A DNA stretch of 32,000 nucleotides, taken from the NCBI GenBank assembly GCA_002952755.1, contig CP025011.1, positions 1,200,001 through 1,232,000 on the forward strand. The letters are read 5' to 3'. Of this stretch, positions 1 through 32,000 are shown piece by piece. How positions within the stretch are numbered: position 1 is the stretch's first letter; each line of letters opens with the position of its first letter. Both the position numbers and the translations under genes were made by a program. Below the pieces are notes generated by a model. The model made no database searches and was not told where the DNA came from. It saw only the letters and a list, made by a program, of their open reading frames with translations. This stretch comes from Candidatus Saccharimonadota bacterium (GTDB taxonomy: Bacteria > Patescibacteriota > Saccharimonadia > Saccharimonadales > UBA4665).

Positions 1-139
1 ACAGTGCTCATCGTGTAATACTTACCTTTCGAGGTCTTAACGTAGGAATTACATACATAAGAGATAGGGCCCTAGAGGCCACTCTTTTGTCCAAACCCTT
101 ACTCTGTCTTGACTCTCAGCATGCCCATATCAGTTCTAA

Positions 140-832
140 TTATACCCGAAGATAGGTTTGCAGCATAGAGTACATCAGAGGTGCGAGCTCGCTGGTCAAT
201 TGGCTACTCCCCTGCACTTGCGCCATAACCTTAGCAGGGTGCGATGCAAAACTCAGACGAAGATATTTGATATGTGTAGGCCTAAAACGACCACGATCGT
301 CTATCTGGAAGCACATGTCGTCAAAACTAAAGGCATAGGTATGGTCAGACGCAAGCCGTCTACCGTCTATGTCTGTTTCGAGATTGGGCGCATGGCCGCT
401 CAAGTGTAGCAATTGTGCCGCAAACCAAAAACGAATAATCTCCGTCGATACGGTTCTATCGTCGAGCGCTTCAAAAGCAGAGCGTAATACAGTGAAGTAC
501 TCCCGCTCGGGCTCGTCCTCTGTTACGCGATGTAATTGTTTGATCAGATCATAGCCTGCCATTGTGCGGTCTAAATCGGTAACGATCGTACCATAGTGAG
601 TAACGAGCCTGGTGGATACGAGCGTACCAAGGTCGCTCTTGCCTTTTACATAGGTGATGATGCTCACACTAAATAGCTCAATACCGCCAGCCAGCTTGGA
701 TTTGACACGACGTACACCCTTAGCCATTAGGCGTATTTTGCCTAACTCTGGCGTGAGTAGCGTAATGATACGATCGGCCTCACCATAATCGGTTCTGGCT
801 AGAATAATAGCTTCGGTAACGAGCTGGTTCAT
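140..832 (-). CDS. recO: DNA repair protein RecO
   Basis: In ORF 140..847, the N-terminal OB-fold-like segment EAIILARTDYGEADRIITLLTPELGKIRLMAKG and overall length fit RecO. The ATG at 832..830 forms an ATGA overlap with the TGA stop (831..829) of the upstream ORF, so I prefer 832 over the GTG at 847. Confidence 0.85.
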   Translation of the reverse strand: MNQLVTEAIILARTDYGEADRIITLLTPELGKIRLMAKGVRRVKSKLAGGIELFSVSIITYVKGKSDLGTLVSTRLVTHYGTIVTDLDRTMAGYDLIKQLHRVTEDEPEREYFTVLRSAFEALDDRTVSTEIIRFWFAAQLLHLSGHAPNLETDIDGRRLASDHTYAFSFDDMCFQIDDRGRFRPTHIKYLRLSFASHPAKVMAQVQGSSQLTSELAPLMYSMLQTYLRV

Positions 833-1212
833 ATGCCGCTCGTACACTCGCGGATCAATCGAACAAGGTCCAGCAAGGTGGTGCGCGGTTTATAGCAAAC
901 AGCCACCACTCCCAGGTCAGCGTGCAAAATACTCTCGATATCGGCCAGTATGAGCGGTGGTATGGTTGTGTTCACGACTACTGGAATGCTTGCCCATTCC
1001 GGATATGAGCGAAATTCGTGCAAAAATTCGACTCCATTATGGGCAGGGAGCTGTAGCTCCATGAGCAGAATATCTGGCATACGCCTATCGGCCGCATCGA
1101 CTGCTGCCTGCCCCCCGGCGACATGCACCACGTGGTGGCCGACATGGGCGAAGGCCCGTGTATACGTTGCCGCCAACAAGGTGTTAGGTTCTATCAATAA
1201 TATATTTGACAT
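829..1212 (-). CDS. Atypical single-domain receiver (CheY-like fold) with Glu at the phospho-acceptor position
   Basis: It aligns by eye to the canonical receiver at 8642..9052. PDILLMELQLP matches PDLVLLDVMMP, giving Asp to Glu. The N-terminal LLIEPN replaces LFVEDD, so the acidic pair is incomplete. The conserved Thr (VVVNTT) and Lys-Pro (CYKP) are retained. Confidence 0.75.
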   Translation of the reverse strand: MSNILLIEPNTLLAATYTRAFAHVGHHVVHVAGGQAAVDAADRRMPDILLMELQLPAHNGVEFLHEFRSYPEWASIPVVVNTTIPPLILADIESILHADLGVVAVCYKPRTTLLDLVRLIRECTSGI

Positions 1213-1223
1213 GAGTACAAAAT

Positions 1224-1949
1224 TTATACAAATTGTAATTGCCTGCTCGGTTGCAGCGTAGCTGCCAGGCCTTGTTCGTGCTGGTACCGACCGACACGCA
1301 AGCGGCTGTTCATTGAGCGAAAAATGGCATCGGCAACAAATAAGCCTGCCGCGCTACCCGTGCCAATAGCCGTAAGCGGCTGTCTGGCCTTGCCGGCGAG
1401 GTCTAGCGCAGTACGCCACCGATCCGCTCTTAGCTCCTCGTATTCACCATACATGCCGGCAACGAGGCCGTGTGGTGTCCGATGAAAGCCAAGCGTGACA
1501 TGCCGTGGCCGACGCTCCGGCCTAGATGCTTCAGCTTCGACAAGACTAAAGCCCAGCGAAAGTAACGCCGCCTTTAACCCGCGCTGATGACTCATGACCG
1601 GCCCATAGCGTCCACCCACTCGTAGCTCCAATTCGACGCCATAATACTGCGCAAAACGACTCAGCTCATGCGCTACATCAACCAGCAGCGAAGATACAGA
1701 AACCGGCTCCATGACCAGTTCGACTTGTTCACTCCATAGCTGCAGACCAAGCAGATAGCTATCGACAAGCGTTAACGCGGCAGCGGCCTGGGTGCCGATC
1801 GCCCCCACGTCCGTCATTCGGAGATCGCCAGTGAGTTGGCCGAGCTCGGCCTGCCGAGCGATGGTCGTGAGCGGTACTTTGAGTTGCTCGGCAATGGAGA
1901 GTAGCAAATCATCAGAGCCCACGCGGACCGGATCATCCCCTATTGCCAT
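1224..1949 (-). CDS. Degenerate cytoplasmic histidine-kinase-like protein (DHp plus HATPase_c-like) lacking the H-box His
   Basis: SIAEQLKVPLTTI matches the H-box consensus SHELRTPLTSI with His replaced by Glu. The downstream layout EPVSVSSLL...GVELEL...LKAALLSLGFSLVEA...GTGSAAGLFVADAI follows HATPase_c order, but the N-box Asn and G1 box are not recognisable. There is no TM segment. A GAGGG SD lies 7 nt upstream of the ATG. Confidence 0.65.
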   Translation of the reverse strand: MAIGDDPVRVGSDDLLLSIAEQLKVPLTTIARQAELGQLTGDLRMTDVGAIGTQAAAALTLVDSYLLGLQLWSEQVELVMEPVSVSSLLVDVAHELSRFAQYYGVELELRVGGRYGPVMSHQRGLKAALLSLGFSLVEAEASRPERRPRHVTLGFHRTPHGLVAGMYGEYEELRADRWRTALDLAGKARQPLTAIGTGSAAGLFVADAIFRSMNSRLRVGRYQHEQGLAATLQPSRQLQFV

Positions 1950-1985
1950 CTACTCGCCCTCTCTTAGTTCTCTCTTCATACTAAC

Positions 1986-2010
1986 ACACGCGGTCCGTTC
2001 ACCCGCGTGT
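1986..2010 (-). terminator. Possible weak hairpin terminator between 2056..2724 and the HK-like gene
   Basis: An 8-bp GC-rich stem (acacgcgg / ccgcgtgt) has a 9-nt loop. On the minus-strand RNA only a U-poor tail (guuaguaug) follows. Confidence 0.3.
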
Positions 2011-2055
2011 AAAAAGCTCTCCGGGATAGGAACAATTACTGAGATCAACCAAGCC

Positions 2056-2724
2056 TTAGGGCGAGAAGGTTAAATTCGGTAGAATCGTGTTATTAAAGTC
2101 GGGCAAAAAATCTGTCGATTCGGTCGATATTTCGAGTGTCACATTACGCAGCGGCAAGATAATAATACTTCCCTGCTTGCTCGTGGTTAACTGACCGTCA
2201 AATCTCGTACCAATCACGCTGGGAACTTTGGGCAGGCTATACGGTGCTGCGCTCAATTTCTTGGACTGCACAAAACTGGAGTAACCGGCAATCGCGCTGC
2301 TATAAGAACTAGATACTATCGACAAACGGAGCGAAAAAGCGCTATTGCCATTTATATCTGGCACATAATCGGGGTGGAAGTATGAATTGAGTGGCGTTTG
2401 AGAGTTGTCGTTAATAACATACGCACTCCACGTCTTGGGATACTGCAATGTGACACTTCCGTAAGCCTCAGGGCCGACATACGTTTTCAACGGACTTTTT
2501 GCGGCCTCGGCATATTTTACTGCGTCGCTCGACTGCGTACTTTGAACGGCCACAGAAGCTGCTACCGCTGCCTTTTTATCACTATGATTTTTATAGTCCT
2601 GGCGGCTATTAAAGGCCCAGGCACCAAAACTAAGGGCGGCTATCAGAAAAACGACGGTTGCAATGAGAGAAAGAAGCAGGACATTTATAAATCCGCGCTC
2701 GCTACGTACCTTCATACTGCTCAT
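2056..2724 (-). CDS. Membrane-anchored extracytoplasmic protein of unknown function
   Basis: This is ORF 2056..2751. Position 2751 is a TTG, and the first ATG is at 2724 (MSSMKVRSERGF...). It has one N-terminal TM helix (INVLLLSLIATVVFLIAALSFGAWAF) followed by a Ser/Tyr-rich soluble domain. I recognised no catalytic motif. Confidence 0.6.
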   Translation of the reverse strand: MSSMKVRSERGFINVLLLSLIATVVFLIAALSFGAWAFNSRQDYKNHSDKKAAVAASVAVQSTQSSDAVKYAEAAKSPLKTYVGPEAYGSVTLQYPKTWSAYVINDNSQTPLNSYFHPDYVPDINGNSAFSLRLSIVSSSYSSAIAGYSSFVQSKKLSAAPYSLPKVPSVIGTRFDGQLTTSKQGSIIILPLRNVTLEISTESTDFLPDFNNTILPNLTFSP

Positions 2725-2766
2725 GGTAGCGAAATTCAGGCGCTGGCGCAACCCGGGAGAGCTTCC

Positions 2767-3255
2767 CTAATGATATTCATACAAAAATACTCCGTACGAC
2801 TCGGCAACACGTTTCTTCCCAGGAATCGTAAACGCAACGCTGGCCAGCCGGACTGGTCGAGTATGCCACTCCTCTATCCGGGCATCTAGCTTACCCATCT
2901 GGCGTCCAATCATAAAAGCAAAAACTGCGTCAGCTGGTGGCCACTGCACGGTAAAATAGTTGCCCCAAACAATGGTAACGTGCTTACGGTAGCGACGCGT
3001 TCGAAGCCACGAAATGAACGCCAGCAATGGACTTAGTTCAATGCCTACCACATGCACGCCTTGCTTCGCGGCGGCTATCAGCATACGACCATCGCCAGAA
3101 CCCAGTTCAAGGAGAGTCTCCCCGGGGCGCAAGTCTAATAAGTCGAGCGCGGCTTGCATGTTGCCACGTAGCGTCGGTAGGTAGGGAGGCCCAAAAAATA
3201 CCGTAAAGGCGGTCAGAAGCAACACTATGCCTACCAAGAGAAACACCAGTGACAT
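2767..3255 (-). CDS. Membrane-anchored class I SAM-dependent methyltransferase
   Basis: It has an N-terminal TM helix followed by SAM motif I LELGSGDGRMLIAAAKQG and an acidic motif II (VGIELS). An AAGGAA SD lies 7 nt upstream of the ATG. Confidence 0.75.
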   Translation of the reverse strand: MSLVFLLVGIVLLLTAFTVFFGPPYLPTLRGNMQAALDLLDLRPGETLLELGSGDGRMLIAAAKQGVHVVGIELSPLLAFISWLRTRRYRKHVTIVWGNYFTVQWPPADAVFAFMIGRQMGKLDARIEEWHTRPVRLASVAFTIPGKKRVAESYGVFLYEYH

Positions 3256-3259
3256 TATT

Positions 3260-3466
3260 CTATTCCTTGCCAGACGTTTTGAGTTTTAGCTGCGAGATCC
3301 TATTTTCGGCCTGGTTCAGCGTTTCTTCAAGCTGGTCAACTACCAGCAATCCCTGCTCATAAAGCGTCACCGCCTCATCGACGTGGATATCAGGCCGTTG
3401 CAAGGCTGCAAGTATCTCATCAAGTCGAGTGCTGAGGCTCAGATAATCCTTTTTCATGTTAGGCAT
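3260..3466 (-). CDS. xseB: Exodeoxyribonuclease VII small subunit
   Basis: The 68-aa helical protein (LDEILAALQRPDIHVDEAVTLYEQGLLVVDQLEETLNQAENRI) is typical of XseB and lies immediately downstream of xseA. Confidence 0.9.
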   Translation of the reverse strand: MPNMKKDYLSLSTRLDEILAALQRPDIHVDEAVTLYEQGLLVVDQLEETLNQAENRISQLKLKTSGKE

Positions 3467-3478
3467 GCTACTCTACTC

Positions 3479-4597
3479 CTATTTGATTCTAACATCGGTT
3501 ACGCGCGCATCGACTGCGCCATCAACAAAATCCACTGTTATGACGTCGCCAACTATGAGATCACGCGACTGCATAATGACGCCCTCCTTATGTATAAGCG
3601 CATAGCCACGTTGCAGTACGCTTTCAGGGTCAAAAGCACGAAGCAATTGTCGTTTTACAGTCAGTTGATGCCGGGTATGCACTGCCGCTCTTTCAGCCAT
3701 ATCGAATAAAACCGAACGCGCACCCACTAGGCCCTGCTTGGCATTCTCTAGTATCTGGAAGGTTCTCCGTGCCAGTTGCGTGCGATAGGTGGATAGACCA
3801 GCTACCAACGCCTTTCGGTCCGGTACTAAGAGCTCAGCCGCATTACTCGGCGTGCTAGCGCGAACATCGGCTGCTAGTTCGCTGAGACTTATATCTATCT
3901 CGTGGCCAATCGCAACCAACGTGGGAATACGACTTGCCGCAACCGCGCGCGTCACCTGCTCTGTGCTAAAGGTCTGCAAATCCTCAGGACTGCCTCCGCC
4001 GCGCGTGATAACAAGCACTTCGGGCGGCAAAGGCAACTGATTGCATTGCTCAATTGCAGTCACAATCTGCGCCGGAGCTGAGTCGCCCTGTACTTGCACA
4101 TCGATGTGTATAATCTCAAGGCCGCCCCACCTCGCATTGATAACCTTGCAAAAATCATGATACGCCGCCGATTCCGCCGAGGCGATCAGACCAATCGATG
4201 CAGGCGGATATGGCAATGCCCGCTTACGGTCAGAGTCAAACAAACCTTCAGCTGCCAACTTCGTCTCAAGTAGCGCTGCCGCCTTCTTAATAGACCCTTC
4301 CCCCACTGGCTGTATGCTCAAGATATTCAGACTAAAGCCGTACTGATTATGCAGCCTCGGTGTCGCTCTGACCGCAAGGAGCATGCCATCCTGCAGCGGG
4401 CCGGGTAACTGATAAACCGTTCCAAAGCATCGCACCACTGCTTCGTCGTCTTTTACATCAAAATATACCCAACGATTCTTACTAACCTTAAAATTCACAA
4501 GCTCACCTGTGACTGTAACGTTTGAATACGCATATTCCAGCGTCTGATTCACGTACGCCACAAACTCACTGACGCCGAATGCGAGGTCGCTGCTCAT
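3479..4597 (-). CDS. xseA: Exodeoxyribonuclease VII large subunit
   Basis: It has an N-terminal OB fold (VTVTGELVNFKVSKNRWVYFDVKDDEAVVRC) and a catalytic core (LVITRGGGSPEDL, SAIGHEID-like VAIGHEIDISL). Its ATG forms an ATGA overlap with the upstream stop at 4594..4597. Confidence 0.92.
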   Translation of the reverse strand: MSSDLAFGVSEFVAYVNQTLEYAYSNVTVTGELVNFKVSKNRWVYFDVKDDEAVVRCFGTVYQLPGPLQDGMLLAVRATPRLHNQYGFSLNILSIQPVGEGSIKKAAALLETKLAAEGLFDSDRKRALPYPPASIGLIASAESAAYHDFCKVINARWGGLEIIHIDVQVQGDSAPAQIVTAIEQCNQLPLPPEVLVITRGGGSPEDLQTFSTEQVTRAVAASRIPTLVAIGHEIDISLSELAADVRASTPSNAAELLVPDRKALVAGLSTYRTQLARRTFQILENAKQGLVGARSVLFDMAERAAVHTRHQLTVKRQLLRAFDPESVLQRGYALIHKEGVIMQSRDLIVGDVITVDFVDGAVDARVTDVRIK

Positions 4598-5637
4598 GGT
4601 GACTCAGGCCTACGCAGTGTTCGATGATACAGCACATATCCTGGCGGGATCTGGATGAGCGTGTTCAGCACTCTATACATCACCGTTACCGGTAAACTGA
4701 GAGCCGCGGGGATGCCAGATGCTGCTAACACACCGGTCATCAGTGCCTCGTAAATACCGATCCCACCCGGCAAAACTGATACAAAACCCGCGAAATTAGC
4801 TACCGCGTACGCTAGAATAATTGAACCGACATTCACCCACTTGCCAAAGGCAATGTACACAACGTATACCGTAAATATCTCTGTTATATTAGCGGCGACA
4901 GACCATACAAATGGCCACTTTAGCTCTTTATAGTTTGCTTCAATAAGCTTGTAATTCCCGTGGAACTCCTGCACCAACCGCTCTGCACGTTCAATGCTGA
5001 TTGTCTCCGGATAGTGCGGTCGAAAGATATGGATCACCCGATTTAAGAAGGCTGTAATAGCTGAAAACGTGGCGTGGATGCGTCTCTTCGAACCCATAAT
5101 AAATACAAACGCAAAGGTACCAATTACCAGGACGGTAGAGACCGACCCAGCGACCAACACCACTAGACTATTCGTCCGGCCCCCGATGGCCATAAACACC
5201 AAACCGATTATCAACAAAATTTCGAACGACACAATGACTAAGATAAGCTTCATTAGCTGTACCAACGTAGCCTTGCCGCCGCTGATATCGCCTCTACGCA
5301 TCCGCACTCCGAAATATGAGATACCGCTCACTCCCCCACTTGGAAAAACATGATTTACAAAATTCAGCTCCAGTGCCGCCCTAAGAACAAAACTATAGGT
5401 AAGTTCGTTGCCGACCAGCCGAAAAAGTGTTTGATAAATACGTGTTTGCGCATGGTAATTTGCGACCTGTAGCGGGATCATCAGGGCTAAAATCCAAATG
5501 TTTACTTTGGCCAGATTATTAAAAGTGTCGATAATCTGCTGGCGTATAGCAAAAATAAGTATAAGTAGCGCTGCAACCGTCACTAGATTGACGATCACTT
5601 TCCAGTTTCGCTTCAAAAAACCAGACTGTTTCCCCAT
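4594..5637 (-). CDS. Polytopic membrane protein, UPF0104 / lysyl-phosphatidylglycerol-synthase-TM-region-like (flippase-like)
   Basis: This is ORF 4594..5658 (TTG at 5658), with about 8 predicted TM helices. In-frame ATGs occur at 5643 and 5637. A TATAAT at 5647..5652 on the minus strand sits 9 nt upstream of the 5637 ATG, so I prefer 5637. The family call rests on general architecture only. Confidence 0.6.
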   Translation of the reverse strand: MGKQSGFLKRNWKVIVNLVTVAALLILIFAIRQQIIDTFNNLAKVNIWILALMIPLQVANYHAQTRIYQTLFRLVGNELTYSFVLRAALELNFVNHVFPSGGVSGISYFGVRMRRGDISGGKATLVQLMKLILVIVSFEILLIIGLVFMAIGGRTNSLVVLVAGSVSTVLVIGTFAFVFIMGSKRRIHATFSAITAFLNRVIHIFRPHYPETISIERAERLVQEFHGNYKLIEANYKELKWPFVWSVAANITEIFTVYVVYIAFGKWVNVGSIILAYAVANFAGFVSVLPGGIGIYEALMTGVLAASGIPAALSLPVTVMYRVLNTLIQIPPGYVLYHRTLRRPESP

Positions 5638-5706
5638 ATGCATGCAATTATACGTCAAATCTCGCCTTACCTTCTAACACTCTCCGTGTATGCACCTCTT
5701 TTACGG

Positions 5707-5819
5707 AGATTTCTAGCCACCCTCCTTCCCCAAGTAGAGTCAAGCGTAGTGCAACCAGACCAGCTTTAGCTGGCCTGCGTGTAACGCTCTACTTGGGGAA
5801 GGAGGGTGGCTAGAAATCT
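5707..5819. repeat. Structured palindromic element, copy A (33-bp perfect stem plus 47-nt core loop)
   Basis: 5707..5739 (agatttctagccaccctccttccccaagtagag) is the exact reverse complement of 5787..5819. The 47-nt loop contains an inner hairpin, cagaccagc-ttta-gctggcctg. The reverse complement of 5730..5796 matches 30653..30719 at 62/67 positions. Confidence 0.9.
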
Positions 5820-5839
5820 AGTATACTTATAGGCAGCAT

Positions 5840-7027
5840 ATGGTATATAAAAGTATTCTGATATTGGGACGCCAACCGGCAATTGGCCGCGCCGAGCTTG
5901 AAAGTCTGTATGGCGGTAGGCATCTTGAACCTATCAGTCAGCAGGCTATAGCCCTGGATATTGAGCCCGATACCATTGCCTTTGGGAGACTCGGCGGCAG
6001 TATCCGATTGGGCGTCGTACTTGCTGAAATACCAAGCAAGGAGTGGTCAGTATTAGCACAATATGTAGCCAAAATATTGCCAGAACGGTTGCGCCAGTTA
6101 CCCCAGGAAGGCAAGCTAAAACTCGGCCTCAGCGTCTTTGATAGTACAGTCGACAACCGCCAGCTATTGCGTACCGGGCTGGAATTAAAAAAGATTTGTA
6201 AGAAAACTGGACGCTCAGTACGCCTCGTTCCTAATACCGAGCCAGCGCTCAGCAGCGCTCAAGTCTTACACAATCAACTCACCGGGGATCTTGGCATCGA
6301 ATTCTTGCTTGTTCATAGCGGTACTAAGACGATTCTAGCGCAAACCACTGCCGTCCAGGACATTACCGCCTATGCAGACCGCGATCAAAATCGCCCTAAG
6401 CGAGATGCGCGCGTGGGTATGCTGCCACCCAAGCTGGCGCAGATCATCATCAATCTAGCCACCGGGCTACTAGAGCCGACGAACGCGCATGTCGTGCTCG
6501 ACCCTTTCTGCGGCACAGGGGTAATATTGCAGGAAGCAGCGCTCATGGGCTACGGTAGCTACGGCACAGACCTCGAGCCACGGATGATCGACTACTCTCG
6601 GGCAAATCTGGAATGGCTTGCCGGGCGCCACCATAGCCCACCCTCTACTCTAGAAATTGGTGACGCCACAACGTTTAGCTGGCAGCACCCCTTCTCGGCC
6701 GTCGCAGCTGAAACGTACTTGGGCAGACCGCTCAGCACTTGGCCTAATCCCGAAACCCTCCAAGAAGTAAGGAGCACCTGCAACACCATCCTCGAAAAAT
6801 ATCTGCAGAATATAGCTAGTCAAATACCGAGTGGTTTGCGTCTCTGTTTGGCCATACCGGCCTGGAAAGCTCCAAATGGGCACATTCACCACCTTCCACT
6901 TCTTGACCATCTCGAGAAAATGGGGTACAATCGAGTAAGTTTTGAGTGTGCTGAGGCTCACGATCTGGTCTACTATCGGCCAGAGCAAATTGTAGCCCGC
7001 GAGCTGCTCGTAATAACAAGGAAATAA
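5840..7027 (+). CDS. Putative RNA methyltransferase-fold protein (UPF0020/Trm11-RlmL-like) with an N-terminal THUMP-like region
   Basis: SAM motif I is VLDPFCGTGVILQEAALMG and motif II is YGTDLEP. At the expected motif IV position the sequence reads AAETYLGRP instead of (D/N)PPY. The N-terminal region resembles the RNA-binding modules of this family only loosely. Confidence 0.6.
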   Translation: MVYKSILILGRQPAIGRAELESLYGGRHLEPISQQAIALDIEPDTIAFGRLGGSIRLGVVLAEIPSKEWSVLAQYVAKILPERLRQLPQEGKLKLGLSVFDSTVDNRQLLRTGLELKKICKKTGRSVRLVPNTEPALSSAQVLHNQLTGDLGIEFLLVHSGTKTILAQTTAVQDITAYADRDQNRPKRDARVGMLPPKLAQIIINLATGLLEPTNAHVVLDPFCGTGVILQEAALMGYGSYGTDLEPRMIDYSRANLEWLAGRHHSPPSTLEIGDATTFSWQHPFSAVAAETYLGRPLSTWPNPETLQEVRSTCNTILEKYLQNIASQIPSGLRLCLAIPAWKAPNGHIHHLPLLDHLEKMGYNRVSFECAEAHDLVYYRPEQIVARELLVITRK

Positions 7028-7028
7028 T

Positions 7029-7301
7029 ATGTCACACGTAAAAGCTGGCGGTACCGCCAAAAATGTTAAAGACAGCCCCGGCCAGCGGCTTGGCGTTAAG
7101 GTATTTGGCGGTCAAAAGATCCGTACTGGCCAGATTATCGTACGACAAGTTGGTATGACAAAGCGGCCTGGCAAGGGCGCTAAAGCTTCCCGCAACTTCA
7201 CCATTCATGCCGAGCGCGACGGCATTGTCGGTTTCAAGACCCGCAAAGTTCGCCGCTTTACAGGCAAAACCGTCCGCCGTACTGAAGTTACCGTCGAGTA
7301 A
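7029..7301 (+). CDS. rpmA: 50S ribosomal protein L27
   Basis: MSHVKAGGTAKNVKDSPGQRLGVKVFGGQKIRTGQIIVRQVG matches the conserved L27 N-terminus (AHKKAGGS..RLGVK.FGG....G.IIVRQRG). The gene starts 1 nt after the upstream stop. Confidence 0.95.
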   Translation: MSHVKAGGTAKNVKDSPGQRLGVKVFGGQKIRTGQIIVRQVGMTKRPGKGAKASRNFTIHAERDGIVGFKTRKVRRFTGKTVRRTEVTVE

Positions 7302-7352
7302 CAAAGCTTATTTTGCACACTACTGCTTAAGTTGTCAGCCAACTCATACTAT

Positions 7353-8567
7353 TTAGGTACTGGGCGTAGCTGGTTTTTGAATTCTGCTTTCAACCTCTTC
7401 TAAGGTTTGCTGCATATAATATCCCTGGTCAAAGACGTGCCCTGCAAGCAAACCTGCGCCGAATGCTGTGACCGCCAAGCCCAGATTCGGATCTTGTTTA
7501 TCCTTAGCAAAACTCAGATACCCGGCTACTTGGTCATCCATGGCAGCCATTCCTTCAGGTGAGGTGTTCATATGGCCCTGCTTCAGCTGGGTAATAAAGT
7601 TAACCATCGTATCAAACACCTTTTGACTCTCAGACATGAGGTGCAACTGTCCCTCTTCAAAGACACCACGAGCTGCTATCTCTTCTATAATGCGCTTTGG
7701 ATTCGCAGTTGCGCCAGCAGCCATCAAAGCGATCACCTCTCCGGTAAGTTTCGCAGCCCTATCTTCGCTTTTAGCAGCCGTATCCAACCATCTGCCTGCC
7801 AAGATCTCAATATGCTGCTGATTTGTAGGGTCAGAGACCAAATTAACGAGGGTGTTGATGGTATTATAGATAGCATCACGGCTATCTATCCACGCCTCCT
7901 GCGCCTTCTCTTCTGCAGATGGTTCAATCCGTTCGGGCAAGGCCTTCCTTACAAGTGCTCCTGCATGTACCGCTGGCGTACTTTCAGGCAATCGTCCACT
8001 CTGTTCGACTGGATCAGCTGCAGATACAGCTGGAGTGGACAATACTTCCCAACCATGTACCCATGTCCCATTTGTTGAGGTATCTGTTATTGACAGTCCT
8101 TCATCTGTTACCTGAATCTCTACGTGCTTGCGTGAGGTAAGCCCGCCATACGACCTATCCCACAACTCTTCTGCGGCAACGGCTCGCACGCCTTCCCCAG
8201 CATCAGCTTGAGAGCCGCGACCAAGCCGTAGGACTTGACCTGGCTTAATCTCGACTGTCTTCTTTGCCGTAATCCGATTCTGCTCACTATTTAGACCACT
8301 AATGCCAAATCTAACACCTTGCGCATCGGCTACTTTAACAAGCGCTGCCCGCAAAGGAACATCCCCTTCTCCGGGTATTTGTAGCTCACCTACTATGGTG
8401 TTTTCTTGACCTTCGTTCTGATTAGGCGGATTGGTTTTTTCCGAGTCGTACAGAGGCATATTGGTCGACAAAATAATCTTGCGCCCCTCCAACATTCCCT
8501 CAAATCTTGCTAGCTCAGGAGCAGGTTGAGCGAGGTTCGCTGCATGGGCTTGAGAGACTACTTCCAT
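7353..8567 (-). CDS. FHA-domain protein with an uncharacterised alpha-helical C-terminal domain
   Basis: The FHA signature is RLGRG...TSRKHVEIQV...LSITDTSTNGTWVHG (the conserved G-R, S-R-x-H and NG residues). I recognised nothing in the ~200 C-terminal residues. Confidence 0.8.
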   Translation of the reverse strand: MEVVSQAHAANLAQPAPELARFEGMLEGRKIILSTNMPLYDSEKTNPPNQNEGQENTIVGELQIPGEGDVPLRAALVKVADAQGVRFGISGLNSEQNRITAKKTVEIKPGQVLRLGRGSQADAGEGVRAVAAEELWDRSYGGLTSRKHVEIQVTDEGLSITDTSTNGTWVHGWEVLSTPAVSAADPVEQSGRLPESTPAVHAGALVRKALPERIEPSAEEKAQEAWIDSRDAIYNTINTLVNLVSDPTNQQHIEILAGRWLDTAAKSEDRAAKLTGEVIALMAAGATANPKRIIEEIAARGVFEEGQLHLMSESQKVFDTMVNFITQLKQGHMNTSPEGMAAMDDQVAGYLSFAKDKQDPNLGLAVTAFGAGLLAGHVFDQGYYMQQTLEEVESRIQKPATPST

Positions 8568-8573
8568 ACGAAA

Positions 8574-8602
8574 ACATTAGCATAATATTGTGCTAATGTC
8601 AA
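8574..8602 (-). promoter_or_regulatory. Near-consensus sigma70-type promoter with a palindromic spacer, driving the FHA gene
   Basis: On the minus strand, TTGACA (8602..8597) is followed by a 17-nt spacer and TAATGT (8579..8574), then 6 nt and the ATG at 8567. A 9-bp inverted repeat, acattagca / tgctaatgt (8574..8582 / 8591..8599), spans the -10 to the -35. No SD is present. Confidence 0.6.
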
Positions 8603-8641
8603 TAAATACCAATAAAATACAGTACAGCGGATAAATCCGGG

Positions 8642-9052
8642 CTAGGTTAAATGTTTCTTGATGCGATCAATGACATCGGTAATGACTACTTGTGATTTTA
8701 CCAAGTAATCGTCTACACCCAGGGCTTCGGCTCGCTTCCGATCAGCGTCTTGACTGAGCGCGGTGAGCATGATGATCTTGAGGTTGGCGGTTTCTGGTGT
8801 GTTGCGTAAGATATCTAAGACATCGAAGCCGCTCACCTTGGGCATCATGACGTCGAGTAAAACGAGGTCAGGCTTGTAGCTAATTGCAGCCGCTAAGGCG
8901 TCCTCCCCATTGGCTACCCGCCGAACGTCGAAGCCTTCAGCTTGGAGTCGGACTAGATATACACCTGCGAGGGCGTCATCGTCCTCAACAAAAAGAATAC
9001 GCTTTGGATGCAAAAGGGGTTGCGGCGTGCCCTGAAGAGCGCTATTATCCAT
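8642..9052 (-). CDS. Single-domain response regulator (CheY-like receiver), canonical
   Basis: The motifs ILFVEDDD, PDLVLLDVMMP (phospho-acceptor Asp), IIMLTA (Thr) and DDYLVKS (Lys) are all present. There is no output domain. Confidence 0.9.
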   Translation of the reverse strand: MDNSALQGTPQPLLHPKRILFVEDDDALAGVYLVRLQAEGFDVRRVANGEDALAAAISYKPDLVLLDVMMPKVSGFDVLDILRNTPETANLKIIMLTALSQDADRKRAEALGVDDYLVKSQVVITDVIDRIKKHLT

Positions 9053-9075
9053 GCCTTAACGCTACAGCAAGCTTC

Positions 9076-10677
9076 CTACTTTTGCAACAAGCTAGCTATA
9101 AAGCCGCGGAACATAGGATGCGCACGGTTTGGCCGCGATTTGAATTCAGGATGAAATTGACTAGCCACAAAGAACGGATGATTTGTAGCCTCAATAATTT
9201 CTACCAAATTACCATCCGGGCTCAAGCCGGCCGGCCGGATGCCCCAAGATTCGTACTGATCCCGATACTCGTTATTACACTCATAGCGGTGGCGGTGGCG
9301 TTCGATGATAGCCGTAGTACCATATAGTTTAGCCACACTACTGCCCGCCTGGATCTTACAAGGGTAATCACCAAGGCGCATCGTGCCGCCAGTATTCTCC
9401 TTGCCTGCCTGTCCGGCCATCGTACTAATTACGAGGTGTTTACTTTTAGGGCTAAGCTCCTCAGTTGTTGCGCCAGTTACGCCAGCATTACGGGCCGCAG
9501 CGATAACGCCCATCTGTAGCCCTAAACAAATGCCGAGGTAGGGCACTTTATGCTCAAGGGCATACTGCGCAGCGGCAATCTTGCCTTCCAGACCGCGCGT
9601 ACCAAACCCGCCGGGCACCACTATTCCATCTATGCCTTTAAGAACCGAGGCGACATCCTCGGCTTTCTCGATAGATTCAGCGTCAATCCATTCGATAGCA
9701 ATATCAGCGTCATTAGCCCAGGCTCCAGCGCGAAGCGCCTCAAATACCGACATGTATGTATCCTGGTTGTCGAGATACTTAGCTACGACGCCTACGGTGA
9801 TTTGGTGTTTATGTTTCCCTAGGGCGTGATTCACCATCCTAGCCCAATCGGATAAATCCGGTTGCTTCGTGGTGAGGCCCAGTTGCTTGCAAATGACGTT
9901 GGCAATACCCGTCTCTTCGAGCGTCAAAGGCACCTGGTAAATGCTGGGCGCATTCGGTAGTAATGCGATAGCCTCCTCAGCTACACCACTAAAAAGACTA
10001 AGCTTAGCCTTAGCTCCCGGATTGGTCGGCTCTTCGCTACGTCCTACAAGAATGTTCGGACTAATACCAAGGCCGCGTAAGTCGCGTACAGCGTTCTGAG
10101 CCGGCTTGGTCTTAGTCTCCTTGCTCGCTCCCAGGTATGGCAAATAAACCACATGGACATACAGGCAGTTTTCTAGTCCAACGCGCATACCCAGCTCGCG
10201 AATGGCTTCAATAAAACTCTGACTTTCAATATCCCCTACTGTGCCACCGATCTCAACAATGTGCACATCGAAGCCAGCGCCAGCATCTTGGATAAATTTT
10301 TGGATCGCAGCAGTTAAGTGAGGTACAATCTGGACATCCTCACCCTGATACTTCCCGGCCCGTTCGTCTTCAATCACACGTAAAAAAACGCGCCCGTTCA
10401 TCAGAGAACTGGCGCTGGTTAATTCTTCATCGATAAAACGCTCGTAATGACCGAGGTCGAGATCGGTTTCGGCTCCGTCCCTTGTTACAAAACATTCGCC
10501 ATGCTCGCGGGGGTTAAGGGTACCGGCATCGACATTCAGGTAGGGGTCACACTTTTGAAGGTTAACGCGGAGACCGCGGGCTTTTAGCAGATTGGCGATG
10601 GAGGCTGCGGTAATACCCTTTCCGAGTCCCGAAAGGACGCCTCCTGTCACAAAAATATATTTCGTCGCCCTTGGCAC
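9076..10677 (-). CDS. pyrG: CTP synthase
   Basis: It has the N-terminal synthetase motif KYIFVTGGVLSGLGKGI and a C-terminal glutaminase domain with LGICLGLQ and QFHPEF. It uses a GTG start with a GAGGAGG SD about 9 nt upstream. Confidence 0.97.
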   Translation of the reverse strand: MPRATKYIFVTGGVLSGLGKGITAASIANLLKARGLRVNLQKCDPYLNVDAGTLNPREHGECFVTRDGAETDLDLGHYERFIDEELTSASSLMNGRVFLRVIEDERAGKYQGEDVQIVPHLTAAIQKFIQDAGAGFDVHIVEIGGTVGDIESQSFIEAIRELGMRVGLENCLYVHVVYLPYLGASKETKTKPAQNAVRDLRGLGISPNILVGRSEEPTNPGAKAKLSLFSGVAEEAIALLPNAPSIYQVPLTLEETGIANVICKQLGLTTKQPDLSDWARMVNHALGKHKHQITVGVVAKYLDNQDTYMSVFEALRAGAWANDADIAIEWIDAESIEKAEDVASVLKGIDGIVVPGGFGTRGLEGKIAAAQYALEHKVPYLGICLGLQMGVIAAARNAGVTGATTEELSPKSKHLVISTMAGQAGKENTGGTMRLGDYPCKIQAGSSVAKLYGTTAIIERHRHRYECNNEYRDQYESWGIRPAGLSPDGNLVEIIEATNHPFFVASQFHPEFKSRPNRAHPMFRGFIASLLQK

Positions 10678-10774
10678 GCTGTCTACCTCCTCAACGCTTT
10701 ACATGTTATCTATTTAGACCTGATACTACCCCAATAAACCCTCTCCTGGCAAGAAAAACGTATAAACTACATCA

Positions 10775-11992
10775 TTAACTTTTTATGAAATCGATCGCCG
10801 CATTCTTTTGAAGGTCATTGCTACTTTTGTAATCATCATTGCTCATTGTGACCACATGATCAGGGGTGATGCCCTGCTTGTCAATATTCCGACCATTTGG
10901 ACGATACCAGCGCGCCACGGTTACCTTCAACTCAACCCCCTGTGGCAGCTGTACGATCTGCTGGACACTCCCTTTGCCGTAACTCTTAACCCCAAATAGA
11001 GTGGCCGCGTTATTATCTTTCAGTGCACCAGCGGTTATCTCTGAGGCGCTGGCGCTTCCAGCATCGATGAGCACCGCCGTCTTCATGCCCTGCAATAAGT
11101 TATTCCCGTTGGATACTTCGCTGGAGACAATTACATTATCCCGTCTTTCCTGCAAGATAAGCGCCCCTTGAGGGAGCCATAAACTCGATACCGAGACCGC
11201 GGCATCAACGAGGCCACCGGGATTACCTCTGAGATCAAGCACTACTCCACGTACCTTATGGTCTTTGAAATCTTTGGCCGCCTGATTGGCCAAATTCGCC
11301 GTGTCGTCGCTGAACTGATTAATCTGCATGTATCCAACGCTGTCATCTAAGATTTGCCACTTTACGCTTGGAATCTTAATGTCGTCGCGCGTGATTATAA
11401 ATGTCTGCGGCGTTTTATCGCGCACCACAACCAGTGTTACCTTGCTATTCTTCGGACCCCGAATCTTACTTACCGCGGCATCGATTCTCATACCAACGGT
11501 TGTTTGCCCGTTAATACTCGTTACCACATCCTGAGGGCGCAGGCCCGCCTTACTAGCTGGAGTACCGTCAATCGGGGCTACAACGATCAGATCGCCTTGA
11601 GCATTCTGGCCTAACTCTGCACCAATGCCGCTAAAGGTCCCGTCCAGCTGGTTGTTAAAGTCGGTTGCAGCCTGTTTATTGAAGTAGAGCGTGTAGGGAT
11701 CGCCGGTGGCCTCTGCCATACCCGACTTCATGCCATCGAGCAGTTTATTGGCATCTAGCTTACCGTCATAATTATTTTTGAGAGCGTTGTACACCTGGGT
11801 GACACTCGAATAATCGAGATTAGCCGGAAGTGTTTTATTCCGGCTCTCGCCGGCGGAGAAACTTAGCTGGCCACGTCCTGTCAAAAAGCCAACGTCGAAT
11901 ACTCCCAATAAGATCATCGCAGCGCCGAATGCATACAAACCACGCCGAAGCCACTGCTTCTTCCTATCACCTTCACTATGCAGTATTTGCAC
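10775..11992 (-). CDS. S41 family carboxyl-terminal processing peptidase with a PDZ domain
   Basis: It has an N-terminal TM anchor, a PDZ-like segment (GIGAELG...VVAPIDGTPASKAGLRPQDVV) and an S41 core (LDLRGNPGG, GSASASE, GKGSVQ). It uses a GTG start with an AAGGGGA SD. Confidence 0.9.
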   Translation of the reverse strand: MQILHSEGDRKKQWLRRGLYAFGAAMILLGVFDVGFLTGRGQLSFSAGESRNKTLPANLDYSSVTQVYNALKNNYDGKLDANKLLDGMKSGMAEATGDPYTLYFNKQAATDFNNQLDGTFSGIGAELGQNAQGDLIVVAPIDGTPASKAGLRPQDVVTSINGQTTVGMRIDAAVSKIRGPKNSKVTLVVVRDKTPQTFIITRDDIKIPSVKWQILDDSVGYMQINQFSDDTANLANQAAKDFKDHKVRGVVLDLRGNPGGLVDAAVSVSSLWLPQGALILQERRDNVIVSSEVSNGNNLLQGMKTAVLIDAGSASASEITAGALKDNNAATLFGVKSYGKGSVQQIVQLPQGVELKVTVARWYRPNGRNIDKQGITPDHVVTMSNDDYKSSNDLQKNAAIDFIKS

Positions 11993-12105
11993 GAAACAGT
12001 CCCCTTACCGTATTGCTTATGTCCTAGCAAGTATACGTTAGATCATAACCATAACGCCAATCAAAATAGGCTACCCTTACCTTCAGCAAACTGCTATCTA
12101 ACTCG

Positions 12106-13281
12106 CTAGAAGTGGATAAATACTAGGCTGGTTGTGTAGCGCCAACCTTCGCTATACTGTCCATCGAGCTGTTGATTGTATTGCTGCACATAAATTTGTG
12201 ATTTGTCTGGGCTGACTGCCTCAACCCACATTGCGTGACCATAAAATCCTGCAGTACTAATGGCAACCGAGCCAGCTACTGGATTACTATCAACGGGGAT
12301 ACCGGAGGCGCGTGCGTTGTCCGGCCACTCGTTGGCATTGCCGATACCGCCCCAGTATGGCATATCACGATCCGTCTTGCCGGCCATATACGCCTGGTGC
12401 ACCTTGAAGGCGGCGAAGGAAACGCATTCCCTGGTGAGCATGCCCCATGGGTCAACCATGCTATCTTGCGGCGCATTGTTCCAGGCATCGGGATATCCTC
12501 CATGATCCGGGCTGGTTTTAAAGGTGCCGATGTTATACCGAGCATTGAGAATGGCCTGCTGCTTACGCAAATCACCAATTTGGCTCTGGTTTGCGGCAAT
12601 TTGCTGATTATATTGGGCCTGTTGAGATTGATTGAGGTTCAATAATCCAGCCTGTTGGCTCCTGGCACTGTCCAATTGGGTCTGCTGCAGACGCTGATCG
12701 GAAAGCAACTGATCGATCTTAGCCTTCTGCACTTTGAGTTGCGCTTGGAGCGTATTAATTTTGACGAGCGTTTCCTGTATTTTGGCCTGCACGTCGGTGC
12801 GGTACTGTTGTTTGTCGATAAAATCACTGAGATTGCCACTACTGGCCAGCATCTCGATAGTAGACGGCGTACCATCTACATACATTTGCTTAATATCGGC
12901 GCCGAGTGTAGCCTTCTCTTGATCCAACTCAGCCTGATTAATATCAATCTGCTGCTGTAAACTCGCTTGCTGTGCAGTATTATCGTTAATCAATTGCTGC
13001 ACGGCGTTAATTTGGGCTTGCAACTTATTGATCGCATCCTGGTAGCTGGAAGCCTGTGATTGTAAGCCGTTCAGCGCATTTTGTGACTGCAAGTTCTTTT
13101 GCTGCAGCGCAGCTATTTGCTCATCGAATTGATCCGCTTGGACGCCTGGCACAACAGCTAAACCAACTGTCAGAATAGTAGCCAATGTAAGCACCGGCAC
13201 TCCAGTAAGACGACGCCAAGATGTGTATTTTTGCATTGTTTTTTGTTTCATGCGGCTATGCCCCATATACATGCGTATCAT
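12106..13281 (-). CDS. Secreted coiled-coil / CHAP-domain peptidoglycan hydrolase (PcsB-like architecture)
   Basis: It has a signal peptide (…GLAVVPGVQA/DQ) and a long Gln-rich heptad region. The C-terminal CHAP-like domain carries Cys (RECVSFAAFK) and His (GHAMWVEAV). A GGGGGA SD lies 8 nt upstream of the ATG at 13281. Confidence 0.8.
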   Translation of the reverse strand: MIRMYMGHSRMKQKTMQKYTSWRRLTGVPVLTLATILTVGLAVVPGVQADQFDEQIAALQQKNLQSQNALNGLQSQASSYQDAINKLQAQINAVQQLINDNTAQQASLQQQIDINQAELDQEKATLGADIKQMYVDGTPSTIEMLASSGNLSDFIDKQQYRTDVQAKIQETLVKINTLQAQLKVQKAKIDQLLSDQRLQQTQLDSARSQQAGLLNLNQSQQAQYNQQIAANQSQIGDLRKQQAILNARYNIGTFKTSPDHGGYPDAWNNAPQDSMVDPWGMLTRECVSFAAFKVHQAYMAGKTDRDMPYWGGIGNANEWPDNARASGIPVDSNPVAGSVAISTAGFYGHAMWVEAVSPDKSQIYVQQYNQQLDGQYSEGWRYTTSLVFIHF

Positions 13282-13370
13282 ACCACGAATCCCCCTAATG
13301 GTTCAAGCCGAGCCGCTAGCAGCGCTGCCGTAGGGCGGCAGCACCCTACATCCTCGCTCCATCTTTTAGT

Positions 13371-14309
13371 CTACTTACTCTTAAATTTGAGGTACCGCCG
13401 GGTCGCTACAGTAGAAGATGCGGCACCAATAAGCATACCAAGCAACAACTGGCCAGTCAAAAGCATCCAGAAATGCATACTGAAGTATTGAGAGGCATAA
13501 TTAATATCCAAAAGTCCTAGGCTCGTGGCCTGTAGTGCCGAGCTACTCGCAACAAAAAGCAAATGGATCACACCAACGGATACTAGCGCCGAAATAATAC
13601 CGTAGACAATTGTCTCTACTACAAACGGTCCGCGGATATACCAGGTGGTCGCACCCAGCAAGCGCATAATGGTCAATTCATCGCGACGATTAAAGATAGC
13701 CATCTGAATTGTGTTGAAGATAATGAGTACCGAGATAACCATAAAAACAGCCACAGCAACAATACCTGCTCGGCGCAAAATATTGGTGGCATGTGCAATC
13801 TTATCGATGGCCGCTTTGCGGTCGCCCTGGTATGAAATTTGATCTATAACACCTGTATAACTGCCGTTTGTCAACGCCTTCTCTACGTCGTTGATTTTAT
13901 TAAGATCTTTTGGTTTGACTAAAATTGTCGCGGGGATTGGATTGTCAGTAGCACTGATTGCGCTCAGTAGCTGAGGGTTATTAGCATTCTGCTCGCGGTA
14001 GCGCCCCAGTGCCTGCGTTTTGTCCAGATAAGTCACTTGCCGGACATTCGGCAGCGTATGCAGATCAGCAATAAGCGTATTCACCTTTGTCTGCTCGGCA
14101 GAGTCCTTTAGATAGACAGAGACATCAATCTTATCAGTGATTTGAGCAATCGTGTTACTGAATGCGGCGTTGGTGATTACCGAAAACAGCACGATGAGCA
14201 GCGTAATAATCATCACTGCCATAGCCGCAATAGCTAACCAGGCATTGCGGACAAAGTTGACCAGTCCGGTTTTGACCACCCGGATAAATCTCAGGAACCT
14301 ACGATTCAT
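13371..14309 (-). CDS. ftsX: Cell division permease FtsX
   Basis: The topology is TM1, a large extracytoplasmic loop, then 3 C-terminal TMs. The N-terminal motif is GLVNFVRNAWLAIAA. Its start forms a 4-nt overlap with the ftsE stop. Confidence 0.9.
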   Translation of the reverse strand: MNRRFLRFIRVVKTGLVNFVRNAWLAIAAMAVMIITLLIVLFSVITNAAFSNTIAQITDKIDVSVYLKDSAEQTKVNTLIADLHTLPNVRQVTYLDKTQALGRYREQNANNPQLLSAISATDNPIPATILVKPKDLNKINDVEKALTNGSYTGVIDQISYQGDRKAAIDKIAHATNILRRAGIVAVAVFMVISVLIIFNTIQMAIFNRRDELTIMRLLGATTWYIRGPFVVETIVYGIISALVSVGVIHLLFVASSSALQATSLGLLDINYASQYFSMHFWMLLTGQLLLGMLIGAASSTVATRRYLKFKSK

Positions 14310-14989
14310 ATTTTGTATTCTGCCTCTGCCCGATCGCTACTTACCTGCCCATGTGCGAGTGTTACTACCCGACGCTTCAGTTTATTCACGATCTCCTGGT
14401 TGTGGGTGGTTAGCAAAACAGTGGTGCCATAGTGATTGATGCGTTCCAAAACCTTAATGACGTCCCAAGCGTGTTTGGGGTCGAGATTACCGGTAGGCTC
14501 ATCCGCAATCAGGATCTTGGGCTGACGAACAATAGCCCGGGCAATAGCGACACGCTGGCGCTCGCCGCCGGACAGCTCCATGGGAAGGCGTTTTTCCTTA
14601 CCTCGCAAATTCACAATGTCGAGTACTTTTGGCACGGTGGCACGTATTTCGTGATTGGTCGCACCAACGATTTCGAGCGCGAACGCAACGTTTTCAAATA
14701 CTGTACGGTTGGGCAGTAGTTTAAAATCTTGGAATACTACGCCTATCTTCCGGCGTAAAAGTGGAATATCCCGGTCGTGGAGCTTATCGTAATCAATACC
14801 TCCAACGATAATTTTACCGCTCGTCGGCTTTTCTTCGCGAGTGAGAAGGCGCAGTAAGGTCGTCTTGCCGGCACCGCTCTGCCCCACAACAATCACAAAC
14901 TCCTTTGGCTCCACATGGACGCTTATACGGTCAAGCGCGGGCGTTGCCACCTTACCATACGTCTTCGTTACCCTGTCCAACAAAATCAT
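14306..14989 (-). CDS. ftsE: Cell division ATP-binding protein FtsE
   Basis: Walker A GQSGAGKTT, signature LSGGERQRVAIARA and Walker B ILIADEPTGNLD are present. Its size and its pairing with ftsX both fit FtsE. Confidence 0.95.
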   Translation of the reverse strand: MILLDRVTKTYGKVATPALDRISVHVEPKEFVIVVGQSGAGKTTLLRLLTREEKPTSGKIIVGGIDYDKLHDRDIPLLRRKIGVVFQDFKLLPNRTVFENVAFALEIVGATNHEIRATVPKVLDIVNLRGKEKRLPMELSGGERQRVAIARAIVRQPKILIADEPTGNLDPKHAWDVIKVLERINHYGTTVLLTTHNQEIVNKLKRRVVTLAHGQVSSDRAEAEYKI

Positions 14990-14996
14990 TAGCTCA

Positions 14997-15005
14997 ATTA
15001 TACCA
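14997..15005 (-). promoter_or_regulatory. Extended -10 promoter element for ftsE (candidate leaderless transcript)
   Basis: On the minus strand, TGGTATAAT (15005..14997) is followed by 7 nt (tgagcta) and then the ATG at 14989. There is no SD. It lies directly downstream of the terminator at 15023..15056. Confidence 0.55.
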
Positions 15006-15022
15006 AACTGTCGTCTGGTTAT

Positions 15023-15056
15023 AAAAAACAGCCGACCAGAAAGACGGCTGTTTTTT
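15023..15056. terminator. Bidirectional rho-independent terminator
   Basis: The sequence aaaaaacagccg-accagaaaga-cggctgtttttt has a GC stem (cagccg/cggctg) flanked by an A-tract and a T-tract. It therefore reads as a hairpin plus U-run on both strands. Confidence 0.8.
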
Positions 15057-15074
15057 ATAAATGTCGGTTATTCT

Positions 15075-15326
15075 TTAGGGCGCTGAGGGCTCATTAGACG
15101 AATCAGTCGATTGATTGTTCGTACTCAAGCCAGAAACTTGACCTGTGGGATCTGGTGTAGCCATTTGGCTGGCTGCATCAACGACTACTTGGTCTTCTCC
15201 AATTGGTTGTTGTTCGACGCGGGCCATAGCATCAACTTCACCTTGTTCGCCAAGTAACTGCGTGTTGAATGGCTGCGTGCTTGGGACGGCAGCGTTAGCG
15301 GTTTGCGTCATAGTATTATTTTGCAT
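15075..15326 (-). CDS. Small acidic, low-complexity (probably disordered) protein
   Basis: The track ORF 15075..15479 begins in AT-rich, promoter-like sequence. The internal ATG at 15326 (MQNNTMTQTANAAV...) gives an 83-aa Gln/Asp/Ser/Thr-rich product, followed by the terminator at 15023..15056. No homology was recognised. Confidence 0.4.
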   Translation of the reverse strand: MQNNTMTQTANAAVPSTQPFNTQLLGEQGEVDAMARVEQQPIGEDQVVVDAASQMATPDPTGQVSGLSTNNQSTDSSNEPSAP

Positions 15327-15417
15327 GTATTTGTACTCTTTCTTTTTATTTTTATCGAACTGTACAATAATAACATAAACGATATAAAAGTCAATATCTG
15401 CAATCAGTGTTAGATTT

Positions 15418-15445
15418 TTGACCCGTCCTAGATAAATGTTAGAGT
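15418..15445 (+). promoter_or_regulatory. Candidate promoter for ORF 15453 (leaderless geometry)
   Basis: TTGACC (15418..15423) is followed by a 16-nt spacer and TAGAGT (15440..15445), then 7 nt and the ATG at 15453. Confidence 0.45.
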
Positions 15446-15452
15446 TATTAAA

Positions 15453-15848
15453 ATGCGGTCGAGAGAAATTTTTAGCCATCCTATACGCTCATTTCGGACG
15501 GCACCTTTTGGTTACACAATAATAGGTCTCACAACCACACCGGCTGCCGAAAGCTTGCCCGACCTCAATTTGACCCCCTATAACTTAGCCGCTCTAGCGA
15601 TAGGAGCAGTAGGTATTTGTATAGGAAACTTCTTGGTCGAACGCCAAATTAGATTACGTACTAGGTTAGAGACAACATTTGAAGCACACGGGTTTGATGA
15701 AAGACTAGCCGAGACAACGGTCGAGGAATGGTGCGCGCGCCAGACTACCCTTATAGCCTGCGAACAATACGGTGTGCGTCAAGCTTGTGAAGAGTACTAT
15801 AATGGCCGACACGATGCGATGCAACTAGGGTGGCTCCCTCACTTTTAG
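15453..15848 (+). CDS. Hypothetical single-TM protein
   Basis: The ORF has one hydrophobic helix (YNLAALAIGAVGICIGNFLV) and a Cys-containing C-terminal region. The promoter geometry above supports expression. No homology was recognised. Confidence 0.45.
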   Translation: MRSREIFSHPIRSFRTAPFGYTIIGLTTTPAAESLPDLNLTPYNLAALAIGAVGICIGNFLVERQIRLRTRLETTFEAHGFDERLAETTVEEWCARQTTLIACEQYGVRQACEEYYNGRHDAMQLGWLPHF

Positions 15849-15944
15849 TCATACTTAATAAATACCCATCGCAGTTTTACTAAATCTCTGACCATTTTGC
15901 TTATATCAAGTGGCGATATGTCTACTTAACTTTTGCAGCAAACA

Positions 15945-17033
15945 CTACTTTCCTAACGCGTAATCCAAATATGCGTCAATGAGTGGTGTTACATTGCCGT
16001 TAAGGACGCCTTCAGCATCAGAAGTTTCATACTTACTGCGAAGATCCTTTACTTGTTTGTAGGGGTGTAGAACATACGATCGGATCTGGTTTCCCCACTC
16101 CGCCGATTGGTTCGGACCCTTCAGCTCGCTGATTCTCTCTTTATGCTGCTCAAGCTGCAGCGCGATGAGCTTAGAACGCAAGATAGTGAGCGCCATTTCT
16201 TTGTTTTGTAGCTGACTGCGTTCGTTCTGGATTGCAACTGTGATGCCCGTAGGAATGTGTGTCACGCGCACTGCCGAATCGGTTGTATTCACACTCTGGC
16301 CACCATGACCGCCGCTACGGTACACATCAATTCTGAGTTCTTTTTCGTCTATCACCAGATCTTCCGGATGGTCGACTACGGGTAGTATATCCACCTTCGC
16401 AAAACTGGTCTGTCGCAGATTGTCTGCATTAAACGGACTCAAGCGCACCAGTCGATGCACTCCATGTTCTCCTTTCAGCTTACCGAAAGCAAAGTCGCCC
16501 TTGATCTCCATCGTCACACTCTTGAACCCAGCTTCATCACCGGGCGATTCATCAATCACCTGTACCCTGTAGTCATTCTGCTCTGCCCAGCGAACATACA
16601 TACGCATGAGCATCTGAGCCCAGTCTTGAGCATCGGTGCCGCCCGCCCCGGCATAGATGCTCAAAATTGCGTCATGATCGTCGTATGGCCCAGAAAACCT
16701 CAACTCTTGCTTGAGCGCAGCGAACTGTTCTACTAACTGATTTAAGTTACCGCTGATCTCCGGACGCATTGTTTCATCGCTAATGTCGGTCAGCTGGATA
16801 AGATCGTCGACATCTTTTTGGAGATCGAGCCAAGGTTTAATACGCTGCTCAAGTTTGGCCTGTTGCTTTACCACTTCTTGTGCTTTTTGCGGTTCGTGCC
16901 AAAAATCGGATTTAGCAATTTCCTTATCAAGGTTTAATTTACGGGTCACCAGGGCATCGACATCAACGCGCTCGGCAGCAGCCTCAAGCTCAGCCTGCAG
17001 ATCGAGCGCTTGTTGGTGCAGGTCCTCAAGCAT
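15945..17033 (-). CDS. prfB: Peptide chain release factor 2
   Basis: It has the RF2-specific SPF tripeptide (RLSPFNA) and the GGQ motif (SGGHGGQSVN), and is similar along its full length. It is a single uninterrupted ORF with no +1 frameshift site. Confidence 0.95.
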   Translation of the reverse strand: MLEDLHQQALDLQAELEAAAERVDVDALVTRKLNLDKEIAKSDFWHEPQKAQEVVKQQAKLEQRIKPWLDLQKDVDDLIQLTDISDETMRPEISGNLNQLVEQFAALKQELRFSGPYDDHDAILSIYAGAGGTDAQDWAQMLMRMYVRWAEQNDYRVQVIDESPGDEAGFKSVTMEIKGDFAFGKLKGEHGVHRLVRLSPFNADNLRQTSFAKVDILPVVDHPEDLVIDEKELRIDVYRSGGHGGQSVNTTDSAVRVTHIPTGITVAIQNERSQLQNKEMALTILRSKLIALQLEQHKERISELKGPNQSAEWGNQIRSYVLHPYKQVKDLRSKYETSDAEGVLNGNVTPLIDAYLDYALGK

Positions 17034-17036
17034 AGT

Positions 17037-18341
17037 CTAACTCTTTGCTTCCGGCTTCACCCACAGCGGCGCAATTTGCTTGTGCAGTTCGCTGGCAAAA
17101 GGTTTTTCGCAATTACTCAAGACACCGAATCCCCATATCTTGTCAGCAAACAATGCCCGTGAGGTGTCAACAATCTGCGCTTTGGTTATAGCTTTGATAC
17201 GCCTTGGTACCTGATAATAATCTTCGACTACTCCGTCGAAGAAATACCGTCCGCTATAACCGCCAGCCACTCCGGCAACAGTCTGTGCACTGCGTTGGAA
17301 ACGACCCAGAGCGTATGCCTTGGCGGCATCTATATCCTCGGTTGCAATCTCGCCGCGGAAGACATTGTTTAGTTCATCAATGATAATATCGAACAATGCT
17401 GGAGCGTTCCGCTGGGATACCTGAGCACCAAACCACCAATTACTACTCAGCTTAGTTTGACCAAACCCGCTGCTCATGCCGTATACCAGTCCACGCTCAC
17501 GTGCCGTACCCAAAATCTTGGAATAGAGCGTCTCGGTAAGCATAGTATTGACCAGATTGAGCGCATCACTCTCCGGCTCCGCAAGTCGCCGCTGCATAAA
17601 ACTATCAATATAAAAATACAAATTTTTGACTGATTTGTTGTGGATATACACTGGAGTGTTCTGCGGCTTAGGGCGTTCGTCGGGCAGTTCAATACGCACA
17701 TCTCCAAGTGGCAGCTCGATATGTTCTAGGGTCGCTTGCACTGCCTCATGGCGTTTGGGAGTTAAATTTCCGGCGACGATAAACCGCAAATTGCGGGTAG
17801 TATGAGTACGCTCATAATGTTCGCGCACATCGGTAACGGTTACGTTGTCCATCAGCTTAAGACGCTCTTCGTCGGTTTTAGCCATAAAACCATAGCGTTC
17901 GCGTAAGGCAAGGCTGAGATGGCGGAAATGATTATTAGCCCGGGTGATAAGCTCTTCACGCACATTGCCAGCTTCCGCCTCAAACTCATCGGCAAGAAAT
18001 AGCGGCTTGGTGATAGCCAGCAGCATAAGCTCAAGAATACGCTCCCACTCAAAATCAGCACATTCCGCCTCATAACTAATTTCATATACGCTAGTGCTGG
18101 CGTTATTGTATGCACCGTTTTTCTCCAGTTCCGCCTGAAAGATACGACTCTTGGGATAGCGCTCATTCGCACCAAGCAATAGATGCTCCATAAGGTGCGG
18201 TGTTTCCCACTTTTCGGGTTTTACCAAATATTCCCCCGCCCGGAAATTGAGTTCAAAACTCATCACGGAAGCGTCCGGGACGTGGATTAACAAACCTTTG
18301 GCACCATTTTTTAAGGTCAATTCTGTAACAATATGCTTCAT
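17037..18341 (-). CDS. M16 (insulinase/pitrilysin) family zinc peptidase
   Basis: The inverted zinc motif HxxEH is present as PHLMEHLLLG near the N-terminus. The ~430-aa two-lobed size is typical of M16B. Confidence 0.8.
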   Translation of the reverse strand: MKHIVTELTLKNGAKGLLIHVPDASVMSFELNFRAGEYLVKPEKWETPHLMEHLLLGANERYPKSRIFQAELEKNGAYNNASTSVYEISYEAECADFEWERILELMLLAITKPLFLADEFEAEAGNVREELITRANNHFRHLSLALRERYGFMAKTDEERLKLMDNVTVTDVREHYERTHTTRNLRFIVAGNLTPKRHEAVQATLEHIELPLGDVRIELPDERPKPQNTPVYIHNKSVKNLYFYIDSFMQRRLAEPESDALNLVNTMLTETLYSKILGTARERGLVYGMSSGFGQTKLSSNWWFGAQVSQRNAPALFDIIIDELNNVFRGEIATEDIDAAKAYALGRFQRSAQTVAGVAGGYSGRYFFDGVVEDYYQVPRRIKAITKAQIVDTSRALFADKIWGFGVLSNCEKPFASELHKQIAPLWVKPEAKS

Positions 18342-18350
18342 GTTAAGAAC

Positions 18351-20957
18351 CTACTTGCGCTTACGGCCTTGGGCCTTGCGCTGTCGTTCGGCTTTGCGGG
18401 CCTTTTTGCGCATCACAGGTTGCTTCTTGACTGCTGCTTGATTGGCTTCTTTTGCCCTAAAGTCAGCTTCTTCAAACTCATCGTCGCCCGTCAGAATGCG
18501 ATCGGCATTGCTAATAGATTGACGGGCAGCCAGCGTTAATTCAGTTTCGGCGGGTTGCTCGAGCTGAGCAAGGTCGATAGGCTCAGCATGGAAGACCAAA
18601 CGAATAACTTCTTGGCGCAGGTTGGCCTGCATTTCTTCAAACAGCAATTGGCCCTGACGACGATATTCTACCAACGGATCGCGCTGTCCAATACTAATCC
18701 AGTGGATTCCTTCACGCAGGTGGTCCATATTTTCCAAGTGTTGCATCCATAGATTGTCCAGAACCTGTAAATAAATGTCCCGCTCCACTTTACGCATAAT
18801 TTCTTTTGTAAATGCCGCTTCGCGTCCATCGTACAGTTCGTACGCTTCCTTAATTAGAACATCGCTAAACTTATCTGCACCGGTGTCAAATAGCCGATCC
18901 AGACTCGGCTCATCAAGCGGAAATGTCTCGCGCACGATAGACTCAAATTGCTCGGTCAACAAATCTGGCGAGGCGGCGAGCATTCGAGCCTGCTCTTCAA
19001 TAAAAATCTTAACCCGCTTGCTGATATCATCGCTCTTTAAAATTTCCTTACGCATGGCATATGTCGCCTTGCGGTGACGGTTCATCACATCATCATACTG
19101 AACGACATTTTTACGCTGGTCGAAATGGAACCCTTCCACTTTCTTTTGGGCACCTTCCAGCGAGCGGGAGATCAAACGGTTCTCGATTGGCGTCTCGTCA
19201 TCCACTTTCAGACGATCCATGAGGCCTGCGATACGCTCACCACCGAATATACGCATCAGATCGTCTTCGGCACTCACAAAGAACTGGGTTACGCCAGGAT
19301 CCCCCTGTCGTCCTGCACGACCTCGAAGCTGATTATCAATACGGCGCGACTCATGACGCTCCGTGCCTAACACAAACAAACCACCCAGCTCCTTAACCTC
19401 CTCATCAAGCACGATGTCGGTACCACGACCAGCAATATTAGTAGCTAGCGTAACGGCACCTTTTTGCCCAGCACGCGCCACAATTGCCGCTTCTTTTTCG
19501 TTATTTTTGGCATTCAATACTTCATGAGGTACACCTGCCTTAGTCAGCATGCTGCCAAGCAACTCGTTCTTTTCGATTGAGACTGTGCCGAGTAGCACCG
19601 GTTGTCCCTTAGTGTGCAGCATTTTTACTTCTTTGACTATAGCCTTAAACTTACCCTTCTCGTTTTTGTAAATACGGTCCGGACGGTCATTGCGGGCCAA
19701 TTTACGGTTGGCTGGTACTTCTACAACGTCGAGTTTATAGATTTGGTGGAATTCCTCGGCCTCAGTTACTGCCGTCCCCGTCATGCCAGACAGTCTTTCA
19801 TACAAACGGAAATAATTCTGAAACGAAATAGTTGCCAATGTCATGCTTTCTTGCTGAACTTCGACCCCTTCCTTGGCCTCTATTGCTTGATGCAAGCCCT
19901 CGTTATAGCGTCGACCCTTTAGCAAGCGGCCTGTGAATTCGTCAACGATCACGATTTCGCCGTCATTGGTAGCTACGTAATCTTTATCACGCTTAAAGAG
20001 CGCCTGAGCACGAAGCGCCTGTTCAAGGTGATAAATGGTGCGGATGTTTTCGGTGGCATAGAGGTTGCTCACACCCAACACTTTTTCTACTTTGTCGACA
20101 CCCTTCTCGGTGAGGATAACTGTCTTGCGCTTTTCGTCTACCTCATAATGCTTTTCGTTCTCAAGTTGGCGAGCTACTTTAGCGAACTGCGCATAGGCGT
20201 TACCGCTCGTCACGCTGGGTGCGGAAATAATTAAGGGGGTGCGGGCTTCGTCGATCAAAATAGAGTCGGCTTCGTCCACAATAGCAAAGTGCAGATCACG
20301 CTGCGCAAGCTGATCTACTTCGCGGACCATATTGTCGCGTAAGTAGTCGAACCCAAACTCATTATTAGTGCCATACGTAATGTCAGCGGTGTACGCTTCG
20401 CGGCGTGATGCCGGCTTGAGGTGACGAAAACGGTCGTCCTCGTGCTCAGTGTTTGTAAAATCTGGGTCGTAAATATAGGAATGATCAGCAATAATAACGC
20501 CAACCGTCATCCCCAGGAATGAATAGACCTTCCCCATCCAGCCCGCATCGCGCTGGGCCAGATACTCGTTTACTGTAACTACGTGCGCACCTTTTCCAGT
20601 GAGCGCATTCAGATACACGGGCAGCGTCGCCACCAACGTCTTACCTTCACCCGTCTTCATCTCGGCCACGTTACCTTCATGCAAAACCATGCCACCAATA
20701 AGTTGGACGTCGAAATGACGTAAGCCTATTGTTCTGTCGGCTGCCTCGCGCATGACTGCAAAAGCATCGGGCAGTATCTTATCAAGACTTTCTTTTTTGA
20801 GGCGCTTTTTGAGTACGCCCGTTTGCTCCTTGAGTTTACTGTCGGACATCTTCTTATAGGTATCGGCTACCGCGTTCACCTCGCGGACGCGCTTTTTGAG
20901 GCGCTTCACGGTGCGTGCTTGCGGATCACCAAGCAATTTCTTTAGCAGACCATTCAT
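18351..20957 (-). CDS. secA: Preprotein translocase ATPase SecA
   Basis: Walker A MKTGEGKT and the DEAD-like FAIVDEADSILIDEARTPLIIS are present, along with TNMAGRGTDI-like TNIAGRGTDI and RGRAGRQGDPG. It has a basic C-terminal tail without a Cys-rich zinc motif. Confidence 0.98.
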   Translation of the reverse strand: MNGLLKKLLGDPQARTVKRLKKRVREVNAVADTYKKMSDSKLKEQTGVLKKRLKKESLDKILPDAFAVMREAADRTIGLRHFDVQLIGGMVLHEGNVAEMKTGEGKTLVATLPVYLNALTGKGAHVVTVNEYLAQRDAGWMGKVYSFLGMTVGVIIADHSYIYDPDFTNTEHEDDRFRHLKPASRREAYTADITYGTNNEFGFDYLRDNMVREVDQLAQRDLHFAIVDEADSILIDEARTPLIISAPSVTSGNAYAQFAKVARQLENEKHYEVDEKRKTVILTEKGVDKVEKVLGVSNLYATENIRTIYHLEQALRAQALFKRDKDYVATNDGEIVIVDEFTGRLLKGRRYNEGLHQAIEAKEGVEVQQESMTLATISFQNYFRLYERLSGMTGTAVTEAEEFHQIYKLDVVEVPANRKLARNDRPDRIYKNEKGKFKAIVKEVKMLHTKGQPVLLGTVSIEKNELLGSMLTKAGVPHEVLNAKNNEKEAAIVARAGQKGAVTLATNIAGRGTDIVLDEEVKELGGLFVLGTERHESRRIDNQLRGRAGRQGDPGVTQFFVSAEDDLMRIFGGERIAGLMDRLKVDDETPIENRLISRSLEGAQKKVEGFHFDQRKNVVQYDDVMNRHRKATYAMRKEILKSDDISKRVKIFIEEQARMLAASPDLLTEQFESIVRETFPLDEPSLDRLFDTGADKFSDVLIKEAYELYDGREAAFTKEIMRKVERDIYLQVLDNLWMQHLENMDHLREGIHWISIGQRDPLVEYRRQGQLLFEEMQANLRQEVIRLVFHAEPIDLAQLEQPAETELTLAARQSISNADRILTGDDEFEEADFRAKEANQAAVKKQPVMRKKARKAERQRKAQGRKRK

Positions 20958-21066
20958 GATCGTATGACTCCCTCTTTCGTCGTTTTCGGCTTACGACATA
21001 TTGTAACCCGAACTACCAGAGAAAACGAGTCTAATATGGTGTAAAAATGATTGCCAAAACTATTTT

Positions 21067-21429
21067 TCAGGCCTCCTGGTGCTTGAGGCGAGCGAGCAGT
21101 CGCTGCCGCTTTTTAGGATCGGCGTGCATTTCTTTGTATTTATGCAGCTGCTTCTTTAGTTTTTCCTCAACTATATCGATAGCGGCGTACATATTAATGG
21201 TTGTTTCGCTCAGCGTCAGTACTTCATGTGGCAAGTGCATAATAACCTCGCACGTCCGGATTTGTTTATCTTTTGCCTTTCCCTCTTTGAGTTTTACTTC
21301 AGCATGTACGCTATCCCGTGCGCGCCGGGGAACGTACTTGTCCAGCCGCCCAATCTTTTTCAGGACGTAGCGCCGCAGGTCGTCGCCTACAGGCATGTGA
21401 ACACCATCAATTTCGAGTTTCTGGATCAT
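21067..21429 (-). CDS. hpf: Ribosome hibernation promoting factor / RaiA family (short form)
   Basis: A 120-aa sigma54-modulation/S30EA-type sequence (GVHMPVGDDLRRYVLKKIGRLDKY ... MYAAIDIVEEKLKKQL). Its position upstream of secA matches the arrangement in Firmicutes. Confidence 0.85.
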   Translation of the reverse strand: MIQKLEIDGVHMPVGDDLRRYVLKKIGRLDKYVPRRARDSVHAEVKLKEGKAKDKQIRTCEVIMHLPHEVLTLSETTINMYAAIDIVEEKLKKQLHKYKEMHADPKKRQRLLARLKHQEA

Positions 21430-21448
21430 ACTGCCCTCCTTTTATATA

Positions 21449-22747
21449 TTAGAGTTCGGATCTACCACCCATATACGGGCGCAGAATTTCTGGAATCATG
21501 ATGCGGCCATCAGCGGTCTGGTAATTCTCGATGATCGCTTTTAGGATACGGCTAAAGGCAAACGCGGTTGCGTCGGCGGTGTGTACTAATTCGATCCGTC
21601 CCCCTTTGCGGCGGATACGGATCTTTAGATCGCGCGACTGATAATCGGTCATGTAGTCGGCGGTGTGCGTTTCGCGGTATTTGCCCTGTCCCGGAAACCA
21701 ACAGTTTAAGTCGACACCAGCGGCATTCGGCTTACCAATATCTGCCGTGCATTTTTGTATAAACTGATAGGATAGCCCCAGCTGCTGCATGAGATATTCC
21801 TGGATTGCAATGTGTAGTTTGTGCTCTTGCAGCCCGGTTTCTGGAGTAGCGAACGACTCCATCTCCAGCTTGTCGAATTGATGCAGACGGAAAATGCCTT
21901 CTTCGTCCTTACCATAAGTACCGGCCTCGCGGCGGAATGACGTACTGTAGCCAAGGTAGCGAATGGGAAACATATCTTCGGATAAAATCTCATCCCAATA
22001 CATAGTGCACAGAGTGTGTTCGGCGCTGGCATTCAACCATAGGTCGTCTTGCTCAATCTTGTAGGTTACTTCCTCAGCATTCAGACGAGCCGAAGCAACA
22101 TACGGCGCAGTACGCAGCATGGCCGGCGGCAAGACAGGGGTAAAGGGTTTGGTGCTTATCTGTAGATCATTATCGGCAACGAGCTTTCTTATGATGGCCT
22201 CGTCGCCAAGCGTATCCATAACAAATTGCAGCAAGCCGAATTGCAAACGGACTAGTCCGCCCTTTAGGTAGGCGAAGCGGGCACCGGCAATTTTGGCGGC
22301 GCGTTCTTTATCAATCAGATCGCGCTCGGCACCCAGCTGATAATCATGTTTAGGTACCCCTTCAAGCTGCGGCTTTTCGCCCACTGTTTTGACGATAACG
22401 TTCTCGTCCTCGTGCGCCCCAATCGGGACAAAATCGAGCGGCATATTTGGGACGCTGCGCAAAAGCGTTTCAAACTGCGCATTGATATTGCCCAGTCGCT
22501 CCTCAGCGGCAGCTAACTCAGCCTTAATTGTCTTGCCCTGTGCGATAAGTTCTGACTCCGGCTTACCGCCCTTCATTTTGTCGGAGTTCTCATTTCGTTG
22601 TTGGCGCAAGCCCTCAACTATACCAAGCACATTACGGCGCTCTTCGTCGATATGCAACAGCTGAGTCACATCCACTGGATAGCCCTTTTGCTTTGCTTTT
22701 TCTGCTACTTGTTCAGGATTGTCGCGTATGTATTGGATGTCGATCAT
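21449..22747 (-). CDS. serS: Seryl-tRNA synthetase
   Basis: It has an N-terminal coiled-coil arm (MIDIQYIRDNPE...) and class II motifs (FRREAG, TYGKDEEGIFRLHQFDKLE, GRIMIPEILRPYMGG). A GAGGA SD is present. Confidence 0.96.
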   Translation of the reverse strand: MIDIQYIRDNPEQVAEKAKQKGYPVDVTQLLHIDEERRNVLGIVEGLRQQRNENSDKMKGGKPESELIAQGKTIKAELAAAEERLGNINAQFETLLRSVPNMPLDFVPIGAHEDENVIVKTVGEKPQLEGVPKHDYQLGAERDLIDKERAAKIAGARFAYLKGGLVRLQFGLLQFVMDTLGDEAIIRKLVADNDLQISTKPFTPVLPPAMLRTAPYVASARLNAEEVTYKIEQDDLWLNASAEHTLCTMYWDEILSEDMFPIRYLGYSTSFRREAGTYGKDEEGIFRLHQFDKLEMESFATPETGLQEHKLHIAIQEYLMQQLGLSYQFIQKCTADIGKPNAAGVDLNCWFPGQGKYRETHTADYMTDYQSRDLKIRIRRKGGRIELVHTADATAFAFSRILKAIIENYQTADGRIMIPEILRPYMGGRSEL

Positions 22748-22859
22748 ATATTCGTCCTCATAAATGTAGTTATCGGTAAATTGTCGTTACTTAACTCACA
22801 GAACGACTGGAACGAAAGTTTCGACTCAGGTACATCACTAAGTGCTTCATCACAATCTT

Positions 22860-22868
22860 ATTATAGCA
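22860..22868 (-). promoter_or_regulatory. Extended -10 element (TGCTATAAT) upstream of serS
   Basis: The minus strand reads TGCTATAAT. It would give a ~105-nt 5' leader before the serS ATG at 22747. Confidence 0.45.
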
Positions 22869-22969
22869 TCCATTGGCCTAACCGGCAGGGACGACGCACC
22901 TAAAGTGAACTTTACTAGACGGCTATTTTATTTATTTCGTATAGTTCTGGGTAACAAAGGAGCTTAAGT

Positions 22970-23683
22970 ATGAGTTTAGATGTAAAAATCCACGCCACGC
23001 AAACCAGCATTTTACGAGAACTACTGTTTCATCCCGAGGCAACCTTTGCAGTTTTGCAAAAGCCTACCGGTTTAACGAGCGATCACTTTAACTTTCATAT
23101 TGGGCGCCTTGTCGAACTGCAGCTGGTCGAGAAAAACGATTCCGGCGCTTACCACCTTACCACTCAGGGCAAAGAATATGCCAATCGTTTAGACACCGAT
23201 AACAACACTATCGAGCGGCAGCCTAAATCTGCAGTCATCCTGGCGCTAGAACGCGTTGGCACAAACGGCACAACGGAATATTTATTCCAGAAACGCCTCA
23301 AAAACCCCTATTTTGGTTACTGGGGGCTGCCAACCGGCAAATTACGCTGGGGTGAAACAATCGTCGAGGGAGCAGCTCGCGAGGCACAGGAAGAAGCTGG
23401 ACTCACTGCTAATTTCGTAATCGCCGGTGTCTATCACGAGCAGGTGCAACTAGCCGAAACAGGCGAACTCTTGGAAGATAAAATCTTTTTCGTAGCGCGG
23501 GGCACTCACCCGCGAGGAACATTGCAGTGCGACTTCGAGGGTGGGCACAATCAGTGGATGACCTTTGAACAAGCCTTCAAAAAGGATAAAAAGTTCGAAA
23601 GCTTTGCGCACGAAATCGATATCCTGAGTGGCAAACAATGGCTCGTCGAAGAAACAGTCGTCCTTACTAAAAAACAATTTTAA
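22970..23683 (+). CDS. Winged-helix (N-terminal) plus Nudix hydrolase (C-terminal) fusion protein
   Basis: The Nudix box GKLRWGETIVEGAAREAQEEAGL is intact and fits GX5EX7REUXEEXGU. The N-terminal ~70 aa resemble a MarR/ArsR-like wHTH (TSILRELLFHPEATFAVLQKPTGLTSDHFNFHIGRLVELQLVEK). An AAAGGAG SD is present. Confidence 0.8.
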   Translation: MSLDVKIHATQTSILRELLFHPEATFAVLQKPTGLTSDHFNFHIGRLVELQLVEKNDSGAYHLTTQGKEYANRLDTDNNTIERQPKSAVILALERVGTNGTTEYLFQKRLKNPYFGYWGLPTGKLRWGETIVEGAAREAQEEAGLTANFVIAGVYHEQVQLAETGELLEDKIFFVARGTHPRGTLQCDFEGGHNQWMTFEQAFKKDKKFESFAHEIDILSGKQWLVEETVVLTKKQF

Positions 23684-24468
23684 GCGCTGGTTTTTGAACG
23701 TTTCTGAAGCTCAGTAAGAGTAAGCTTAGTACGCGCGCGGGCGTATGCGCAAAATTCACACTCGCCGCCCATAATGCTTTCGCCTACTGGCGGCATATCT
23801 CCGTCCATACATGCTTTCATCTCAAGGAGCGTACGTTCAATCCAACTATCGCTGCCTGTGTATGGAATGACTTTGGTTCGAAATTCCACGCGGTCGTTAA
23901 ATCCATCCAGGTCAGCCCTCCCATTGGCATACACAAAGTATGCAGTGTCGCTCACCGTCAGCTCGTTGCGGCGCAAGAGCCACTGATACACCTCTACTTG
24001 ACGCTTGTAGCTGATTTGCCAGTCAGCATTAATATCAACCTCTTTGCCTTTAGAGGTCGCCTTATAGTCGACAACGATAACAGCGCCGTCCGGCGCCACC
24101 CATAGGTCGTCCACTCCACCGAAAATCAATAAGTTGGTTGGCTCGTGGACAAACTGGACACCGACGAATGTCTCGCGCCATTGATCGAGTTTTTCATGGC
24201 TAAACGGCACTGCATCAACTTTATACTCCACCATCAGCGGATGAGGTTCGCCCTTTACCCGATAGCCGTCAAACTCCTTTTTGAATAACTCATCAATCGT
24301 TTTGTTGATATTAAACGGCGGCCCTTCGGGGCGTTTAATCTTGAGACGTACATCAAGCCAAAAACAGCGCGGGCACTGTTTATAGAGCTCGATTTTCGAG
24401 CGACTCACCTTAAATGGTGTTGTCTGCCCTGGCCGATATGGCACAGAGCGCTCCCTCCAGTAATTCAT
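23680..24468 (-). CDS. PD-(D/E)XK nuclease family protein, Cas4/RecB-like with a Cys cluster
   Basis: It has a GGVDDL ... VVDYKAT core (D...D/E-x-K) and a QVEVYQWLL (QxxxY) motif. There is an N-terminal CPRC plus C-terminal C...CEFC cysteines. There is no CRISPR context. Confidence 0.7.
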   Translation of the reverse strand: MNYWRERSVPYRPGQTTPFKVSRSKIELYKQCPRCFWLDVRLKIKRPEGPPFNINKTIDELFKKEFDGYRVKGEPHPLMVEYKVDAVPFSHEKLDQWRETFVGVQFVHEPTNLLIFGGVDDLWVAPDGAVIVVDYKATSKGKEVDINADWQISYKRQVEVYQWLLRRNELTVSDTAYFVYANGRADLDGFNDRVEFRTKVIPYTGSDSWIERTLLEMKACMDGDMPPVGESIMGGECEFCAYARARTKLTLTELQKRSKTSA

Positions 24469-24488
24469 GTCCTTAGATTGTAGCAGCT

Positions 24489-25742
24489 TTAAGCCGACTT
24501 GCGGATCAGAACAGCTAACGTCTCGATATGCGGTGTATGTGGAAAAAAGTTGAAGGCTTCGAAATAATCTATACTATAGGCATCCTGTAGTTTGGCGAGA
24601 TCGCGCGCTTGCGTTGCAGGATTGCAACTCAAATATATAATTTTTGGCGGCAATACTTCCAGCACATGGTTAACGATATGGTCGTGCAAACCAGCGCGCG
24701 GGGGGTCAAAGATAATAGGTGACGCCGCAGTGATCGCATCGAGCGCCTTTTCACTACTTGTTTCGATAACGGTCGCTTCAAGCGTACTTGTGGAAGCGTT
24801 CACTCTAGCCATGGCAGCGCTGGCGGTATCCAGTTCCACTAGTTCGACCTTCTTCGTTGCCACACTGAGTCCAATCGTCCCTACCCCAGCGTACATATCA
24901 ACGATTTCCGAAGCGTCACAATGCTCTCGGATACGGGCAAGCGTTTCACTAAAGATCGGGATATTGACCTGAAAAAACGAATCGACATCGTATATAAATT
25001 GCCTGCCCAGCAGCTCGTCGCTGAGCGTCGCTTCCCCAAGTTCATACAGCAATCTGGTGGGCACTGACGCAGGGCTCTTTGGGTTAGAATAATATACTCG
25101 TAGGCCCTTTATCTCAGGTGGCAAAGTTATTTTGCGGAAAGTTTCGAGCTTTACAAATAAAGCCGCAACCGTGTCACCTCGCTGATTACAGCGCACCACC
25201 ACGCTTTTAAGATCACCGGCACGAGGCGTACTTTTACGTAGTTCGACAACGAGCGCCCGGGCGCCGGCGTCTACTGCCGGTAGTGCAAGCTCACTTCCAT
25301 GCACAATCGTCTTTTGGTGCGTACCACGATTAAAAAGGGCCAAGTGTAATCCGTCGTCATCGCCCCAAAACGAATACTCCATCTTATTACGATACCGCCA
25401 TTCCTCACCTGCAGCAGTCATCCGAAAATCAGGAATTGAAACGTGTGCTTGAGAAAATAGCTCCCCTACGATACCTTTTTTATACTCATTTTCGGCGCTA
25501 AACTGCACAATCTGCCAAGGGCTCGTGGCCAGATAATTCTTTTCCCGCGGCTCAGCTCTCACCGGCGACCGCTCAATAATATCTACGGTAACTGCCTCGG
25601 CGTAGGATTTCTTCCCCTTTAATACATCAATCGTGACGCGCTCACCTGGCAAGGCGCCCCACACAAAGACCCTACGGCCATCAGGCAGCGTGCCTAGCCC
25701 CTGCCCGCCGTGCACCATTTTTTCAATGACAACCTCTACCAT
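24489..25742 (-). CDS. TRAM-domain class I SAM-dependent RNA (uracil-5)-methyltransferase (RlmD/TrmA family)
   Basis: It has an N-terminal TRAM-like beta barrel (HGGQGLGTLPDGRRVFVWGALPGERV), then DMYAGVGTIG and FDPPRAGL. The catalytic Cys lies in YLSCNPAT, and FNFFPHTPHIETL is present. No Fe-S Cys cluster was seen. Confidence 0.85.
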   Translation of the reverse strand: MVEVVIEKMVHGGQGLGTLPDGRRVFVWGALPGERVTIDVLKGKKSYAEAVTVDIIERSPVRAEPREKNYLATSPWQIVQFSAENEYKKGIVGELFSQAHVSIPDFRMTAAGEEWRYRNKMEYSFWGDDDGLHLALFNRGTHQKTIVHGSELALPAVDAGARALVVELRKSTPRAGDLKSVVVRCNQRGDTVAALFVKLETFRKITLPPEIKGLRVYYSNPKSPASVPTRLLYELGEATLSDELLGRQFIYDVDSFFQVNIPIFSETLARIREHCDASEIVDMYAGVGTIGLSVATKKVELVELDTASAAMARVNASTSTLEATVIETSSEKALDAITAASPIIFDPPRAGLHDHIVNHVLEVLPPKIIYLSCNPATQARDLAKLQDAYSIDYFEAFNFFPHTPHIETLAVLIRKSA

Positions 25743-25765
25743 TTTCCTATACTACTTTCTGGACG

Positions 25766-26401
25766 CTATTTCGTTACTAATTTGAGTAGTTCTGTGGGGC
25801 GATCGATGATACGGTTAGCGTGCGCCTGCTTAAGAGCATGCCGATTATTATAGCCCCATGCCACGGCCACGTAAGGCATACCAGCACGTCTAGCGGCCTC
25901 CACATCACGTATCTCGTCGCCAACATAGTAACATTCGCTCAACGGTATTTGGCGCTCCTGTGTAATTTTAGTTAGAGTGCGCGCTTTAGAAAAGAGTCCA
26001 ATACCACCATATACTTGCTCGAAGTACTGCTCCATGCCGTTATTCTGTAAAAAGAGGCTAATATTTCGGTTACTATTAGTACTTACAATTAGCAGCCGGT
26101 GCCCATCAGCATGTAATTGTGCAACTACTCCCTTCACACCCTTGATTGCCTGCACCTGGCTCATTTGCTGTCGCACGGCTTTACGACCCTCGTACACAAT
26201 ATAGGGCAATTGCCACCATCGTGCTCCTACCCGCTTAAGGGCCTGGCGCGCAGATAAACCACGTAAAATTTCAATCTCTTCGTCGTCTGTTGCACGACTG
26301 CTGCGTATACGCCTGGTGAGCTTACGAAATACTCCAACCGCTATAAAGAATGTATCTGCCAGTGTCCCATCAAAGTCAAAAATCAGTGTACTCATTGACA
26401 A
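25766..26401 (-). CDS. HAD-IA family hydrolase (phosphoglycolate-phosphatase-like)
   Basis: The HAD motifs are present: motif I FDFDGTLADT, motif II VSTNS and motif III/IV K...YVGDEIRD. Confidence 0.85.
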   Translation of the reverse strand: MSMSTLIFDFDGTLADTFFIAVGVFRKLTRRIRSSRATDDEEIEILRGLSARQALKRVGARWWQLPYIVYEGRKAVRQQMSQVQAIKGVKGVVAQLHADGHRLLIVSTNSNRNISLFLQNNGMEQYFEQVYGGIGLFSKARTLTKITQERQIPLSECYYVGDEIRDVEAARRAGMPYVAVAWGYNNRHALKQAHANRIIDRPTELLKLVTK

Positions 26402-26410
26402 TAATCAAAT

Positions 26411-27226
26411 CTAACGCACTCCTGTTGCGACCTGCCATGCAACTGCGCTAGCCATAGCAAAACCGAGTAGCAGATACATCTTTTCTGTATAGACAACGTT
26501 CGTCCATTGGCCACGCCCTTTCCACCGGAAAGCGGTAGCCATAACAAACGCTCCCGAGAATATGAAGGTACTCGCATAGACTGCCCAAAGATACGCGGGC
26601 ACGTGACCACCATATGCAGCAGCAGCTACAACACTCTTTATAATAACCACCCACGGCATAACTGCGCCCACTCCAGCCAACACCGCCAGCAACTTATGCA
26701 AACCAGAGCGATTCGCACCGAGTAGCTCTACCGACAATGCAAGAAGTGAGGCCAAAAATACACTCATCCATATAAAACTAAGTGTTGTGAGATCATTCAG
26801 GCCACTCATAAGGCTAAGTGTCGTGAGTATCAGACCGCCGCCAAGACCAATCGTCAACCATCGTATCTTATTCACTCCACGCTCCAAGCTCGCCAGGTAT
26901 TTCTTTTTACCTGAAGTAGCAGCGTACATATGCCCGGCTGCAAAAATAAGCAAGAAAGCGACCGCCACGTACGACAAGCGTACATCAAATAAATGCCGCG
27001 TTGCCGTCGCGAGCACCTGGTGCTTATTGGCCGTGGTGGCAAGTTGGTCGACAGAGGGGTATCGCACTGTTATTGCTTCACTAAATTTATTGCCAACGAT
27101 TACCACACCTACGGCTTGCGCCGCTAGGAATAGCGCTGCTCTTAGATTCCATATACCTAATGTTTGTTGTTTTGCGGGCGCGACAACTGTCTCGCTCTTC
27201 TTATTCGTCGTTGCTTTTTTTGCCAT
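26411..27226 (-). CDS. Heliorhodopsin-family 7-TM protein apparently lacking the retinal-binding Lys
   Basis: It has seven TM helices. YLASLERGVNKIRWLTIGLGGG and RWKGRGQWTNVVYTEKMYLLLGFAMASAVAWQVATG align, from my memory of heliorhodopsin 48C12, to YSASLMKNQNIFRWVEYSLSSS and QYKGKGKWSNYLRGERAYIVLSLVAKSALAWQIFSG. The Schiff-base Lys position is Ala and the counterion Glu position is Thr. Confidence 0.7.
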   Translation of the reverse strand: MAKKATTNKKSETVVAPAKQQTLGIWNLRAALFLAAQAVGVVIVGNKFSEAITVRYPSVDQLATTANKHQVLATATRHLFDVRLSYVAVAFLLIFAAGHMYAATSGKKKYLASLERGVNKIRWLTIGLGGGLILTTLSLMSGLNDLTTLSFIWMSVFLASLLALSVELLGANRSGLHKLLAVLAGVGAVMPWVVIIKSVVAAAAYGGHVPAYLWAVYASTFIFSGAFVMATAFRWKGRGQWTNVVYTEKMYLLLGFAMASAVAWQVATGVR

Positions 27227-27232
27227 AGGTTA

Positions 27233-27241
27233 ACTATAGCA
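27233..27241 (-). promoter_or_regulatory. Extended -10 element (TGCTATAGT) for the heliorhodopsin-like gene, in leaderless geometry
   Basis: On the minus strand, TGCTATAGT (27241..27233) is followed by 6 nt (taacct) and then the ATG at 27226. There is no SD. Confidence 0.5.
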
Positions 27242-27321
27242 CTACTCTTGGCTGTCGCCTATCGGAGCGTGGGGATCTGGCCATCACTTCAACCTTCAAG
27301 GCTAGGCAAGCGTTTTTCGCC

Positions 27322-27807
27322 CTACAAAGGCTCGTACGGAACAAGGCCTACGCCTATGCCGGTCTTTTCGCTAAACTTCTGGTGATATTCTTCCGCTTTG
27401 TAAAATGGCCCCGCAGGTGTAATCTCGGTCACTATGCGCGTATCAAGTGCTCGCTGTGTAGCGTTACGGACTTGGATGGCTACGTTATGCTGCTCTTCGT
27501 CGAAATAAAAAATTGTCGAGCGGTATGCATCACCATTATCCGGACCCTGGTACTGTAATTCGGTAGGGTCGTGCAAACGAAAAAAATGCTTAAGGAGTAT
27601 TTCGTAGCTCACTTTGCCCGGATCAAACTCTACAAATGTCACTTCGACATGACCCGTGGATCGAGTTGCCACATCATCATAGGTAGGATTCTTGGTATGC
27701 CCGCCAGTATACCCTACTATTGTCCGCAGTACCCCCGGGATTTGATCAAAATAATACTGGACACCCCAAAAACAACCGGCCGCGAATAGTGCCTTTTGCA
27801 TATTCAT
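27322..27807 (-). CDS. msrA: Peptide methionine (S)-sulfoxide reductase MsrA
   Basis: It carries the catalytic GCFWG motif (FAAGCFWGVQYYF) plus GYTGG and HDPT. The track start at 27825 is a TTG, and in-frame ATGs at 27807 and 27801 are more plausible. Confidence 0.92.
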   Translation of the reverse strand: MNMQKALFAAGCFWGVQYYFDQIPGVLRTIVGYTGGHTKNPTYDDVATRSTGHVEVTFVEFDPGKVSYEILLKHFFRLHDPTELQYQGPDNGDAYRSTIFYFDEEQHNVAIQVRNATQRALDTRIVTEITPAGPFYKAEEYHQKFSEKTGIGVGLVPYEPL

Positions 27808-27905
27808 ACAGCCAGTATATATCAAGCATCAAGCACGAGATCTGGTATACTGATCACATGAATCGCTAGTCCAGCACCTCCCACTAACAGCATAAAGGAC
27901 TAGCT

Positions 27906-29561
27906 ATGCTCGTACATGCAGATATCGAACAAAAAAGTATTGGTAACTCCCTGCTCTTTCAGGGCTTAACTTTCGACGTAGGCGAACATGAAAAGATTGC
28001 CATTATCGGACGGAATGGCGTGGGTAAAACTACCCTGTTTCGCATGTTGGCTGGCGAAGACACCGATTATACCGGCAATATCATTTTTCGTAGTAATGCC
28101 CGTGTGGTAGCCACGCGGCAGGAGCACCATGAAGTCGGCACCCAAACCGTCGTTGAGTACATCCTACGCAATCTGCCGGAATATGCCGATCTGCACCATA
28201 TCATCGAAACTTACCCCCAAACTATGGGCGATAACCTGCCTGCCATTGCCCGTTATAGCGAAGCCCTCGAGCGTTTCCAGACTCTTGATTACTACACTGT
28301 AGAAGATCGCATACGGCGCGCCCTTGACGCATATCAGCTAGGAACTGCTGCTGATCGACCCCTCGCAACACTCAGCGGCGGTCAAAAACGCTTCGTAGAA
28401 CTTATAAGGATTGAATATTCTGCTGCCGATATCGCACTTATCGATGAGCCAACCAACCATATGGATTATGCCGCCAAGCAGGCTTTTTTAGCTTGGTTCC
28501 GCACCACCAAACATGCCGTAGTTGTCATTACACATGACCGCGACCTATTGCAGGAAGTGGAACGAATCGTCGAAATTAAAGACTACGGCGCGCGCAATTT
28601 TAACGGTAACTACAGCGAATACCTATTTCAAAATGCCACTCGCACTGCCGCCGATCTCAACGAATACGACACCATCCAACGTCGTATCGAAAACATTAAG
28701 AAACAGATCCAATCTGCCCGGGCCAAAAAAGCGCGCTGGGGTGGCACAGCCGATAAGAAGAATCCTTTTTTGGTTATTGAGCACAAACTGCTCAAGGAAC
28801 TCAAGGTCCTTGAGGCACAGGATAAACCAAGTTTTTGGATCGATAAAGAGTCGATAGGTGGTATGCGTCCCAATCTTGAAGCCAGCTATCAAAAGCACAA
28901 AGCTAACACCATCCACATCCGCAGGATCATCCATCAGGAGCGCTCACGCGAACTTTTAACCCTCGAAAGCGTGCAGGTTGGCTATGACAAGCCTCTATTT
29001 GCGCCCATCACAATGCGAATTCAGACGGGTGAGCGCATACGCATTGTTGGACGCAACGGGGTTGGTAAGACGACGTTTGTACGAACTATCATCAGAAGCC
29101 TGAGCGAACAGCAACCTCCAACGCTTCTGCATGGCACGATTAAATCAGACCATCAATTACGACTCAATACTTATGAGCAAGAAATTGACCCGACCCTGTT
29201 AAACCTAACGCTCTCTCAAGCTATCGAACACATTTTCAGTGATTTCGGCCTCCCGAGCAATCCCGAAAACATTATGCGCACCTTAAGCGACTATCTCTTC
29301 GACCCGTACGGGGATAGAGAGCATTTAGTAGGCCACCTCTCCGGAGGCCAGAAGGCCCGCTTGCAGCTCATTCGCTTGTTTGCCAATGAGCCGAATATCA
29401 TCATTCTAGACGAACCTACTAATCACCTTGATCTTCCCTCAATTGAAGAGCTGGAGGATGCTCTCAGACAGTATCAGGGAGCACTCGTCTATATTAGCCA
29501 CGACAGCTACCTTGCAGCGCATATTGGCGGCCGAGAGATACCTATTACTCCCCTGCCGTAG
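27906..29561 (+). CDS. ABC-F family ATPase (two tandem ABC domains, no TM domain)
   Basis: It has two Walker A motifs (GRNGVGKTT twice), two signature motifs (LSGGQKRF, LSGGQKARL) and two Walker B motifs (LIDEPTNH, ILDEPTNH). A charged inter-domain linker joins them. An AAAGGA SD is present. Confidence 0.9.
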   Translation: MLVHADIEQKSIGNSLLFQGLTFDVGEHEKIAIIGRNGVGKTTLFRMLAGEDTDYTGNIIFRSNARVVATRQEHHEVGTQTVVEYILRNLPEYADLHHIIETYPQTMGDNLPAIARYSEALERFQTLDYYTVEDRIRRALDAYQLGTAADRPLATLSGGQKRFVELIRIEYSAADIALIDEPTNHMDYAAKQAFLAWFRTTKHAVVVITHDRDLLQEVERIVEIKDYGARNFNGNYSEYLFQNATRTAADLNEYDTIQRRIENIKKQIQSARAKKARWGGTADKKNPFLVIEHKLLKELKVLEAQDKPSFWIDKESIGGMRPNLEASYQKHKANTIHIRRIIHQERSRELLTLESVQVGYDKPLFAPITMRIQTGERIRIVGRNGVGKTTFVRTIIRSLSEQQPPTLLHGTIKSDHQLRLNTYEQEIDPTLLNLTLSQAIEHIFSDFGLPSNPENIMRTLSDYLFDPYGDREHLVGHLSGGQKARLQLIRLFANEPNIIILDEPTNHLDLPSIEELEDALRQYQGALVYISHDSYLAAHIGGREIPITPLP

Positions 29562-29674
29562 GTCAAAGCCCGGTCCGATACAGGCCTGTCCCTCTGGTCC
29601 CCATAGGGGATAATTGATAATCAGCCTTACTAACCAATCATAATGCAGTAACTTCTGGACATTTCTCGCAACTC

Positions 29675-29692
29675 TGTGCACTTCATCGCACA
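29675..29692. promoter_or_regulatory. Inverted repeat TGTGCA-N7-GCACA (operator-like site 1)
   Basis: The sequence tgtgca cttcatc gcaca lies upstream of the TrmB-like gene and shares half-sites with the palindrome at 29731..29747. Confidence 0.4.
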
Positions 29693-29729
29693 AAAATCGC
29701 AGACAGTGGGGTATCGCTGTGGAAAGCAG

Positions 29730-29758
29730 TTGTGCAGAATATGCACAGATACTATACT
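29730..29758 (+). promoter_or_regulatory. Candidate promoter of the TrmB-like gene, overlapped by palindrome TGTGCA-N5-TGCACA (site 2)
   Basis: TTGTGC (29730..29735) is followed by a 17-nt spacer and TATACT (29753..29758), then 7 nt and the ATG at 29766. The perfect 6-bp inverted repeat at 29731..29736 / 29742..29747 covers the -35 and the spacer. There is no SD. Confidence 0.5.
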
Positions 29759-29765
29759 AGTAACT

Positions 29766-30599
29766 ATGTTGACCGCTGTGTCTGCAATACGAAACTACTT
29801 TGCTAAACTCGATTTTGAGCCGGAAATTGCCGACCTCTATCTTGCTTTGCACGCGCATGGACCGCAAAGTATATCCGAGCTCTCACGGAATGCCCAGGTA
29901 GAACGCACCCGCATTTACCGCCTTATCGACCGCTTAATGGAATCCAATCTTATAGAAGTGGAAATGCAGCATAGGCGCGGCATAATAAAAGCGGCCCCAA
30001 TTGCCAATCTGCGAATCCTTATCGCCCAAAAGGCGCAGGACCTCAAAAGCCTGCAAGACGAATTAGAAATGCTTGAACAGGTTTTGGCGCGCAATAGCCT
30101 CAGCGATCCAGCCAGTCGAGTTCAGTTCTACCCTGGACTGGCGGGCCGCAAACAAATGCTATGGAACGAGGCCCAGGCAAAAACGGAGGTACTCTGTATA
30201 ACATCTAGGATCGACCAGCCAAAGACCCATACCACTTTTTACAATCGCTGGGTGGCAGCGTGCAATGCCAATGAGATCCACTTCCGCGAGATCCACAGTG
30301 ACACCTTCCATGAAACTTCTAAAAATTGGTACGCCAAAAGCAATAATGATCACCTCCGCTTTTACGACGCCCGTTGCATAAGTAAGGCACTACTGGCCAT
30401 TACCCACTCCGTAGATATATACGATAACGTGGTCGCCTATTATCTATGGAAGGATGGGGAAATATTCGGTATTGAGATGTACAATCAAGACATCGCCAAT
30501 ATGCAACGGCGTTTCTTTGAGATACTTTGGACACAGGCAACGACTGAGGAGAATTCCTTTCTATCTAGGCCGAAAGCACTCAAGAAGCCTACAAAATAA
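29766..30599 (+). CDS. TrmB-like winged-helix transcriptional regulator with an uncharacterised C-terminal domain
   Basis: The N-terminal IADLYLALHAHGPQSISELSRNAQVERTRIYRLIDRLMESNLIEVE is typical of the TrmB-type wHTH and is followed by a coiled-coil linker. The track start at 29676 is a GTG inside the operator region, so I prefer the ATG at 29766. Confidence 0.7.
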   Translation: MLTAVSAIRNYFAKLDFEPEIADLYLALHAHGPQSISELSRNAQVERTRIYRLIDRLMESNLIEVEMQHRRGIIKAAPIANLRILIAQKAQDLKSLQDELEMLEQVLARNSLSDPASRVQFYPGLAGRKQMLWNEAQAKTEVLCITSRIDQPKTHTTFYNRWVAACNANEIHFREIHSDTFHETSKNWYAKSNNDHLRFYDARCISKALLAITHSVDIYDNVVAYYLWKDGEIFGIEMYNQDIANMQRRFFEILWTQATTEENSFLSRPKALKKPTK

Positions 30600-30634
30600 A
30601 ACTAGCCGGCATAGAGTGAGTATTCAAACCTCCG

Positions 30635-30737
30635 GACACCCATCTCCACTCTCCAAGTAGAGCGTTACACGCAGGCCGACTAAAGTCGGTCTGGTTGCAC
30701 TAAGCTTGACTCTACTTGGAGAGCTGAGATGGGTGTC
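30635..30737. repeat. Structured palindromic element, copy B (core inverted relative to copy A)
   Basis: The arms 30635..30646 / 30726..30737 and 30650..30662 / 30710..30722 are exact complements, separated by a 3x3 internal mismatch (cac / gct). The 47-nt loop at 30663..30709 equals the reverse complement of the copy A loop at 42/47 positions. Confidence 0.9.
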
Positions 30738-30748
30738 TAACTTAGCTA

Positions 30749-30777
30749 TTGACTAAATAGCATAAAGAGTGTACAAT
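30749..30777 (+). promoter_or_regulatory. Sigma70-type promoter of the surface-protein gene
   Basis: TTGACT (30749..30754) is followed by a 17-nt spacer and TACAAT (30772..30777). An AAGGAG SD lies upstream of the ATG at 30832. Confidence 0.65.
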
Positions 30778-30831
30778 TATTTTCATATCTCATTCGGAGC
30801 GAGAGACTTCGGGAGGGAGTAAGGAGTTCAT

Positions 30832-31512
30832 ATGAAGAGTTCTATTAAGATTGTAAGTTCGAGCATCACGGGCGTTGCTATTGCGGGCCTTATTGCCGCT
30901 CCAGCTTTCGCCTGCACACCTAAGGGTGTCATCACCAAATACGTGCAAGATAAAACAACTAATAGTCAGATGGTTGACGCCAATACTGAGGCAAGCGCAT
31001 TAGTCGTACATCCTGGCGATACACTTATCTATACAGTTGTCGTCGGAAACCAAGGTGGTCCATCGGGAGATGGTGTCGATGACATGATCAACACCAAGAT
31101 GACCGACAATTTGCCTACTGGCCTGACGCCTGTAAGCGGCAGCAAAGCCATCGTCGAAGATCTTGGTACAGTCAAAGAACAGAAGACCGTTACTAAGACG
31201 TACACGGTGACCGTAGACGCCAATACCACTAATGGACAGGTCATCACCAACAAAGCTTGCTACACTGGTCAGGCAACCAATAAAGACAGCAAGCAGGACC
31301 AGGCCGGTTGCGATGTTGCCATCATAAAAATAAGCGTCCCCCCTGTTACTCCGCCAGTCACCCCTCCTTCAACCCCTACACCACAACCAGTGCCCCAAAC
31401 ACTCGTTAACACTGGGGCCGGTAACCTCGTTGTTCCAACAGGGGTGGCCGCAAGTCTCGGTTACGCTGGTAACATGCTTCGTCTGAAGCGTCGTGCTAGC
31501 AAGCGCGCCTAA
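30832..31512 (+). CDS. Secreted DUF11-like surface protein with a Pro-rich stalk and an LPXTG-like (LVNTG) cell-wall sorting signal
   Basis: It has a signal peptide (…LIAAPAFA/C) and a DUF11-type segment (GDTLIYTVVVGNQGGPSG ... DNLPTGLTPV). The stalk PPVTPPVTPPSTPTPQPVPQ is followed by LVNTG, a hydrophobic stretch and the basic tail RLKRRASKRA. Confidence 0.8.
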   Translation: MKSSIKIVSSSITGVAIAGLIAAPAFACTPKGVITKYVQDKTTNSQMVDANTEASALVVHPGDTLIYTVVVGNQGGPSGDGVDDMINTKMTDNLPTGLTPVSGSKAIVEDLGTVKEQKTVTKTYTVTVDANTTNGQVITNKACYTGQATNKDSKQDQAGCDVAIIKISVPPVTPPVTPPSTPTPQPVPQTLVNTGAGNLVVPTGVAASLGYAGNMLRLKRRASKRA

Positions 31513-31527
31513 AAATAAACCTACACG

Positions 31528-31556
31528 AAAAGCCTCCATTAAAATGGGGGCTTTTT
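31528..31556. terminator. Rho-independent terminator (bidirectional) between convergent genes
   Basis: The sequence aaaagcctccat-taaa-atgggggcttttt forms a stem with one G-U pair, flanked by an A-run and a T-run. Confidence 0.8.
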
Positions 31557-31569
31557 AGGTTATACCTTA

Positions 31570-31827
31570 CTAATCCTGGGCGCAAACATCCGGGCACATA
31601 ACGCGTAGTCCTTTATATGCTGATTGATGACCTCTGCACAAATCACAGCGAGGCACAGCCGCTTCTGGTGAGCTAATTGGAGGCCGGTTAACAATCGGGC
31701 CAGCTGCTGACGCCCCTTGAGGAACCGCTCTTTCGGCGATCGGAGCGTTATACGGTCCAGCTAGCCCCAGGAAAAGTGCGATGCATCCCACCACATACGC
31801 TCGCCAGCGTGCCAAAAAAACGATCAT
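31570..31827 (-). CDS. Hypothetical small membrane protein with a Cys-rich C-terminus
   Basis: The 85-aa ORF has an N-terminal TM helix (VVGCIALFLGLAGP) and a C-terminal CDLC...C..VC. No homology was recognised. Confidence 0.35.
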   Translation of the reverse strand: MIVFLARWRAYVVGCIALFLGLAGPYNAPIAERAVPQGASAAGPIVNRPPISSPEAAVPRCDLCRGHQSAYKGLRVMCPDVCAQD

Positions 31828-31895
31828 CTTTCTATACCTCCGCTACAAGGGCTACGCATACATACTGACATAACAACAAAATAAGGGCCCTTACG

Positions 31896-32000
31896 CTAGG
31901 TACGCTGCAGGCGACGCTGAAACGCATACCATTTTGCAAAATCATGCCACACACTCTCCGCGGGGACAACATTATTCCCCTCTTCTTCAAGCTCTGCGAC
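31896..32000 (-). CDS. 3' end of an unidentified CDS that runs off the window
   Basis: An open minus-strand frame runs from the window edge to a TAG at 31898..31896 (…VAELEEEGNNVVPAESVWHDFAKWYAFQRRLQRT*). It is too short to assign. Confidence 0.3.
   Translation of the reverse strand, partial: VAELEEEGNNVVPAESVWHDFAKWYAFQRRLQRT

Follow-up and report, generated by a model that had tools for sequence, protein, structure and literature searches.

The 32-kb stretch of a Saccharibacteria (TM7) genome analyzed here (the window, whose numbering is used for all coordinates) encodes a kinase-like protein, HKL, and a receiver-like protein, RRL, which together form a pseudo-two-component pair next to recO. 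HKL has the fold of a histidine kinase and RRL that of a receiver, and both have lost their catalytic residues. The pair is lineage-wide, and its conservation shows purifying selection, not decay. Because both phospho-sites are lost, yet the genes are strictly conserved and co-transcribed with recO, HKL and RRL probably signal through binding between proteins and not by passing on phosphate.

Table 1. Features of the HKL-RRL-recO region, in window coordinates.
Feature	Position	Strand	Remarks
UP231, conserved neighbor upstream of HKL	2056..2718	(-)	Membrane-anchored, weak PsbP/Mog1-like fold
Spacer 5' of HKL	1950..2055	(-)	106 nt, with a 9-bp GC hairpin
Kinase-like HKL	1224..1949	(-)	241-aa ORF
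DHp helical hairpin of HKL	1728..1916	(-)	Residues 12-74; degenerate H-box A-E21-Q-L-K-V-P-L
Glu21 codon (GAG) of HKL	1887..1889	(-)	Phospho-acceptor His position; sequence and alignments
Pseudo-CA domain of HKL	1248..1709	(-)	Residues 81-234; N-box and G1 residues replaced, G2-like loop GSAAGLFVA kept
HKL-RRL spacer	1213..1223	(-)	11 nt
Receiver-like RRL	829..1212	(-)	127 aa, single-domain pseudo-receiver, PF00072
Glu8-Pro9 codons of RRL	1186..1191	(-)	Stand where receivers have the metal-binding acidic residues DD1 and DD2; alignments
Glu52 codon (GAG) of RRL	1057..1059	(-)	Phospho-acceptor Asp position; D53 of RR468
Thr82 codon of RRL	967..969	(-)	Conserved switch Thr/Ser; on the Thr of the canonical receiver
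Lys108-Pro109 codons of RRL	886..891	(-)	Conserved Lys and the next Pro
ATGA overlap of RRL stop and recO start	829..832	(-)	Sequence
recO	140..832	(-)	Pfam RecO_N and RecO_C, TIGR00613

HKL is soluble, with no sensor domain and no transmembrane domain. Its fold was taken from structure prediction, because sequence profiles gave weak signals: Pfam and NCBIfam scans returned faint CreC/QseC DHp matches and nothing significant, and a profile search of the PDB reached E values of 0.07-0.5. The AF2 model (pLDDT 79, pTM 0.79) has a helical hairpin (helices 12-40 and 48-74) followed by an alpha/beta sandwich, which amounts to a complete histidine-kinase core of DHp hairpin plus CA (GHKL) domain; the ATP-lid region, residues 188-194, was modeled with low confidence. 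Foldseek returned HK853 as the top match (E 4e-10, TM 0.67-0.71), with DivL, RetS and ChpT (4fmt, E 3.7e-7) also among the best, and the hairpin aligns with the DHp domains of 6qrj, DivL and HK853. The model and the HK853 match bear out the original prediction, made from the sequence, that HKL keeps the overall DHp plus HATPase_c order. Of the Pfam profiles proposed for checking the prediction, Response_reg recognized RRL, and neither HisKA nor HATPase_c matched the HKL of the window. Among 33 HKL family members, HisKA matched eight weakly and HATPase_c none; Phage_Mu_Gp36 and Ribosomal_L7Ae matches in some members were weak, and we judged them to be spurious helical matches. The 655 homologues are all about 240 aa long. 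The family is a discrete set of 548 representatives; all of the best 150 listed measure about 230-250 aa, except for a few truncated ones. With a kinase fold, lost catalytic residues and maintenance by selection, HKL is a pseudo-histidine kinase, a term that, as far as the definition of Collins and Childers 2021 is cited in PMC12632262, covers proteins with the histidine-kinase fold that lack at least one kinase function.

Three independent alignments put Glu21 of HKL at the register of the phospho-acceptor histidine, as first proposed. In phmmer searches of the PDB, HKL LLSIAEQLKVPL paired with LATLSHEFRTPL of the hybrid kinase 6qrj and with VGNVSYELRTPL of DivL (4q20), so that E21 lies on the acceptor His of the former and on a Tyr in the latter. 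With hhalign, E21 fell on H260 of HK853, in an alignment of 30% probability. H94 (in VDVAHELS), which the original prediction had named as a residue that might occupy this register instead, lies off it, as does H156, and we rejected both as phospho-acceptors. H94 is His in 46 and Gln in 26 of 81 orthologues; position 156 keeps its His in 78 of 81 close orthologues, and 60/144 family representatives have another residue there, usually Tyr, Arg or Lys. Glutamate occupies position 21 in all 80 Saccharimonadales loci and in 116/144 representatives. Distant members carry Gln, Asp, His, Tyr, Arg, Ala or Leu there, with His and Tyr rare, so the carboxylate is preferred in the family and not indispensable, and a specific role for it is therefore not general. 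The H+4 position is Leu, Val or Met instead of Thr or Asn, so the phosphatase Thr/Asn of HisKA proteins is gone. Because Glu stands for the acceptor His, HKL is predicted to be unable to autophosphorylate.

The absence of N and G1 boxes and the presence of a G2-like loop, both noted in the original prediction, also held up. S131 and S135 occupy the two N-box Asn positions in the alignments to HK853 and 6qrj, the latter reproducing against a PDB sequence what the low-probability alignment to HK853 had indicated. The same hhalign alignment places G168 at the G1 Asp (G168-E-Y-E-E against D411-N-G-I-G of HK853), in agreement with the strand order of the AF2 model, and E138 at K383. The G2 loop is partly kept: GSAAGL (family consensus GSGAGL) aligns to GTGLGL of HK853 and EnvZ, and with EnvZ the G2 region was the sole part that hhalign aligned. 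None of the variant members listed in the comparison of 144 representatives restores the N-box Asn or the G1 Asp. Since these residues are missing, HKL almost certainly does not bind ATP-Mg. The most conserved residues of the family are G165, G227 and Q237 (144/144 each) and A206 (143/144), all within the pseudo-CA domain or the C-terminal tail, and an H156-R157 motif and the G2-like loop GSGAGLFVA are conserved as well. The important surface of HKL may therefore not be the DHp.

RRL is recognized by Pfam Response_reg (PF00072) at 36.9 bits, above the cut-off of 30.2, and by PDB receivers at E 4e-7, with RR468 (3dge_C) as the best sequence match; its 131 homologues are mostly about 127 aa long. 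In the alignment to RR468, PDILLMELQLP pairs with PDLIVLDIMMP, which sets E52 on D53, and LLIEPN pairs with LLVDDS, so that DD1 is Glu8, an acceptable acidic residue, and DD2 is Pro9, leaving the acidic pair incomplete. Alignment to the canonical receiver encoded at 8642..9052 gave an identical register, with E52 on its Asp and with T82 and K108-P109 confirmed. E8, P9 and E52 are each present in 80/80 Saccharimonadales genomes. The switch residues are retained: position 82 is Thr in 50 and Ser in 28 of 78 orthologues, K108 is found in 77/77 and P109 in 73/77. The residue after position 82 is seldom Ala or Gly, as is also the case in pseudo-receivers (PMC12632262). The alignments thus agree with the original prediction on the Asp-to-Glu change, the incomplete pocket and the retained Thr and Lys-Pro, and the intact pocket Asp that would have spoken against it did not appear in any of the 80 genomes. 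With Glu at the acceptor Asp site and Pro where the direct metal ligand should be, RRL cannot be phosphorylated. By its sequence it is classed as a pseudo-receiver, or aspartate-less receiver, the term for proteins recognized as PF00072 without the residues required for phosphotransfer (PMC12632262).

We surveyed orthologues in 80 Saccharimonadales species genomes, with residue counts on up to 81 orthologues. HKL is an intact single ORF in 78 of 80 cases, one of the other two being cut by a contig end, and RRL is intact in 76 of 79, two of the remaining three again being cut by contig ends. Over one set of 60 genomes, orthologues are on average 54% identical to the window protein for HKL, 50% for RRL, 57% for RecO and 60% for XseA. 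The HKL-RRL-recO adjacency persists where HKL identity has dropped to 28-32%, and the rare His-variant HKLs too adjoin RRL and recO, with a partner receiver that still reads E/P/E. That the pair might be a functionless, decaying relic of a former two-component system would fit the loss of both catalytic sites and the failure of Pfam to recognize HKL. Against it stand full-length genes with invariant substitutions in 80 species genomes, conservation equal to that of RecO and XseA, and synteny down to 28% identity; on this survey we rejected decay, whose probability is negligible. The original prediction had likewise considered random decay unlikely and had pointed to the Glu/Glu state of orthologues and to frequent frameshifts or stops as informative; E21 and E52 are both universal in the survey, and disrupted genes are few.

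Residual phosphochemistry, with H94 or H156 as the true acceptor or with an acyl-phosphate formed on the Glu residues, could draw on the prevalence of His at these two positions in close orthologues. Both are off the acceptor register, however, H94 is often Gln, and H156 is substituted in many family representatives; moreover, the ATP-binding Asn and Asp are missing family-wide, and the receiver has an invariant Pro in place of its direct metal ligand. Such chemistry is highly improbable. The dead sites and their conservation instead support the core of the original prediction, a phosphorylation-independent pair kept by selection. We consider it reasonably probable that HKL and RRL are a pseudo-two-component pair of Saccharimonadales that forms a phosphorylation-independent complex with RRL locked by its glutamate, and we infer its binding, on-like state and output as follows. 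The long Glu52 carboxylate would engage the retained Thr82 and Lys108, holding RRL in an active-like state, and RRL would dock on the DHp helices of HKL through the canonical kinase-receiver interface. The resulting complex, its abundance set by transcription, could serve as an adaptor, a scaffold or a conformational switch, with RecO-dependent recombination as a candidate output. Mutual information between HKL and RRL (APC, 74 paired sequences) was no stronger than in an HKL-RecO control, which had the higher maximum, and the top HKL-RRL pairs lay off the DHp.

Another possibility, unlikely in our judgment, is that HKL and RRL are not each other's main partners and that each modulates canonical two-component proteins encoded elsewhere. 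HKL would then, in the manner of DivL, sense or bind a canonical single-domain receiver in its phosphorylated form, for instance the one at 8642..9052, and RRL would, like Osp, competitively inhibit a genuine kinase. DivL and Osp set precedents, the receiver at 8642..9052 has no kinase nearby, and binding competitors of this kind have been hypothesized for pseudo-two-component proteins (PMC12632262). The adjacency of the two genes, their short spacers and their strict co-conservation down to 28% identity nevertheless favor a cognate pair, and the 32-kb window contains no visible canonical kinase. Modulation of outside partners and a glutamate-locked HKL-RRL complex are not mutually exclusive. 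It is rather improbable that the pseudo-CA domain now serves a new purpose, binding a ligand or catalyzing a non-kinase reaction, which would make HKL a sensor whose ligand controls the release or capture of RRL. The concentration of the strongest family conservation in the CA-like domain and tail, together with the conserved H156-R157 motif and G2-like loop, argues for such a role, but the conserved glycines may be purely structural and the ATP-lid residues are predicted at low confidence.

The gene downstream is recO by Pfam (RecO_N 74 bits, RecO_C 29 bits) and by TIGR00613 of NCBIfam (103 bits, cut-off 48.7). Plus-strand positions 829..832 read TCAT, so that the RRL stop codon TGA (831..829) overlaps the recO ATG (832..830); RecO_N begins at residue 6 of a longer GTG-started ORF, which is consistent with the ATG start. 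This 4-base overlap, described in the original prediction together with co-expression, is preserved at 63 of 75 orthologous loci, and the recO linkage that the prediction asked about in orthologues is near-universal. From the operon structure, HKL, RRL and recO lie on one transcript, and RRL and RecO are translationally coupled. Counted from coordinates, the window has about 22 junctions between genes of the same strand, and 3 of them show a 4-base overlap. The junctions LPG-synthase-like gene/xseA, xseA/xseB and xseB/methyltransferase are also overlapping or almost touching in most genomes, and RRL/recO has the most rigidly kept overlap of all (63/75 versus 12/66, 13/70 and 18/68 at those three). 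Because the whole string is tight, even between the LPG-synthase-like gene and xseA, we take the recO overlap as co-expression and not as a functional link; its value as a sign of such a link was downgraded, since unrelated neighbors are equally tightly packed. It is improbable that the pair is a module dedicated to controlling RecO-mediated recombination independently of phosphorylation, in which RRL would gate RecO activity or localization, HKL would be the docking platform and the start/stop overlap would keep RRL in fixed proportion to RecO. If true, it would be a case of pseudo-two-component control of DNA repair or uptake-recombination by direct protein binding, in a lineage that has hardly any regulators.

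HK853-RR468 of Thermotoga maritima (3dge, 5uht), which supplies both the best structural match of HKL and the best sequence match of RRL, is the natural template for the inferred complex, but it is an active kinase/phosphatase with its receiver, and its His, Asn, Asp-x-Gly-x-Gly and Asp are intact. ChpT (4fmt) and Spo0B resemble HKL as small soluble proteins composed solely of a DHp-like bundle plus a receiver-docking, CA-like domain that is blind to ATP. These histidine phosphotransferases retain their His and shuttle phosphate, whereas helix 1 of HKL has Glu21 in its place and no phosphorylatable His. DivL of Caulobacter crescentus (4q20), among the best sequence and structure matches, shares with HKL the DHp plus CA fold and a non-His acceptor residue (Tyr). 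A pseudo-kinase whose binding partner is a single-domain receiver (PMC4211667), it acts on DivK by binding instead of phosphorylation and so parallels the role proposed for HKL. Unlike HKL, DivL is membrane-anchored and carries PAS sensor domains, and DivK is a true receiver bound when phosphorylated, whereas RRL is phospho-dead. PsmA of Streptomyces venezuelae is a histidine pseudokinase with Glu for the H-box His (Asp, Gln, Val or Tyr in orthologues), degenerate ATP-binding motifs, undetected autokinase activity and a scaffold role (PMC12963549). Both its Glu and its orthologue spectrum recall the E/Q/D/Y of the HKL family. PsmA is, however, a large hybrid that combines PAS domains with a long disordered linker and an Asp-retaining receiver; it is confined to Streptomycetaceae, is part of the polarisome, and has neither the two-gene pairing nor the recO linkage.

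On the receiver side, plant PRRs, fungal Rim15p and many bacterial pseudo-receivers resemble RRL in being PF00072 proteins without the Asp (PMC12632262, PMC4395418). Glu is the commonest Asp-site residue of pseudo-receivers and at that site a partial phosphomimic in many regulators (PMC12632262); DD2 is usually non-acidic, and T and K are kept in about 65% (PMC12632262, PMC4395418). RRL differs from these in adjoining a dead kinase-like partner, in its invariant Pro at DD2 and in having no output domain. Osp of Rhodobacter sphaeroides, like RRL a single-domain response-regulator protein, binds a kinase transmitter domain directly (PMC9430884), but it inhibits an active kinase, CckA, and its gene is not beside a pseudo-kinase.

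Pseudo-kinases, one of them with a His-to-Glu change, and Asp-to-Glu pseudo-receivers are each already known. The His is absent from about 0.9% of HisKA domains and the Asp from about 2% of receiver domains, nearly all studied examples are orphans, and the switching of bacterial pseudo-receivers has been called a mystery (PMC12632262). Our literature search found no described conserved cognate pair with both phospho-sites dead and no description of the HKL-RRL system in Saccharibacteria. HKL-RRL is an apparent cognate pair, dead on both sides, minimal in having neither sensor nor output domain, and order-wide in bacteria with reduced genomes; it thus offers a clean natural system for asking what the kinase-receiver interface does without phosphotransfer. 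A family annotated as 'hypothetical protein' and missed by Pfam gains a name and a fold, and Saccharibacteria gain a candidate regulator adjoining recO.

The order xseA-xseB-methyltransferase-membrane protein-HKL-RRL-recO is near-universal in the surveyed genomes. UP231, the membrane protein upstream of HKL, was rejected as the missing sensor domain: it has a membrane anchor, a weak PsbP/Mog1-like fold (E ~0.014) and hardly any cytoplasmic part. We treat it as context, its membership in the module being unsupported by the data gathered. PADLOC defense-system models gave generic matches only. A scan of 1..3600 for promoters and terminators returned nothing exceeding shuffles, the spacer upstream of HKL contains no consensus promoter, and its hairpin is unremarkable (fold z-score -1.33). 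The HKL-RRL gap, which measures -4 to +14 nt in most orthologous loci, is too short in the window for a promoter of its own, and the spacer upstream of HKL, as the sole sizeable gap within the gene string, is the likeliest place for one.

The kinase-like protein HKL gave no match in a Pfam scan and only marginal CreC/QseC matches in NCBIfam, over the DHp (the kinase helical hairpin with the H-box). With phmmer against the PDB, residues 14-135 aligned with the DHp and early CA (ATP-binding) domain of the hybrid kinase 6qrj and of DivL, which placed Glu21 opposite the phospho-accepting His in 6qrj and opposite the Tyr found instead of His in DivL. An AlphaFold2 model built with 33 homologues as input (pLDDT 79, pTM 0.79) has long helices at residues 12-40 and 48-74, then an alpha/beta sandwich. 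Its top Foldseek matches in the PDB are to HK853 (E 4e-10, TM 0.67-0.71), followed by DivL, CusS, RetS, ChpT and others. Structurally, HKL is therefore a complete kinase core that lacks a sensor, HAMP domain or membrane segment.

We also aligned HKL with a manually entered HK853 sequence, using hhalign (202 columns, E 5.5e-4, probability only 30%). This alignment places Glu21 on His260, Ser131 and Ser135 on Asn376 and Asn380, Glu138 on Lys383, Gly168 on the G1 Asp411, and it pairs GSAAGL with the G2 box GTGLGL; the 6qrj alignment independently reproduces the N-box register (LLSLGFS versus LLNFAGN). HisKA phosphatases carry Thr or Asn four residues past the acceptor, and the HKL family has Leu, Val or Met there. 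HKL thus has the fold of a kinase but none of its kinase, ATP-binding or phosphatase determinants, apart from a G2-like glycine loop. The original prediction of a His-to-Glu exchange, absent N and G1 boxes, and a retained DHp-CA order with a G2-like loop is borne out. Only 46 of 81 close orthologues have His at position 94, the other candidate acceptor that it had raised.

The adjacent protein, RRL, has a receiver fold and matches Pfam Response_reg at 36.9 bits (cut-off 30.2). Among PDB entries it best matches RR468, which partners HK853, with Glu52 on Asp53 and Glu8-Pro9 on Asp9-Asp10. The canonical receiver in the window (FVEDDD ... LLDVMMP ... MLTA ... VKS) gives the same register and confirms the switch residues Thr82 and Lys108. 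The acceptor and the direct metal ligand have been removed and the switch residues retained, as had been proposed. RRL is a pseudo-receiver by published criteria (PMC12632262): in the metal-binding pair it has an acidic DD1 but Pro as DD2, Glu stands in for the acceptor Asp, and Thr and Lys are kept. Ala or Gly is rare at T+1 in the RRL family, a tendency that pseudo-receivers share (PMC12632262).

HKL has 655 homologues in a 5.8-billion-protein collection; all of the matches listed are about 240 aa long, and every named one belongs to Saccharimonadales or to a MAG that carries another taxonomic label. A full HMM search through 1.84 billion cluster representatives yielded just 548 proteins, again of this length, and the family is discrete and small. 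We fetched 80 species-level loci and annotated them by phmmer. The order xseA-xseB-methyltransferase-UP231-HKL-RRL-recO (UP231 being a membrane-anchored protein) was found in practically every locus long enough to show it. HKL Glu21 and RRL Glu8, Pro9 and Glu52 are each invariant (80/80), position 82 of RRL is Thr or Ser in 78/78, and Lys108 is present in 77/77. Across this set the Glu/Glu state is conserved throughout and the recO linkage is nearly universal. Four loci (L001, L004, L016 and L056) come from MAGs labeled Bacillota, Candidatus Pristimantibacillus, Nevskiaceae and Verrucomicrobiia; each has the complete set of Saccharimonadales string genes, with 46-79% identity, and their labels are probably wrong.

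HKL is a full-length single ORF in 78 of 80 loci (one contig-end cut, one internal exception) and RRL is full-length in 76 of 79 (two contig-end cuts, one internal exception). In a common set of 60 genomes, HKL averages 54% identity to the window protein and RRL 50%, compared with 57% for RecO, 60% for XseA and 49% for XseB. Decay of the two genes is excluded by the intact ORFs, the invariant residues and these comparable identities, and both proteins are under purifying selection. The sole internal exceptions are L068 (2400..2714), where the receiver-like ORF covers just 71% of the query and lies 97 nt from recO, and L036 (4812..5729), where the kinase-like ORF is longer and its best match reaches 54% coverage. 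Both may stem from assembly errors or from truncation or insertion at the locus.

A deeper HKL sample of 144 cluster representatives, down to ~28% identity, reads Glu at position 21 in 116, Gln in 10, Asp in 10, His in 2, and Tyr, Arg, Ala and Leu in 1 each. None of the 144 has the N-box Asn or the G1 Asp. We examined three divergent members, the two with His at position 21 and one with Asp at 28% identity; in each, the next gene encodes a receiver reading E-P ... E, followed by recO with a 4-base overlap where the contig continues; at one such locus a class II aminoacyl-tRNA synthetase lies 3' of recO. Because divergent representatives still lack the N and G1 residues and the partner receiver stays E-P ... 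E, the double loss predates diversification of the HKL family. The E/P/E signature of RRL is more rigid than Glu21 of HKL.

Genes and other features discussed (window coordinates)
Feature	Position	Strand	Transcription order
LPG-synthase-like membrane protein	4594..5658	minus	first
xseA	3479..4597	minus	second
xseB	3260..3466	minus	third
Methyltransferase, class I, 162 aa, membrane-anchored	2767..3255	minus	fourth
UP231, membrane-anchored, function unknown	2056..2718	minus	fifth
HKL, kinase-like, 241 aa	1224..1949	minus	sixth
RRL, receiver-like, 127 aa	829..1212	minus	seventh
recO	140..832	minus	last
Canonical single-domain receiver	8642..9052	minus	
FHA-domain protein and CTP synthase genes	7353..8567 and 9076..10677	minus	
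Heliorhodopsin	26411..27226	minus	

HKL, RRL and recO form one operon. In the window, an ATGA at 829..832 is common to the RRL stop and the recO start, HKL and RRL are 11 nt apart, and the 106 nt 5' of HKL are the sole sizeable gap in the gene string. The mechanically called recO ORF begins at GTG 847 (140..847, minus); ATG 832 is the likely true start, since it agrees with where Pfam RecO_N begins (residue 6) and yields the conserved overlap. That overlap is retained in 63 of 75 loci, and HKL and RRL are mostly -4 to +14 nt apart, so the three genes are a stable co-transcribed unit with translational coupling of RRL and RecO. The control junctions also overlap or almost touch in most genomes, with the exact 4-base overlap in 12/66 (LPG-synthase-like/xseA), 13/70 (xseA/xseB) and 18/68 (xseB/methyltransferase); the window has it at 3 of ~22 same-strand junctions. 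Tight packing is a general property of these genomes. The RRL/recO overlap, notable for its rigidity, demonstrates the predicted co-expression but is not proof of shared function. In L001 (6893..8269) and L083 (3228..4586), a class II aminoacyl-tRNA synthetase with an HGTP anticodon-binding domain lies 3' of recO. Firmicutes have the order era-recO-glyQS, which this arrangement recalls, with HKL-RRL in the place of era.

ChpT and Spo0B resemble HKL in having a minimal DHp and an ATP-blind CA domain but, unlike HKL, retain the His. Pseudo-histidine kinases and pseudo-receivers are recognized classes: the His is missing from ~0.9% of HisKA domains and the Asp, most often replaced by Glu, from ~2% of receiver domains (PMC12632262). 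Both component types have precedents. DivL, with Tyr for His, binds DivK, a single-domain receiver, and turns the usual direction of signaling around (PMC4211667). As Osp shows, binding to a kinase transmitter domain can be the sole mode of action of a single-domain response regulator (PMC9430884). A His-to-Glu pseudo-kinase is not new in itself, because Streptomyces PsmA has Glu for His (Asp, Gln, Val or Tyr in orthologues), degenerate ATP motifs and no autokinase activity, and is a polarisome scaffold (PMC12963549). Only two of the 20 characterized bacterial atypical regulators are non-orphans (PMC12632262). Our literature searches found no description of a conserved two-gene cognate pair that combines loss of both phospho-sites and the ATP site, reduction of both proteins to bare core domains, and fixation of the unit throughout a bacterial order beside recO. 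For two-component signaling without phosphate in reduced genomes, the pair is a natural experiment that is clean, minimal and lineage-wide.

The original interpretation, a phosphorylation-independent pair not explained by decay, is supported overall; that RRL is in an "on-mimic" state and pairs with HKL is our inference. Glu52 would serve as an intrinsic phosphomimic, kept in place through Thr82 and Lys108, a role of Glu discussed for many Asp-to-Glu regulators (PMC12632262). RRL would dock onto the HKL DHp the way RR468 docks onto HK853, giving a constitutive or conformation-dependent complex that may work as an adaptor or scaffold and be regulated mainly through expression level. Mutual information across 74 paired sequences was dominated by phylogeny. 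The proposed mechanism does not fit neatly with the most invariant HKL residues in the 144 representatives (G165, G227 and Q237, 144/144; A206, 143; window ~1239..1457), which, with a conserved S-x-Q-L-x-F-V tail, fall in the pseudo-CA domain and C terminus and not in the H-box. This pattern would allow for a surface in that region repurposed to bind a ligand or partner.

The canonical receiver (77 bits) has its acidic pair, Asp, Thr and Lys intact and is flanked by the FHA-domain and CTP synthase genes. It is an orphan, because no histidine kinase is encoded anywhere in the 32-kb window, and is a possible cross-talk partner of HKL and RRL.

UP231, always encoded directly 5' of HKL, is a hypothetical protein conserved in Saccharimonadales, for which we counted 666 homologues. 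Its predicted structure comprises a membrane helix at the N terminus, a long helix and a domain that weakly resembles the PsbP/Mog1 fold (AF2 pLDDT 78; Foldseek E ~0.014, probability 0.97). The UP231-HKL spacer contains a GC-rich 9-bp hairpin at ~1985..2011 (minus strand ACACGCGGG ... CCGCGUGU) with no U-run downstream, and the whole spacer folds no better than shuffles (z -1.33). The class I SAM methyltransferase has a hydrophobic N-terminal segment, and most of the 80 loci keep its gene in the position between xseB and UP231. Elsewhere, the window carries a heliorhodopsin gene (Pfam PF18761, E 3.5e-37).

Follow-up and report, generated by a model that had tools for sequence, protein, structure and literature searches.

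Small bacterial elements of the MITE kind, a class that includes Correia, RUP, ERIC and YPAL, are short (under ~200-300 bp) and non-coding, possess terminal inverted repeats, form a stem-loop over the whole element and lie in intergenic DNA near promoters (PMC2229807, PMC10969869). The Correia/NEMIS elements of Neisseria span ~100-155 bp, with terminal inverted repeats (TIRs) of ~24-26 bp and a conserved core, and they are intergenic, non-coding and often found at promoters (PMC2229807, PMC2649163, PMC10969869). YPAL/RU-2 of Yersinia, a small mobile sequence, is palindromic, is neither A+T-rich nor bounded by TA termini and targets sites at dyad symmetry (PMC2229807). RUP of Streptococcus pneumoniae, also with TIRs and intergenic, is ~107 bp long and inserts at TA; its ends resemble those of a resident IS, and its mobiliser is thought to be IS630-Spn1 (PMC2229807).

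Genomes of the candidate phyla radiation are small and contain little mobile DNA, and descriptions of small palindromic mobile repeats from this group are very scarce. Our literature search found no report of repeats of the type described below in Saccharibacteria or Patescibacteria, and a search for MITEs in Patescibacteria returned nothing relevant. Here we analyse two palindromes, copies A and B, that lie 25 kb apart and in opposite orientations in a 32,000-nucleotide stretch of a Saccharimonadales genome (the window). With slightly better than even confidence, we read both as copies of a low-copy, MITE-like palindromic insertion element whose symmetry is kept at the DNA level.

Judged by analogy, the described systems that appear closest in form are Correia/NEMIS and YPAL/RU-2. 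With Correia/NEMIS the element shares its size, TIRs, conserved core, whole-element stem-loop, non-coding character and intergenic position at promoters. It differs from Correia in that no sequence similarity was found, in that Correia exceeds 100 copies per genome and carries a TA duplication whereas two copies are known here, and in that the ends of the present element diverge more than its core. Like YPAL/RU-2, a published exception to the A+T-richness of MITEs, it is palindromic and not A+T-rich; unlike it, YPAL measures 168 bp, contains internal inverted repeats, has variable target-site duplications (TSDs) of 3-26 bp and is abundant. The resemblance to RUP lies in the length of ~100 nt, the TIRs and the intergenic location, but no TA is present to the left of copy B. 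The GTAG tetranucleotide is typical of REP heads, and the inner arm of our element contains GTAG within CCAAGTAGAG. Like REP/BIME sequences, the element is an extragenic palindrome; however, REP/BIME units are 20-40 nt long and highly abundant, whereas the present copies are 103-113 nt long, have a nested structure and are known from two sites. Assignment to a REP/RAYT system was rejected on account of the length, the number of copies known and the gene content of the 53 kb examined, in which neither a RAYT nor an IS200-like gene was seen.

Anatomy of the two copies

The repeat finder assigned to copy A (5707-5819) two 33-nt arms (5707-5739 and 5787-5819) that are 100% complementary and 47 nt apart (inverted repeat I2), in agreement with the perfect 33-bp stem and 47-nt loop described in the first-pass annotation. 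In copy B (30635-30737), the arms are 28 nt long (30635-30662 and 30710-30737), 93% complementary and likewise 47 nt apart (I3). The copies also match each other as an inverted repeat of 73 nt (I1; 5727-5799 against 30650-30722, 90% complementary), and BLAST of the core gave 92.5% identity over 67 nt (62/67; 5730-5796 against 30719-30653), which reproduces the inverted recurrence of the core at 30653..30719 noted earlier. The features of both copies are as follows.

5707..5819, unstranded: copy A, full palindrome, 113 nt (I2 and folds)
5716-5810 or 5717-5809, unstranded: alternative extent of copy A, if the outermost AGATTTCTAG/CTAGAAATCT is host DNA
5707..5739, unstranded: left arm of copy A, 33 nt, pyrimidine-rich on the + strand (I2)
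5787..5819, unstranded: right arm of copy A, 33 nt, perfect complement to the left arm (I2)
5727..5799, + strand: core of copy A common to copy B, made up of the inner ~10-13 bp of each arm and the 47-nt quasi-palindromic loop (I1 and BLAST)
5756..5777, unstranded: central hairpin of copy A, CAGACCAGC-TTTA-GCTGGCCTG (fold and pair count)
30635..30737, unstranded: copy B, full palindrome, 103 nt, orientation opposite to that of A (I3)
30635..30662, unstranded: left arm of copy B, 28 nt, two mismatches against the right arm (I3)
30710..30737, unstranded: right arm of copy B (I3 partner of the left arm)
30650..30722, - strand: core of copy B, reverse complement of the core of A (I1 and BLAST)
30672..30693, unstranded: central hairpin of copy B, CAGGCCGAC-TAAA-GTCGGTCTG, with two pair swaps relative to A (fold and pair count)

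Three zones can be distinguished in each copy, running from a shared terminal tip (G-N-CACCC ... GGGTG-N-C, read by eye) through a variable middle stretch to the conserved inner part. The outer arms of A and B differ in sequence and each copy is nevertheless self-complementary; our alignments agree with the earlier description on this point, the arms of B being 93% complementary. The so-called 47-nt loop is itself a quasi-palindrome that pairs almost throughout, except for a 5-nt bulge (TCAAG), and ends in each copy in a hairpin of nine stem positions with a TTTA/TAAA loop. This nested hairpin had been described as 9 bp long, with two pair swaps between the copies that preserve pairing. The two swaps are present, in adjacent pairs (alignment columns 51/60 and 52/59). 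Of the nine stem positions, one reads as A·C, and so is mismatched, on the A(+)/B(-) strand, whereas the opposite strand has G·U there.

Both copies fold far more stably than shuffled sequences, with RNA fold z-scores of -14.8 and -14.3 for A and -9.3 and -10.6 for B (two strands each), and 0 of 200 shuffles folding as well. DNA parameters gave z-scores of -13.4 for A and -9.8 for B. The energies of the two strands are nearly equal (-82 / -85 kcal/mol in A and -63 / -64 kcal/mol in B). The G+C content of the element is 53-59%, compared to 49% for the window and 40-42% for the intergenic flanks, and hence it is not A+T-rich. Both copies are non-coding. The open reading frames crossing copy A reach at most 43 aa and most frames hold stops; the sole one touching copy B encodes 68 aa, out-of-frame and mostly inside the TrmB gene. 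A six-frame translation of both copies (concatenated) gave no match at E <= 10 against 5.8 billion proteins, a weak negative because very short reading frames are apparently not stored there.

BLAST and a covariance model built from the two copies, the latter a check proposed with the first-pass annotation, recovered A and B alone in 135 kb from the same and related genomes, and a further ~20 kb of the same organism yielded no third copy. Exact-pattern scans for the core (a right-hand 21-mer and a left-hand pattern with 19 specified bases) gave 0 matches in 185,579 species genomes. In JGI metagenomes, a hairpin pattern with 18 specified bases had nine matches, all attributable to chance, with unrelated flanks. 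Three exact patterns gave 0 or chance matches in viral contigs, and blastn against plasmid and phage collections returned nothing meaningful. These negatives set no limit on the number of copies in the source genome.

The Rfam scan, extended to E <= 10 around both copies, found 0 families at the gathering score, so the earlier remark that no known RNA family is recognised in the palindrome holds for Rfam. The best match below threshold, to the MIR1862 precursor, scored 40.7 bits where 84 are required. Plant microRNA-precursor models (MIR1862 and mir-6131) match copy A (5716-5811) on both strands with small E-values but with scores far below the gathering score, and we rejected these matches as a sub-threshold, generic-hairpin artefact; long perfect hairpins attract microRNA-precursor models, as copy A illustrates. 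No sigma-70-like promoter or intrinsic terminator was found to frame either copy, no terminator-like site overlaps either of them and no T-run follows either palindrome. An intrinsic (Rho-independent) terminator was ruled out by the missing T-run and by the position of A between divergent gene starts, in line with the earlier argument against a simple terminator role for A.

Neighbouring genes and empty sites in relatives

Copy A sits between the divergent starts of an LPG-synthase-like gene (- strand) and a Trm11-like methyltransferase gene (+ strand), and our gene calls thus agree with its earlier placement in a divergent promoter region. The spacer that holds copy B separates a TrmB-like regulator gene from a gene for a DUF11 surface protein. 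B is probably transcribed, as a 3' region, because it lies 36 nt past a stop codon. A promoter-like feature lies close to each copy.

5822..5827, + strand: conserved -10-like TATACT box of the Trm11 gene, 2 nt past the right end of A; relatives without the element keep the site
30749..30777, + strand: promoter-like TTGACT-17-TACAAT of the DUF11 gene, 12 nt downstream of B; kept in element-free relatives

The LPG-synthase-like and Trm11-like genes (window 5640-5660 and 5820-5842) start 12-13 nt after conserved -10-like boxes and have no Shine-Dalgarno sequence, an arrangement that is kept in relatives; by their sequence, both genes appear leaderless. Since A is located upstream of both -10-like boxes and the genes look leaderless, we infer that A probably lies outside both flanking mRNAs.

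Homologues of the Trm11-like methyltransferase are annotated as Candidatus Saccharimonadales, the nearest other protein being 73% identical. The neighbouring genes are of the housekeeping type (XseA, CTP synthase, SecA, L27, RF-1 and FtsEX). No transposase, integrase or reverse transcriptase was present among the called genes of the window, as had been reported from the first reading, nor among those of its ~10-kb extensions (~53 kb). The window also contains a heliorhodopsin gene (26411-27226, - strand; Pfam PF18761, Logan gene calls) that is conserved at loci L021 and L022 of relatives. Within a few kb before the window start there are genes for a protein with a KwaB domain (KwaB belongs to the Kiwa defence system) and for a PIF1-type helicase (L013 7587-8666 and 9957-11522); the KwaB neighbour is kept in the relative represented by L018.

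Compared to the 181-191 nt found here, the spacer between the LPG-synthase and Trm11 genes measures 64, 47 and 33 nt in three relatives that retain this divergent gene pair. The 113 nt of copy A account for this difference, and their removal restores the spacer size of the relatives. The -10-like boxes on both flanks are conserved (CAATTATACG, TATAAT on the minus strand, and (A)GTATACT), and the right end of A abuts the second of them. Similarly, the TrmB/DUF11 spacers of relatives are without B, and the promoter and 5' leader just downstream are near-identical. Both sites are thus empty in relatives at ~65-73% protein identity, with the flanking promoters conserved. Because the two copies are absent from orthologous and otherwise well-conserved spacers, the comparison shows them, as far as the alignments reach, to be lineage-specific insertions beside conserved promoters and not conserved regulatory elements. 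The genes between the A and B sites have the order and orientation seen in the relative with L018 and L021, so that the inverted copies mark no rearrangement, and a role as inversion marker or as the ends of a composite transposon was ruled out.

For the DUF11/CLIPPER-like gene, the near-identity of promoter and 5' leader extends to distant relatives (window 30738-30831; L021 6811-6927; L022 ~9050-9143; L023 1905-2015). The common pattern is TTGACT-17-TA(C/T)A(A/C)T, then CATATCTCATTCGGAG...GAGAG(A/C)CTTCG(G/A)GAGGGAGTAAGGAG, and it could be a conserved leader structure. Upstream of the DUF11 -35 box, the relatives have 19 nt (CTTTTTAACAAAAACATTG) that are missing from the window.

According to the MITE-like reading, each copy would consist of two long inverted ends joined head to head, and the joined inner ends would make up the quasi-palindromic loop and its central hairpin. 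Such an element would have entered two intergenic spacers beside promoters that are conserved in relatives, presumably mobilised by a transposase supplied in trans. The sizes of 113 and 103 nt, the non-coding sequence, the terminal inverted repeats with a whole-element stem-loop and the contrast of filled and empty sites are all traits of a MITE, but the G+C content of 53-59% departs from the usual A+T-richness. Further points stand against a MITE: the interior is conserved and the ends diverge more, the reverse of what MITEs usually show; no TSD is established at either copy; no transposase lies within about 53 kb; and only two copies and no parent IS are known. Copy A now lies directly against the -10 box of an apparently leaderless tRNA-methyltransferase gene, and it possibly displaces the region upstream of that box; copy B possibly adds a hairpin to the TrmB-like gene in its 3' region. 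Any effect on the neighbouring genes may be a side effect. Should this reading be confirmed, the element would mark recent genome flux in a Saccharimonadales genome that is, at 1.45 Mb, unusually large.

A contig break inside copy B

We examined Logan short-read contigs (k=31) of the same organism from three runs (loci L011, L012, L015, L016 and L017). The element breaks short-read assemblies at both sites. At A, the contigs end 30 nt into each arm, as expected for an inverted repeat of 33 bp, longer than k-1. At B, every contig on the left stops at 30680 and every contig on the right begins at 30673, giving an 8-nt overlap within the central hairpin.

30673..30680, + strand: 8-mer AGGCCGAC, left stem of the central hairpin of B; a putative direct repeat defined by the contig ends

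Several causes of the break at B were considered and rejected. The longest exact run shared by A and B is 25 nt, which is below 30 and discounts cross-similarity between the copies; loop inversion would break the contigs at 30662; an 8-nt tandem duplication would give an overlap of 9 nt; and the break points are not mirror-symmetric, as they would be for a hairpin-symmetric sequencing artefact. Because contigs run unbroken through the arm/loop boundary of B at 30662, we see no sign there of the loop inversion that an invertible switch (inverton) would produce; the 33-bp arms of A exceed k-1 and are uninformative on inversion. The position of the contig ends suggests a co-existing longer allele at B, with an insertion flanked by the 8-bp direct repeat. 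Such an allele might contain an IS within the hairpin, or it might be the full-length parent of B, which would then have arisen by deletion between the 8-bp repeats.

Mirrored differences and alternative readings

We aligned copy A (5716-5810) to the reverse complement of copy B and counted changes over a 43-pair structure. Of these pairs, 33 are invariant, 8 carry a change in both partners, none carries one in a single partner, and 2 cells are unpaired, bearing in mind that covariation from only two sequences has no statistical power. Among the 28 aligned arm pairs, 6 differ between the copies in both partners and none in a single partner; the one G·U pair occurs in copy B. A 4-nt indel between A and B is mirrored symmetrically in both arms. 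The first-pass annotation had taken the retained pairing as a sign of selection on structure, unlike the pattern of a decaying repeat. The compensated pattern that it described is correct and goes beyond chance, but the step from there to selection is not established, given that both copies are insertions and their strands fold alike; when two copies of a palindromic repeat differ by compensated changes in their stems, this alone is no proof of selection on RNA structure.

Because both strands fold equally, the arms contain a lone G·U and the indel is mirrored in both arms, the pattern looks like DNA-level symmetry more than stepwise RNA compensation, by which the mirrored 4-nt indel would be hard to obtain. 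We propose two ordinary mechanisms for the origin of this symmetry at the DNA level and prefer neither of them. One transposase might read both ends, so that the ends must match, with A and B derived from two sub-lineages. Alternatively, mismatches in a hairpin-prone palindrome might be corrected with one arm templating the other. Quasi-palindrome template-switch correction is a mutational mechanism known in E. coli and phage T4; it perfects imperfect palindromes and copies changes from arm to arm, leaving mirrored substitutions and indels without selection. It would yield mirrored changes such as those seen here, but it is a mechanism and not an element family. The mirror-symmetric divergence is a genuine curiosity.

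Readings as an RNA or as a functional DNA site are possible at lower probability than the MITE-like one. We consider it unlikely that the copies encode a structured non-coding or cis-regulatory RNA, the reading preferred in the first-pass annotation, in which selection on RNA pairing would maintain the long stem and the function would reside in the conserved core. The very stable folds (z = -9 to -15), the compensation of all differences in paired segments (8 on both sides, 0 on one side), a core 92% identical within a diverged outer stem, the G·U that takes the place of the A·C mismatch on the A(-)/B(+) strand and the probable transcription of B, 36 nt past a stop codon, speak for such an RNA. 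However, relatives with conserved promoters and leaders lack both copies in the orthologous spacers, and the two strands of each copy fold equally well. The lone G·U among the arm pairs and the indel mirrored in both arms also argue against an RNA, as do the finding of no promoter or terminator framing either copy, the position of A upstream of both -10-like boxes of leaderless-looking genes and thus probably outside both mRNAs, and the empty Rfam result; with two sequences, moreover, the compensation has no statistical power.

As a sub-variant of the MITE-like reading, the mobile unit might be the inner ~73-93 nt, the outermost arms being host DNA, either through insertion into or beside a dyad symmetry or through the making of an inverted copy of the flank. 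We regard this as quite unlikely. Beyond the shared G-N-CACCC tip, the palindrome of A extends ~9-10 bp further than that of B, and CTAG or TA flanks the inner element of A. The alignment with the relative L018 slightly prefers leaving AGATTTCTAGAAATCT, a 16-bp perfect palindrome, in place (54.5 vs 48.5), and the targets of YPAL/RU-2 span or adjoin dyad symmetry (PMC2229807). In contrast, the relative L019 prefers excision of all 113 nt (39 vs 28; ACGG|AGTATACT vs ACGC|AGTATACT), so that the outer boundary of A appears ambiguous between the alignments of the relatives. The CTAG or TA repeats at A are themselves palindromic and indistinguishable from an extension of the palindrome, and B is flanked by no direct repeats, with neither a dyad nor a TSD. 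The sub-variant also covers the outer 10 bp of A alone and leaves the mirrored differences in the remaining arm and the central hairpin unexplained.

Another group of readings, which we hold to be distinctly improbable, departs further from the MITE-like element. The copies might belong to a hairpin element that keeps its arms complementary by copying, for example through a single-stranded snap-back intermediate, with the core as its recognition site and the arms free to vary. They might otherwise be a lineage-specific structured RNA of Saccharimonadales. The putative longer allele at B could be the autonomous form or a hairpin-targeting IS.

Very improbable, in our estimation, is a DNA site with a host function (a cruciform, or a protein-binding palindrome such as a recombination site, an operator or a nucleoid-protein site) at which a protein would read the core and the arms would only pair: the perfect Watson-Crick palindromes of the arms with their strong DNA fold energies, the core kept between the copies, the place of A in a divergent promoter region and the 16-bp palindrome that would remain without the inner element, slightly favoured by one relative, are consistent with it, but relatives with the same genes and promoters do not have the site, the two loci share no function (LPG synthase/Trm11 vs TrmB-like regulator/DUF11 surface protein), the second relative favours excising the entire 113 nt and we identified no candidate binding protein.

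Other nested palindromes were observed in a relative (GCA_964476865.1), in a long non-coding stretch at L020 20430-21185. An outer arm there, TTCTACCCAAGGTAAC, is loosely like CCTTCCCCAAGTAGAG of the element, and the covariance model of A and B gives no match to the stretch. One of the palindromes has 46-nt arms (20670-20847) and another has 20-nt perfect arms (20930-21073) with an inner 18-bp stem, and the same stretch contains three copies of a CGTCATCCCGG-type repeat.

Follow-up and report, generated by a model that had tools for sequence, protein, structure and literature searches.

A heliorhodopsin-family protein without the retinal lysine and counterion encoded at a conserved locus of Saccharimonadales

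The physiological role of heliorhodopsins (HeRs) is still debated. AbHeR with a glutamine synthetase (PMC9529153) and TfHeR with a CPD photolyase (PMC9769723) are examples in which the HeR is encoded beside a soluble enzyme, and HeRs bind and regulate the product of the neighbouring gene via positively charged cytoplasmic loops (PMC9529153, PMC9769723). In 48C12 the counterion is stabilised by the Ser111-113 cluster, which also connects helices C and D (PMC7049168). Type-1 opsins without the retinal lysine are described among betaproteobacteria (Rh-noK), freshwater FArhodopsins and haloarchaea (PMC10308929); as in the protein presented here, their fold is kept under selection after the loss of the lysine, and they are presumed to be light-independent or regulatory. 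Fungi also have opsin-related proteins without the retinal lysine. Rhodopsin surveys discard sequences that have no lysine in TM7 (PMC9601134, PMC13295031), and in PMC9166423 the candidates were screened for the retinal-binding motif. No report of Lys-less heliorhodopsins was found in the literature that was searched, the supplementary motif table of a survey of CPR rhodopsins being left out of this search. Here we describe such a protein, encoded in a stretch of DNA of 32,000 nucleotides (32 kb) that was analysed as a whole and is called the window below.

Family, fold and topology

The gene is located at 26411..27226 (-) and encodes 271 aa plus stop, with MAKKATTNKK as the start of the protein. 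Residues 24-269 matched the Pfam family PF18761 (Heliorhodopsin) with E=3.5e-37 and 128.5 bits against a cut-off of 26.7, and the NCBIfam HeR model NF038020 was matched with 115.1 bits against a cut-off of 100. With phmmer the protein found TaHeR (6is6, 4.9e-21) and 48C12 (6su3, 2.4e-16) in the PDB. The AF2 model showed seven long helices (mean pLDDT 81, pTM 0.77), and its ten best Foldseek matches were HeR entries without exception (target-normalised TM-scores 0.77-0.84). Superposition on TaHeR 6is6 and 48C12 6su3_A with Foldseek gave TM-scores of 0.76-0.77 by query length and 0.81-0.83 by target length, whereas type-1 rhodopsins were far weaker matches with E-values of 3e-4 or weaker. The product of the window gene is a true member of the heliorhodopsin family, and its predicted model has the HeR fold. 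Membership of the HeR family had been proposed in a sequence-only reading of the same stretch; this was upheld by Pfam, NCBIfam, phmmer and AF2/Foldseek, and the motifs named in that reading (KIRWLTIGLGGG, RWKGRGQWT, LGFAMASAVAWQ, AAGHMY and TEKMY) were all found in the protein.

Of the Lys and Arg residues counted on the sequence with the help of the AF2 helices, 18 fall on one side (N-tail; BC, DE and FG loops) and 7 on the other (AB, CD and EF loops; C-tail). Such a positive-inside charge distribution indicates an N-in topology. The protein is thus inferred, from the sequence alone, to have the inverted HeR topology with a cytoplasmic N-terminus.

Schiff-base site, counterion and pocket

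Residue equivalences were determined with HMMER pairwise alignments and a 170-sequence MAFFT alignment. In both, the position of the Schiff-base lysine (48C12 K241, TaHeR K238) is occupied by Ala259 (codon GCT, 26450..26452 (-)), and that of the counterion glutamate (48C12 E107) by Thr125 (codon ACG, 26852..26854 (-)), which aligned opposite E107/E108. These two replacements had been claimed earlier and both were confirmed. In the alignment, Gly129-Gly130-Gly131 in TM3 (GLGGG; codons at 26834..26842 (-)) replace Ser111-113 of 48C12, and the stabilising serines Ser76, Ser111 and Ser237 are Phe95, Gly129 and Gly255 in the window HeR. The change of lysine to alanine is not a sequencing error, as at least two base changes would be needed and the identical protein occurs among the gene calls of three independent Logan contigs and of a 1.45-Mb NCBI/JGI contig.

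Other residues of 48C12 are kept in the window HeR, namely N16, Q26, Y92, N101, R104, W105, E149, P172, W173, E230, W246 and Q247. Further changes are Y108 to Ile, Q213 to Thr and, at the dimer contact, Y179 to Ser. Within the Schiff-base cavity and the E149 cluster N27, H99, Y110, N119, R122, E248 and E167 are retained, while H23 is replaced by Leu34 and Y226 by Val244, and an arginine is gained at the Q216 position (Arg234). Judged from the alignment, this polar cavity is partly kept and partly remodelled. A histidine equivalent to H80 of 48C12 had been reported as kept; this holds for the window HeR (His99), and the residue is His in only 20% of the Lys-less clade described below.

The only lysine in TM7 of the window HeR is K249, which is found at the cytoplasmic start of the helix opposite 48C12 R231, a position where canonical HeRs have K or R besides K241. 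The only other intramembrane lysine is K197, beside the dimer-contact position Y179. The sequence-only reading had denied a lysine in the middle of TM7 and named a pocket-facing lysine there as one outcome that would refute it. The Pfam and crystal-structure alignments proposed in it were run, no pocket-facing lysine was found in the TM7 region, and the claim held. No alternative pocket-facing lysine was found elsewhere in the window HeR in this alignment-based check.

Because Ala259, Thr125, GLGGG and Gly255 replace the key residues, no protonated retinal Schiff base is expected to form, and the loss of the lysine, the counterion glutamate and the nearby serines leads us to infer that the protein is not a visible-light photoreceptor. 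Retinal binding and absorbance are untested, and the earlier statement that the protein cannot bind retinal covalently remains an inference without measurement. Non-covalent binding of retinal or another ligand is not excluded by the sequence.

A first alternative is that the protein is still a photoreceptor for UV or blue light, binding retinal without a Schiff base or via a relocated lysine. A retinal lysine at another position is functional in engineered bacteriorhodopsin and some animal opsins (PMC13466386), and a sister subclade has a conserved TM-B lysine at the position of 48C12 L71. However, the window HeR has Ala at this TM-B position, and on a helical wheel position 71 lies off the pocket face (69, 72, 73, 76, 80). 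The counterion and the Schiff-base serines are gone, and the clade has no conserved mid-membrane lysine. We regard this alternative as very improbable. The TM-B lysine of the sister subclade was itself considered as a relocated Schiff-base site and was rejected, being absent from the window HeR and facing away from the pocket.

The Lys-less clade, its locus and its promoter

The window HeR is a member of a clade of 41 clusters (50% identity) that is Lys-less throughout: none of the 41 representatives has K241, and none is acidic at position 107. In a set of 150 representative hits, the count of 72 'other' Lys-less sequences is biased, as the query profile is itself Lys-less. Word-indexed profile searches of proteins yielded only 18 and 13 proteins, with few names. 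Conserved residues that set the clade apart are F in place of S76 (73%), GGG in place of S111-113 (Gly in 76%, 85% and 78% of the 41 members, respectively), R in place of Q216 (88%) and A in place of K241 (73%), and T213 is found in 59%. W105, R104, E230 (100%), E149, N16, Y92 and P172/W173 are retained. Compared to other TM positions, the pocket was only marginally more conserved in the clade, and this was not significant (permutation P=0.07).

These replacements bear on a second alternative, in which the remodelled interior is a non-covalent site for a free isoprenoid, carotenoid, quinone or lipid from the host and the protein acts as a chemosensor or carrier. Small lining residues (GLGGG, Ala259, Gly255, Ala159, Ser160, Ser224, Gly225 and Thr231) would widen the pocket, and most pocket changes are to smaller residues, several of them fixed in the clade (G111, G112, G113, A241 and T213, at the frequencies given above). 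P172 and W173, close to the beta-ionone site, are unchanged, and in HeRs a lateral fenestration lets in retinal or lipid tails (PMC7049168, PMC9296517). Saccharibacteria depend on host-derived lipids and cofactors. However, Gly/Ala-rich faces of helices C and G fit closer packing with a closed pocket equally well, the Phe that replaces S76 (73%) has its bulky side chain right where the Schiff base would be, and the pocket is not conserved significantly above the TM background. A ligand site of this kind therefore seems unlikely.

A third alternative, which we also consider unlikely, is a light-independent conduit, i.e. a proton or ion leak, a solute path or a lipid scramblase, formed by the polar cavity and the Gly-rich TM3. 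Without retinal and the lysine the middle of the bundle opens, and R122, E167, E248, N27, N119 and Y110 are kept. Some viral HeRs transport protons (cited within PMC10308929), and light-independent scramblase activity was reported for one proteorhodopsin (PMC10730872). Against this, the extracellular half is hydrophobic in the alignment, and no new conserved polar or charged TM residues were found except Arg234 at the cytoplasmic end. There are no transporter-like genes nearby and no direct evidence for a conduit.

The genes of the Lys-less clade appear to be maintained. The ORFs were intact and full-length in all 41 clade representatives and in all fetched loci. Most pairs were saturated at synonymous sites and only one comparison, between the homologues L004 and L014, was reliable, giving dN=0.080, dS=1.29 and dN/dS=0.06. 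One Lys-less pair had 87% HeR identity at 93% SerRS identity, and a Lys-containing pair had 74% HeR identity at 92% SerRS identity. For these pairs, the Lys-less HeRs are at least as conserved as the Lys-containing orthologues at equal host divergence. That the gene is kept under purifying selection, and is neither a pseudogene nor an oddity, is very likely as part of the joint claim of a functional, Lys-less and non-photoreceptive HeR orthologue.

The opposite view would be a decaying relic, drifting to loss where light sensing is useless in the dark, in soil or without retinal. Clade members have only 33-62% HeR identity to the window HeR compared to 72-82% for SerRS in the same genomes, Saccharibacteria have no retinal biosynthesis (PMC9296517), and several Lys-less loci come from MAGs with the isolate-name prefix SMAG, which we take to denote a soil-MAG catalogue. 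However, the intact ORFs, the low dN/dS and the conservation relative to Lys-containing orthologues speak against decay, as do the clade-specific fixation of F76, GGG and R216 and a promoter that is conserved to the base. We hold a relic to be very unlikely.

Several neighbouring genes lie on the same strand. Directly upstream is msrA (peptide-methionine (S)-S-oxide reductase; 27322..27807 (-)), with 179.8 bits to TIGR00401 against a cut-off of 108 and a gene call of 161 aa. Its likely start is the ATG at 27807 and not the TTG at 27825, with TATACT followed by the ATG 6 nt on. A HAD-IA family phosphatase, phosphoglycolate-phosphatase-like but below the equivalog cut-offs, is encoded downstream at 25766..26395 (-), starting 15 nt after the HeR stop. 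It is followed by an RlmD/TrmA-family RNA uracil-C5 methyltransferase (24489..25742 (-)) and a PD-(D/E)XK (Cas4-like) nuclease-family protein (23680..24468 (-)), both part of a conserved syntenic block. The conserved order is msrA, HeR, HAD and RlmD-like, and further on SerRS, HPF and SecA, and was found in MAGs labelled Saccharimonadales. Loci L005-L007 are labelled Ca. Saccharibacteria or Saccharimonadales, and P0010 Saccharimonadales. A search of genome loci with a 7-sequence alignment yielded only 4 loci, none of them from the genome of the window.

Among 80 metagenome HeR loci the lysine was absent in 10/36 syntenic loci vs 0/44 non-syntenic ones (Fisher p=1.5e-4). A PMSR gene was found directly upstream of HeR in the window and in all 10 other genome or assembly loci with upstream sequence. 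In metagenome loci msrA adjacency was not universal (6/16 Lys-containing, 2/4 Lys-less). The HAD gene was immediately downstream of HeR in most genome loci, in 9/9 Lys-less syntenic metagenome loci and in 13/22 Lys-containing ones, HAD being absent from the other 9/22. Evolutionary distances gave no specific co-evolution signal, as the correlation was no better for HeR-HAD (r=0.91, partial 0.84) than for the control pair HeR-RlmD (r=0.90, partial 0.84).

The survey of Lys-containing and Lys-less relatives suggested in the sequence-only reading was run, and canonical orthologues were found at the same locus, with a single HeR per fetched locus. Two of them, P0173 (L017) and P0171 (L020, GCA_964600185.1), are Lys-containing HeRs of related Saccharimonadia-type genomes with the canonical E107, Y108, H80, S237 and K241. 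Their locus is that of the window, with PMSR, HeR, HAD and RlmD-like, then PDDEXK, then SerRS and HPF. They are only 30% identical to the window HeR and canonical at every Schiff-base and pocket position, but have in common with it the Lys-rich N-tail and the AB-loop motif (Y56, D60, A75, R77/H78, D81). This extracellular AB-loop motif had been considered as a functional site specific to Lys-less proteins and was rejected, being common to Lys-containing relatives. The window SerRS has 70% identity to the SerRS of the P0173 and P0171 genomes, compared to 72-82% for genomes with core-clade Lys-less genes. As a canonical HeR occupies the same locus in related genomes with 70% identical SerRS, we conclude that the lysine was lost in place, and it is likely that such losses happened several times. 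As part of the same joint claim, it is very likely that the window gene is a positional orthologue of canonical Lys/Glu HeRs. Lysine loss is lineage-wide and not confined to a single odd protein, which goes beyond what the single sequence had indicated, as do the Lys-containing orthologues at the same locus.

A fifth alternative is a regulatory subunit that heterodimerises with, and modulates, a true photoreceptor, namely a Lys-containing rhodopsin whose gene would lie in another part of the genome. HeRs are dimeric (PMC7049168), and a precedent has been proposed in Rh-noK, which is encoded next to a functional proteorhodopsin (PMC10308929). Asp145, equivalent to the dimer contact D127, is still present, and Lys197 is beside the Y179 position. 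However, the Lys-less gene sits at the locus of the Lys-containing HeR, replacing and not accompanying it, and the clade no longer has the dimer contact Tyr179. An HMM scan found no second HeR gene in the 32-kb window or in any fetched locus; the rest of the genome was outside the scan. This alternative appears highly improbable.

An extended -10 box, TGCTATAGT, is located at 27233..27241 (-), 6 nt upstream of the HeR ATG, confirming the earlier claim that the gene has its own extended -10 promoter at this distance. The box GTGmTATAGT was followed by the ATG after 6 nt in 10/13 distinct homologous loci and after 8 nt in one more. A sigma-70 scan that requires a -35 box did not call the HeR promoter, as no -35 box is present; support for it comes from conservation across loci, where the box is conserved to the base. 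The distance of 6 nt between the -10 box and the ATG implies a leaderless mRNA that starts at or beside the start codon. Other genes of the source genome have the same leaderless style.

Proposed function and comparison with known systems

A functional, Lys-less and non-photoreceptive HeR orthologue is what we very likely have in the window. Light-independent function had been proposed from the single sequence, and is indirectly supported by the Lys-less clade, dN/dS, the conservation compared to Lys-containing orthologues and the promoter conservation. No biochemical data are available, and a Lys-containing HeR or type-1 rhodopsin paralogue outside the 32 kb is not excluded.

We propose that the window HeR may have retained that half of the HeR role which needs no light. 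The polar cluster that faces the cytoplasm (N27, Y110, N119, R122, W123, E167, E248) and the Lys/Arg-rich cytoplasmic loops are kept, the conserved Arg234 is newly added, and the protein would act through this face. By analogy with the glutamine synthetase and photolyase pairs, it would be a constitutive ('dark-locked') scaffold in the membrane, which would bind a soluble cytoplasmic enzyme and tune it. The putative first partner is the HAD-family phosphatase immediately downstream and the second is MsrA immediately upstream, and binding data exist for neither. Adjacency inside a wholly syntenic block may reflect vertical inheritance and not function. For the whole package, a light-blind scaffold acting on an enzyme partner including the mechanism, we see the case for and against as evenly balanced.

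Two further readings can be put forward only tentatively. In the first the core function of HeRs would be retinal-free, i.e. binding and tuning of a soluble enzyme at the membrane (here HAD phosphatase and/or MsrA, from a conserved operon-like block), with light as an optional modulator. If this were true, Saccharimonadia would offer repeated 'dark-locked' HeRs (at least one 41-cluster clade and several single losses) together with light-competent orthologues that share their locus. In the more radical variant the Gly/Ala-lined interior with Phe95 and Arg234 would be a new site for a host-derived small molecule, which is also no more than a possibility.

Whichever of these applies, the Lys-less and Lys-containing pairs at the same locus are a natural experiment. 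A function shared by both forms would be the light-independent part of HeR, and one found only in Lys-containing forms the light-dependent part, and concrete partner candidates can now be named in the HAD phosphatase and MsrA. The NCBI HeR model labels such proteins 'heliorhodopsin HeR' (e.g. P0004). Surveys discard Lys-less sequences while this model names them HeR, and genome-based estimates of how widespread light sensing is among CPR bacteria are for this reason too high, as they include proteins inferred not to be photoreceptors.

In comparison to the canonical HeRs 48C12 and TaHeR, the window HeR belongs to the same Pfam and NCBIfam family and has the predicted seven-helix fold (TM-score 0.76-0.83) and, by charge, the N-in topology. 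Rh-noK and the other Lys-less opsins named above are of the type-1 family and have the opposite topology, unlike HeR. The gene of Rh-noK stands in tandem with that of a functional pump, and putting the lysine back into Rh-noK makes it pump again, whereas the window HeR replaces the canonical copy, has a remodelled counterion region as well, and has no tandem Lys-containing rhodopsin beside it in the 32-kb window. Unlike in the AbHeR and TfHeR pairs, the putative partners would be HAD or MsrA, without binding data, and no light gating would be possible. Like those pairs, the window HeR combines Lys/Arg-rich cytoplasmic loops (K107-K109, R116, K120, R122, R234, K236, R238) with tightly linked enzyme genes.

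Heliorhodopsin fold without the residues of a retinal Schiff base

The 271-aa open reading frame at 26411..27226 on the minus strand was found to encode a member of the heliorhodopsin (HeR) family, both by sequence and by fold. Pfam PF18761 (Heliorhodopsin) matched residues 24-269 (E=3.5e-37), the NCBI HeR equivalog model gave 115 bits against a curated cut-off of 100, and phmmer against all PDB chains returned only heliorhodopsins (TaHeR, 6is6, 4.9e-21; 48C12, 6su3, 2.4e-16). With 19 homologues as input, AlphaFold2 (pLDDT 81, pTM 0.77) predicted the HeR fold, with seven long helices that superposed best on TaHeR and 48C12 (TM-score 0.76-0.83); type-1 rhodopsins scored orders of magnitude more weakly. 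Judged from sequence alone, the excess of Lys and Arg on the cytoplasmic side (18 vs 7 extracellular, positive-inside) indicates an N-in topology. The cytoplasmic N-terminal tail (27167-27226, minus strand) is of low complexity and rich in Lys, Ala, Thr and Pro, as it is in both Lys-containing and Lys-less forms. Its length varies highly, from about 20 to 90 aa (e.g. KKTPKKTTKKTSAKTAAAKNTAKKAEAK), as seen in homologue P0017 (residues 1-90) and at the homologous loci L005 and L006, and the tail is reminiscent of nucleic-acid-binding repeats of the histone-H1-like or HU-tail kind.

In the HMMER alignment the TaHeR segment EKVYIILSLVAKSALAWQV paired without gaps with EKMYLLLGFAMASAVAWQV of the window protein, and TaHeR RWFEYSISAS lay opposite RWLTIGLGGG. 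A MAFFT alignment of 170 sequences, including 48C12 residues 15-251, agreed on the key replacements (48C12 numbering first): the Schiff-base lysine K241 is Ala259 and the counterion E107 is Thr125. According to MAFFT, S237 is further replaced by Gly255, S111-113 by Gly129-131, S76 by Phe95 and H23 by Leu34. None of the residues that form the protonated Schiff base or stabilise it is left in the protein. H80 (as His99), N16, Q26, Y92, N101, R104, W105, E149, P172, W173, E230 and W246 were retained. The sole TM7 lysine, K249, lies opposite 48C12 R231 at the cytoplasmic helix start, and inspection of the alignment found no lysine at any mid-membrane, pocket-facing position. The sequence-only reading had claimed an HeR-family protein without the Schiff-base lysine or counterion, with the H80-equivalent histidine kept and the only lysine near TM7 at the helix start; all of this held when HMM matches and profile alignments to the Pfam family and HeR structures were run.

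Sequencing error as the cause of the lysine loss is excluded, because the identical protein was found on three independent assemblies and a 1.45-Mb contig, and to turn any Lys codon into the Ala259 codon (GCT) takes two substitutions or more. A chromophore cannot be covalently bound where the lysine is missing, and a protonated Schiff base that absorbs visible light also requires a counterion. Lysine and counterion, the two defining features of a rhodopsin that could be tested, are both missing, and a residual photoreceptor, still responding to light, is very unlikely.

At the dimer contact, Lys197 (codon 26636-26638, minus strand) is conserved in the protein's own subgroup, next to Ser198, which replaces the contact tyrosine (48C12 Y179), and Asp145 (codon 26792-26794, minus strand) corresponds to the kept D127. 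Speculatively, a Lys-Asp salt bridge might stand in for the hydrogen bond that joins Tyr and Asp in HeR dimers.

A Lys-less clade at the locus of canonical heliorhodopsins

A first homology search gave 17 additional relatives (33-62% identity) and one canonical HeR at 27%. The lysine was absent in 16/16 relatives covering the TM7 position, and the glutamate in 17/17. We then scored a profile of Lys-less sequences against 1.84 billion representative proteins, which gave 2131 HeR-family representatives at E<=1e-3, of which 363 also passed E<=1e-30. Among the best 150 matches and the first set, only 52 sequences had Lys at the K241 column, a sample skewed by the Lys-less query profile towards sequences without the lysine. 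A neighbour-joining tree placed the window protein within a clade of 41 representatives (50% identity) in which both the lysine and the glutamate are uniformly absent; what had been framed as a single protein is therefore not an oddity. The clade signature comprises K241 to A (73%), S76 to F (73%), E107 to G/A/T/S, S111-113 to G-G-G (76-85%), Q216 to R (88%), Q213 to T, Y108 to L/F, M141 to A/G, I142 to G/A/C/S, Y226 to T/V/S and Y179 to S/T/G/A. Kept across the clade are E230 (100%), W105 (98%), R104 (95%), E149 (83%), N16, Y92, P172 and W173. The interior has been rebuilt rather than left to decay, which argues against a decaying relic, a very unlikely alternative. That the rebuilt interior forms a new, non-covalent ligand site was considered unlikely, as was a role as conduit or scramblase.

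The Lys-less gene is under selection. Every homologous gene fetched was intact, and loci L004 and L014, the only pair not saturated at synonymous sites, gave dN=0.080, dS=1.29 and dN/dS=0.06. With one pair of each kind compared, HeR identity was 87% at 93% SerRS identity for the Lys-less pair and 74% at 92% for the Lys-containing pair, so that, for hosts equally far apart, the Lys-less protein is conserved at least as well as the Lys-containing one.

Other variants were also seen. A sister subclade (P0006, P0007, P0009, P0011-P0015, P0022) has a conserved lysine within TM-B (VAKFLLIF), at the 48C12 L71 position, in an extracellular half that is hydrophobic apart from it; the window protein has Ala90 there (codon 26957-26959, minus strand). 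A conserved buried lysine is unusual. On a helical wheel it points away from the former retinal pocket, and a relocated chromophore site remains possible, not being excluded structurally. In four further proteins (P0045, P0070, P0091, P0103) K241 has become Tyr, a recurrent change, and at locus L053 Leu, in each case with the glutamate kept and the pocket otherwise canonical. Such sequences seem to represent losses that are recent or of another kind, and their behaviour may differ from that of the remodelled clade.

The window gene lies in a block of TrmB-family regulator and ABC-F (divergent), msrA (27322..27807, minus strand), the HeR-like gene, a HAD phosphatase (25766..26395, minus strand), an RlmD-like methyltransferase and a PD-(D/E)XK protein, and farther on NUDIX, SerRS, HPF, SecA, M16 peptidase and RF1. 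Lys-less homologues on other contigs were surrounded by the same block; the label of three of these contigs is Candidatus Saccharibacteria or Saccharimonadales, that of one 'Bacillota bacterium'. The latter label (L004, DATIJU010000014.1, SMAG_U15699) is probably a misclassification, since its SerRS is 82% identical to that of the window and its genes are arranged exactly as in the window and in MAGs labelled Saccharimonadales. From these comparisons the window itself is inferred to derive from a Saccharimonadales (CPR) genome. NCBI names its protein 'heliorhodopsin HeR', which implies a photoreceptor role that it cannot have. The PD-(D/E)XK / Cas4-like protein (23680-24468, minus strand; TIGR00372 34.8 bits, below cut-off) has a C-terminal Cys cluster (CEFCAY) and occurs in the block of most related genomes; the window shows no CRISPR context around it.

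Two fully canonical HeRs, P0173 and P0171, with E107, Y108, H80, S237 and K241 all present, occupy the same block position (PMSR, HeR, HAD, RlmD-like ... PDDEXK ... SerRS, HPF). Their host SerRS is 70% identical to that of the window, much the same as in several genomes with core-clade Lys-less genes (72-73%) and more than in two more distant genomes with other Lys-less types (56% and 41%). Based on the shared position and the closeness of the hosts, the window gene and a canonical HeR are positional orthologues, and the loss of the lysine took place at this locus. Judged from the window and the fetched loci alone, it is very unlikely that the protein serves as regulatory subunit of a paralogue encoded elsewhere. 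In the same block of more distant genomes, P0175 has Gly at E107 and Leu at K241, with most other key positions canonical, and P0177 has Asp and Ala.

JGI, ENA and other metagenome contigs were also scanned, with patterns common to both forms and thus with less bias, and the 80 HeR loci obtained were classed by K241-column residue and by flanking homologues of the window's neighbours. Lysine was absent from 10 of the 36 syntenic loci (26 with Lys) and from none of the 44 elsewhere (Fisher's exact test, p=1.5e-4). Six of these ten were of the window's clade type; the remaining four were otherwise canonical with paired or single changes, as in Lys-less L035 (RWIGY...SLVAQTALAWQIFAG) vs Lys-containing L026 (RWIEY...SLVAKTALAWQIFAG). 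Residue patterns and a crude tree, without rigorous reconstruction, point to no fewer than three losses of the lysine in this lineage, and probably to five or more.

Putative leaderless expression

The extended -10 promoter noted in the sequence-only reading held: TGCTATAGT sits 6 nt before the ATG, and a GTG(C/A)TATAGT box was found at that distance in 10/13 distinct homologous loci examined and at 8 nt in one more; it is retained even at loci where the stop codon of msrA immediately adjoins it. No Shine-Dalgarno sequence was present at the HeR gene start. This spacing implies transcription starting at or next to the start codon, i.e. a putative leaderless mRNA, and the conservation of the box across loci suggests independent expression; both are inferences from sequence alone.

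The TATAnT-N6-ATG arrangement was also seen at other window genes. The mechanical msrA frame begins at TTG 27825 (27805-27825, minus strand); the gene probably starts at ATG 27807, likewise leaderless, because TATACT precedes this ATG by exactly 6 nt and the length given by gene callers is 161 aa. TATAGG or TATGGT boxes precede by 6 nt the ATG of ORFs 5840 (5828-5842, plus strand) and 21047 (21035-21049, plus strand). Leaderless transcription from -10-only promoters therefore appears to be typical of this genome at large rather than peculiar to the HeR gene.

Possible function and comparison with known systems

The window protein is very probably a functional, non-photoreceptive HeR orthologue. 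The earlier proposal of no covalent retinal and a light-independent function is supported by the missing lysine and counterion and by selection, as an inference from sequence. Canonical HeRs bind the product of a neighbouring enzyme gene and up-regulate it by way of residues in their cytoplasmic loops, as for glutamine synthetase (PMC9529153); photolyase is a second example (PMC9769723). Since the light-blind protein keeps a cytoplasm-facing polar cluster and Lys/Arg-rich cytoplasmic loops, it may, by analogy, be a constitutive version of this mechanism, with the tightly linked HAD phosphatase as first and MsrA as second candidate partner. We judged this specific mechanism the most likely of those considered and still less likely than not. 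The HAD gene was directly downstream in 9/9 Lys-less and 13/22 Lys-containing syntenic loci, and msrA directly upstream in 2/4 and 6/16. Gene order alone cannot prove partnership, because the whole block is inherited together, and a mirror-tree test of co-evolution was uninformative. At L015, the locus of the 34%-identical clade member P0038, the order is HAD, msrA, HeR-like instead of msrA, HeR-like, HAD (window 25766-27807), with a longer HAD (271 aa), possibly a different paralogue; that the three stay together despite rearrangement lends mild support to a functional link. HeRs of monoderms and CPR bacteria were earlier suggested to be tied to oxidative-stress protection (PMC9166423), which a link to MsrA might fit.

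No description of Lys-less heliorhodopsins was found in the full-text literature searched; subscription-journal reviews were outside its scope, and a brief earlier mention is not excluded. Rhodopsin surveys explicitly discarded sequences without the TM7 lysine (PMC9601134, PMC13295031) or, in one case, screened every candidate for a retinal-binding motif in TM7 (PMC9166423), and such filtering may explain the gap. For type-1 rhodopsins, Lys-less homologues are documented as Rh-noK, freshwater FArhodopsins and haloarchaeal opsins (PMC10308929). Rh-noK is a tandem paralogue of a working pump; unlike it, the window gene stands in place of the canonical copy at its locus, with remodelling that extends far past the lysine. 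In the literature searched, loss of the retinal lysine had been described for type-1 rhodopsins only; it is now seen in the heliorhodopsin family, where Lys-less forms are widespread in one CPR lineage and share their locus with Lys-containing orthologues.

Follow-up and report, generated by a model that had tools for sequence, protein, structure and literature searches.

The presence of a long, stable hairpin in the short space between a regulator gene and the promoter of a surface-protein gene raises the question of whether the hairpin acts on the genes beside it, or is a repeat that has simply come to rest there. The hairpin considered here (copy B) occupies positions 30635-30737 of the window, the stretch of 32,000 nucleotides that was analysed, and a related hairpin (copy A) lies 24.9 kb away at 5707-5819. 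Palindromic interspersed repeats are a known kind of element, although a conserved interior with hypervariable complementary termini, as found in this family, departs from the usual pattern. For Saccharibacteria and other CPR bacteria there are hardly any descriptions of interspersed repeats, and nothing comparable was found in the searchable literature.

Host and genetic context

Proteins homologous to those encoded beside the element carry the label Candidatus Saccharimonadales and, judged from these matches, the host is a Candidatus Saccharimonadales (CPR) bacterium; the source contig measures 1,450,269 bp. The protein collection contains no close relative: SecA, TrmB and the methyltransferase are each the sole member of their 90% cluster, and the best orthologues of the flanking proteins are 69-73% identical (88% for ribosomal protein S2). 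Upstream of copy B is a TrmB-like regulator gene on the plus strand (29766-30599; PF01978, E = 1.9e-8), for which 29766 is the likeliest start and the exact 277-aa product is on record. Downstream, and also on the plus strand, is a gene for a DUF11 surface protein (30832-31512) with a signal-peptide-like N-terminus and an LVNTG sorting signal; the C-terminal part (31390-31512) runs from LVNTG through a hydrophobic stretch to KRRASKRA, the arrangement of a sortase-type cell-wall sorting signal. The DUF11 promoter, TTGACT-17-TACAAT (30749-30777, plus strand, 10/12 matches), is the sole promoter-like site in the copy B region. No promoter was found inside the element, where an internal TTGACT hexamer lacks a -10 partner. 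The position of copy B between the TrmB-like gene and the surface-protein promoter, as given in the initial annotation, was confirmed: the first nucleotide of the element is the 36th after the stop codon of TrmB (TAA, 30597-30599), and the -35 box TTGACT is indeed at 30749, with the element ending 11 nt before it.

Copy B is flanked by co-directional genes, whereas copy A lies between divergent gene starts, namely those of an LPG_synthase_TM-family membrane protein gene (4594-5643, minus strand) and a Trm11-like methyltransferase gene (5840-7027, plus strand), both transcribed away from it. The methyltransferase -10 box is a palindrome, AGTATACT (5820-5827), which reads TATACT on either strand; the TATACT at 5822 begins 3 nt past the right arm of copy A, as had been noted. 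The palindrome AGTATACT is conserved in the relatives L032 and L033 and could serve both divergent genes, which are apparently leaderless or nearly so. On the strand on which the two copies correspond, plus for copy B and minus for copy A, each copy is located upstream of an envelope gene in the sense direction, namely DUF11 for B (plus strand) and LPG_synthase_TM for A (minus strand).

Structure of the two hairpins

Copy B is a complete hairpin element of 103 nt, supported by its inverted repeat, its fold z and a covariance model, and the earlier description of a 103-nt hairpin with a 47-nt loop is borne out by the inverted-repeat search and by folding. Its pyrimidine-rich left arm (30635-30662) and purine-rich right arm (30710-30737) are 28 nt each and 93% complementary, with 26 of 28 positions pairing, and enclose a 47-nt loop (30663-30709, plus strand). 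The outer 18 nt of the left arm are variable and its inner 10 nt (CCAAGTAGAG) are conserved between the copies, as are the inner 10 nt of the right arm (CTCTACTTGG). The interruption in the stem had been read as a 3x3 mismatch, which is wrong: it is a 2x2 internal loop (C.T and A.C), the third position being a normal C-G pair. Within the loop is an inner hairpin, CAGGCCGAC-TAAA-GTCGGTCTG (30672-30693, plus strand), with nine pairs including one G-T/G-U, which is a standard pair on the plus strand only. The 67-nt core common to both copies (30653-30719, plus strand) is bounded by a perfect 10-bp inverted repeat.

As RNA, copy B has a minimum free energy of -65.3 kcal/mol compared with -30.9 +/- 3.5 in dinucleotide shuffles (z = -9.7), and none of 200 shuffles was as good. 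The reverse strand is nearly equal to the plus strand (RNA fold z = -8.6), and folding as DNA gives z = -9.1. The covariance model, built from both copies, scores the plus strand of copy B at 127.8 bits and the minus strand of copy A at 125 bits. There is no T-run downstream of copy B, so the initial annotation was right that, having no U-tract, it is no canonical intrinsic terminator.

Copy A is a hairpin of 113 nt whose perfect arms (5707-5739 and 5787-5819) are 33 nt each and 100% complementary, with a fold z of -13 and a core that is inverted relative to copy B. Its loop is 47 nt, as in copy B, in agreement with what was first reported, and its 67-nt conserved core lies at 5730-5796, where the minus strand matches the plus strand of copy B. 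The outermost 10 nt of the left arm, AGATTTCTAG (5707-5716), are an inverted copy of the right-arm end CTAGAAATCT (5810-5819). The final 8 nt of the right arm (AGAAATCT) align with native flank (AGAAGTCT) in L032, where the empty site reads ...ACCTCTTTCTAAAGAAGTCTTGTATACTTAT..., and the window left flank (ACCTCTTT), AGAAATCT and the -10 box all align to native L032 sequence. Since AGAAATCT is aligned to native flank, the left-arm end AGATTTCTAG would be an inverted copy of that flank. On the basis of this alignment, an element of 5717-5809 may have inserted at CTAG within a small native palindrome, with duplication of CTAG, or the palindrome may have grown outward into the flank. The CTAG...CTAG that flanks copy A is uninformative as a target-site duplication, because CTAG is itself palindromic and also part of the arms. 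An element reaching further into the flanks, from which an orientation could have been defined and loop inversion revealed, was considered and dropped, as flank alignments were no better than those of shuffles.

Conservation and variation between the copies

The cores of copies A and B are reverse complements of each other over 73 nt (5727-5799 and 30650-30722, 90%), with a BLAST match of 67 nt (92.5%, E = 3e-22), and the opposite orientation claimed for them is thereby confirmed. When the plus strand of copy B is aligned with the minus strand of copy A, the differences between these two sequences are very unevenly distributed. None of the 20 positions of the inner 10-bp stem differs, nor do more than 1 of the 29 unpaired loop positions, and the inner hairpin stem differs at 4 of 18 positions, which amount to two fully compensated pairs. 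Loop and inner 10-bp stem together thus differ at 5/67 positions, compared with 15/30 in the outer arms (outer arms versus core, Fisher p = 6e-6). As the left arms are almost pure C/T, the resulting 50% identity is the level expected of unrelated sequences; the outer arms of A and B are effectively unrelated in sequence, with length, composition and complementarity in common.

Complementarity is nevertheless maintained within each copy. At each of the eight changed pairs both partners have changed, one-sided changes being absent, and 97% of the cells in the A/B structure pair, as against 37-53% when partner columns are slid. Exchange of C-G for U-A accounts for 6/8 changed pairs and a G-U intermediate for none. 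Only one G-U pair occurs, located in the inner hairpin; the two copies have it at an identical position, and it counts as a standard pair on the B plus/A minus strand alone. The lack of G-U among the changed pairs, the two-sided changes and the 33/33 pairing of copy A mean that both strands fold equally well, which fits a DNA-level palindrome. In this family, then, the loop of 47 nt and the inner stem of 10 bp (CCAAGTAGAG/CTCTACTTGG) are conserved, and the outer arms of 15-23 bp differ between copies but are complementary within each. A conserved inside with variable ends is the opposite of a normal MITE, and is a classic signature of selected structure.

Empty sites in related genomes

The nearest available relatives retain the gene order on either side of both sites. 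Comparison of the regulator/surface-protein spacer for presence or absence of the element, as the initial annotation had proposed, revealed that site B is empty in L030, L031 and L135/L136. The TrmB-to-DUF11 spacer measures 232 nt in the window, 117 nt in L030 and 179 nt in L135/L136; in L031 an extra gene separates TrmB and DUF11, and the region upstream of its DUF11 gene is also without the element. Site A is empty in L032, L033 and L034, with spacers of 64, 47 and 33 nt compared with 196 nt in the window. Absence of the element at the orthologous sites in three relatives each indicates that both copies are insertions, although the relatives with empty sites are distant (69-73% identity in flanking proteins, 88% in ribosomal protein S2). 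No core-like sequence was found in approximately 94 kb of the relatives' DNA, either by BLAST or with the covariance model from both copies.

The promoter (TTGACT...TATACT) and a conserved 5'UTR are kept in all three site B relatives, and the two -10 boxes at site A are likewise conserved. Promoters conserved in relatives without the element must be older than the element and independent of it. Both copies have landed in tiny intergenic spacers by pre-existing promoters, and in spacers so short adjacency to a promoter was unavoidable. The initial annotation took the opposite direction of the two cores relative to their promoters as favouring a function independent of orientation. This is not supported, as both copies are insertions and the adjoining promoters are conserved without them; the opposite orientations are what random insertion of a repeat would give. 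Moreover, the orientation argument hinges on which gene is chosen for reference, as the B plus/A minus strand puts both copies sense-upstream of envelope genes.

Several minor features of site B emerged from the same alignments. In the closest relative, TrmB is followed by a small hairpin. The DUF11 promoter and the roughly 55 nt of 5'UTR that follow it (catatctcattcggag..gagag.cttcg.gagggagtaaggag) have been conserved among relatives with approximately 70% protein identity (window 30749-30831; L030 10845-10927; L031 12931-13014; L135 1930-2015), and the 5'UTR may be a structured leader. In the relatives an A/T-rich stretch (CTTTTTAACAAAAACA) lies between GCTATTG and the -35 box, and it is missing in the window (30738-30748, compared with L030 10825-10845), suggesting that the DUF11 promoter of the window has lost a UP-like region beside the inserted element.

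A probable third copy

In public Logan assemblies (k=31) of three sequencing runs, contigs that match the window at 100% identity stop within both copies of the element. In the 50.8 kb of reconstructed source genome just three canonical 31-mers are repeated, all of them in the perfect arms of copy A; they predict contig ends at 5736 and 5790, and the ends are observed exactly there. Copy B has no repeated 31-mer within the 50.8 kb, yet in every sample one contig stops at 30680 and the next begins at 30673. At k=31, such breaks require an exact repeat of the 52-nt stretch 30651-30702 at another locus, and a third copy of the element therefore probably exists in the genome, as read from these assembly breaks. 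The presumed third copy would contain the inner hairpin of copy B, and would differ from copy B at 30650, within the arm, and at 30703, a position at which copy A also differs from B.

A further reproducible contig end, beyond rpmE, was examined as another copy and rejected, as homology with a relative places it at the 5' end of the prfA coding region. The Logan contig concerned, common to the three samples (L132 1-75, about 10 kb beyond the window end), ends 70 nt inside that coding region. The CT-rich N-terminal coding stretch of prfA (ACCCATCTC..TCTCC, CCAGAC, TTTAG, TGCGT) has its motifs in the same order as the minus strand of copy B (p ~0.01). This weak resemblance could be due to chance or could mark a degenerate intragenic relative of the element, and the stretch was not accepted as a member.

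Searches for homologues

No homologue of the element was found in Rfam, GTDB genomes, JGI metagenomes, IMG/VR, or phage and plasmid collections, and BLAST against the phage and plasmid collections gave no match. Exact-pattern searches for the core returned sequences that were discarded: 8 chance matches in coding DNA of unrelated phyla among GTDB species genomes and 13 chance matches in JGI metagenomes, the source species being evidently absent from both, together with AT-rich or phage portal-gene sequence in IMG/VR, also unrelated. BLAST and the covariance model detected no copies beyond A and B in the 50.8 kb of source genome, and no diverged copies were found by covariance model in 145 kb that included five loci from relatives. 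There were no Rfam matches for the window at gathering thresholds. The best sub-threshold matches, MIR1862 (40.7 bits against a threshold of 84) and MIR6440 (19.9 against 95), are plant miRNA precursors, and are explained by the generic nature of a long hairpin. Neither tRNA nor tmRNA is present. Neither copy contains an open reading frame with a start codon or a called gene, and a profile of the open frame that runs through the core, meant to catch spurious open reading frames annotated over further copies, had no match in 1.84 billion protein representatives.

The element as a probable dispersed palindromic repeat

The family is rather more probably than otherwise a lineage-specific, non-coding, MITE-like palindromic dispersed repeat, of which copy B is one member. 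In form it resembles a miniature mobile element of the foldback type, non-autonomous, more than a control switch dedicated to the genes beside it. Small size, terminal inverted repeats, an intergenic site and a stable stem-loop make up the published description of prokaryotic MITEs (PMC10969869). Such elements are <500 bp and carry no transposase or other open reading frame (PMC10969869); the two copies are 103 and 113 nt, with no start-codon open reading frame and no match to the peptide of the open frame. Terminal inverted repeats of MITEs are ~4-30 bp (PMC10969869), and the arms here are 28 nt (93%) and 33 nt (100%), with only the inner 10 bp conserved between copies. Dispersal is apparent from two copies and a third inferred from the k=31 breaks, and insertion polymorphism from the sites that are empty in three relatives each, all of them distant. 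Flanking direct repeats of MITEs decay with age (PMC10969869), and the flanks of copy B (...ctccg / taact...) have no duplication. A MITE would be expected to have a related autonomous insertion sequence with matching ends, mobilising it in trans (PMC10969869), and the 50.8 kb examined of the 1.45-Mb source genome contain neither a transposase nor a parent insertion sequence. AT-richness is typical of MITEs, though not strict (PMC10969869), and the elements have a GC content of 0.53-0.54, compared with 0.47-0.52 in the window and approximately 49% in the genome. The most telling misfit with the MITE description is the variability of the termini. In addition, the searches of public collections recovered no family member, and mobility across genomes is thus putative.

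Known families of comparable form include the Correia/NEMIS elements of Neisseria, ERIC/IRU of enterobacteria, RUP of pneumococcus and QMITE of Coxiella, which are likewise about 100 nt, non-coding and palindromic (PMC10969869, PMC3184786). The MITE-like character extends to terminal inverted repeats of 28-33 nt, intergenic location in either orientation, presence or absence among related genomes, a very stable stem-loop if transcribed, and a frequent position beside promoters or gene ends. Unlike Correia, ERIC, RUP and QMITE, the present element has no sequence similarity to these families, no clear target-site duplication, no parent insertion sequence in view and no AT-richness; and unlike elements whose ends are bound by a transposase, its termini are least conserved and its interior most. 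REP sequences are palindromes of 20-40 bp with an unpaired GTAG/CGTC tag by the stem, mobilised by RAYT transposases (PMC3733652). Like REP/BIME, the element is a palindromic repeat outside genes for which structure counts more than sequence in recognition, and it contains GTAG (30657-30660); the unit is however 103-113 nt, and GTAG occurs only within the paired inner stem, at a distance of 11 nt from the inner hairpin of 22 nt. No gene for a RAYT was detected in the source DNA examined.

The attC sites of integrons are imperfect palindromes whose arms vary yet stay complementary, with the folded strand being recognised; their conserved boxes are at the outer ends (RYYYAAC/GTTRRRY) and their centre is variable. 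The present element is of similar length, and its arms also vary between copies but remain complementary. It differs in having a conserved centre and variable ends, and no R-box motifs, cassette array or nearby integrase. Quasi-palindrome template switching introduces mirrored changes in both arms at once, so that palindromes are perfected or extended into the flank; Ripley and the Lovett laboratory have reportedly worked on quasipalindrome mutagenesis. The 33/33 pairing of the copy A arms and their flank-derived outer 8-10 bp fit such correction. It is nevertheless a mutational process and not an element family, and leaves the conservation of the loop and the origin of new copies unexplained. 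Insertion of the core into pre-existing pyrimidine/purine hairpins was also considered and rejected, as no such empty hairpins occur in the 50.8 kb or at the relatives' empty sites.

For a MITE-like repeat, copies would be made by a transposition- or recombination-like process supplied in trans, and the orientation of insertion would be arbitrary. By analogy with quasi-palindromes elsewhere, hairpin-templated correction at the DNA level may keep the arms of each copy complementary, and could likewise carry the palindrome outward into flanking sequence, a possibility suggested by copy A. Effects on neighbouring genes would be incidental. The TrmB mRNA would end in copy B, whose 28-bp RNA duplex might act as a 3' stabiliser or as a target of RNase III, as for Correia and ERIC elements.

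Alternative explanations

The pattern of conservation could also arise if the element were a functional structured RNA, that is, a duplicated small RNA gene or a cis-acting leader read from the plus strand of B and the minus strand of A, an explanation we regard as fairly unlikely. A protein or RNA partner would recognise the 47-nt multi-branch loop, and the closing stem, needing only to pair, would drift by compensatory change. Conserved loops (1/29) beside outer arms that differ at 15/30 positions (p = 6e-6), covarying stems, eight pairs changed on both sides with none broken one-sidedly, and a sole G-U that both copies share and that is standard on B plus/A minus only, are all as such an RNA would predict. 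On this strand, too, both copies are sense-upstream of the envelope genes DUF11 and LPG_synthase_TM, and the -10 palindrome AGTATACT also reads TATACT toward copy A on the minus strand. Yet the element is absent in three relatives per site while the neighbouring genes and their own promoters are conserved, and in both cases a recognisable promoter lies downstream of the element, which is thus outside the main 5'UTRs. Rfam offers only sub-threshold plant miRNA precursors. Changed pairs without G-U and the 33 perfect pairs of copy A, a substrate for RNase III, would be unusual for selection at the RNA level, and with two sequences covariation is indistinguishable from hairpin-templated correction of DNA. 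The strictly Watson-Crick arms, including the 33-bp perfect inverted repeats round a short asymmetric loop in copy A, would fit a site acting at the DNA level. Such a site might be a protein-bound cruciform or hairpin, a site of recombination, or a segment whose 47-nt loop is invertible, in which last case the opposite core orientations of A and B would be two states of a switch. Both strands fold about equally as DNA and RNA, the arms are orientation-neutral so that the loop alone gives direction, and both copies are just upstream of promoters. Such a site is still very unlikely. No recombinase, transposase or nucleoid-protein gene is beside either copy, and the promoters, conserved in relatives without the element, are presumably functional there. 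The contig breaks are fully explained by repeated 31-mers, with no sign of two loop orientations; a flipped copy B loop would break contigs at 30662/30710 and not at 30680/30673. Moreover, a 47-nt spacer is short for recombination between the arms.

It is extremely improbable that copy B is a terminator or insulator without a U-tract, blocking read-through from TrmB into the surface-protein promoter. Its position, 35 nt past the TrmB stop and 11 nt before the -35 box in a spacer with no other terminator, would suit this role, as would the small hairpin after TrmB in the closest relative. However, copy A, with the same core, lies between divergent gene starts with nothing to terminate and so cannot be a terminator, and no T-run follows copy B in a genome that has canonical hairpin-plus-T-tract terminators. 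A canonical bidirectional intrinsic terminator (AAAAAACAGCCG...CGGCTGTTTTTT) at 15017-15062 of the window indicates that ordinary T-tract terminators are in use. A bolder explanation, and an unlikely one, is that the family is a new CPR element specified by structure, be it a structured-RNA gene that is mobile or a transposon of hairpin form, with the 47-nt loop and the 10-bp inner stem as the recognised parts. The outer stem could then have any sequence, or be built anew with every insertion, in part from flanking DNA as the end of copy A hints, and hairpin-templated copying could keep it perfectly complementary. An element of this kind would differ both from MITEs and REPs, in which the ends are conserved, and from attC sites, in which the outer boxes are.

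Implications and related observations

The genomes of Saccharibacteria and other CPR bacteria are small and tightly packed, and a mobile hairpin within a few bases of promoters could alter the expression of neighbouring genes. Short-read assemblies are interrupted by the element at fixed points, with consequences for metagenome-assembled genomes of these bacteria. If it is simply a MITE, it is ordinary for bacteria generally, but would be the first record for the Saccharibacteria lineage. Its invariant loop and fast-changing complementary arms provide a test case for selection on a folded nucleic acid as opposed to correction of a palindrome at the DNA level.

Elsewhere in the window, a heliorhodopsin gene (PF18761) lies at 26411-27226 on the minus strand and is syntenic in relatives. 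Upstream of the window start, L016 7587-14513 carries genes for KwaB (Kiwa defence), a PIF1-like helicase with an HRDC domain, a second TrmB-like protein and RadC, and this cluster may be a defence or mobile island. Another long hairpin, of 87 nt, occurs in L030 at 20013-20099 (GCA_035478295.1), between genes for an M50 peptidase and UppS, with 34-nt arms that are 82% complementary and a 19-nt loop; the lineage of the window has 24 nt only at this site. It was rejected as a family member, being unrelated in sequence and single-copy in the data. Insertions of different long hairpins may be recurrent in the intergenic regions of Saccharimonadales.
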